Assembly (NCBI GenBank): GCA_964584545.1
Contig: CAZPAG010000001.1
Span: 29,762 to 64,924 of the forward strand
DNA length: 35,163 nucleotides
Origin: an uncultured Candidatus Saccharibacteria bacterium
Lineage (GTDB): Bacteria; Patescibacteriota; Minisyncoccia; Minisyncoccales; CAZPAG01
Reading direction: 5' to 3'
The notes beneath the pieces are model-generated. The model worked only from the letters and a program-made list of their open reading frames with translations, did not search any database and was not told where the DNA came from. Positions within the stretch are counted from its first letter, which is position 1, and the number at the start of each line of letters is the position of its first letter. Below, in pieces: positions 1 to 35,163 of the stretch. The translations under genes were made by a program, and so were the position numbers.

Positions 1-99
1 GTTATAAGTTCCTTGAAACTGTTTTCTCAACGTTATAAGTTCCTTGAAACTGTTTTCTCAATGTTATAAGTTCCTTGAAACTATTTTCTCAATGTTATA
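1..99. repeat. 31-bp tandem repeat, 3 full copies plus a partial one (GTTATAAGTTCCTTGAAACTRTTTTCTCAAY), reaching the window edge
   Basis: Units at 1-31, 32-62 and 63-93, then GTTATA at 94-99; 1-2 substitutions between units; the third unit encodes the C-terminus and stop of the 64..1338 gene. Confidence 0.95.
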
Positions 100-1338
100 G
101 GCCCCGAGCCTCTCACCCTCAATAAATCCTTCGAAAGCCGCTTCGGCCAGATATCCCTGACTCAACCAATCAAAAAGCCACTCATCAACATAATTCGGAT
201 CCCCTTGGGATATTCCAAAACCGGATTTCTCAAGCCATCTTTTGTTGAAGTCTTCCTGAGAACCGACCGGGGGGGCAATAATAATAGGCAATCCCAATGC
301 GGAATAAAAAGAAAGCTCTGAGGGCTTTGTCCATAAAATATCCGTCTTCTTTAGCTTCTCGTTGAATCTCTGGAAATAGCTGTCAACGTCTTTTTCAAAA
401 ATTACCTCGACTCCCCCGCCTAAATTTAAATTCTTCAAATTTTTTGAAAAAAACTTTTTAACCTTTGATTTAATCCCGGCTGACAACAAAACCCTGACTT
501 CATTATTCTTGATTCTTTTTTCCAATTTTCTGACTATCTTAATACCAATCTCCTTCTGAGCTCCCGCCCCTCCAACCGAAAACATTATCGTCAGAGGATG
601 ACTGGATTTTTCAGGCAAAGCTCCCAGTTTTTCATCAACTAACGTCCCGTATTTCTCCAAATACCTTTTCTTAGGGTCAAGATTCAAAAGTCTGTATTTA
701 AAATCTTCTTTTAATATCTCCTCAGACTCTGATCCTATCAACTCCTTCGGCAAGGGATATCCTGTTAAAAAGATATTCTCCGGTTTCACGCCGTAAAGCT
801 CAAGTCTCTCTGCCGATCTCTGAGTTGAAGCAAAATATTTTATCCTGCTTTTTGAAGGGTCGAGGGGTGCCCAGCCCCTGGATATATCTGCGTCACAGAC
901 GACACAAAATATTTCCCCGGGATAATCGAAATGCTCTGCCATAAAAGCAGGGACGGAGAAAGTAGAGACCAGAGGTAGCGGATTTTTTTTCAGCATTCCA
1001 ATCAAATCCCTCCCCCAGCCGGCCCCGATAAAAGAGCATATCTGTTTCAACTGGGAAGTGGGCCTGGACAAATCCCTTCTCGGATAAAAACTGAAAATTT
1101 TCTGGAAGAAGTCGATGACAGAAAAGATAATGCCACCCATTAGAGGGACTCTTTTGAAAGTTGAGGCAAATTCATATACTCTTCTGCTTGTTTCCCAGAC
1201 TCTTCTATCTTTCTTGGAAATGCCTTCGTAATCGTTAGCCTGAATAACCTTGCCCGAGAAAGCCATACCCTTTAAAGGATATGCAGTTCTCTGGTGGCCA
1301 TAACCCATATTTACCGCAACTAACCATGCTTTTTGCAT
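64..1338 (-). CDS. GT-B fold glycosyltransferase, UgtP/MGDG-synthase (GT28)-like
   Basis: N-terminal MGYGH motif, SVGGAG, and TKPSELS..ALGLPIII.PPVGSQE..N matching the GT28 C-terminal donor-binding motif. Confidence 0.65.
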   Translation of the reverse strand: MQKAWLVAVNMGYGHQRTAYPLKGMAFSGKVIQANDYEGISKKDRRVWETSRRVYEFASTFKRVPLMGGIIFSVIDFFQKIFSFYPRRDLSRPTSQLKQICSFIGAGWGRDLIGMLKKNPLPLVSTFSVPAFMAEHFDYPGEIFCVVCDADISRGWAPLDPSKSRIKYFASTQRSAERLELYGVKPENIFLTGYPLPKELIGSESEEILKEDFKYRLLNLDPKKRYLEKYGTLVDEKLGALPEKSSHPLTIMFSVGGAGAQKEIGIKIVRKLEKRIKNNEVRVLLSAGIKSKVKKFFSKNLKNLNLGGGVEVIFEKDVDSYFQRFNEKLKKTDILWTKPSELSFYSALGLPIIIAPPVGSQEDFNKRWLEKSGFGISQGDPNYVDEWLFDWLSQGYLAEAAFEGFIEGERLGAYNIEKIVSRNL

Positions 1339-1347
1339 AACAAATTC

Positions 1348-1356
1348 ATTATATCA
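1348..1356 (-). promoter_or_regulatory. Extended -10 (TGaTATAAT) 9 nt upstream of the glycosyltransferase ATG
   Basis: Plus-strand attatatca at 1348-1356. Confidence 0.55.
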
Positions 1357-1380
1357 CGAAAGGATAAAAATAGGCTCTCA

Positions 1381-2880
1381 CTACAAAAATTTAAGCTTTT
1401 TTATCTTTTCAATACGCCGAATAATAACAGATAGAAATAAATAGAAAAAGACTAGAAAAATCCAAGAAACATCTTCCACTCCAAAAGAAGCCCAGGAAAT
1501 TTTGGAGAACCAGTTAATAACCTTTAGTATATATGTTAAACACAACCAAACGGGCCAAGATAAAATCCAGCCGAACCCCCAAAAGACCATTCCCGCAAAG
1601 CCCAAAATGAAAATAAGAATTGTAATTGGCGCCAGAAAGGGAACTATAAGAATATTGGTAAAAGGAGAAACCAAAGGAATATAGCCGAAGTTATATATTA
1701 AAATCGGCAAAGTAAAAGCCTGGGCGGACAAGGTTGTAGACAGAGTTGACCTCAGCGGAAAAAATCCCGGATTAGGAATCTTTTTTAAAAGGCCTTCTAT
1801 TGTCGGCTGGAGATAGATCATGCCCAAAACCGCTAAAAAGGAAAGCTGAAAACCGATATCCAGCGTTAAAAGGAAGGGGTTTAGGAACAGCATTATGGAT
1901 GCGGCAAAAACAACAGCCCTCAAAGAAGAAGAATTTCTGCCAAAATATTGCGCCAGCATAAAAATACCGGCCATTATCCCGGCCCTTACCCCCGAAGCCG
2001 GAGCGCCTATCATCAGGACATAAAACAAAAGTAAAGTCATGGAAAGATAAAACGCCTGCCGCCTCCACAAACCAAAGCTTAAGGCAAAAGACATAATAAG
2101 AGAGGCAATTATGGTGATATTCATTCCGGAAACAGCCGTAATGTGGCGGGTGCCGGTAAAATTGAATTTATCTTTCCATTCCTGAGGAATATTCTCCTCG
2201 TCCCCGAAGACCAACGCCTCCAAAAGCCCTTCCTGAGGCACAGACACAAAAGACTGGCAAATCTCCTTAAATCTATTTTTAAAAGATAAAAGTGCATTAA
2301 TTACGGGACTCCCGATATTCTGGCCAATCACTTCAATTTTCGGGAAATTCATCATCGAATAAACACCATCTTTTTTGAGATAATCCTTGTAATTAAAATC
2401 TTCAAAGACGGGAGGAACTTCTAATTTTCCGGTTATTTTTAATTTATCCCCGTATTTAAATTCAGGATAACGCCAAGTGCTCACCAGAATCTTTCCTTGT
2501 ACAGAAAAAGACTCTTTTTCTGTTGAAATTTTTTCTGCCTCGACTCTAAGCTTAATACTTTTTTCTTTGACGTCCGGCTCTTTATCAATTATGCCTATAA
2601 TAGTTACATTCTCGCTTGAATCATTAAGTCTGCTTAAGTCACTATCCGCCATATTTAATTCAAACTGTTGGTGGCGAAACATTCCGAAGACAAGGAATAG
2701 GACGCAACAACCGAAAATTACTACTCTCTTATGCTTCCATAAAACAGAAATTAGAATTAAGGCTAAAATCAAAATGAAAAATCCCAGCATTAACGGCTGA
2801 GATGTTTCCAAAATAGAATCAAGGAATATACCGCCGACAAAAGATAAACAGAAAAAGAGAAAGGTTTTGGAGGCGGTCAT
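1381..2880 (-). CDS. comEC: ComEC/Rec2 DNA-uptake membrane protein without a C-terminal metallo-beta-lactamase domain
   Basis: FNYKDYL OB-domain region, G..HITAVSGMN, GFQLSFLAV, many TM segments; ATG at 2880 overlaps the nrdG stop (TGATG). Confidence 0.92.
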   Translation of the reverse strand: MTASKTFLFFCLSFVGGIFLDSILETSQPLMLGFFILILALILISVLWKHKRVVIFGCCVLFLVFGMFRHQQFELNMADSDLSRLNDSSENVTIIGIIDKEPDVKEKSIKLRVEAEKISTEKESFSVQGKILVSTWRYPEFKYGDKLKITGKLEVPPVFEDFNYKDYLKKDGVYSMMNFPKIEVIGQNIGSPVINALLSFKNRFKEICQSFVSVPQEGLLEALVFGDEENIPQEWKDKFNFTGTRHITAVSGMNITIIASLIMSFALSFGLWRRQAFYLSMTLLLFYVLMIGAPASGVRAGIMAGIFMLAQYFGRNSSSLRAVVFAASIMLFLNPFLLTLDIGFQLSFLAVLGMIYLQPTIEGLLKKIPNPGFFPLRSTLSTTLSAQAFTLPILIYNFGYIPLVSPFTNILIVPFLAPITILIFILGFAGMVFWGFGWILSWPVWLCLTYILKVINWFSKISWASFGVEDVSWIFLVFFYLFLSVIIRRIEKIKKLKFL

Positions 2881-3575
2881 CACCTTATCTGGCAAATTTC
2901 AAAAAATGGGGCTATTGTTTTTTGAACATCCAAAAGCCATTCTTGGGAATACGGTTTTATTTTGACAAAGGCGGGATCAATTGTTTTCTCAGCCCGGAAA
3001 TTCTGCAGAAAATACTTTTTAGCCGGCGAAATCCAACGGACCATTTCCAGAATATCCCCTTTTTTATGGACAGTCGGAACTATCGTTGTCCTGAATTCAA
3101 AATCTATCTTACTGTTATTTAAAATTTTGATGCTTTCTTCAATGTCCTCAACCTTTACTTTCCCTCTAAAAACCTCCTTGTACCTGCCTTTTGGCACTTT
3201 TATATCCATGGCTACATAATCAATAAGTTTCTTTTTGATCAAATCTCCCAACATTTTAGGGTTGGACCCGTTAGTATCAAGCTTCACGAAATAGCCCATC
3301 CTTTTAATCTTTCTGATAAAATTGGGCAAATCTTTGTAAAGAGTCGGTTCTCCTCCGCACACAACCACCCCCTCTAAAAGCCCCTTTCTTTCTTTTAAAA
3401 ATTTAAAAAACTCCTTTTCCGGAAGAACAGGATGATCTTTTATCTTTTCCGGCAAAACTATTTCCGAAGAATAGCACCAGGGACAGGAAAAATTACAGCC
3501 GACAACAAAAACAGTGGCCGCAATGCGGCCGGGGAAATCAATTAGAGTAGTTTTTTGAAGACCGCCAATCTTCAT
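2880..3575 (-). CDS. nrdG: Anaerobic ribonucleotide reductase activating enzyme (radical SAM)
   Basis: CNFSCPWC (CxxxCxxC), GGEPT, KLDTNGS, EFRTT; adjacent to nrdD. Confidence 0.92.
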   Translation of the reverse strand: MKIGGLQKTTLIDFPGRIAATVFVVGCNFSCPWCYSSEIVLPEKIKDHPVLPEKEFFKFLKERKGLLEGVVVCGGEPTLYKDLPNFIRKIKRMGYFVKLDTNGSNPKMLGDLIKKKLIDYVAMDIKVPKGRYKEVFRGKVKVEDIEESIKILNNSKIDFEFRTTIVPTVHKKGDILEMVRWISPAKKYFLQNFRAEKTIDPAFVKIKPYSQEWLLDVQKTIAPFFEICQIR

Positions 3576-5704
3576 GCAACTTGTTTTAATTCCGTTTTTC
3601 TTATTTTAATTTTAAATTCCTTTCTGTCTTTAAATTCTTCCTGTTTTCCTGTGTTCCACTGGGACACCGGACGCAAATATCCAACTATTCTTGAATATAC
3701 CTCGCAAGGCTGCTTGATAGCACAATGGGGACAAAAAAAATGTTCCCCTGCTATGTAGCCATGGCTGGGACAAATTGAAAAAGTGGGGGTGAAGGTTATA
3801 TAAGGAAGATGATAGTTCTCAAAAATCTTTTTAGTCAAAGTTTTTACCGTTTGGATATCGTTTATCTTCTCTCCCAAGAATAAATGCAAAACCGTACCTC
3901 CGGAATAACGGGTTTGAATATCGTCCTGAAGCTTTAACGCCTCAAAAATATCATCGGTATAATTAACCGGCAACTGAGAACTGTTTGTATAATAAGGAAC
4001 CTTTTTTGTCCCCGCACAGATTATCTCAGGATATTTCTCTTTATCCTTTTGGGCGAATCTGTAAGCAGTGGATTCTGCCGGAGTAGCTTCCAGATTATAT
4101 ATGTTGCCCGTATCTTTTTGGTATTTCACCAGTTTTTCCCTCATAAAGTCCAGCACTTCAATCGTGAAATTTCTACCTTTTTTAGCGCCGATATCGCCTC
4201 CAATAAAGTTCAATAAAGCCTCATTCATGCCGACCAATCCTATTGTCGCAAAGTGATTGGCGAAGTATCCGCCCCTGGCCTTTTTAGTATCCGACAAATA
4301 GAAACGAGCGTAGGGGTACAAGCCCTTTGAAATGAAATTTTCAATCGTCTTTCTTTTTATCTCCAAGCTTTCTTCGGCCAAATCCATGGCTTTGCCGAGC
4401 TTTTCAAAAAATTCTTTCTTGGTTTTGGAAAGATAGCCTATTCTCGGCATATTTATCGTTACCACACCTATACTTCCAGTTTTACTGCCTGAGCCGAAAA
4501 GCCCTCCTCCGCCTCGGTTATAAAGCTCTGTCAAATTAAGCCTTAAACGGCAGCACATACTCCTTACATCCTCCGGTTTCATGTCTGAATTAAGATAATT
4601 AGCGAAGTAATTAGTGCCGTATTTAGCCGAAGCTTCAAAGATGAGGTCGAAAGCAGGATCATCCCAGGGAAAATCCTTAGTGATATTGATTGTCGGAATC
4701 GGAAAATGAAAAGGCCTACCCGATTTGTCCCCTTCAAGCATCGTCTCGTAAAACGCCTTATTAAATATTTTCATCTCTTCTTCAAACTCTCCGTAAGTTT
4801 CTTTCTGCGGGACACCGCCAATAATCACTGGCTGTTTGGCAAAGACAGGAGAAGGTTTCAAATCCAGAGTAATATTCGAAAAAGGGCATTGAAAACCGAC
4901 TCGGGTAGGAACGGCCATATTAAATAAAAATTCCTGCATGGCCTGCTTTACTTGTTGGTAGTTTAAATTGTCATAACGTATGAAAGGAGCAAGTAAGGTA
5001 TCAAAATTGGAAAAAGCCACAGCCCCTGCTGTTTCTCCCTGAATAGTATACAAAAAATTTACTACCTGGCCTAAAACTGCTCTGAGATGTTTTGCCGGTT
5101 TGGTTTCAATCTTCCCGGTCACGCCACCAAAACCTTTTAATAATAAATCATACAAATCCCAGCCGGCGCAATAAGGCCCGAGAGTATCCAAATTATGTAG
5201 ATGCAAATCTCCCGACTCGTTTGCCTCTCTGATTTCTTTTGGATAAACTTTATTCAACCAATACTTTTTAACGATGTAAGAAACTCCGTAATGGTTCATC
5301 CCCTGAAGAGAAAAAGCCATGTTCGCATTTTCTTGCACCTCCCAATCCAGTTTTTCTAGATACTGATCCACCCTGTCTACCGCTTCTTCAGAAAAAGTTA
5401 CCGCCTCCCTGATTCTTCTTCTTTGCTCACGATACAAAATATATGCTTTAGCGGTTTCCACCAACCCTTCCATCACCAAAACTTCTTCAACTATGTCCTG
5501 CACCTGCTCAACCTGAGGAATTTCATCTTTCTTAAATCTTCTTCCCAAGATTTTAATGACTTTTTCAGAGACTCTTTTTGATTTTACGCCATCTCCCTGA
5601 CCTACGGCAGTGATTGCTTTAAAAACGGCATTGGTAATTCTCTGTTGATCGAAGTCTACAATCGTTCCGTCCCTTTTTTGGATCTTTGTAATTTTGTTTT
5701 GCAT
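3572..5704 (-). CDS. nrdD: Class III (anaerobic) ribonucleoside-triphosphate reductase with N-terminal ATP cone
   Basis: KRDG ATP cone, RSMCCRLR, EATPAES, YYTNS, C-terminal Zn ligands and the glycyl-radical loop YSRIVGYLRPV. Confidence 0.96.
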   Translation of the reverse strand: MQNKITKIQKRDGTIVDFDQQRITNAVFKAITAVGQGDGVKSKRVSEKVIKILGRRFKKDEIPQVEQVQDIVEEVLVMEGLVETAKAYILYREQRRRIREAVTFSEEAVDRVDQYLEKLDWEVQENANMAFSLQGMNHYGVSYIVKKYWLNKVYPKEIREANESGDLHLHNLDTLGPYCAGWDLYDLLLKGFGGVTGKIETKPAKHLRAVLGQVVNFLYTIQGETAGAVAFSNFDTLLAPFIRYDNLNYQQVKQAMQEFLFNMAVPTRVGFQCPFSNITLDLKPSPVFAKQPVIIGGVPQKETYGEFEEEMKIFNKAFYETMLEGDKSGRPFHFPIPTINITKDFPWDDPAFDLIFEASAKYGTNYFANYLNSDMKPEDVRSMCCRLRLNLTELYNRGGGGLFGSGSKTGSIGVVTINMPRIGYLSKTKKEFFEKLGKAMDLAEESLEIKRKTIENFISKGLYPYARFYLSDTKKARGGYFANHFATIGLVGMNEALLNFIGGDIGAKKGRNFTIEVLDFMREKLVKYQKDTGNIYNLEATPAESTAYRFAQKDKEKYPEIICAGTKKVPYYTNSSQLPVNYTDDIFEALKLQDDIQTRYSGGTVLHLFLGEKINDIQTVKTLTKKIFENYHLPYITFTPTFSICPSHGYIAGEHFFCPHCAIKQPCEVYSRIVGYLRPVSQWNTGKQEEFKDRKEFKIKIRKTELKQVA

Positions 5705-5747
5705 CGTTTTTATAAAAAAATCTCTTGTTAGAAGAAGATATTAAGTC

Positions 5748-5776
5748 ATTCTAACTTAACAAAAAAACCGGGTCAA
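5748..5776 (-). promoter_or_regulatory. Sigma70 promoter for nrdD-nrdG-comEC (TTGACC-N17-TAGAAT)
   Basis: Plus ggtcaa at 5771-5776 and attcta at 5748-5753, 17-nt spacer. Confidence 0.65.
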
Positions 5777-5805
5777 ACCCAGTCAAGTCGGCTTCAAAAT
5801 TTAAG

Positions 5806-5814
5806 TTATCCACA
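5806..5814 (+). promoter_or_regulatory. Consensus DnaA box TTATCCACA upstream of the nrdD promoter
   Basis: Exact 9-mer in the ftsZ-nrdD intergenic region, about 30 bp upstream of the -35. Confidence 0.6.
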
Positions 5815-5816
5815 CC

Positions 5817-6746
5817 TCAAAAACCAGTGGCAACAAGAGTTACCTTTATCTCCCCCTCTCTTAATTTTTCATCCTGAACCGCTCCGAAAATAACTTTGGC
5901 GCTGGGGTTCACTTCCTGAGTGATGATTTTTCCGATCTCTTCAATTTCAGAAAGAGAAATATCCCTTCCGCCAGAAACACTAAACAAAACTCCCTTGGCT
6001 CCTTTGGGAGAAACGTCAAGAAGAGGAGAACTAAGCGCTGCTTTCGCCGCCAGCTCCGCTCTTTTTTCTCCCCGAGCCGAACTGATTCCAAAAATTGCCG
6101 TACCAGAATTTTTCATCACCGTTTTAATGTCGGCAAAGTTAACATTAATGATACCCGGCCTTATTATCAAATCAGAAATCCCGGAAACCGCTTCCCGTAA
6201 AATATCGTCGCAAGCCCAGAAAGCATTCAGAAGCGGAATTTTAGGATTTATTTTTTCCAGCAGCTTATCGTTTTCGATTATTATCAAAGTATCCACTTTT
6301 TCCTTAAGCTTTCTGATGCCTGATTCAGCTATCTTTCTGCGAAAAACTCCTTCGAAAGAAAAAGGTTTTGTCACTATGGCAACAGTCAAAGCTCCTGAGT
6401 TTTTAGCGATCCCGGCAACGACAGGGCCCGCTCCCGTTCCCGTACCTCCTCCTGCGCCATAAGCCACAAAAACCATATCCGCTCCTTTTAAAACTTCTGT
6501 AATTTCTGACTTGCTTTCTTCTGCCGATTTTTTTCCTATCTCAGGATTCATTCCTGCTCCAAGACCCTGAGTTATTTTCTTTCCAATCCGAAGCTTCACG
6601 TCTGCTTTAGATTTTACCAAATCCTGGGCATCGGTGTTTATGGCGATAAATTCAACGCCCTCAATGTCGCATTTTTTCATGCGAGAAACAGCATTAGAAC
6701 CAGACCCTCCGACCCCAACAACTTTTATCTTTTTTGTCGATTTCAT
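5817..6746 (-). CDS. ftsZ: Cell division GTPase FtsZ, ending at the globular core with no C-terminal tail
   Basis: KVVGVGG, NTDAQ, GLGAG.NP, GGGTGTG, PFSFEG, ends VATGF*; start taken at the ATG 4 nt after the ftsA stop. Confidence 0.93.
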   Translation of the reverse strand: MKSTKKIKVVGVGGSGSNAVSRMKKCDIEGVEFIAINTDAQDLVKSKADVKLRIGKKITQGLGAGMNPEIGKKSAEESKSEITEVLKGADMVFVAYGAGGGTGTGAGPVVAGIAKNSGALTVAIVTKPFSFEGVFRRKIAESGIRKLKEKVDTLIIIENDKLLEKINPKIPLLNAFWACDDILREAVSGISDLIIRPGIINVNFADIKTVMKNSGTAIFGISSARGEKRAELAAKAALSSPLLDVSPKGAKGVLFSVSGGRDISLSEIEEIGKIITQEVNPSAKVIFGAVQDEKLREGEIKVTLVATGF

Positions 6747-6750
6747 TTTT

Positions 6751-7965
6751 TTATGGAACAAAATTTTTGAAAAACCTTTTAAGAGAAACTCCTACTTTCA
6801 AATCAGGAAAAAGAGATCTCTGTTCCCCTTCCAAATCAGACCCTCCCAAAACCAAACCGCAAATAGTCGCCCAGGAAGGATCGTCTTTTAAGCCTGAGAA
6901 TCCTTGTATTTTGCCAATCCTGCAGGGTAATTTTAATTCTTTTTTGGCCAATTCTACGATACCCGGTATTTTTGCCCCCCCTCCGGTTAAAACTATGCCT
7001 CCTGGCAAAAGCTTTTCTCGGGAAATCTTCTTCAATTCCTTATTAACCTCCTTGAAAATCTCAGAAACTCGCGGTTCAATAATGTCTGCCAGCTGTTTTT
7101 GAGAGAAAACCAAGGGCTCTTCCTCCCCAATATCTATCCTTTCTTTAACTTCTCTGCCCTTCTGGCATGTCCCATATTCAACTTTTATCCTCTCGGCCAC
7201 CTCAATATCGGTTTTCAATCCAATAGCTATATCTTTGCTGATATTTTCTGAACCGATCGGTAAAACCGCCAAATGTGTCAATCCTTTTTCTTCAAAAACA
7301 GCCATCCCTGTGGTGCCAGCCCCGATATCTACTAAAACCACGCCTATCTCTTTTTGTTTCTCGGTTAAGCAAGCTCTTGAAGCGGCTATGGGGGAAGGAG
7401 TCATATCCGAAACGTGAGAAATATTAAAACCGGAATTCAAAACCGCCTGAGTTAAATTTTTTAAATAAGGAGAAAATCCTCCCAAGACCAAAACTTCCGC
7501 CTCCAGCCTTACGCCCTGTAATCCCGTCACCTCTTTCACTCCGCTCTGGCCGTCAACGATAAATTCTTTGGCATGGGCGGTAAAAATTTCTTTATTTGAC
7601 GGCAGGGAAATGGTCTTCGCTTCCTGTAAAACCCTCTGGACGTCTGTTTCGGAAATCTGCCTGTCGGCCCTGGATACTGAAACTAAACCGTGGGATAAAG
7701 AGGAAAACAAATGGTTTCCGTTGATGTTGATATAGACGGAGCTAATTCTCTTTCCGATGTCTGATTTAACTTTCGAAAGAAGAATCTGCAAGATATTAGA
7801 GACTTCACTGGGTTCTGTTACGACTCCTTTCCTCACTCCGGAAGAATTTTCTTTAATCTGGCTAACTACGTCCAGTTTTTGATCATCTCCTTTTTTCTGG
7901 ACAACCAAAACCTTTATATCCTGCGTCCCGATATCCAAAGCCGCAATTAAATGATTCTTTGACAT
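6751..7965 (-). CDS. ftsA: Cell division protein FtsA
   Basis: ALDIGT, DIGAGTT, AERIKVEYG, GIVLTGGGA, C-terminal amphipathic helix SLKRFFKNFVP; directly upstream of ftsZ. Confidence 0.95.
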   Translation of the reverse strand: MSKNHLIAALDIGTQDIKVLVVQKKGDDQKLDVVSQIKENSSGVRKGVVTEPSEVSNILQILLSKVKSDIGKRISSVYININGNHLFSSLSHGLVSVSRADRQISETDVQRVLQEAKTISLPSNKEIFTAHAKEFIVDGQSGVKEVTGLQGVRLEAEVLVLGGFSPYLKNLTQAVLNSGFNISHVSDMTPSPIAASRACLTEKQKEIGVVLVDIGAGTTGMAVFEEKGLTHLAVLPIGSENISKDIAIGLKTDIEVAERIKVEYGTCQKGREVKERIDIGEEEPLVFSQKQLADIIEPRVSEIFKEVNKELKKISREKLLPGGIVLTGGGAKIPGIVELAKKELKLPCRIGKIQGFSGLKDDPSWATICGLVLGGSDLEGEQRSLFPDLKVGVSLKRFFKNFVP

Positions 7966-8009
7966 AGTGGTAATAATTTATGAGGTCGCGACACGTCCGA
8001 TTTATTTCG

Positions 8010-8148
8010 TAATTGCCTTTCGGCAATTAGACTACCATCGCTCCTTAGAAACCCTCTGCTTCTAACGTTTTCCCGACCTTGTCGGGAAAGCCTGTTTTCC
8101 TACACGGAAGAACCGAAAGGTTCTTCCGACCCATCTCCGATATAGGAA
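8010..8148 (-). other. Cluster of four hairpins between ybeY and ftsA (candidate structured leader)
   Basis: Stems 8010-8029, 8045-8065, 8069-8089 and 8105-8128, the last enclosed by 8097-8104/8141-8148. Confidence 0.6.
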
Positions 8149-8150
8149 GT

Positions 8151-8549
8151 CTAAAATTTTATTTTTTTAAAATAGTACTCTTCTTTTTTTTGCATTTTTT
8201 TTGCCTCTTTTTCTGTTTTCTCATGATTCTCACCTAAAAGATGCAAAACCCCGTGTATTAAAACTTTTTTTAATTCTTTTTTAAAAGTTGAGTTGAAATT
8301 CTTAGCGTTTTTTCTTACCTCCGATAAACAAATTACTATCTCCCCCTCTTTGCCGTATTGAAAGGAGAGAACGTCTGTCGGCCTATTCTTTCTCCGATAC
8401 TTCCTGTTCAGCTCTTTTATCCTATAACTATTTACTAAAGCGACTGACAGGATTAGTTTTGACTTTTCCTTTGCCAAAACGATTCTGGCGATTTTCTTCA
8501 AAAATCCATCCCATGCCGTGCTACCGCCAAGATTGTTAATTTCTATCAT
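8151..8549 (-). CDS. ybeY: rRNA maturation endoribonuclease YbeY
   Basis: LN..YR..N.PTDVLSF, GEIVI, HGVLHLLGENH metal-binding motif. Confidence 0.92.
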   Translation of the reverse strand: MIEINNLGGSTAWDGFLKKIARIVLAKEKSKLILSVALVNSYRIKELNRKYRRKNRPTDVLSFQYGKEGEIVICLSEVRKNAKNFNSTFKKELKKVLIHGVLHLLGENHEKTEKEAKKMQKKEEYYFKKIKF

Positions 8550-8550
8550 A

Positions 8551-9054
8551 TCAATCAACTAAAAACTCTTTGACTGTTTTGCTGACGAACCCGGCATCCG
8601 CCCTGCCTTTAACCTTCGGCATCAACTCAGACATTACTTTACCCATATCTTTAAATCCTTTAGCTCCCGTCTTTTCAATAACCTCTCTGACTATTTTACC
8701 GACATCTTCTTCTGAAAGCTGCTCAGGAAGATATTTCTGTAAGATTTCCAACTCTTGCTTTTCTTTTTGGGCCTGTTCCTCTCTTCCTCCCTTTTCAAAG
8801 CCAGAGATCGCCTCCCTCCTTTTTTTAATTTCAGAAGATACGACCTCAATTATCTCCTCATCGTTAAGCTGGCTTTTCTCTTCAAGATTTTTGACGGACA
8901 TATCCGGCTCGGCCTTCCATATCTTTGTCCTTTTTTCGGTCGCCCTGCTACCCATAGCCGAAATCAGCATCCTTAGAGAAGATACTTCAATCTCTTTTTG
9001 GGCTATTAAAGCTTCCTTCAAATCTCCTTTAATTTTAGCCTCTAGAGTAGCCAT
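8551..9054 (-). CDS. yqeY: GatB/YqeY domain protein
   Basis: KKRREAI..F.KGGR, E.EIL.KYLPEQLS, DMGKVM, KGRAD; follows rpsU. Confidence 0.9.
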   Translation of the reverse strand: MATLEAKIKGDLKEALIAQKEIEVSSLRMLISAMGSRATEKRTKIWKAEPDMSVKNLEEKSQLNDEEIIEVVSSEIKKRREAISGFEKGGREEQAQKEKQELEILQKYLPEQLSEEDVGKIVREVIEKTGAKGFKDMGKVMSELMPKVKGRADAGFVSKTVKEFLVD

Positions 9055-9069
9055 TGGATTGGGCTTTAT

Positions 9070-9294
9070 TTATCTTTTCTCTTTTATTCCCAGTTTTTTA
9101 ACCCTTTCGTATTCTTTCCTGGCCTGTACTCTTCTCAGAGCCCCCTTTTTCTTCGCTTCAGGAGACTTCTTTCTCAATTTAAACCTGGTCCTTCTCGCCC
9201 TGACCAAAATACCGCTCTCTTTGACCGCTTTGCCAAAACGCCTGATTAGGCTTTGAGAGGTTTCTCTCTCTTGTTTTTTTATTTCTAATGCCAT
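9070..9294 (-). CDS. rpsU: 30S ribosomal protein S21
   Basis: Basic 74-aa protein with E...SLIRRF.K.V..SGIL; rpsU-yqeY synteny. Confidence 0.8.
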   Translation of the reverse strand: MALEIKKQERETSQSLIRRFGKAVKESGILVRARRTRFKLRKKSPEAKKKGALRRVQARKEYERVKKLGIKEKR

Positions 9295-9347
9295 AACTTT
9301 AAAATTTTGTTAAAAATTTATAGGATCTCCGCCAAAAGCGGGAATTA

Positions 9348-9683
9348 TTACATCGGTAACTCTTTTCTCCCTAACAAATGCAGATGAAGATGACTTACCG
9401 TCTGACCGGCATCCTTCCCGACATTAATAATCAATCGGTATCCGGTTTGATCGACTTTTTGCTCTTTTGCTATTTTTTGAGCTGTTAAAAATAATTCTCC
9501 TACTAATTCCCTGTCTTTTTTTGCTAAATGATTAATGGATTCTATGTGTTTTTTGGGAATAATCAAAAGGTGCAAAGGGGCTACAGGGCTTATGTCGTTA
9601 AAAGCAATAAATTTATCGTCTTCATAAACCAAATCTGTTTTTATTTCCTTATTGATAATTTTACAAAAAATGCAGCCTACCAT
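9348..9683 (-). CDS. HIT family nucleotide-binding protein (HinT-like)
   Basis: CIFCKI, AF.DI.P.AP.HLLIIPK, AGQTV.HLHLHLLG. Confidence 0.93.
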   Translation of the reverse strand: MVGCIFCKIINKEIKTDLVYEDDKFIAFNDISPVAPLHLLIIPKKHIESINHLAKKDRELVGELFLTAQKIAKEQKVDQTGYRLIINVGKDAGQTVSHLHLHLLGRKELPM

Positions 9684-9693
9684 CAATTATTAT

Positions 9694-10977
9694 TTACTTT
9701 CCTATACGTTTTTCAATCTCTTTAACTACTTTATCTAATTTCGCTATCTCCTGAGAGCCTTTTATCATGTCCCTTATAATAATAGTGCCATCAAGAGCTT
9801 CCTTCTGCCCTAAAATTAAAGTATACCTCGCTCCCGTTTTATCAGCCATTCTCAGCTGGGCTTTTAGAGAGTCTCTGCCTAAAGATTCTCCTATCTGGAT
9901 ACCAGCCTCTTTAAATTCTTCTATCAATTTCAGACCCTTTCTTTTGGCCAAATCCCCCAGCTGAGCCAAGAAAACTTCTGTGGCCATGACTTTCGGAAAC
10001 TTTATGGACTTTTCTTTCATCAATAATACAACCCTCTCAACGCCGACAGACCCTCCTAAAGCCGGAGTATCCTTTCCCCCTAAGAGTTTTATCAACACAT
10101 CGTATCTCCCGCCGGCAGCCAGAGTTCCCAGAGCTCTCCCTTCTTGTGAATTATCAAAAATCTCAAACACTGTTTTAGTGTAATAATCCAGCCCTCTGAC
10201 CAAATAGGGATTCAGATGGTAAGGCAACTGTAATTCTTCCAGAAACTCCAAAACCTGCTTAAAATGGCGATGACATTCTTCACAAAGATGATTAATTATC
10301 TGAGGAGCCTCCGTTTTCACTCTCTGGCATTTTTCATCCTTACAATCCAAAATCCTTAAAGGATTTTCTCTCAATCTTCTCCGGCAATCAACGCACAAAG
10401 CATGCTCCCGAGATCTGAAATAGTTTACCAGGAGCTTTTTATAGTACGGCCTGCACTGGCTGTCTCCGATGCTGTTTACTTCAACTATAAGATTTTTTAA
10501 TTTAAGATCTTTTAAAATGTTATAAAAAAGCTGTATCACCTGGCTGTCTGCCACCGCACTTTTCTCCCCCAAAAATTCGAAATTAGCCTGGTGAAACTGC
10601 CTGTATCTCCCAGCCTGAGGGCTTTCGTAACGGAAAACCGGCCCCACGGAGTAAAGTTTCACCGGCTGAGGCATGTTGTGCATACCGTGTTCGATATAGG
10701 CTCTGGCGATACCAGGAGTAAACTCCGGCCTCAAAGTGAGTAAATCCCCTCCTTTTGTTTTCAAATTATACATCTGTTTTTGGACGATATCTGTAGAAAA
10801 TCCTGTACCCTTAGCAAAAAGATCCGTATCTTCAACGATAGGAGTTTCTATCTTCTTGAATCCATAAAATCCTGCCACTTTCTCGGAAACATCGTAAACC
10901 TTCTGGAAATATTTGTATTCTTCGGGCAAAATATCGTGCATTCCCGAAGGGGATTGAAATTTAAGCTTTTTAACCAT
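9694..10977 (-). CDS. hisS: Histidyl-tRNA synthetase
   Basis: P.GM.D, LRPEFT, FRYE.PQAGRYRQFHQ, LVRGLDYY, GGRYD; start re-assigned to MVKK at 10977. Confidence 0.96.
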   Translation of the reverse strand: MVKKLKFQSPSGMHDILPEEYKYFQKVYDVSEKVAGFYGFKKIETPIVEDTDLFAKGTGFSTDIVQKQMYNLKTKGGDLLTLRPEFTPGIARAYIEHGMHNMPQPVKLYSVGPVFRYESPQAGRYRQFHQANFEFLGEKSAVADSQVIQLFYNILKDLKLKNLIVEVNSIGDSQCRPYYKKLLVNYFRSREHALCVDCRRRLRENPLRILDCKDEKCQRVKTEAPQIINHLCEECHRHFKQVLEFLEELQLPYHLNPYLVRGLDYYTKTVFEIFDNSQEGRALGTLAAGGRYDVLIKLLGGKDTPALGGSVGVERVVLLMKEKSIKFPKVMATEVFLAQLGDLAKRKGLKLIEEFKEAGIQIGESLGRDSLKAQLRMADKTGARYTLILGQKEALDGTIIIRDMIKGSQEIAKLDKVVKEIEKRIGK

Positions 10978-10979
10978 AA

Positions 10980-11522
10980 TTAATAACTGGGTGACTCTAT
11001 TTTTGTAAAATCTGTGAAAGGCCAAGCCCTGACCGCCACTTTGCCGATAATATCCTTCCCGGGCAGGATGCCCCAACTCCTGGAATCAAAAGAAGAGGGC
11101 CTATTATCTCCCAAAACAAAATACTCCTCTTCTGCCAAAGTTGTAATGATGTCCCCGGGAGTCTCAACTCCAGACAGATAAAGCGACTCGTCCAAGACCT
11201 TCTCTCCTTCGCTATTTGTAATGGCTACATTTCCATTCTTGACTTCAACCGTTTCTCCCGGCAAACCGATGACCCTTTTTATATAGCGCTGACTGACGTC
11301 GTTGGGATACCTAAAAACGACAACATCTCCCCTCTGAGGGTCTCCCAACCTGTAAGACAATTCATCAATAATCAGATAATCCCCGTTTTCAAAACTCGGC
11401 TCCATTGACTGCCCTTTGACAAAAAACGGCTGGAATAAAAAATACCTGATCGGAATGACTATTATCAGGGCTATAAGGAATATTTTTAAAATCTCCCACA
11501 GAGAGAGTAAAAAGCCTTTCAT
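10980..11522 (-). CDS. lepB: Signal peptidase I
   Basis: TM helix, G.SMEP, YIKRVIGLPGE, YFVLGDNR..S.DSR; start re-assigned to MKGF at 11522. Confidence 0.94.
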   Translation of the reverse strand: MKGFLLSLWEILKIFLIALIIVIPIRYFLFQPFFVKGQSMEPSFENGDYLIIDELSYRLGDPQRGDVVVFRYPNDVSQRYIKRVIGLPGETVEVKNGNVAITNSEGEKVLDESLYLSGVETPGDIITTLAEEEYFVLGDNRPSSFDSRSWGILPGKDIIGKVAVRAWPFTDFTKIESPSY

Positions 11523-11567
11523 ATATATGACTCTATATATTGTACTATTTTTCATTTCAAAATCAAG

Positions 11568-11576
11568 TGGTAGAAT
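11568..11576 (+). promoter_or_regulatory. Extended -10 (TGgTAGAAT) 6 nt before the pth ATG (leaderless type)
   Basis: tggtagaat-aggaga-atg. Confidence 0.55.
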
Positions 11577-11582
11577 AGGAGA

Positions 11583-12149
11583 ATGAAACTGATAATAGGG
11601 CTGGGGAATCCGGGTGAAAGATATAAAAACACCCGCCATAACGTAGGATTCAGGGCGGTTGACTTCTTCCAAAAAGAAAACAGCTTCCCGAATTTTGTAT
11701 TTTCCAAAAAATTCAACGCTGACGTCTCAGAGGGAACGATAAACGGCGAGAAAGTGATCTTGGCTAAGCCACAAACCTTTATGAATAACTCCGGTAAAAG
11801 CGTTAAACTTTTTGCCTCTCATTATAAACTCTCCCCTGCCAGCCTATTCATCATACACGACGACATAGATCTGCTTTCGGGAAAAATAAAGATTTCTATT
11901 GACCGTGGGACAGCTGGCCATAAAGGCGTAGATTCGATAATCAGAAATCTAAAAACAAAAAAATTTATTAGATTTAGGATCGGAATTCAGCCCAATTCTA
12001 ACAAGCCAAAGAATACTGAGAAATTCGTTATTCAAAAATTTAATAAAAAAGAGGAAACCTTTCTGAAAGAGACAGTAAAAAAAACCGCCGAAGCGGTCAA
12101 ATTGGCCTTAGAAGAAGGACTGGAAAAAGCAATGAGCGAATATAATTAA
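11583..12149 (+). CDS. pth: Peptidyl-tRNA hydrolase
   Basis: LIIGLGNPG..Y..TRHNVG, KPQTFMN.SG, HDD, GHKG, RIGI. Confidence 0.97.
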   Translation: MKLIIGLGNPGERYKNTRHNVGFRAVDFFQKENSFPNFVFSKKFNADVSEGTINGEKVILAKPQTFMNNSGKSVKLFASHYKLSPASLFIIHDDIDLLSGKIKISIDRGTAGHKGVDSIIRNLKTKKFIRFRIGIQPNSNKPKNTEKFVIQKFNKKEETFLKETVKKTAEAVKLALEEGLEKAMSEYN

Positions 12150-12150
12150 A

Positions 12151-12190
12151 TAAAAAATCGGGAAAGTGATTTTTATTATCACGATCCCGA
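12151..12190 (-). terminator. Intrinsic terminator-like hairpin between the convergent pth and GGDEF genes
   Basis: TCGGGA..GTGAT/ATCAC..TCCCGA stem followed by a T tract on the minus strand. Confidence 0.6.
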
Positions 12191-12197
12191 ATATTGA

Positions 12198-12770
12198 CTA
12201 TTTTTTCCTTAAAATCCCTTTTGCCTTCTTCTCTTTATACATAGACGCATCCGCTTCCTCAATCAAGTCATTTATTATAGAATCATGATTTAACGACCCG
12301 TCTTGCCAAGAGGCAATGCCACAACTCACTTCAAGAAGTGACCCTTCCTTTCTACAGGACATCTTGATCCGGTCAACCACCTTCAAAGCCGTTTCTTCGC
12401 CGATATTAGGAAGCAACAACAAGAATTCATCCCCTCCCAACCTGAAGACATAGTCACCTTTCCTGCAAATACTCTTTAAAACGGCTGCCAATTCCTGGAG
12501 AACTTTATCTCCCTTTGAATGACCATGTGTGTCGTTTATTTCCCAAAGTCCGTCAATGTCTATTACGACGATAGAAAAAGGAGAATGGTCTCTCTCTGCC
12601 CGATTAATTTCCCTCTTGCAGAGATCCTCAAGAGGCCAACGGTTATAAACTCCAGTAAACGGATCGCTTAAGGCTTTCTCGCTCAGATCTATTATGTTTT
12701 TGGGCCCAAGACGATAAACAATTATGAATGCTCTGACAAGCCGAACTACTGAATCTAATATCTTTTTCAA
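12198..12770 (-). CDS. Stand-alone GGDEF-domain protein (putative diguanylate cyclase)
   Basis: D..TG.YNR, DID....IND..GH..GD, RxxD I-site (RKGD), RLGGDEF, AD..MY..K; TTG start preceded by AAAGAGGT. Confidence 0.9.
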   Translation of the reverse strand: MKKILDSVVRLVRAFIIVYRLGPKNIIDLSEKALSDPFTGVYNRWPLEDLCKREINRAERDHSPFSIVVIDIDGLWEINDTHGHSKGDKVLQELAAVLKSICRKGDYVFRLGGDEFLLLLPNIGEETALKVVDRIKMSCRKEGSLLEVSCGIASWQDGSLNHDSIINDLIEEADASMYKEKKAKGILRKK

Positions 12771-12805
12771 AATCTACCTCTTTCGTTTTTAAGTTATTAA
12801 GAGCA

Positions 12806-12981
12806 AATTTTTACTCTCCAGTCTACCTGCGAGCCCCATCATAAAAATACATAAAGCACTTTATTATAGGCGAAGGCTCTAAGCGTTAAGGAGGGATTGC
12901 TTAGAAATCCATCCCCCATATTAAATAATAAATTATTTAAAAGGGTTAAGCCACTCGCAGATAGGCTGGAAAGCGAAAATT
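12806..12981 (-). other. 176-bp element bounded by 28-bp inverted repeats in the GGDEF leader (structured RNA or MITE-like)
   Basis: Arms 12806-12833 and 12954-12981: 23/28 Watson-Crick pairs, no indels. Confidence 0.65.
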
Positions 12982-13031
12982 GACCTTTGAAGATATCTCC
13001 TATATTATACCAAAATAGATGAATTTGTCAA
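12980..13031. promoter_or_regulatory. Overlapping divergent sigma70 promoters: minus TTGACA-N16-TATAAT with extended TG; plus TTGACC-N17-TATTAT
   Basis: Minus -35 at 13026-13031 and -10 at 13004-13009; plus -35 at 12980-12985 and -10 at 13003-13008. Confidence 0.6.
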
Positions 13032-14995
13032 GGATTAGCACCGATAGAGTCTTAATCGTAAGTATCACCCCCTACTTTCTGGAAAAGGGGAATTTTTGGT
13101 TTGAAGAAAATCTTAACAAAATACTGAAGGCCAGAAAAACCCAGGTTTTTTTCGGAGATAATACTCTGTTTTTGGAGAAGGACCAAAAAAATAATCTGTC
13201 TGAAACCCTCAGAAAATTGGACGAAATGGGCTATGAAAAAGTTATGGGGGTATCAGAGCCCGGTGAATTCTCCCAAAGAGGGGGTATTATTGACGTTTTC
13301 CCGATTAACCTAAGCTACGCCGTCCGCTTTGAGTTCTTGGGCAATAAGATTGAAAATATAGAGAAACTACCAGTTGAGATAAAAGACGAAAAATCGGTAA
13401 AGGACTTTTTAAAAAAGAAACTAAAATCGCAAAAAGTATTCTCTGATTTGAAGAGGATAAAATCGGGAGATTACCTGGTCCACTTAGATCACGGAATAGG
13501 AACATATGAAGGTCCGGCTACAATCAACGACCATCAATACTATCAGATACAATATATGGCCGGGGACAAACTGTATGTCCCCTTCGGTCTAGAAAGAAAA
13601 TTATCAAGATACATCGGTTTTGTCGATCCTAAAATATCTAGACTGGGTTCTACTCTCTGGCAAAAAACAAAGAGAAAGATAAAAGAAGAAGCTGAAAAAC
13701 TAGCCAAAGAACTTTTAGAAATTTATGCCAGAAGAAAGATAAGCGACAGGCCCCCTTATTTAAGCGACGAAGAGATACAAAAAGAGCTGACCGAAACTTT
13801 TGAATATCTGGAAACTCCGGACCAATCCCAGGCCATAGAGGATATAAAAAAAGATATGGAGAATCAGGAGCCGATGGACAGGATTGTTTGCGGAGACGTA
13901 GGATTCGGAAAAACAGAGGTTGCTTTAAGAGCAATAATAAAAGCAGCTGCTTCCGGAAAGCAGGCAGCTCTTTTATGTCCGACGACAATACTGGCCAACC
14001 AGCATTTTCAAAATTTCAAAGAAAGGCTGAAAACTTTACCTATAATGATCTCTATGCTTTCCAGATTCCAGACTAAAAAAGAACAAATTAAGATTATTGA
14101 AGAGTTGAAAACCAATAAAATTGACGTACTGATCGGAACCCACCGCATCCTGTCAAAAGACGTTGAGTTTAGAGACTTAGGGTTGTTGGTGATTGATGAC
14201 GAGCAAAGGTTCGGAGTAAAACAAAAAGAGAAATTTAAAAAGATAAGAGCTTCCCTTGATGTCTTGTCTCTTTCGGCTACTCCTATCCCTAGGACTCTAT
14301 ATATGGCTCTTTCTTCTTTGAAAAAAATAAGCCTGATCCATACCCCGCCCGAAGGCAGGTTGCCGATTAAAACTTTTGTTTTACCTTTCAAGCCAGAAGT
14401 GATAAAAGAATCAATTAAAGACGAGATTAAAAGAGGAGGCCAGGTTTATTTCCTCTATAACCGCGTTGAAACAATTGAAAAAGCCAAAGAATTTCTTCAA
14501 GGATTAATGCCAAAGGCCAGATACGGCATCGCCCACGGAAGACTTAAGGAAAAAGAATTAATAAAAGTGATGACTGATTTCCAAAACAAAAAAATAGATG
14601 TTTTAGTCGCTACGACCATTATTGAAAGCGGTTTAGATCTGCCTAACGTAAACACTTTAATAGTGGCTGATGCCACCAAATTGGGATTATCCCAAGCTTA
14701 TCAAATAAGGGGGAGAATCGGCAGATCTGACACTCAGGCTTTTTCCTATTTCCTCTATCCTAAAAGGTTGTCCATATTGGCTAAAAAAAGATTGAATGCC
14801 CTAAAGGAAGCCGAGGAATTGGGCTCCGGCTATAAGATCGCGCTTAAGGATTTAGAAATACGGGGAGCGGGAAATATATTAGGCAAAGAGCAGTCAGGGA
14901 ATATAAACCAAGTCGGCCTGAACCTGTATTGCCAAATATTATCTGAAGCGATAGAAAAATTAAATCGTAGTGGAAATTTTGGCTTATCAAATTAA
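13019..14995 (+). CDS. mfd: Transcription-repair coupling factor Mfd, shortened form
   Basis: GEFS.RGGIIDVFP (UvrB-like D2), GDYLVH.DHGIG (RID), CGDVGFGKT, SATPIPRTL, QIRGRIGR, DLEIRGAGN.LG.EQSG (TRG). Confidence 0.9.
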   Translation: MNLSRISTDRVLIVSITPYFLEKGNFWFEENLNKILKARKTQVFFGDNTLFLEKDQKNNLSETLRKLDEMGYEKVMGVSEPGEFSQRGGIIDVFPINLSYAVRFEFLGNKIENIEKLPVEIKDEKSVKDFLKKKLKSQKVFSDLKRIKSGDYLVHLDHGIGTYEGPATINDHQYYQIQYMAGDKLYVPFGLERKLSRYIGFVDPKISRLGSTLWQKTKRKIKEEAEKLAKELLEIYARRKISDRPPYLSDEEIQKELTETFEYLETPDQSQAIEDIKKDMENQEPMDRIVCGDVGFGKTEVALRAIIKAAASGKQAALLCPTTILANQHFQNFKERLKTLPIMISMLSRFQTKKEQIKIIEELKTNKIDVLIGTHRILSKDVEFRDLGLLVIDDEQRFGVKQKEKFKKIRASLDVLSLSATPIPRTLYMALSSLKKISLIHTPPEGRLPIKTFVLPFKPEVIKESIKDEIKRGGQVYFLYNRVETIEKAKEFLQGLMPKARYGIAHGRLKEKELIKVMTDFQNKKIDVLVATTIIESGLDLPNVNTLIVADATKLGLSQAYQIRGRIGRSDTQAFSYFLYPKRLSILAKKRLNALKEAEELGSGYKIALKDLEIRGAGNILGKEQSGNINQVGLNLYCQILSEAIEKLNRSGNFGLSN

Positions 14996-15075
14996 ATCTG
15001 ATATAACAAATTAAAAATTTGGTATGTCAGATAAAAATCTGATATAGTTGAATAATTGTCTAACAACAGAAAAAT

Positions 15076-17148
15076 ATGAAACTTGTTATTGTCGAATCGC
15101 CGACAAAATCAAAAACCCTGCAGGGATTTCTTGGAAAAGACTATAAAGTTTTGTCATCCTATGGACATGTCAGAGACTTACCAAAAAGCAAGCTCGGTGT
15201 TGACATAGAAAACGATTTTGAGCCGCAATATATTATTCCGAAAAAGGCAAAAGAAAATATTAAATCCCTATTAGAAACAGCAAAAAAAGCCAAAACTACA
15301 ATTCTGGCAACTGACGAGGACCGGGAAGGAGAGGCAATCTCCTGGCATTTAGTCCAGGCTTTAAAATTGGGAGAGAAAGACAATTATCAAAGAATTGTTT
15401 TTCATGAAATTACAAAGCCGGCCGTAATGGAGGCTATTAAAAACCCGAGGGAAATCAATCTAAATTTAGTCAACGCACAGCAGGCAAGAAGAGTTTTAGA
15501 CAGGATTGTGGGATACAAGCTATCCCCATTCCTATGGAAAAAAGTTGCCAGAGGATTATCAGCGGGCAGAGTACAATCTGTGGCCGTAAGATTGGTCGTG
15601 GACAGGGAGAGAGAAATCCAAAAATTCGTTCCCCAGGAATACTGGACAGTCGCAGTAAAATTAATGAAAAAAGCCGACAAAGAATCAGCCGGGTTTGAAG
15701 CAGGCCTGATAAAAAAGGATGGAAAACTTATCGATAAGCTTGAAATTAAAAATGAAGCTGAAGCAAAAAAAATTGTCAAAGAGCTGGAAGGATCAGAATA
15801 CAAGGTTCTTAGTATTGATAAAAAAGAATTAAAAAGGAATCCCCTGCCGCCCTTCACCACTTCGACACTGCAGCAGGAGGCTTGGAAAAAATTTCACTTC
15901 TCGGCAAAAATGACAATGAGAATAGCCCAACAGCTGTATGAAAGAGGGTTCATTACTTATCACAGAACCGACTCTCTAAATCTAAGCGAATTGTCTCTTT
16001 TTGCAGCAAAAAAATTCATTATTGAAAAATTCGGGGAAAACTATTGGGTAGGATTTTTAAGGAGATATAAGACAAAAACAAAAGGAGCCCAGGAAGCCCA
16101 CGAAGCAATAAGGCCTGCTTACGCAGATAAAGAGCCCTCTTTATTAACAAAAGAAAAACTGGACCAGCATCAACTGAAGCTGTACGAATTAATCTGGAAA
16201 AGATTTATAGCTTGCCAGATGAAAGAAGGGGTTTTTGACGCCACCTCTATTGATATTGAAGCTAAAAATTACATTTTTAGAGCTAACGGACAGATACTGA
16301 AATTCGACGGATTCTTAAAAGTTTATCCGATGAAATATGAGGAGCTGGGGCTACCTGAGCTCAAACCGGATGAGCTTTTGAAATTTATTGAATTAATTAC
16401 TTCCCAACATTTTACCCAGCCACCGGCCAGATACACCGAAGCCAGTCTCATTAAGGTTCTGGAAGAAGCCGGAGTTGGAAGGCCGTCAACTTATGCGCCT
16501 ACTCTCTCCACCGTTCAAGAAAGAAACTACATTGAGAAAGACGAAAATAGAAGATTCAGGCCGACAGAAATAGGGCTAGTAGTGAACGACCTTCTGGTTT
16601 CACACTTTCCAGAAATTGTTGATATTAAATTCACTGCCGGGATGGAAGAGAATCTCGATAAAATCGCAGAAGGCGAAAGAAAATGGGTCCCCGTAATCAA
16701 AGATTTTTATAAACCCTTTGAGGAAAATCTTAAGAAAAAATACGGAGAAGTCTCCAAAAGCGACATTACGGAAAAACCGACAGAGAAAACCTGCCCTAAA
16801 TGCGGCTCTCCTCTATTGATAAGAATCGGCAAGTACGGAGAATTCTACGCCTGCTCAAAATTCCCCGAGTGCAGATACACCGAGTCTTTAGAAAAAAACC
16901 ACCTGGGAGTGAAATGCCCCAAGTGCCTGTCTGCCGACAGGCAGGACAAAAAAGGAGATATTGTCCAAAAGAGGACTAAGAAAAGAAAGATTTTCTACGG
17001 CTGTTCAAATTGGCCAAAATGCGATTTCGCCCTCTGGGATAAACCGACAGGCAAAACCTGTCCGAAATGCAAATCTTTGTTGATAAAAACAAAGAGGGGT
17101 CAGGTAAAGTGTTCCAATAAGGACTGCCGTTATAAAGTTGAAAAATAA
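15076..17148 (+). CDS. topA: DNA topoisomerase I with three C-terminal zinc-ribbon-type repeats
   Basis: LVIVESP.K, ATD.DREGE, SAGRVQS, ITYHRTDS, AQEAHEAIRP, GRPSTY, repeated CPKC. Confidence 0.97.
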   Translation: MKLVIVESPTKSKTLQGFLGKDYKVLSSYGHVRDLPKSKLGVDIENDFEPQYIIPKKAKENIKSLLETAKKAKTTILATDEDREGEAISWHLVQALKLGEKDNYQRIVFHEITKPAVMEAIKNPREINLNLVNAQQARRVLDRIVGYKLSPFLWKKVARGLSAGRVQSVAVRLVVDREREIQKFVPQEYWTVAVKLMKKADKESAGFEAGLIKKDGKLIDKLEIKNEAEAKKIVKELEGSEYKVLSIDKKELKRNPLPPFTTSTLQQEAWKKFHFSAKMTMRIAQQLYERGFITYHRTDSLNLSELSLFAAKKFIIEKFGENYWVGFLRRYKTKTKGAQEAHEAIRPAYADKEPSLLTKEKLDQHQLKLYELIWKRFIACQMKEGVFDATSIDIEAKNYIFRANGQILKFDGFLKVYPMKYEELGLPELKPDELLKFIELITSQHFTQPPARYTEASLIKVLEEAGVGRPSTYAPTLSTVQERNYIEKDENRRFRPTEIGLVVNDLLVSHFPEIVDIKFTAGMEENLDKIAEGERKWVPVIKDFYKPFEENLKKKYGEVSKSDITEKPTEKTCPKCGSPLLIRIGKYGEFYACSKFPECRYTESLEKNHLGVKCPKCLSADRQDKKGDIVQKRTKKRKIFYGCSNWPKCDFALWDKPTGKTCPKCKSLLIKTKRGQVKCSNKDCRYKVEK
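16924..16945. repeat. Short palindrome (TGCCTGTCTGCCGACAGGCAGG) inside topA
   Basis: Perfect 8-bp stem TGCCTGTC/GACAGGCA; encodes CLSADRQ in a zinc-ribbon loop. Confidence 0.6.
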
Positions 17149-17166
17149 GGTAAACTTTACTAAAAT
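17138..17166 (+). promoter_or_regulatory. Sigma70 promoter for tRNA-Leu (TTGAAA-N17-TAAAAT)
   Basis: -35 at 17138-17143, -10 at 17161-17166, 9 nt before the tRNA. Confidence 0.55.
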
Positions 17167-17175
17167 AGACCCTGA

Positions 17176-17259
17176 GCCTGGGTGGTGGAACTGGTATACA
17201 CGTGGGTCTCAAAAACCCATGAGCGCAAGCTCTTGAGGGTTCGACTCCCTCCCCAGGCA
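17176..17259 (+). tRNA. tRNA-Leu(CAA), CCA not encoded
   Basis: Acceptor GCCTGGG/CCCAGGC+A, D-loop TGG, anticodon arm TGGGT-CTCAAAA-ACCCA, long variable arm GAGC-GCAA-GCTC, T-arm GAGGG-TTCGACT-CCCTC. Confidence 0.97.
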
Positions 17260-17261
17260 CT

Positions 17262-17573
17262 ATGGCACCACAAAAAATTATAAACAAAATAAAAGACAGT
17301 AAACCGCTAAAAACGATTCGGGAATCGCAAAAAGAGACCAGGAAAACCATGGTCACTTTGATTGCGAGTAGTCTTGGATTAATAACGGCTTTGGCCTGGA
17401 ATGACGCTATTCAAAGCTTCTTTAATATTGTCTTTCCGAAGTCGGGCGGACTGGTAGGTAAATTTATCTACGCCATATTAATCACTGTTGTTGTAATGAA
17501 TCTTTCCTCCCAGCTAAAGACATTCTTCGACCCAAAAGAAGAGCCAGCCAAGCAGAAAAAATCCCAACAATAA
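17262..17573 (+). CDS. Small two-TM membrane protein (DUF5654-like)
   Basis: LI.SSLGLITALAWNDAIQ..F and F.YAILITV hydrophobic segments. Confidence 0.7.
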   Translation: MAPQKIINKIKDSKPLKTIRESQKETRKTMVTLIASSLGLITALAWNDAIQSFFNIVFPKSGGLVGKFIYAILITVVVMNLSSQLKTFFDPKEEPAKQKKSQQ

Positions 17574-18027
17574 TCCCGCCTAAGATGTCTAAGGGCCAAT
17601 GAACGCCGCAGAAAACTCTGGAGACAGAGATTAAAAGACTGACAACAAAAAAAATGATGCCGGTTTTTTTGTTATAGTGGTAAATTACTGCAGACAAAGC
17701 GAAAAAGAAAGCAGCGTGGCCAGAAGGGAAAGAATAACTATTATCGTGATTTAAAAGCAGATTTACGCTGTTTTCTACAAACGGCCTCGCTCTGTGCCAG
17801 AAAAAACGGATCATCTCTGCGATTCCAAACCTGGCAAGCATGGAAGCAGAAAGCCCTACTATCACCATTGGCAGATATTTTTTAAAGTTTTTAATCAGGA
17901 AAAAAAATAGAACTGCCATTAAAAAATACTGCAGATATTCAGCGAAAAAAATCGCTAAAGAATCCAGACAAACCGATTTACCGGCAAGGCCATTTATATA
18001 TTGGAATAAGCACAGGTCAATACTCAT
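17482..18027 (-). CDS. PAP2 family membrane phosphatase (BcrC-like, possible undecaprenyl-diphosphatase)
   Basis: R.....R.RP, SFPSGH, SR...GVHWP.D motifs. Confidence 0.88.
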   Translation of the reverse strand: MSIDLCLFQYINGLAGKSVCLDSLAIFFAEYLQYFLMAVLFFFLIKNFKKYLPMVIVGLSASMLARFGIAEMIRFFWHRARPFVENSVNLLLNHDNSYSFPSGHAAFFFALSAVIYHYNKKTGIIFFVVSLLISVSRVFCGVHWPLDILGGIIVGIFSAWLALLLGRRMSLAGRKDSLQQQ

Positions 18028-18854
18028 TTCTTTTTATTAACAATTAAATTCTCCAACAAACAGGCGATAGTCATGGGCCCTACTCCGCCAGGAACCGGGG
18101 TGATATAACTTGCCCTTTTAGAAACCGACTTAAAATCAATATCCCCTTTTAATTTGTTTCCCTCGACAATGGTTCCAGCGTCAATTATCACAACTCCGCT
18201 TTTTACCATGTCGCCGGTTATAAGACCGGGTTTTCCGACTCCTGAAATTATAATATCAGCTTTCTTGGTCAAAGAAGAAATGTTTTTAGTGAATTTGTCT
18301 ACTACCAAAACCCTCGCCTTCTTACTAAGAAGCCATTTGCTTACGGGCTGACCGACCAGTCTCCCGGCCCCAATCACGACAATATTTTTCCTTTTGACCA
18401 ATATTTTATATTCCCTTAAGAGGTGAGATACCGCTCCCACAACGGGCGGCAAAATTAAAGACTTTCCTCCGTAAAAATTATCTAAATTCCCCCGAGACAA
18501 GCAATCAATATCTTTTTCTGGCGGAATAAGGTTTAAAATCTCCTGGCCGTTAAAGTTCCCCGGCAAAGGTAGCTGGATAACCACGCCGGAATTATCCTTT
18601 TCTTCGGCTATTTTTTCAACCGCATTTTTCAAGCCCTGCAAAATGATATTCTTTTCAAACTGATACAATTTAAAATCTATACCGACCTTCTCGCAGGTCT
18701 CTTTCTTTTTCCGTATAAAAACCCGGGAAACGGAATTCTCCCCGACCAAAACAACCGCCAATCTCAGTTTTAAACGGCGGCTTTTAATTTGTTTTTTAAT
18801 TGATTTTAATATCTTTTCGGCTAATTTCTTGCCGTCAATAAGCTTATATGCCAT
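18024..18854 (-). CDS. folD: Methylenetetrahydrofolate dehydrogenase/cyclohydrolase
   Basis: IDGK, LAVVLVG, IQLPLP, G..VG.P, ADIIISGVG, GDIDF, ITPVPGGVGPMT. Confidence 0.93.
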   Translation of the reverse strand: MAYKLIDGKKLAEKILKSIKKQIKSRRLKLRLAVVLVGENSVSRVFIRKKKETCEKVGIDFKLYQFEKNIILQGLKNAVEKIAEEKDNSGVVIQLPLPGNFNGQEILNLIPPEKDIDCLSRGNLDNFYGGKSLILPPVVGAVSHLLREYKILVKRKNIVVIGAGRLVGQPVSKWLLSKKARVLVVDKFTKNISSLTKKADIIISGVGKPGLITGDMVKSGVVIIDAGTIVEGNKLKGDIDFKSVSKRASYITPVPGGVGPMTIACLLENLIVNKKK

Positions 18855-18943
18855 GCTTCTATTTTAATCAATTTAAGAATTTGGTCAAAAAAACAAGACG
18901 CTTCCTCAACGCCTTGAATCGATCCTTTAATACCGTATATCTT

Positions 18944-20266
18944 TTAAGGTATCTGAAAATCTTTGCCAAACTCTGAAATCTCCTTCTTTATCTTTTTAAC
19001 CAGCTGACTATTTTTCATATCCTCCCTGAATTTTTTAAGATACTTTCCTCTTTCTTCTTTGTTCTCCGGCAATTTATAATTTTTAATCTCTTTAACTATT
19101 TGAGAAATCCAGCCTGCAATAAATTTCATCTCTTTTTCTTTCATTCCTCTGGTAGTGATAGCGGGCGTCCCCAGTCTTACTCCGCTCGGATAAAAAGGAG
19201 TTGCCGGGTCAGCAGGTATGGTATTTTTATTTACGGTTATTCCGGCCATATCCAAAGCGTCCTGTAAAAAAACTCCTCTGCCCGGACCGTCCGGCGTCAA
19301 ATCAATCACTATCATATGGTTATCAGTTCCTCCTGAGACAATCTTGACTCCGTTTTCCATTAAGCCTTCTGCCAAAGCCCTGGAGTTCTTAACTATTTGC
19401 TTCCCGTATTCTTTAAACTCGGGCTTCAAAGCCTCTCCCAAGGCTACGGCTATTGCAGCTGTCTGATGATTATGAGGCCCTCCCTGAACGCCACCCGGGA
19501 ATATGGCTTTATCTACTTTTTCTCCCAGCTCGGGATCTTTTGACAACCCTTTTTCAGTAACCATAATTATGCCTCCCCTTGGGCCACGCAGAGTTTTATG
19601 AGTGGTGGTCGTAACAATATGGGCGAAATCAACCGGACTCTTGTGAGCTCCGGCAATAACCAATCCTGCGATATGAGATATGTCCGCAACAAAGTAAGCT
19701 CCGACTTCATCGGCAATTTTAGAAATTTCTTCAAAAGGAAATTCTCTGACGTAAGCCGTAGCGCCACACCAGATAAGTTTTGGCTTATGCTCTATTGCCA
19801 AAGCCCTGGCTTCTTCAATATCAATATAGCCGTCTTTTTTAACGTGATAAGGAATACTTTTGAAAATCTTGGAAGTTATGTTTACTTTCCAGCCATGGCT
19901 GATATGCCCGCCGTCAGGAAGATTCTGACCCATTATCGTATCTCCAGGATTACAAACAGCCAGATAAACTGCGAAATTAGCCGGGCTGCCGGAATACGGC
20001 TGAACGTTAACATAAGGCACGCCAAAAACCTTTTTAGCCCGTTCAATGGCCAAATTTTCAATCTGGTCTATGAACTGATTGCCGCCGTAGTACCTCTTGC
20101 CAGGATACCCTTCAGAATACTTATCAGTAAGGATAGAACCCAAAGCCTCAAGGACCGAAGGCGAAGTATGATTTTCCGAAGGAATCATTTCCAACCCTTC
20201 TTTTCTCCTTTGCTTCTCGGCCTCAATCAGCTCGTAAATTTTAGGATCTGTTTGCTTCAAATACAT
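18944..20266 (-). CDS. glyA: Serine hydroxymethyltransferase
   Basis: MIPSEN, KYSEGYPGKRYYGG, TTTTHKTLRGPRGG, GGTDNH, SGVRLGTPA.TTRG. Confidence 0.98.
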   Translation of the reverse strand: MYLKQTDPKIYELIEAEKQRRKEGLEMIPSENHTSPSVLEALGSILTDKYSEGYPGKRYYGGNQFIDQIENLAIERAKKVFGVPYVNVQPYSGSPANFAVYLAVCNPGDTIMGQNLPDGGHISHGWKVNITSKIFKSIPYHVKKDGYIDIEEARALAIEHKPKLIWCGATAYVREFPFEEISKIADEVGAYFVADISHIAGLVIAGAHKSPVDFAHIVTTTTHKTLRGPRGGIIMVTEKGLSKDPELGEKVDKAIFPGGVQGGPHNHQTAAIAVALGEALKPEFKEYGKQIVKNSRALAEGLMENGVKIVSGGTDNHMIVIDLTPDGPGRGVFLQDALDMAGITVNKNTIPADPATPFYPSGVRLGTPAITTRGMKEKEMKFIAGWISQIVKEIKNYKLPENKEERGKYLKKFREDMKNSQLVKKIKKEISEFGKDFQIP

Positions 20267-20270
20267 AATA

Positions 20271-20864
20271 CTATCCCTTTCTTAGTATTGTATATTTTTC
20301 ACCGGTTAAATCAACCACCTCAGAGGGCTTGTTGAATTTTAATTTACCGGCATCAATTATTAAATCGGGCTTTATCTTTTCTCTTTCATACCGCCGGATA
20401 ATTTTTCTTACGTCATTCAACGAAGGTTGGCCGGAAATATTAACTGAAGTTTCTGCCAGAGGAAACTTTAGCATTTTAAGCAAAAGATTAATTAACTTAT
20501 ATTTTGGAACTCTAATCCCTATCGTTTTTTTATCAACTCCGTATAATATTTTTCTTCCTTTTCTGTTTAATACAGCTGTTAATTTTCCGGGCCATTTTTT
20601 TCTTAAAAACTTCTCTTGGCTTTTATTGATTTCCGATATCTCTTTAGCCGCTTTTATGTTTTCGACAAAAACTGGAATAGGATTAATTTTCGCTCTATTT
20701 TTTATCTTATAAATCTTTCCTACCGCTTTTTTATTTGTAGCACCACATAAAAAACCGTAAACCGTGTCTGTCGGACAAGCCACAATTTTACCTTTTTTAA
20801 TAAAGCTTGATGCTATCTTAACTACACTATTTAAATTTTTACGGGTTAATTTTAATATAAACAT
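20271..20864 (-). CDS. tsaC: L-threonylcarbamoyladenylate synthase (YrdC/TsaC, no Sua5 domain)
   Basis: PTDTVYG, IY.IK.R...NP, WPG.LT, IGIRVP, TS.N.SG, PS.VVD, ILRKG. Confidence 0.92.
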   Translation of the reverse strand: MFILKLTRKNLNSVVKIASSFIKKGKIVACPTDTVYGFLCGATNKKAVGKIYKIKNRAKINPIPVFVENIKAAKEISEINKSQEKFLRKKWPGKLTAVLNRKGRKILYGVDKKTIGIRVPKYKLINLLLKMLKFPLAETSVNISGQPSLNDVRKIIRRYEREKIKPDLIIDAGKLKFNKPSEVVDLTGEKYTILRKG

Positions 20865-20896
20865 TTTTTAAGTATATCATAACTAATTTAACTATT

Positions 20897-20924
20897 AAAA
20901 ACGAAAAAGCTCCCCGAAGGGAGT
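20897..20924 (-). terminator. Rho-independent terminator (CTCCC-TTCG-GGGAG followed by CTTTTTCGTTTTT)
   Basis: C(UUCG)G tetraloop hairpin followed by a U tract on the minus strand. Confidence 0.8.
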
Positions 20925-21105
20925 TATTATTGAGAAGATGAGTGAGCCGGGCGCTCTGTTTAAAGCTAAGTTCCAGCTTCTGAGCGCCCGAGCTCTACCT
21001 CGTGTTTGGCAGTTCAATCACTACCATGCAGGGTCTTATAACCCTACTTTTCGTTACGCAAGCGCCATATAAGGCGCGCCTATTCAATTAAAGGACAACC
21101 CATGG

Positions 21106-21145
21106 ACAAATGTAGGTAGGCAAGCACAAATGGTGGTAGGCAGGC
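21106..21145. repeat. 20-bp imperfect tandem duplication (ACAAATGTAGGTAGGCAAGC / ACAAATGGTGGTAGGCAGGC)
   Basis: 17/20 identical. Confidence 0.85.
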
Positions 21146-21353
21146 AAAGATATGGACGCGTAGCTACAGGTGATCGCGAGCCAGGTGTTTCACCGCTTTC
21201 ATACCTCCTCGAAATATTATGACCATGGAAATGAATGACAGAGATATCCCTTTTTCCCTGATATATCTCACATGTCCTCCTAAGAGATTCTCTTTAGCAG
21301 GCTACCCTGCTGTTCCAGGCCATTACCACGTGTGGCCCGGCGCCGGCCGTGGT

Positions 21354-21431
21354 TTAGTCGAAGTTCATTTTGCCGCTGAGGCGACCGCCCTCGACAGAGA
21401 AGACTGTATTGGGTGATCTGATAGGGTTCAT
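21354..21431 (-). CDS. Possible 25-aa small ORF MNPIRSPNTVFSVEGGRLSGKMNFD
   Basis: GAGGAGGT ribosome-binding site with the ATG 5 nt after GGAGG; no homology recognised. Confidence 0.3.
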   Translation of the reverse strand: MNPIRSPNTVFSVEGGRLSGKMNFD

Positions 21432-21506
21432 GCATACCTCCTCTATTTTTCGATAGATAGACCTAACCGACCCATATTTAGATATAAAAGTTCCTCCTTT
21501 ATAGGG

Positions 21507-21535
21507 ATACTATCAAAACTATAAAAATCTGTCAA
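21507..21535 (-). promoter_or_regulatory. Sigma70 promoter TTGACA-N17-TAGTAT with extended TG
   Basis: Plus tgtcaa at 21530-21535, atacta at 21507-21512, tca at 21513-21515. Confidence 0.7.
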
Positions 21536-21573
21536 GTTACTAGAGTATTAAGGATAATCGTTGAGGATCTAAC

Positions 21574-22830
21574 TCAACAGGTCTTTTTTATCCCGTTGAA
21601 TTCTGTCCGGAAAATAATATTATCTTCAATATTCTCAGAAATAACAGATGCGGGGCCTATTTGGCAATTTGAACCGACTAAAACTCCCGGCATAAAAGAG
21701 CAATTTATTCCCGTTTTTGAATTCTCACCCATAATCACCCCTAGAGAGTCCCGACCTGTCCCGATTTTTTCGCCTTTAATAACGGATTTTACTTCTCCCC
21801 TGTCAATTCTTACATTGGCGACTATTGTCCCCGCCCCAAAAAGGCATCCCTTTCCTAAAATAGAATCTCCAAAAAACCCGGAATGGCAATGTACGCCTTC
21901 CTGAAAGATGCTTCTCGTCACTTCAGTATTGGTACCGACTATCGTTTTATCCTCCAGATTAGAATAATGCCTAACTAAAGCATTATTGCCGATAACAGAA
22001 TCATCTCCTATGCAGCATGGACCTTTAATAACCGCGTTTTCAAAAATCCTTACGTTTTCCCCGATATAAACGTTGCCCTGGATAACCGCGCTTTTTGCGA
22101 TTTTAGCAGTTTTCGATATTTTCTGCTTAGTAAGATATTCATCCATTAAAAATTTTGTCGCCTCAAACAAATGCCAAGGGTATTTTAAAGAAGTAGGCTC
22201 TTTCTCAACAGTTACCGCTCTCACTTCTTTTTCTTTCATATACAATCTGAGGGCATCTTCAAAAGAATACATATTCCCCGGGACCTTTTGGCAATAATTT
22301 AAAAATTCTTTAGGCAAAAAGTAAATCCCGATTACCCTTATATCCGAGGGCTCTTTGCCTTTTTCAGGTTTTTCAACTATATTTTTTACTTCGTCCCCTT
22401 CCAAGCCCAAAACGCCAAATAACCATGGAGTTAAGGTTTTCACTCCCAATAAAATAATATTTGTCGAAGACGACTTATATTTTTCTGAAACCGACTTAAC
22501 GTAATCCTCTGCGTCAAATCTTTCCGCGTTTAAAACAAAAAATTGTTCTTCTAATAAATCTTTCGTCTTCAAAAAGGCATCTCCCATTCCTTTGGGCTCT
22601 GGCTGAATGACATATTTAACGCTTATCCCCAAATCGTGATTTTTTAATTCTTCCTCCACGTCTCTTCCTTGCCTCTGGACTATAATAATATTTTTAATGC
22701 CAGATTTCTTTAATCCTTCTATCGTATACCAAATCAAAGGCTTACCCATTATCTTAATGAGGGATTTATGCTTTTTATTCAAGGGCCAGAAGCGAGAGTT
22801 CTCCCCGGCGGCCAAGATTACAGCTTGCAT
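21574..22830 (-). CDS. glmU: Bifunctional sugar-1-phosphate nucleotidylyltransferase/acetyltransferase (archaeal-type GlmU-like)
   Basis: AVILAAG..SRF.PL, VEKP, YPW.L, hexapeptide left-handed beta-helix C-terminus, [17 protein letters not shown]. Confidence 0.75.
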
Positions 22831-23795
22831 AGTTTTGTTAAAATTTTAAGAGTTTTATGAGGGTCGTGGATAATAGGACCAGATTTTATCAAAAGATCGT
22901 ATCCTTTAAATTTCTTACAATCCAAACCGTCATCAATCTTAACTGGGTACAATGTGCTTTTGTCCTGTTTTTTGAAACTTCTAATCCTTGCTTTTGAAGG
23001 GATGTTTGTGTTATATACCACAAAATCCAGCTTGCAGCCGATATATCTCTCCATTTCGCGAGTAAAATCCAAAACCGAAAAACTATTCGTTTCCCCGAAT
23101 TTAGTCATCAAATTGCAGAGAAAAATCTTCTTAGCCTTACTTTTCCTTACGGCCTCCTTAATCCCTTTGGGTAAAAAACAAGGAATTATACTTGAATAAA
23201 GATCTCCTGGCCCAAAAATCAAAGAATCAGCCTTTTTTATTGATTCTAAAACCAAATTATAGGCTAAAGCCGCGGGTTTCAAATAAAGTTCTTTTATCTT
23301 TAAGTTTCCGTCGTGAAGTTTAGGAAAATCAATTTCGTCTTCTCCCTTGATAGATTTTCCGTTTTCCAAGGTGGCCCAAGCGTGAACCCTTTCTACTGTC
23401 GCCGGCAGAGCTTTATGTCTTTTTATTTCCAAAAAATCATGAGCGATTTTCAAAGCTCCCTTGAAATCTTTCAAAAAATACTCAAGACCGGCAATAAAAA
23501 CAGTGCCAAACCTGTGACCTTTGTGCCCTCCCGGAAACTTTTCATTTCCAAATCTAAATAAAAAAAGCTCTCTCTTCCAGTGAGGAGCGTTAGACAGAGC
23601 AACCAAATGGCGGGATATATCTCCCGGAGGCAGGATATTCAAATCTTTTCGCAACTGACCGGTAGAACCGCCGCTTTCCAGCATTGAGGTAACCGAAGTA
23701 ATCTCAACCTGCTTTTTTTTCAGCGGTTCTAAAACGGCTTTTGGCAAAGCGCTCCCTCCTCCGAAGCAAACAATTTTTTTCGTCTTTTTTGACAT
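22818..23795 (-). CDS. yvcK: YvcK/GlmR (CofD-like, UDP-GlcNAc-binding) family protein
   Basis: [50 protein letters not shown]; start MSKK at 23795. Confidence 0.88.
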
Positions 23796-23844
23796 AATCC
23801 TTTTTTTATCGTAATCTAAAATTAAGCTTAAGTCAAAAGCATTT

Positions 23845-25104
23845 ATGGAAAAATTTTTAATCACTGGGTGCACTCCTCTATCAGGAGAAGTTGAAATTTC
23901 CGGCTATAAAAACTCTGCCGGAGCTATTTTGGCCGCTACCCTTTTGGCCGATTCTCCTTCGACTATCGATAACCTCCCCGTTTGCTCAGACGTCTTAGAC
24001 CAAATTGAAATATTAAAACAAATGGGGGCAGAGATAGAATGGCTGAATAAAAGAAAAATTAAAATAAACCCCGGGAATATACATCCTGAGAAAATCCCGG
24101 CAAGCCTCTTTGAAAAAATGAGGGTTTCTGTTTTATTAGTAGGCCCCCTCCTGGCTAAATTCAAAAAATGCAAAGTCCCCCATCCTGGCGGAGATAGAAT
24201 AGGACTCCGCCCAATTTCCACCCATCTTATTGCTTTAAGGGATTTTGGAGTAAAAATCGAGGAAAAAGAGGGTTTTTACTGTTTTGAAGCGCCCGAAAAC
24301 ATTGAAGGAAAAAAAATTGTTTTAAAAGAGTTTTCGCCGACAGCGACAGAGATTATCATGATGGTGGCTGCCTTATCCAAAGGCAAAACAAAGATAGAGA
24401 TTGCGGCCGCCGAACCCCAAGTCCAAGATTTAGGGAAATTTTTAGAAAAGATGGGGCTGAATATAAAAGGTGTCGGAACCCATACCATTGAAATTGAAGG
24501 CAAAGAAAGGTTTTCCGGAACCGAGCATTCGATTTTTCCCGACCCGCTGGAATTTGGGAACTTTTTCATCGCCTTTGCCATAACTCAAGGCCAAGGAAAA
24601 ATCAAAAATGTAGTTCCGGAACACTTAACAATGTTCTTGGATAAAATGAAGGAGGTAGGGGTAAACTTTGAAGTCGGAGACAATGAGGTGGTTGTCAAAA
24701 AATCTTCAGAATTCAAGCCGGCGAGGATCCAAATTCTGCCTTATCCCGGTTTTCCAACCGACTTGCAACCCCAAACTTCTGTTTTGCTCACTCAGGCCCA
24801 AGGCAAAAGCGTTCTCCACGATCCGTTATATGAAAACCGCTTCCAGCACCTCCACGAATTAAGAAAAATGGGAGCAGACATAGAGGTGGTAGACCCTCAT
24901 CGCGCCTTAATCTTCGGCAAAAAAGAATTAATAGGAAATAAAATAAACGCATCCGATATAAGAGCTGGAGCGGCCCTAATCTTGGCAGGATTAATAGCCA
25001 AAGGAGAAACTATTATTGAAAATATCTCTCAAATAGAAAGGGGACACGAAAGGATAGAAGAAAAACTAAAAGGACTCGGTGCTCAAATCAAAAAAATCAA
25101 TTAA
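23845..25104 (+). CDS. murA: UDP-N-acetylglucosamine 1-carboxyvinyltransferase
   Basis: SG.KN, MR.S, PGGD.IG.RPI..H, PYPGFPTDLQ, YENRF, ASDIRAGAAL, RG.E. Confidence 0.96.
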   Translation: MEKFLITGCTPLSGEVEISGYKNSAGAILAATLLADSPSTIDNLPVCSDVLDQIEILKQMGAEIEWLNKRKIKINPGNIHPEKIPASLFEKMRVSVLLVGPLLAKFKKCKVPHPGGDRIGLRPISTHLIALRDFGVKIEEKEGFYCFEAPENIEGKKIVLKEFSPTATEIIMMVAALSKGKTKIEIAAAEPQVQDLGKFLEKMGLNIKGVGTHTIEIEGKERFSGTEHSIFPDPLEFGNFFIAFAITQGQGKIKNVVPEHLTMFLDKMKEVGVNFEVGDNEVVVKKSSEFKPARIQILPYPGFPTDLQPQTSVLLTQAQGKSVLHDPLYENRFQHLHELRKMGADIEVVDPHRALIFGKKELIGNKINASDIRAGAALILAGLIAKGETIIENISQIERGHERIEEKLKGLGAQIKKIN

Positions 25105-25119
25105 TTTCATAGATTTATC

Positions 25120-25146
25120 AAAAAACCGCCCCTATGGGCGTTTTTT
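25120..25146. terminator. Bidirectional intrinsic terminator between the convergent murA and iorB
   Basis: AAAAAAC-CGCCC-CTAT-GGGCG-TTTTTT. Confidence 0.75.
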
Positions 25147-25166
25147 AATTTCACCGATAAAACTTC

Positions 25167-25745
25167 CTATTTCCCAGCCAGATTAAAGGCCTTTTCGTTC
25201 AATTCTAAGAACTTTTCAGGAACTATATTCTTGATGGCAGAAAGGAGAGAAGCTGATTTTAAAGGCATAAATCCTTTAAAAACTGCGTATCCCAAAAGAT
25301 AAATTCCTGCCACTACATCTGTCCCAAATTCTTTCTGGCATATTTCTCCAGCCGGAACCAAATAGGCTTTCTGGGATAGTTTTTTAATATTGTCTAAAAC
25401 TTCCTTCTCGGAAAAATCCTTTAGAAAAGTCGGCGTTTGATATTTGTTTATCAAAAAAACCGTATCTTTTGAGGAAAAATACAATCCGTTTATGGATTCC
25501 TGCATTTCCAAAGATAAAATTAAACCCGCCTTACCCTTTTCAACCAATGGCGACCAGATCTTTTTACCGAATCTGATATATACTTCTACAGAACCTCCCC
25601 TTTGAGACAGCCCATGAAGTTCCGAAGTTCTGACGTCTTTCCCCTCGATTAAGGCTGCTTCAGAGATAATCTTAAGCAAAGTAATCAATCCCTGTCCCCC
25701 CACTCCGTTAATAATCATATTAAATTCCTGCTTTTCTTTTTTCAT
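25167..25745 (-). CDS. iorB: Indolepyruvate:ferredoxin oxidoreductase beta subunit
   Basis: GVGGQG, SELHGLSQRGGSV, SPLV..G, N.KAF. Confidence 0.88.
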   Translation of the reverse strand: MKKEKQEFNMIINGVGGQGLITLLKIISEAALIEGKDVRTSELHGLSQRGGSVEVYIRFGKKIWSPLVEKGKAGLILSLEMQESINGLYFSSKDTVFLINKYQTPTFLKDFSEKEVLDNIKKLSQKAYLVPAGEICQKEFGTDVVAGIYLLGYAVFKGFMPLKSASLLSAIKNIVPEKFLELNEKAFNLAGK

Positions 25746-25746
25746 A

Positions 25747-27399
25747 TTAACCCTGTTGTTTTTTGGCGAGTAAAGCGCATAAATGTCTGGATATGATAAC
25801 CGAAACCTCTTCTTTCGGTAAAAACTCTTTAATCCCGTCTTCTAATTCTTTAACGTCTACCGGATCAATAATCTTTAAATTTTTGATGCCGCAAGCCGAA
25901 ACAATATCCTCTATCTTGATGCCGTTTTCTCCCATTCCGGGATTCAACTGGTGGCCAGTCATTGCCGTTGTCTGATTATCTAAAACTATAATCAAGGGGT
26001 TTGATTTATTAAAAACAGTATTGATCAAAGCGGGAATGCCGGCGTGGAAAAAAGTTGAATCTCCGATAAAAGCAATGACTTTTGATTTAGTACTTTTATT
26101 AACCCCGTGAGCTATGCCGATAGAAGAACCCATTGAAAACAAATAATCGTAAAGATTGTGAGGAGAAACAGAGCCTAACATATAGCAGCCTATATCTCCT
26201 CCAAAAACGGTACTTTCAGGAGCTACTTTTTTAACCGTAGTAAAAACCGACCAGTAAGGACACCCCGGACAAAACCTTGCCAAATGCTTCATTTTGGGAA
26301 TCAAAAATTTGCCCTCTGTTCCCGCGTAGAAATCTGAAATTTGAACTTTTTTACCGCTAACCCTTGCGATAGCCGAAGAAACGAACTCTGGCTTCATTTC
26401 CCCGGTTTGCGACAATAATTTCTTTCCGATAACCTCTAATTTACAATTGGATTTTTTGGCCAATCTCTCAACTTCATTTTCCAAATAAGGTTCCAATTCC
26501 TCAACTACCAAAATCTTTTTTAAACTTTTAATAAATACCTTTATCTTTTCTTCTGGCAACGGATAAAAGAATCCTAACTTCAAGACAGGTAATTCCAAAC
26601 CCAGCTCCTTCAGGGCCTCCATCACATATAGATAAGAAATGCCCGAAGTGATAATCCCTATTTTGGATTTTTTAGAAGAATCTTCACTGTTTATTTCTGA
26701 TTTTTCTGAAAATTCTTTAATCTTTTCTATTTTTTCCAGAAGTTCCTCTTTCATTTCCAAAACCTGGGGAGGCATAGTAACAAATCTTTTCTTGTCTCTA
26801 ATAAACTCTCCCTTGTTTTCCGGTTTCAAAATATTCTCAAACGTAACAAGAGACGACTGATGAGCAACCCTTGTTGTTGTTCTGATTATGACCGGTATCT
26901 TAAAATTTTCTGAGATCTTAAAGCCTAATTTTGTGAAATCCTTACATTCCTGGGGATCAGACGGCTCCAATATGGGAACATGGGATAAATAGGCGAAAGC
27001 CCGGCTGTTTTCTTCAGACTGAGCAGAGCTCCAACAATTAGGGTCATCGGCCACAATTATAACCATAGGTCCCTTGGTCCCAGCGTAAGCCAAGGGCAAC
27101 AAGCTGTCCAAAGCCACGTTTAGCCCAAAGCTCTTCATTGCCACCAATGTCTTTAAATTAGAAAAACTGGCCCCAATACCAGCTTCCAAAGCCACTTTCT
27201 CATTTGTAGAAAACTCAAAGTAAACTCCCGCCTCTTTTGAAATTCTGTAAAAAATATTACCTATTTCAGAGGAAGGAGTGCCAGGATAAGTAGAAACAAA
27301 AGCGACACCTGCTTCCAAGGCGCCTCTAACTATAGCTTCGTTTCCCAATAGAATAACCTTCTTTTCTGTTCCTGATTTGTTTGAAAGAATTCCCTCCAT
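25747..27399 (-). CDS. iorA: Indolepyruvate:ferredoxin oxidoreductase alpha subunit without the C-terminal ferredoxin domain
   Basis: LLGNEAI.RGA.EAG, YPGTPSSEI, NEKVALE, CPGCP, GDIGCY, GDSTFFH, LDN.TTAMTG. Confidence 0.9.
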   Translation of the reverse strand: MEGILSNKSGTEKKVILLGNEAIVRGALEAGVAFVSTYPGTPSSEIGNIFYRISKEAGVYFEFSTNEKVALEAGIGASFSNLKTLVAMKSFGLNVALDSLLPLAYAGTKGPMVIIVADDPNCWSSAQSEENSRAFAYLSHVPILEPSDPQECKDFTKLGFKISENFKIPVIIRTTTRVAHQSSLVTFENILKPENKGEFIRDKKRFVTMPPQVLEMKEELLEKIEKIKEFSEKSEINSEDSSKKSKIGIITSGISYLYVMEALKELGLELPVLKLGFFYPLPEEKIKVFIKSLKKILVVEELEPYLENEVERLAKKSNCKLEVIGKKLLSQTGEMKPEFVSSAIARVSGKKVQISDFYAGTEGKFLIPKMKHLARFCPGCPYWSVFTTVKKVAPESTVFGGDIGCYMLGSVSPHNLYDYLFSMGSSIGIAHGVNKSTKSKVIAFIGDSTFFHAGIPALINTVFNKSNPLIIVLDNQTTAMTGHQLNPGMGENGIKIEDIVSACGIKNLKIIDPVDVKELEDGIKEFLPKEEVSVIISRHLCALLAKKQQG

Positions 27400-27428
27400 A
27401 TATAGATACTATACAGGATATCCTGTTT

Positions 27429-29252
27429 TTATTCCACAGTAACTGACTTTGCCAAATTACGAGGTTTGTCAACGTCGCAACCCCTCAATGCGGCCACATA
27501 ATAGGCAAATAGCTGAAGAGGAACAATCGCTAAGATAGGAGTCAGCATCTCAAGAGTTTTCGGAATATAGATTACGTCATCAACAAGACTTTTAATTTCT
27601 TCGTTACCTTCCGTAGCGATAGCAATAACTGGCCCTTTTCTCGCTCTTATTTCTTGAATGTTAGAGACCATCTTATTATAGACGCTGTCAGAAGGCACTA
27701 CGCAGACAGAAGGAAATTTTTCCGAGATCAAGGCTATTTCGCAATGCTTTGGCTCTCCGCCTCTGCATCCTTCGGCGTGCACATAAGCTGTTTCTTTTAT
27801 TTTATGAGCCCCCTCCCTAGCCGTAGCATAATTATACTTTCTGCCGAGATATAAAAGATTATCAAAATTTTTGTATTTTTCCGCCAATTCTTTTATTTTA
27901 GGTTCGCTTTCTAAAATTTTCTTGACTAATTCGGGAATCATTGAAAGTTCTTTTGCAATCCTCTGCCCCATTACCAAAGAAAGCTGCCTCTGTCTGCCAA
28001 GACATAAAGTTAATAAAGCCAAAATTGTAAGCTGGGAAGTATACGCCTTTGTGGAAGCTACTCCGATTTCAGGACCAGCGTGATTATAAATTCCCGCATC
28101 GGTTTCCCTTGCCTGTGTCGAGCCAACAACGTTGGTTATGCCTATAGTCAAAATACCTTTTGATTTTGCTTCTCTTATAGCCGCTAAAGTATCTGCTGTT
28201 TCTCCTGATTGAGAAATGGCGATAACTGCCGTCTTTTTATCTAAAATCGGCTTCCTATATCTGAATTCTGAGGCGGCGTCAACTTTGGTAGGAATACCAG
28301 CATATTCTTCAAGCATATATTCTCCAACCAATCCCGCGTGACGAGCCGTACCGCAAGCTATAATATTTATCCTTTCAATTTCTCTTAATCTATCCTGAAC
28401 CGAATTTAAACCTCCAAGCTGAGCTTTCCCTTCATCAATAATCAACCTCCCCCTTAAAGAATTTTCCAAGCTTTCCGGCTGTTCCATTATTTCTTTAAGC
28501 ATAAAATGGGGATAACCTCTTTTCTGGACGTCTTCCAGCTCCCAGTCTATTTCCTGAGGCTTTTTATCTGTAATTATGAAAAAGTTTTCCGGAGTGAGAG
28601 TGGCTATTTCCCCTTCATCAAGATAAATAATTTTCTTAGTATAGGCGATTACGGCAGCCGGATCAGAAGCTACCAGAAACTCATTGTCTCCTATCCCCAA
28701 AAGCAAGGGGCTTCCCAAGCGGGCAGCCACGATTTTATTCGGGTCGTCTCTGGCAATTATGGCTAATCCATACGTCCCTTTCAAAAGACTAATTGCCTGC
28801 CTGACGGCTGATTCTAAATTGCCTTTAAAAAACTTTTCAATAAGATGAGCTATCACTTCCGTATCGGTTTCAGAAGAAAATTGATGTCCCTCCTTAATCA
28901 ACTCTTCTTTTAACTCTTTGTAATTTTCAATAATACCGTTATGAACCAGCCAGATATTTTTTTTACAGTCACAGTGAGGATGAGCGTTTGCCTCTGTAAC
29001 GCCCCCGTGAGTTGCCCATCTTGTATGTAAAATTAAAGGGTTAGCTAAAGAAGATGAATGGTTATTTATCTCTTCGAGCCTGGAAATCCTGCCAACAGAT
29101 TTTTGAGAAACGATTTCTTTTTTATTTTTATCCCAAAAGGCAAAACCCGCGGAATCATAACCGCGGTATTCTAAACGTTTTAACGCTTCCAGCCCTAATT
29201 TGAGAGAATTAGGATTGTCCGTTTTTGAAATATATCCTACTATTCCGCACAT
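27429..29252 (-). CDS. glmS: Glutamine--fructose-6-phosphate aminotransferase
   Basis: Start MCGIVG at 29252, LEYRGYDSAG, HTRWATHG, HNGIIEN, SQSGETAD, PRNLAKSVTVE. Confidence 0.97.
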   Translation of the reverse strand: MCGIVGYISKTDNPNSLKLGLEALKRLEYRGYDSAGFAFWDKNKKEIVSQKSVGRISRLEEINNHSSSLANPLILHTRWATHGGVTEANAHPHCDCKKNIWLVHNGIIENYKELKEELIKEGHQFSSETDTEVIAHLIEKFFKGNLESAVRQAISLLKGTYGLAIIARDDPNKIVAARLGSPLLLGIGDNEFLVASDPAAVIAYTKKIIYLDEGEIATLTPENFFIITDKKPQEIDWELEDVQKRGYPHFMLKEIMEQPESLENSLRGRLIIDEGKAQLGGLNSVQDRLREIERINIIACGTARHAGLVGEYMLEEYAGIPTKVDAASEFRYRKPILDKKTAVIAISQSGETADTLAAIREAKSKGILTIGITNVVGSTQARETDAGIYNHAGPEIGVASTKAYTSQLTILALLTLCLGRQRQLSLVMGQRIAKELSMIPELVKKILESEPKIKELAEKYKNFDNLLYLGRKYNYATAREGAHKIKETAYVHAEGCRGGEPKHCEIALISEKFPSVCVVPSDSVYNKMVSNIQEIRARKGPVIAIATEGNEEIKSLVDDVIYIPKTLEMLTPILAIVPLQLFAYYVAALRGCDVDKPRNLAKSVTVE

Positions 29253-29267
29253 ACGAACATGGGGAGT

Positions 29268-29320
29268 ACCCCGCCCCCTAAGCATAAGAAAATTAATACA
29301 TTTAGCATAGGGGGCGGGGT
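29268..29320. repeat. 13-bp perfect GC-rich inverted repeat between leuS and glmS
   Basis: ACCCCGCCCCCTA (29268-29280) / TAGGGGGCGGGGT (29308-29320). Confidence 0.85.
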
Positions 29321-29321
29321 T

Positions 29322-31721
29322 TCACTCCGTTACAATACTAATTAGCTTCCCCGGCACGAAGATTATTTTCTTTATTTCTTTGCCAGCTATCCATTTTTTA
29401 ACACTTTCGCACTCCAACGTCAATTTTTTAGCTTCCTCCTCGGGAATACCTTTATCAACCTCAACCTTATCTCTAATTTTACCGTTAATTTGTATAATCA
29501 AAACTGCCCTATCTTCTCTCGCCATTTTATCATCGTATACCGGCCAAGACTGATTATGAATAGAATCTTTGTGCCCCAGCTGATGCCACAATTCTTCAGA
29601 AATATGAGGGGCAAAAGGGGCCAAAAGCAGAAGAAACTTCTCTGCCACATCCTTCCCAATTTCCTCCTTATTCTCCGTCCCAAAATTAATAAATTCCATA
29701 AAAGAAGAGACTGCGGTGTTAAATTTAGCCGCCTCCAGATCTGAATCAATTTTTTTATTCAATTTATTTATTAAATTAACTGCTTTTTGCCCGCTTTTTA
29801 CATTCTTGCACTCTAAAACGAACTTCCAAGCTTTTTCTAAAAACCTGGAAACACCCTTTAAGCCCTGCATATTCCAAGCAATCGCCTGGTCAAAAGGACC
29901 CATAAACATTTCATAAAGACGCAGGGCATCGGCTCCATGCTCTTTGACTATGTCGTCAGGATTGATTATATTTCCAAAAGATTTAGACATCTTTCTGCCA
30001 TCCTCTGCTAAAACGATCCCGTGAGACGTCCTCTTTTTATAAGGTTCGGGATTTGAAGCGACTCCGATATCAAAAAGAAATTTGTAAATAAACCTGCTGT
30101 ACAGAAGGTGCAAGGTGGTGTGTTCCATCCCGCCGTTATACCAATCAACCGGCAGCCAGAACTTTAATTTCTTCTTGTCGGCAATTTCCATATCATTATC
30201 CGGATCGCAGTATCTCATATAATACCAATTGGAGCCTGCCCAGTTGGGCATAGTGTCTGTTTCTCTTTTAGCGCTGCCTCCGCATTTCGGACATTTTACA
30301 TCAACCCATTCGGTAATTTTAGCCAAAGGCGACTCTCCCGTCCCCGTAGGCTGGTACTTTTTAATATATGGAAGCTCAACTGGAAGATTTTTTTCGGGAA
30401 CTGGAACCATACCGCATTTCTCGCAATGGATAATAGGGATGGGTTCTCCCCAATAATGCTGACGGGAGAAAACCCAGTCCCGAAGTTTATACTGGATTGT
30501 TCCTTTGCCGAGCTTTCTGTCCTCCAGCCAGAAAGTAATTTTTTCAATTGCCTCTTTCGAAGGCAATTCGTTAAATTCTCCTGAGTTGATTGAAACTCCG
30601 TAATCAACAAAAGCCTCGTTTTGGATATCTCCGCCCGAGACCACTTCCCTGATTTCTAAATCGTATTTCTTGGCGAAATCATAATCGCGATAGTCATGAG
30701 CAGGGACCACCATTACAGCGCCTCCGCCGTAAGTGGCCACTACATAATCTCCTATCCATATTGGAACTTTCTCATTATTTGCGGGATTTACGCAGTAGCT
30801 GCCCGTAAAAACTCCTGTTTTTTCCTTCTCTAATTTTGTTCTTTCAAACTCGCTCTTCCTCCTGGATTCTTCAATATATTTTTTAACATCATCTTTATAT
30901 TCTTTTTTAACTATTTCCTTAACCAGGTCGTGTTCAGGAGCTAAAACCACTGCCGTCACTCCAAAAATAGTGTCGACTCTTGTGGTGAAAACTTTGATTG
31001 TCTTCTGCGAATCTTCTAATTTGAAATCAATTTCTGCACCCAAACTTTTCCCTATCCAGTTTGTCTGCTGGATTTTTATCTTTTCCAGATAATCGACTTT
31101 ATCCAAATCTTCTATCAAGCGGTCGGCATACTTTGTAATTTTTATAAGCCACTGCTTAATTTCTCTCTGCTCGGTCTGGGCGCCGCATCTTTCGCATTTG
31201 CCGTCAATCACCTCCTCGTGAGCCAAACCGATTTTACAGGAAGGACACCAATTTATGGGTATCTTCGCCTGATAAGCGAGCCCCTCTTTAAAAAGCTGGA
31301 GGAAAATCCATTGGGTCCATTTGTAATATTTAGGATCTGTAGTGTTGATTTCCCGACTCCAGTCAAAAGATAATCCCAGACTTTTCAGCTGTCTTTTGAA
31401 ATTAGTAATATTTTTTTCCGTAGCCTGTCTGGGATGAATGCCCTTTTTTATGGCGTAGTTTTCAGTCGGCAAACCGAAAGCATCCCAACCTATCGGGAAC
31501 AAAACGTTATATCCTTCCATTCTTTTCTTCCGGGAAACAGCGTCTAAAGCCGAATAGCTCCTAACGTGGCCTATATGAAGGCCGTCCCCCGAAGGATAAG
31601 GAAACTCAATCAGGATATACTCCTTGGGATTTTTTGAAAAATTTTCAGCTAAATAAAATTTACTATCCTCCCAATACTCTTGCCATTTTGGCTCTATTCC
31701 CCGAGGGTTATACGAATCCAT
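29322..31721 (-). CDS. leuS: Leucyl-tRNA synthetase
   Basis: FPYPSG.GLHIGH, GWDAFGLP.EN, VFTTR, LRDW.FSRQ.YWG.PIP, KMSKS, QINGK.R. Confidence 0.97.
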   Translation of the reverse strand: MDSYNPRGIEPKWQEYWEDSKFYLAENFSKNPKEYILIEFPYPSGDGLHIGHVRSYSALDAVSRKKRMEGYNVLFPIGWDAFGLPTENYAIKKGIHPRQATEKNITNFKRQLKSLGLSFDWSREINTTDPKYYKWTQWIFLQLFKEGLAYQAKIPINWCPSCKIGLAHEEVIDGKCERCGAQTEQREIKQWLIKITKYADRLIEDLDKVDYLEKIKIQQTNWIGKSLGAEIDFKLEDSQKTIKVFTTRVDTIFGVTAVVLAPEHDLVKEIVKKEYKDDVKKYIEESRRKSEFERTKLEKEKTGVFTGSYCVNPANNEKVPIWIGDYVVATYGGGAVMVVPAHDYRDYDFAKKYDLEIREVVSGGDIQNEAFVDYGVSINSGEFNELPSKEAIEKITFWLEDRKLGKGTIQYKLRDWVFSRQHYWGEPIPIIHCEKCGMVPVPEKNLPVELPYIKKYQPTGTGESPLAKITEWVDVKCPKCGGSAKRETDTMPNWAGSNWYYMRYCDPDNDMEIADKKKLKFWLPVDWYNGGMEHTTLHLLYSRFIYKFLFDIGVASNPEPYKKRTSHGIVLAEDGRKMSKSFGNIINPDDIVKEHGADALRLYEMFMGPFDQAIAWNMQGLKGVSRFLEKAWKFVLECKNVKSGQKAVNLINKLNKKIDSDLEAAKFNTAVSSFMEFINFGTENKEEIGKDVAEKFLLLLAPFAPHISEELWHQLGHKDSIHNQSWPVYDDKMAREDRAVLIIQINGKIRDKVEVDKGIPEEEAKKLTLECESVKKWIAGKEIKKIIFVPGKLISIVTE

Positions 31722-31803
31722 AAAAAATGCGTATTATACTTAAATTTATCATAAAAAATCAGCTTCTTCAAGCCGATTTTACGCGCCTTTCTGAATTTTT
31801 CTA

Positions 31804-32670
31804 TCAAATTCTAAACAATTCTCTAGCGTTTTTGCTGGTAATTTCCCCTAATTTCTCATAATCTAAACCCTTAATTTTGGCTATTTTTTCTACTACATAT
31901 TTTACGTATGCTGGCTCATTCCTTCCTTCCATAGGAGGCGGCGTCAAATAGGGACAATCTGTTTCAATTAAGATTTTGTCCAATGGAACCTTCTTAATCA
32001 CTTCGTCAAGGTCCAATATGATTCCCCGCCCTGCGGGGCCCCTGGAATTTTCACTTTGTGAAAATTTAAAAATTATACCGTTAAAACCGATATAAAAACC
32101 CATATCAAGATATTTCTGCGCCTGCCCCCAATCTCCCGTAAAGCAATGAACAACTCCCTTTGCTCCTGTATTATTTTCTAATATTTCTATAAGCTCTTGA
32201 TGAGCCATCCGGCAATGAAATATTATGGGAAGATTTAATTCTTTTGCCAGATTAAACTGAGCCAGAAAAACTTCCCTCTGCCTCTTTTTAAATTCCGCTA
32301 ATTTAATTTTGGTTTTGGGCCGATAATAATAATCTAGACCTATCTCTCCTATTGCCACCACCTTTTTAGACTGAGCCAAATTCTTATAACTGTCATGGCC
32401 AAAGTCCTCGTTTTTGGTTTGAAATGATATTTCCTCTTTGTCTAATTTAGCTTTAAAAATACCTTCTGCTAAATGAATAGGATGGAGACCAACGCTGGCA
32501 TAAACTCCCTCCTGGTATCTTTCAGCGATGTCTACCGCTCTTTTACTGGTCTTATACTGGGACCCGACGTTTATCATCCAGATATTATTACTTAAAGATC
32601 GACGAATTACTTCGTCGGCATCATCTTTGTAAGCGTTGAAATTCAAATGACTGTGAGTATCAATTAGCAC
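31804..32670 (-). CDS. tatD: TatD family DNase
   Basis: IDTHSH, GLHP, AIGEIGLDY, H.R.A, HCFTG, ETDCPYL.P, RNEP. Confidence 0.95.
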   Translation of the reverse strand: MLIDTHSHLNFNAYKDDADEVIRRSLSNNIWMINVGSQYKTSKRAVDIAERYQEGVYASVGLHPIHLAEGIFKAKLDKEEISFQTKNEDFGHDSYKNLAQSKKVVAIGEIGLDYYYRPKTKIKLAEFKKRQREVFLAQFNLAKELNLPIIFHCRMAHQELIEILENNTGAKGVVHCFTGDWGQAQKYLDMGFYIGFNGIIFKFSQSENSRGPAGRGIILDLDEVIKKVPLDKILIETDCPYLTPPPMEGRNEPAYVKYVVEKIAKIKGLDYEKLGEITSKNARELFRI

Positions 32671-32679
32671 AAAAAGTTT

Positions 32680-33618
32680 TTATTTTTTAATTTCGACCGC
32701 TACTCCGCTTTTCTTAAGCAATCTACGAGACGACCAAAAAGTCAAACCGACAAGACCGATGGTGGTCAAAGTCGGTAAATATTCGGGGATGCTTATATTA
32801 AAACTTTTTAAAATCATAAATAATCCCAAAATCCCAATCGAGGTCATTGCCCCATTTTTTAGCCATTTATACTGCCCTACTTTTTCAATCCCCATAACCG
32901 TTAACTGTCTGACTACAAGAGCGCCTATTCCATTTCCAATAATAATCAAGGGGATGCTGGTAGTAAAAGCGAAAGCTCCTAAAACTCCGTCAAAGCTAAA
33001 CGAGGCATCTAAAACTTCAAGATACATTAGTTTCGAAAAATCGCTCAGATTGGTTTTCTCGTCCTGAAGCCTCTCTTCCTGCTTCTCCGCCTGCTCCCTG
33101 AAACCATACATGATAAAAAATACTGCATTGCCAATAGCGGCCGAAAGCATCAGATAAAAAGAGCTTCTGGAAAGATACAGAAGAGCAACCAAAATAATGG
33201 CGGTGAAGCCAAAAAACCAGACTCCGTGTTGAGGCTTTATCAGTTTGTCGGGAACGAAATAAGGGTCTTTTTTTTCTAAAAATAGCCAGTGAAGATATAA
33301 AAGCAAAAGAAAAACGCCAGCCCCGATAAAAATCACCCCCTTTCTCTCTTCAACAAGCTGGGAGGCTTGGGGAGAACTTTTAATCACTGACTGAATAGCT
33401 CCCATAAAACCGATTTCAGGCGCTGACAGCCAGACTATTAATAACGGTAATAATCCCCTTACGATGAAGACGGCTGTAATTATCCCCCAGAAAAGAAAAA
33501 TCTTCCGCCACTTCGGACTCATCGTTTTCAGAACGTGGGCGTTAATAACAGCATTATCAACACCGCTTATTACCTCAAACACCACTAAGCCTAAAATGAT
33601 TAGGATAGCCGTAAACAT
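32680..33618 (-). CDS. DUF475/TerC-like integral membrane protein
   Basis: FE...GVDNAVINA, FLFWGI..AVF..R, YLEVLDASFSFDGVLGAFAFT, G.GIGA..VR. Confidence 0.85.
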   Translation of the reverse strand: MFTAILIILGLVVFEVISGVDNAVINAHVLKTMSPKWRKIFLFWGIITAVFIVRGLLPLLIVWLSAPEIGFMGAIQSVIKSSPQASQLVEERKGVIFIGAGVFLLLLYLHWLFLEKKDPYFVPDKLIKPQHGVWFFGFTAIILVALLYLSRSSFYLMLSAAIGNAVFFIMYGFREQAEKQEERLQDEKTNLSDFSKLMYLEVLDASFSFDGVLGAFAFTTSIPLIIIGNGIGALVVRQLTVMGIEKVGQYKWLKNGAMTSIGILGLFMILKSFNISIPEYLPTLTTIGLVGLTFWSSRRLLKKSGVAVEIKK

Positions 33619-33621
33619 GGT

Positions 33622-35052
33622 TTAAATTCTTGGGAATAACGGTTCGCTTTTCATTTCTTTCAATTGTTTCTTCATTTTTTGAGCGGTTTCAGGCAAAAAA
33701 GGTTCCAGCATTTCTGCCATATCGTTAATAATCATCATCAAATCGCCAATAACTTCTTTCTGATTCGGACCTGCCTGCCAAGGTTTTTCTTCTTCGATAT
33801 ATCTGTCACAAGAGCCAATTAAATCCCAAATTAGAATTAATGATTCATTCAGTTTGAACTCTTCCAAAATCTTCTTATAATTTTTCTTCGTTTTTTCCAA
33901 TATTGCCCTCAATTTAGCACTTTTTACCCGTTTTGAGGGCTGAATTTCGGACTTATCGGCTATTGTCACCACTCTTGCGACAAGATTCCCCAAGCCGCCT
34001 GCCAAATCAGAATTATATCTTTTTTCAAACTTATCATAAGTGAAATCACCATCTTCGGTCGAGGGAATTTCTCTCAAAAGAAAATAACGAACGGCATCAA
34101 CTCCATATTTTTTTACTAACTCAAAAGGATCAACAACATTTCCCAAACTTTTTGACATCTTCTGGCCTCCAGAAGAAATAAAGCCATGAACAAAAATACT
34201 TTTAGGCAACTGCAGTTTTAAAGATAAAAGCATTCCCAGCCAGATAGTTGAATGGAATCTTAAAATATCCTTTCCCAAAAATTGAATATCAGGCGGCCAG
34301 TATCTTTTAAAATTACCCGCTTGAAAACCGCCTAAAGCCGAAATATAGTTTATCAAAGCATCCGCCCAAACGTATATAGTTTGAGAATTGTCTCCTGGAA
34401 CAGGCACCCCCCATTCCAAATCTTTCCTGGGTCTTGAAAAACTGATATCTTCCAATCCCTGATTAACGAAACTCAACATTTCATTTTTCCTCTCTTTTGG
34501 AATTATCTTAACCTTATCTTTTTTAATAATTTCCCCTATCTTGTCGGAGTATTTGGATAGTCTGAAAAAATAGTTCTCTTCTCCCACTATTTCGGGCTCT
34601 TTTTGATGAATTCTGCACTTACCGTCAACTAAATCTTTCTTGGTTACAAACGCCTCACAGCCAATACAATAAAGACCATTATATTTTTTCTTATATATGT
34701 CTCCGTTCTCTGCTAATTTATTCCAGAATTCTTCAACCACCGGCCAATGACGTTTTTGATCTGTTGTCCTGATAAAATCGTCATTTGACAAGTTTAAAAC
34801 TTCTGTCAGTTTTCTGAATTGATTTGAAATTTCATCGGTAAACTCTTTTGGAGATTTATCGTTTTTCTCAGCTGCTTTAGTTATCTTTGCCCCATGCTCA
34901 TCGGTACCGGTTAAAAAGAAGACATCTTCTCCCAAAATACGGTAATACCTAGAAATGACATCCGCCTGTGTCAATTCCAATGCAAAACCAATGTGAGGAT
35001 AGGCGTTTGTATAGGCGATACTCGTTGTAAAATAAAACTTTTTCTTTGGCAT
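33622..35052 (-). CDS. metG: Methionyl-tRNA synthetase (short form without the C-terminal tRNA-binding domain)
   Basis: Y.N..PHIG, TGTDEHG, FIRTT, YVW.DAL.NY, GKDI.RFH, KMSKSLGN. Confidence 0.96.
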   Translation of the reverse strand: MPKKKFYFTTSIAYTNAYPHIGFALELTQADVISRYYRILGEDVFFLTGTDEHGAKITKAAEKNDKSPKEFTDEISNQFRKLTEVLNLSNDDFIRTTDQKRHWPVVEEFWNKLAENGDIYKKKYNGLYCIGCEAFVTKKDLVDGKCRIHQKEPEIVGEENYFFRLSKYSDKIGEIIKKDKVKIIPKERKNEMLSFVNQGLEDISFSRPRKDLEWGVPVPGDNSQTIYVWADALINYISALGGFQAGNFKRYWPPDIQFLGKDILRFHSTIWLGMLLSLKLQLPKSIFVHGFISSGGQKMSKSLGNVVDPFELVKKYGVDAVRYFLLREIPSTEDGDFTYDKFEKRYNSDLAGGLGNLVARVVTIADKSEIQPSKRVKSAKLRAILEKTKKNYKKILEEFKLNESLILIWDLIGSCDRYIEEEKPWQAGPNQKEVIGDLMMIINDMAEMLEPFLPETAQKMKKQLKEMKSEPLFPRI

Positions 35053-35066
35053 ATGACGGTTTAATA

Positions 35067-35163
35067 CTATTTTATCATATTTTGACCTTCCAAAACGACG
35101 ACAAACTCCCCTTTTATTTCGCCTCTTTTAATCTCTTCAATAACCTTCTCTATCTCCCCCCGA
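35067..35163 (-). CDS. rsmI: 3' end of a probable 16S rRNA methyltransferase RsmI (partial, runs off the window)
   Basis: Manual translation RGEIEKVIEEIKRGEIKGEFVVVLEGQNMIK*; KGEFVVV is typical of RsmI C-termini and rsmI-metG-tatD linkage is common. Confidence 0.6.
   Translation of the reverse strand, partial: RGEIEKVIEEIKRGEIKGEFVVVLEGQNMIK

Follow-up and report, generated by a model that had tools for sequence, protein, structure and literature searches.

The DNA analysed here, which we call the window, is a stretch of 35,163 nucleotides from an uncultured Candidatus Saccharibacteria bacterium; all positions are window coordinates, the RNA unit described below is read on the minus strand, and L-numbers denote glmU-like loci of related genomes. 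A glmU-like ORF and tsaC flank a gap of 709 bp, in agreement with the unusually long gap of 700 bp that an initial annotation had claimed, and the gap contains no ORF longer than 65 aa on either strand. The G+C content of 20900-21400 is 0.45-0.64 in 100-nt windows, compared with 0.18-0.32 directly beyond it and a genome mean of 0.404. At 20897-21535 on the minus strand, the annotation had proposed an ORF-poor, structured transcription unit, a proposal borne out by the G+C content, the promoter, the terminator and the hairpins (Table 1). The gap most probably holds a separate RNA gene, neither a leader nor a dead gene.

Table 1. Features of the gap between the glmU-like gene and tsaC, in the direction of transcription
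Feature	Position	Strand	Details
glmU-like ORF	21574-22830	minus	upstream neighbor of the RNA unit
Sigma-70-type promoter	21507..21535	minus	-35 TTGACA 21535-21530; -10 TAGTAT 21512-21507
GGAGG box 1	21493..21497	minus	AAAGGAGGAA; extreme 5' end; L034 equivalent AAAGAAGGAA
Stretch in RNA libraries, minimum RNA extent	20983..21490	minus (assigned; contigs show no strand)	4 runs
GGAGG box 2	21437..21441	minus	AGAGGAGGU; Shine-Dalgarno-like site of ORF1
Micro-ORF1	21354..21431	minus	MNPIRSPNTVFSVEGGRLSGKMNFD, then stop; 25 codons + stop
G+C-rich hairpins	21296..21352	minus	21352-21326, and AGCAGG-GUAG-CCUGCU at 21311-21296 (the latter z = -2.9)
GGAGG box 3	21276..21280	minus	UUAGGAGGACAUGUGAG; then AUG-UGA, and GUG opening a 35-codon frame
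Hairpin GAGAUAU...AUAUCUC	21241..21269	minus	z = -2.7
GGAGG box 4	21204..21208	minus	CGAGGAGGU; Shine-Dalgarno-like site of ORF-B
Micro-ORF-B	21164..21202	minus	MKAVKHLARDHL, then stop; AUG 21202; alternative MKHLARDHL-stop from GUG 21193
Two CU-rich direct repeats	21112..21146	minus	UGCCUGCCUACCACC, UGCCUACCUAC
Three neighboring hairpins	21008..21078	minus	21078-21062 (z = -3.1), 21047-21028 (UAUAAG loop; z = -4.2), 21025-21008 (z = -6.0)
Long G+C-rich hairpin	20944..20995	minus	-30.6 kcal/mol, z = -5.4
CU-rich anti-Shine-Dalgarno-like tract	20932..20946	minus	CUCACUCAUCUUCUC; just upstream of the terminator
Intrinsic terminator	20897..20924	minus	CUCCC-UUCG-GGGAG (20923..20910) + U-tract
tsaC promoter, outside the RNA unit	20871..20898	minus	TG-extended -10 TGATATACT; ends 6 nt before ATG
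tsaC	20271-20864	minus	downstream neighbor of the RNA unit

The near-consensus minus-strand promoter described earlier, TTGACA-17-TAGTAT with an upstream TG, was found directly after the glmU-like stop codon; the TG accompanies the 17-nt spacer, 10 of 12 consensus positions match, and the position of the promoter predicts a transcription start near 21500. It ranks top among nine promoter-like sites in 20200-22200, a count that is unremarkable by itself because shuffles of the same region already yield 5.3 +/- 2.2. At the other end of the unit, the UUCG-capped U-tract terminator is present and folds as claimed. The annotation had also assigned tsaC its own -10, and a TG-extended -10 indeed precedes the gene; by reading the sequences, TGATATA[CG]T was likewise found upstream of tsaC in L059, L090 and L130.

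The whole minus-strand RNA is predicted to fold at -206.1 kcal/mol (z = -5.1), a value equaled by 0 of 20 shuffles, while the fold of the plus strand has z = -2.3 and is equaled by 1 of 20. All eight G+C-rich hairpins listed in the initial annotation fold as it claimed, and six of them outdo at least 97% of 200 shuffles; the hairpins at 21282-21294 and 21326-21352 are no better than chance, with 45 and 59 of 200 shuffles, respectively, folding equally well. Reading the sequence also bore out that the G-U pairs of the stems GGUAGU/ACUGCC and GUAGGGUU/GACCCUGC form on the minus strand only. The long G+C-rich hairpin matches in position the long pre-terminator GC hairpin (helix 10) of the related units L034/L041, and CAGGGUAGCC-like hairpins, by reading of the sequences, occur in L126 and L034 too.

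The annotation had found no match to a known RNA, and the searches agree: within the element all Rfam 15 families remain below their gathering scores, cmscan of the whole window returns tRNA-Leu only, and in E-value mode over 20800-21650 the best match inside the element has E = 5.6. For a homologous unit, L015:1540-2420, there is no Rfam match below E = 0.5. Identities as RNase P, tmRNA, SRP, 6S, riboswitch or T-box are ruled out by cmscan, in which the gathering thresholds of the large ornate RNAs (OLE, GOLLD, ROOL), HEARO and raiA are not reached either. The RNase P RNA of this genome lies at C11:5205-5645 and its tmRNA at C13:10296-10660; small SRP RNA (RF00169) was not found in the whole genome. 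A decayed protein gene had been named as something to check, and a Pfam scan of the five longest ORFs gave none above threshold (best E 0.068); homologous units in other genomes are likewise without long ORFs. At the BLAST level, the 41 genomes searched within the order share with the unit only 19-32-nt matches in the promoter and terminator parts, and nhmmer with the window unit found no match in nine tsaC loci. Literature searches on non-coding RNA of Patescibacteria and on small ORFs of the CPR turned up nothing relevant; the supplements of studies on G+C-rich intergenic regions (GC-IGRs) might list similar regions.

As for the discrete transcript that was to be looked for, a piece of the RNA unit is found in four RNA libraries. 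Eleven of the 20 runs listed as holding part of 20600-21900 are RNA libraries, and each of the four lake metatranscriptome runs examined has one contig, 473-529 nt long and with 0 differences (20999-21471, 21007-21490, 20983-21467 and 21007-21467). Their k-mer depth is 48.8-193.9; contigs of this kind carry no information on strand, transcript ends or expression level. Illumina adapter letters adjoin 21007 in two runs, and also 21490/21467. The contigs end some 85-110 nt short of the predicted terminator, so the mature RNA need not reach it. No contig in the four run sets reaches the glmU-like gene or tsaC, which is uninformative on the expression of the flanking genes. DNA carry-over into the RNA libraries may have contributed to the contigs.

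Is such a unit confined to the window? By reading, promoter-to-terminator RNA units were recognized in the same slot at 13 of 101 glmU-like loci, in Nealsonbacteria-like genomes, a count in which the long uncharacterized gaps after the glmU-like gene of L119, L121, L136, L133, L085, L092, L071 and L113 are entered as having no unit. TTGACA lies at most 83 nt after the glmU-like stop in all 12 family units listed, and the window unit has the same arrangement: TTGACA after the glmU-like stop, no long ORF, a terminator and the same orientation. Where the downstream sequence is available, the units are followed by tsaC, or by a small membrane-protein gene and then tsaC; downstream of the L038 unit only a 318-aa ORF was seen, and L015, L017 and L029 have a further gene in between that carries a TTGACA promoter of its own. 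The content of the slot differs among relatives: L025 has a 340-aa ORF there, and L130 and L123 have genes for small proteins.

Multi-helix folds are conserved in two subgroups of these relatives, with compensatory changes in one. The L034/L041 fold comprises 69 pairs, of which none is broken and eight have both partners changed, a number that is 0-1 in slid controls; the compensatory base-pair changes that the annotation had suggested looking for are thus present among related units. A covariance model of the L034/L041 domain detects L102 at E 8.5e-7. The L059/L062/L064 fold has 84 pairs, including a closing helix formed by a GGAGG box, here termed class A (AAGGRGGUGAUG), and an anti-Shine-Dalgarno-like tract. 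A scan of 401 genomes of the order for the class A pattern gave two matches, as did the control, one being real (L147, identical to L059) and the other a chance match in coding sequence (L146); the exact pattern is absent from the window's genome. A scan of genome contigs for the 5'-leader pattern common with L034 gave eight matches, of which only the L034 contig is relevant.

Evidence on the kinship of the window copy to this family points both ways. In local alignments, the window unit scores z = 3.7 against L041 (0 of 100 shuffles equal) and z = 2.5 against L034 (1 of 100), and these alignments are colinear, with a common 5' leader and a common 3' CU tract and terminator. When the window unit is aligned pairwise with 11 family units, nine of the alignments are no better than shuffles, and four nhmmer family profiles find no match at E <= 10 anywhere in the window's genome. 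With default filters, the L034/L041 covariance model, which covers the 3' domain, does not recover the window copy; with the filters off it matches a single 23-nt hairpin with a UAUAAR loop motif, 21050-21028, at 7.5 bits (E 0.0033 in 711 nt). Synteny, the weak colinear alignment and the one shared hairpin support a tentative placement of the window copy as a divergent relative, one that neither the nhmmer profiles nor the covariance model with default filters recovers.

The unit is rich in Shine-Dalgarno-like boxes, with four GGAGG in sense and none in antisense, against a shuffle mean of 0.56 (P = 0.0025). The ribosome sites of ORF1 (box 2) and ORF-B are predicted to be largely paired, with unpaired probabilities of 0.15 and 0.31. 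Box 3 was likened to the class A box by eye only. In predicted duplexes with the 3' CU-rich tract, boxes 3 and 4 tie (-13.7 and -13.9 kcal/mol), and the ensemble favors local pairing. The 3' tract aligns with CUCACCUCCUC of L034 and CACACCUCUC of L041; in L034/L041 as well as in L059/L062/L064, the class A GGAGG box is predicted to pair with the CU-rich tract by the terminator, and in both subgroups the 3' domain is closed by this helix immediately ahead of the terminator. For L034, L029, L038 and L045, the box-tract duplexes are energetically no better than shuffles (fractions 0.10-0.25), these four being the usable rows of an analysis in which the terminator was misplaced in L059, L062, L064 and L124 and none was found in L041. 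The CU-rich tract resembles the anti-Shine-Dalgarno end of 16S rRNA. In the window's genome this 16S end is not assembled: a search of the genome with RF00177 gave no match, and cmscan shows a partial 16S on contig C7. The CU-rich stretches at 21146-21112 and 20946-20932 could serve as seeds for target pairing.

Two of the boxes precede micro-ORFs whose peptide cores recur in relatives. The ORF1 core I-R-S-P-x-T is found again in L034 (MVGIRSPATT...), encoded by different codons in the two units (ATC/ATT, TCA/AGT, CCC/CCG and ACA/ACT), and first ORFs related to ORF1 are present in L126, L041, L045 and L102. GGAGG lies 1 nt from the AUG of ORF-B and 10 nt from its GUG. The ORF-B core, [H/R]-L-[P/A]-R-D-x-x-stop, occurs in L059/62/64 (MHLPRDFP-stop) and L124 (MRLPRDFI-stop), and also in L090 (..HCPRDWVF-stop) and L129 (..HSRDTPC-stop); its Leu is encoded by CUU, UUA or CUG. 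Over 12 lineages, Shine-Dalgarno-led ORFs number 40 in sense versus 17 in the reverse complement. Cross-lineage peptide similarity adds up to 1043, whereas ORF bodies shuffled 100 times give 918.5 +/- 28.1 and never more than 988, and 17 of 66 lineage pairs score at least 20, versus a shuffle mean of 5.3; the +2 frame is also above the shuffles (1016, with 12 pairs at or above 20), the true frame being the top of the three. In anchored cores, which were picked after the motifs had been seen, synonymous but different codon pairs number 43 in frame, and the two shifted frames have 15 and 20. Between L045 and L102, the PTGFT-stop core shows five base differences, three of them synonymous third-position changes, one a change from stop to stop and one a conservative F/Y replacement. 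The class A micro-ORF (MIV-stop) is better read as RNA structure because it is embedded in conserved helices of relatives, and in L059 the ORF-B codons CAC-CUU-CCU pair, as the 3' arm of a hairpin, with their own GGAGG box. At the level of the peptides, the evidence is only suggestive. A t6A-sensing, ANN-codon-rich tsaC leader was dropped as an idea, since the 9 ANN codons among the 24 post-start codons of ORF1 (our own count) were judged ordinary for an A+T-rich genome.

How, then, should this RNA be understood? The initial annotation had left it at either a large ncRNA not yet described or a structured mRNA for small peptides, a statement that the Rfam, Pfam, covariation and RNA-library outcomes support, and each of the two probably holds in part. 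As the RNA unit carries structure together with Shine-Dalgarno-led micro-ORFs, it may function as an RNA and at the same time template micropeptides. We tentatively favor, at not quite an even chance, a stand-alone, dual-function structured RNA gene that presents Shine-Dalgarno-led micro-ORFs, the window holding a divergent copy within a lineage-restricted slot family. A stable hairpin scaffold would offer ORF1 (with IRSPxT) and ORF-B (9-12 codons, with HLxRD) to ribosomes, and the GGAGG boxes would switch between pairing with the internal CU-rich tracts and binding of the 30S subunit. Translation of the micro-ORFs may then remodel the fold, or the fold may gate their translation.

The RNA could also be purely non-coding, its boxes and CU tracts being structural or binding 30S subunits or target RBSs, and its micro-ORFs by-products of purine boxes that by chance adjoin an AUG or GUG. 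We regard this as possible, if somewhat doubtful. The fold of the whole RNA, the helices conserved with compensatory changes in relatives, the inclusion of the class A box and MIV codons in helices and of L059 ORF-B codons in a hairpin, the similarity score of the +2 frame above shuffles, and the RNA contigs, which represent an abundant discrete piece, are all in keeping with it. However, IRSPxT is common to the window and L034 at 50% nucleotide identity and despite the TCA/AGT serine switch, the ORF-B Leu is encoded in three ways, the PTGFT-stop changes between L045 and L102 are mostly synonymous third-position changes, the true frame scores highest of the three, and the excess of Shine-Dalgarno-led ORFs lies on the sense strand.

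An ordinary polycistronic small-protein mRNA, whose hairpins merely stabilize the message, would account for the strong Shine-Dalgarno boxes, the start and stop codons and the recurring peptide cores, as well as for the strong promoter and the terminator. This reading is unlikely: ORF1 and ORF-B occupy at most 117 nt, less than one fifth of about 600 nt, and about 260 nt 3' of ORF-B are without a conserved frame. The 3' domain of the relatives is kept as structure, with its closing helix. Micro-ORFs vary from relative to relative in how many there are, how they are ordered and how long they are.

A more elaborate reading, which we consider quite improbable, is a translation-sensing riboregulator. 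Micro-ORFs with Arg-(Ser/Asp)-(x)-Pro cores would work as modules for nascent-chain pausing or arrest, and a ribosome stalled there would flip GGAGG:CU-tract helices, mimics of the Shine-Dalgarno/anti-Shine-Dalgarno duplex, so that a very abundant RNA changes between closed and open states. When open, it would titrate 30S subunits, make CU-rich seeds accessible to target RBSs, or permit read-through into the t6A gene tsaC. If this were true, the unit would represent an arrest-peptide RNA that stands alone, without an attached target gene, in a phylum for which hardly any regulators are known.

Very improbable, in our view, is a role in cis, with the unit as a leader or attenuator that sets the read-through into tsaC, for instance through the sensing of micro-ORF translation. 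Where the downstream sequence is known, the units do lie upstream of tsaC, or of the membrane-protein gene and tsaC, and micro-ORFs followed by a terminator resemble leader-peptide attenuators; yet a separate TG-extended -10 precedes tsaC and is conserved in L059, L090 and L130, a promoter-bearing gene intervenes in L015, L017 and L029, and no RNA contig bridges into tsaC in the four runs. Finally, an origin as what is left of a foreign or decayed gene, or as an inserted cassette that is inert, would fit the G+C content above the genome mean and the varying slot content of L025, L130 and L123, but is hardly credible for a unit with five ORFs free of Pfam matches above threshold, with intact promoter, terminator and fold, with a presence in RNA libraries, and with relatives that keep structure and micro-ORF cores.

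Patescibacteria, or candidate phyla radiation bacteria, have genomes of about 0.5-1 Mb, and to our knowledge few regulators or ncRNAs beyond the universal ones have been characterized in them. Here, an RNA of about 0.5 kb with a strong promoter and a better-than-chance fold combines Shine-Dalgarno/anti-Shine-Dalgarno-like helices with micro-ORFs; if these are translated, it would yield micropeptides of 9-25 residues with an arrest-like core.

Several known systems share parts of this design. The CsrB/RsmZ sponge RNAs likewise have repeated GGA purine boxes in a structured, abundant RNA, whereas the window unit has only four boxes, all full GGAGG, with start codons after them. A CsrB-like sponge is rejected because CsrA (PF02599) had 0 matches in the window's genome (654 kb, estimated 100% complete), with the control search positive in 3 of 14 genomes. 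Leader-peptide attenuators of the ermC and trp types likewise contain micro-ORFs, Shine-Dalgarno-sequestering hairpins and a downstream terminator; here, however, the downstream gene has its own promoter, and about 600 nt is far longer than known leaders.

The core of the arrest peptide SecM is RAGP. The window unit and its relatives show a similar core of Arg, a small residue and Pro: RSP in the window and L034, RDP in L090 and RDGP in L126. RAPP/RAGP-type arrest peptides (ApdA, ApdP, ApcA and SecM) are treated in PMC12992588, PMC10951233 and PMC10951299, and, according to PMC12992588, exchange of Ala for Ser or Asp is partly permissive and the motifs tend toward the C terminus of small proteins. 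In contrast to RAPP/RAGP, the window unit lacks the A-site proline that would complete the motif (R-S-P-N in ORF1; R-D-H-L-stop in ORF-B, which is without any Pro), and a core ending in Pro occurs only in L126 (R-D-G-P) and L059 (R-D-F-P-stop). The window unit also differs in having no co-transcribed downstream target, with a terminator and a separate tsaC promoter instead.

The window unit occupies an intergenic region that is long and G+C-rich while the genome is richer in A+T, a signature it has in common with the GC-IGR/DIMPL ncRNA candidates of PMC6429828, PMC8632094, PMC11109978 and PMC8723152. None of the Rfam 15 families derived from GC-IGR studies matches it. In architecture, known dual-function RNAs, such as Staphylococcus RNAIII/hld, Bacillus SR1/SR1P and E. 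coli SgrS/SgrT, compare as well: they likewise have their own promoter and terminator, and share with the window unit a length of several hundred nt, many hairpins and a Shine-Dalgarno-led small ORF. The window unit has no sequence or Rfam relation to them and differs in having several predicted micro-ORFs of 9-25 codons instead of one. If its micro-ORFs are translated, this multi-ORF type would join the short list of dual-function bacterial RNAs; if they are not, the unit would stand for a new large structured RNA family built on mimicry of the ribosome-binding duplex.

The source genome (654 kb in 36 contigs, estimated 100% complete) carries the window on contig C1, and the nearest related loci are labelled Candidatus Nealsonbacteria, Paceibacteria and Patescibacteria. 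The genes flanking the unit all lie on the minus strand. The gap between the glmU-like gene and tsaC spans 709 bp without an ORF longer than 65 aa, and its G+C content per 100-nt window is 0.45–0.64 within the gap, 0.18–0.32 at the gap edges and 0.404 genome-wide. Scanning recovered what the initial annotation had described here: an ORF-poor gap with its own minus-strand promoter, a UUCG terminator and a separate −10 element for tsaC.

Features of the unit and its surroundings, in window positions
Feature	Position	Strand	Detail
CofD-family gene	22818-23873	minus	
glmU-like gene	21574-22830	minus	418 aa; nucleotidyl-transferase + hexapeptide-repeat
Unit promoter	21535..21507	minus	TTGACA, 17 nt with TG, TAGTAT; promoter scan
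GGAGG box 1	21497-93	minus (sense)	
GGAGG box 2	21441-37	minus (sense)	
First ORF (ORF1)	21431-21354	minus	MNPIRSPNTVFS...
GGAGG box 3	21280-76	minus (sense)	
GGAGG box 4	21208-04	minus (sense)	
Second ORF (ORF-B)	21202 or 21193 to 21164	minus	M(KAV)KHLARDHL*
CU-rich tract	21146-32	minus	
CU-rich tract	21122-12	minus	
CU-rich tract	20946-32	minus	
Terminator	20923..20910	minus	UUCG-capped; scan
tsaC promoter	20864-20898	minus	separate, TG-extended -10; scan
tsaC	20271-20864	minus	Sua5/YciO/YrdC family
glyA	18944-20266	minus	
RNA-run contigs	20999-21471; 21007-21490; 20983-21467; 21007-21467		k-mer depth 48.8-193.9

Parts of positions 20600–21900 occur in 20 public runs, 11 of them lake-water metatranscriptomes; the assembly may derive from three of the DNA runs with matches. 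Against positions 20300–22200, four RNA runs, each from a different study, gave exactly one contig per run, with 0 differences. Together these libraries assemble 508 nt or more of the unit, with no further genome sequence attached. A discrete piece of the predicted transcript is present in RNA libraries, on contigs that carry no strand information; they establish presence and minimum extent, are not proof of ends, strand or level, and their lack of cover over neighbouring genes is not evidence. Two of the runs show Illumina adapter letters flush against the insert, at 21007 on one side and at 21490 or 21467 on the other, which hints weakly at many fragments with these ends. Such ends would place the 5′ end at most about 10 nt from the promoter-predicted start and the 3′ end right behind the hairpin at 21025–21008.

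Could the unit simply be a leader of tsaC? This is unlikely, since tsaC is preceded by a promoter of its own that stops 6 nt short of the ATG, other promoter-bearing genes lie between unit and tsaC in relatives, and no RNA contig extends across into tsaC. The TG-extended −10 before tsaC (TGATATACT or TGATATAGT) is conserved in the window and in the related loci L059, L090 and L130, where it lies 5–9 nt from the ATG. With a −10 so near the ATG, and a start region in the window that has no Shine-Dalgarno (SD) box, the sequence suggests that tsaC mRNA has little or no leader.

The initial annotation could not match the unit to tmRNA, RNase P, SRP or a riboswitch, and the searches made here likewise gave neither a catalogued RNA nor a decayed gene. 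At gathering thresholds, cmscan of the whole window returned a tRNA-Leu only and nothing inside the element; in E-value mode the best match inside it had E = 5.6. Neither the window unit nor the related units match any family of Rfam 15, and none of the five longest ORFs of the gap reaches the Pfam threshold. Other contigs of the genome carry its RNase P RNA and its tmRNA. A search of the literature on Patescibacteria noncoding RNA and Candidate Phyla Radiation small ORFs found nothing relevant. Elsewhere in the source genome, a search for small SRP RNA (RF00169) gave no match at E ≤ 1 despite the completeness rating, and 16S rRNA is assembled solely for model positions 1–657, at the end of contig C7.

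Folding of the full unit gives z = −5.1 for the minus strand and z = −2.3 for the plus strand. All eight hairpins listed in the initial annotation fold as described and six are better than nearly all shuffles, while those at 21282–21294 and 21326–21352 are not better than shuffles. The sense strand has four GGAGG boxes, the antisense strand none (shuffle mean 0.56, P = 0.0025). The last of the three CU-rich tracts directly precedes the terminator, the same placement as in relatives; its duplexes with boxes 3 and 4 reach −13.7 and −13.9 kcal/mol, and the ensemble favours local pairing. A CU-rich motif is directly repeated at 21112–21146 (minus; UGCCUGCCUACCACCAUUUGU / UGCCUACCUACAUUUGU), a repeat without a recognised equivalent among the relatives.

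A BLAST-level search of 41 genomes of the order gave no real relatives of the unit; these were found by synteny, anchored on tsaC and the glmU-like protein, in loci fetched from species-representative genomes (9 + 33) and metagenomes (80). The region downstream of the glmU-like gene was examined in 101 loci, in most of which the next gene is less than 200 nt away. On reading by eye, 13 of the 101 have an ORF-poor unit with TTGACA shortly past the glmU-like stop and a terminator at its end: L034 (= L015), L041 (= L017), L029, L045, L038, L059, L062, L064, L090, L102, L124 (further downstream of the glmU-like gene), and L126 and L129, both truncated by contig ends; eight more loci with long gaps are unclassified and count among those without a unit. 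Slot units are 290–660 nt long. Other loci have protein genes instead, such as a 340-aa ORF in L025 (3692–4714) and small G+C-rich genes in L130 and L123. These unrelated genes make the slot variable, and it appears to be a hot spot of changing inserts that carry promoters.

In three related loci (L015:2405–2920, L017:1710–2207, L029:4260–4817) the RNA unit is separated from tsaC by a gene that has a TTGACA promoter of its own and encodes a 165–185-aa protein. Read by eye, this protein carries a hydrophobic segment at its N-terminus, repeats rich in Gly/Tyr or Gly/Pro and a tail rich in Cys/Trp; its sole match is a sub-threshold Yae1_N. Two more G+C-rich, ORF-poor units lie on contig C3 of the source genome (L137, G000:C3:25400–27200; about locus 480–860 and 920–1310), both with a TTGACA promoter, a terminator-like end and no Rfam match, the second with a AUCACCUUCCUCU tract like the 16S 3′ end. 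Matches to the glmU-like protein at 46–49% identity in MAGs labelled Aenigmatarchaeota (L044, L054) reflect either cross-domain similarity or mis-binning.

Over 489 nt, L034 and L041 share 74% identity. The consensus of their 3′ domain, derived from these same two sequences only, has 69 pairs with 0 broken, 8 changed on both sides and 16 on one side; with partners slid by 1–3 columns, 0–1 double changes and 35–49% pairing remained. The covariation sought among homologues appears as compensatory changes between these two sequences and does not come from the window copy. A covariance model of this domain matches L102 at E = 8.5e-7, and the L059/L062/L064 consensus has 84 pairs. In both groups, an invariant AAGGRGGUGAU(G) box, an extended SD sequence, pairs with a CU-rich tract adjoining the terminator hairpin (CUCACCUCCU in L034, CACACCUCUC in L041, CAUUAUCUCC or CAUUGCCUCC in the L059 group), and this helix closes a domain of ~220–230 nt. 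The tract resembles the general anti-SD 3′ end of 16S rRNA, the source genome's own 16S 3′ end being unassembled. A 'MIV-stop' micro-ORF behind the box lies within helices and its peptide is conserved over three residues only, so we take it for part of the RNA structure rather than a gene.

How does the window copy relate to these units? It aligns locally and colinearly with L041 (z = 3.7, 0/100 shuffles as good) and L034 (z = 2.5, 1/100), and not significantly with nine other family units. The three share a 5′ leader (AAAG[G/A]AGGAA ... GGUCGGUU.GGU ... AAAAA..GAGGAGG) and a 3′ end (CUCAC.UC.UC, then the terminator). Four family nhmmer profiles had no match in the source genome, and the L034/L041 covariance model did not find the window unit with default filters. 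With filters off, its sole match, at 7.5 bits (E 0.0033 in 711 nt), is the hairpin at 21050–21028. The UAUAAG loop of this hairpin has its counterpart in helix 7 of the model, and by sequence the hairpin shows a G-C to A-U exchange relative to the L034 copy. No close relative was found by BLAST in the 41 genomes, by a scan of 401 genomes of the order for the purine-box pattern, or by a scan for a pattern from the 5′ leader common to the window copy and L034. Given the shared 5′ and 3′ ends, a hairpin in common, the box/tract design and the two micro-ORF cores, we place the window copy, by sequence, as a probable divergent member of the glmU-like/tsaC slot family.

SD-led ORFs (2–40 codons, starting 3–14 nt past a GGAGG-type box) number 40 in sense and 17 on reverse complements over 12 lineages, and two peptide cores recur among them. 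In the first ORF, the window and L034 (MVGIRSPATTSC...) share I-R-S-P-x-T (codons ATC/ATT, AGA/AGA, TCA/AGT, CCC/CCG, ACA/ACT), and L045 (MLFPTGFT*) and L102 (VKYPTGFT*) share P-T-G-F-T-stop (CCA/CCG, ACG/ACC, GGG/GGA, TGA/TAG); L126 has MLFIRDGPNV... and L041 M.RYHSGFT*. The second core, that of ORF-B, recurs as MHLPRDFP* (L059, L062, L064), MRLPRDFI* (L124), ..KHCPRDWVF* and MTHTRDPCW.. (L090) and MRHHSRDTPC* (L129). Codon pairs in the anchored cores (43 synonymous but different, 40 identical, 73 non-synonymous; 15 and 20 synonymous when the same spans are shifted by one or two bases) form a biased count, because the anchors were picked after the motifs had been seen. In a blind test, each of 66 lineage pairs was given the best ungapped BLOSUM62 score between any of its SD-led ORFs; the summed scores were 1043 in the true frame (17 pairs ≥20) and 918.5 ± 28.1 for 100 shuffles of the ORF bodies (maximum 988; mean 5.3 pairs ≥20). 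The shifted frames gave 957 (+1; 6 pairs) and 1016 (+2; 12 pairs), so the signal is partly nucleotide conservation. Selection on the peptides is suggested, not proven.

The unit has its own promoter and terminator, presence in RNA libraries, a strong predicted fold, structure conserved in relatives and sense-strand GGAGG enrichment. We rate it as real, expressed and undescribed: a structured RNA with probable micro-ORFs, of a dual-function or structured kind without a counterpart in Rfam 15. The lack of an Rfam match, the fold and the recurring cores agree with the earlier proposal of an undescribed large ncRNA or structured small-peptide mRNA. The favoured reading is a dual-function RNA, in which boxes 2 and 4 would recruit ribosomes to ORF1 and ORF-B and other boxes would pair with CU tracts, putting ribosome binding and intramolecular pairing in competition. 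That the boxes belong to a CsrB-like sponge RNA is unlikely, as no CsrA gene was found in the source genome.

Finally, we would like to place the micro-ORFs beside the RAPP/RAGP arrest peptides. Unlike these, the window micro-ORFs have no final A-site proline and the window unit has no co-transcribed target gene. The likeness lies in the recurring Arg-(Ser/Asp)-(x)-Pro core, which resembles the RAP core; according to one study, replacing Ala by Ser or Asp in the RAPP/RAGP core is partly permissive, and RSPP, RDPP and RAGP are depleted from proteomes (PMC12992588). Kinship of the micro-ORFs with these arrest peptides, judged from their sequences, is a lead and not membership.
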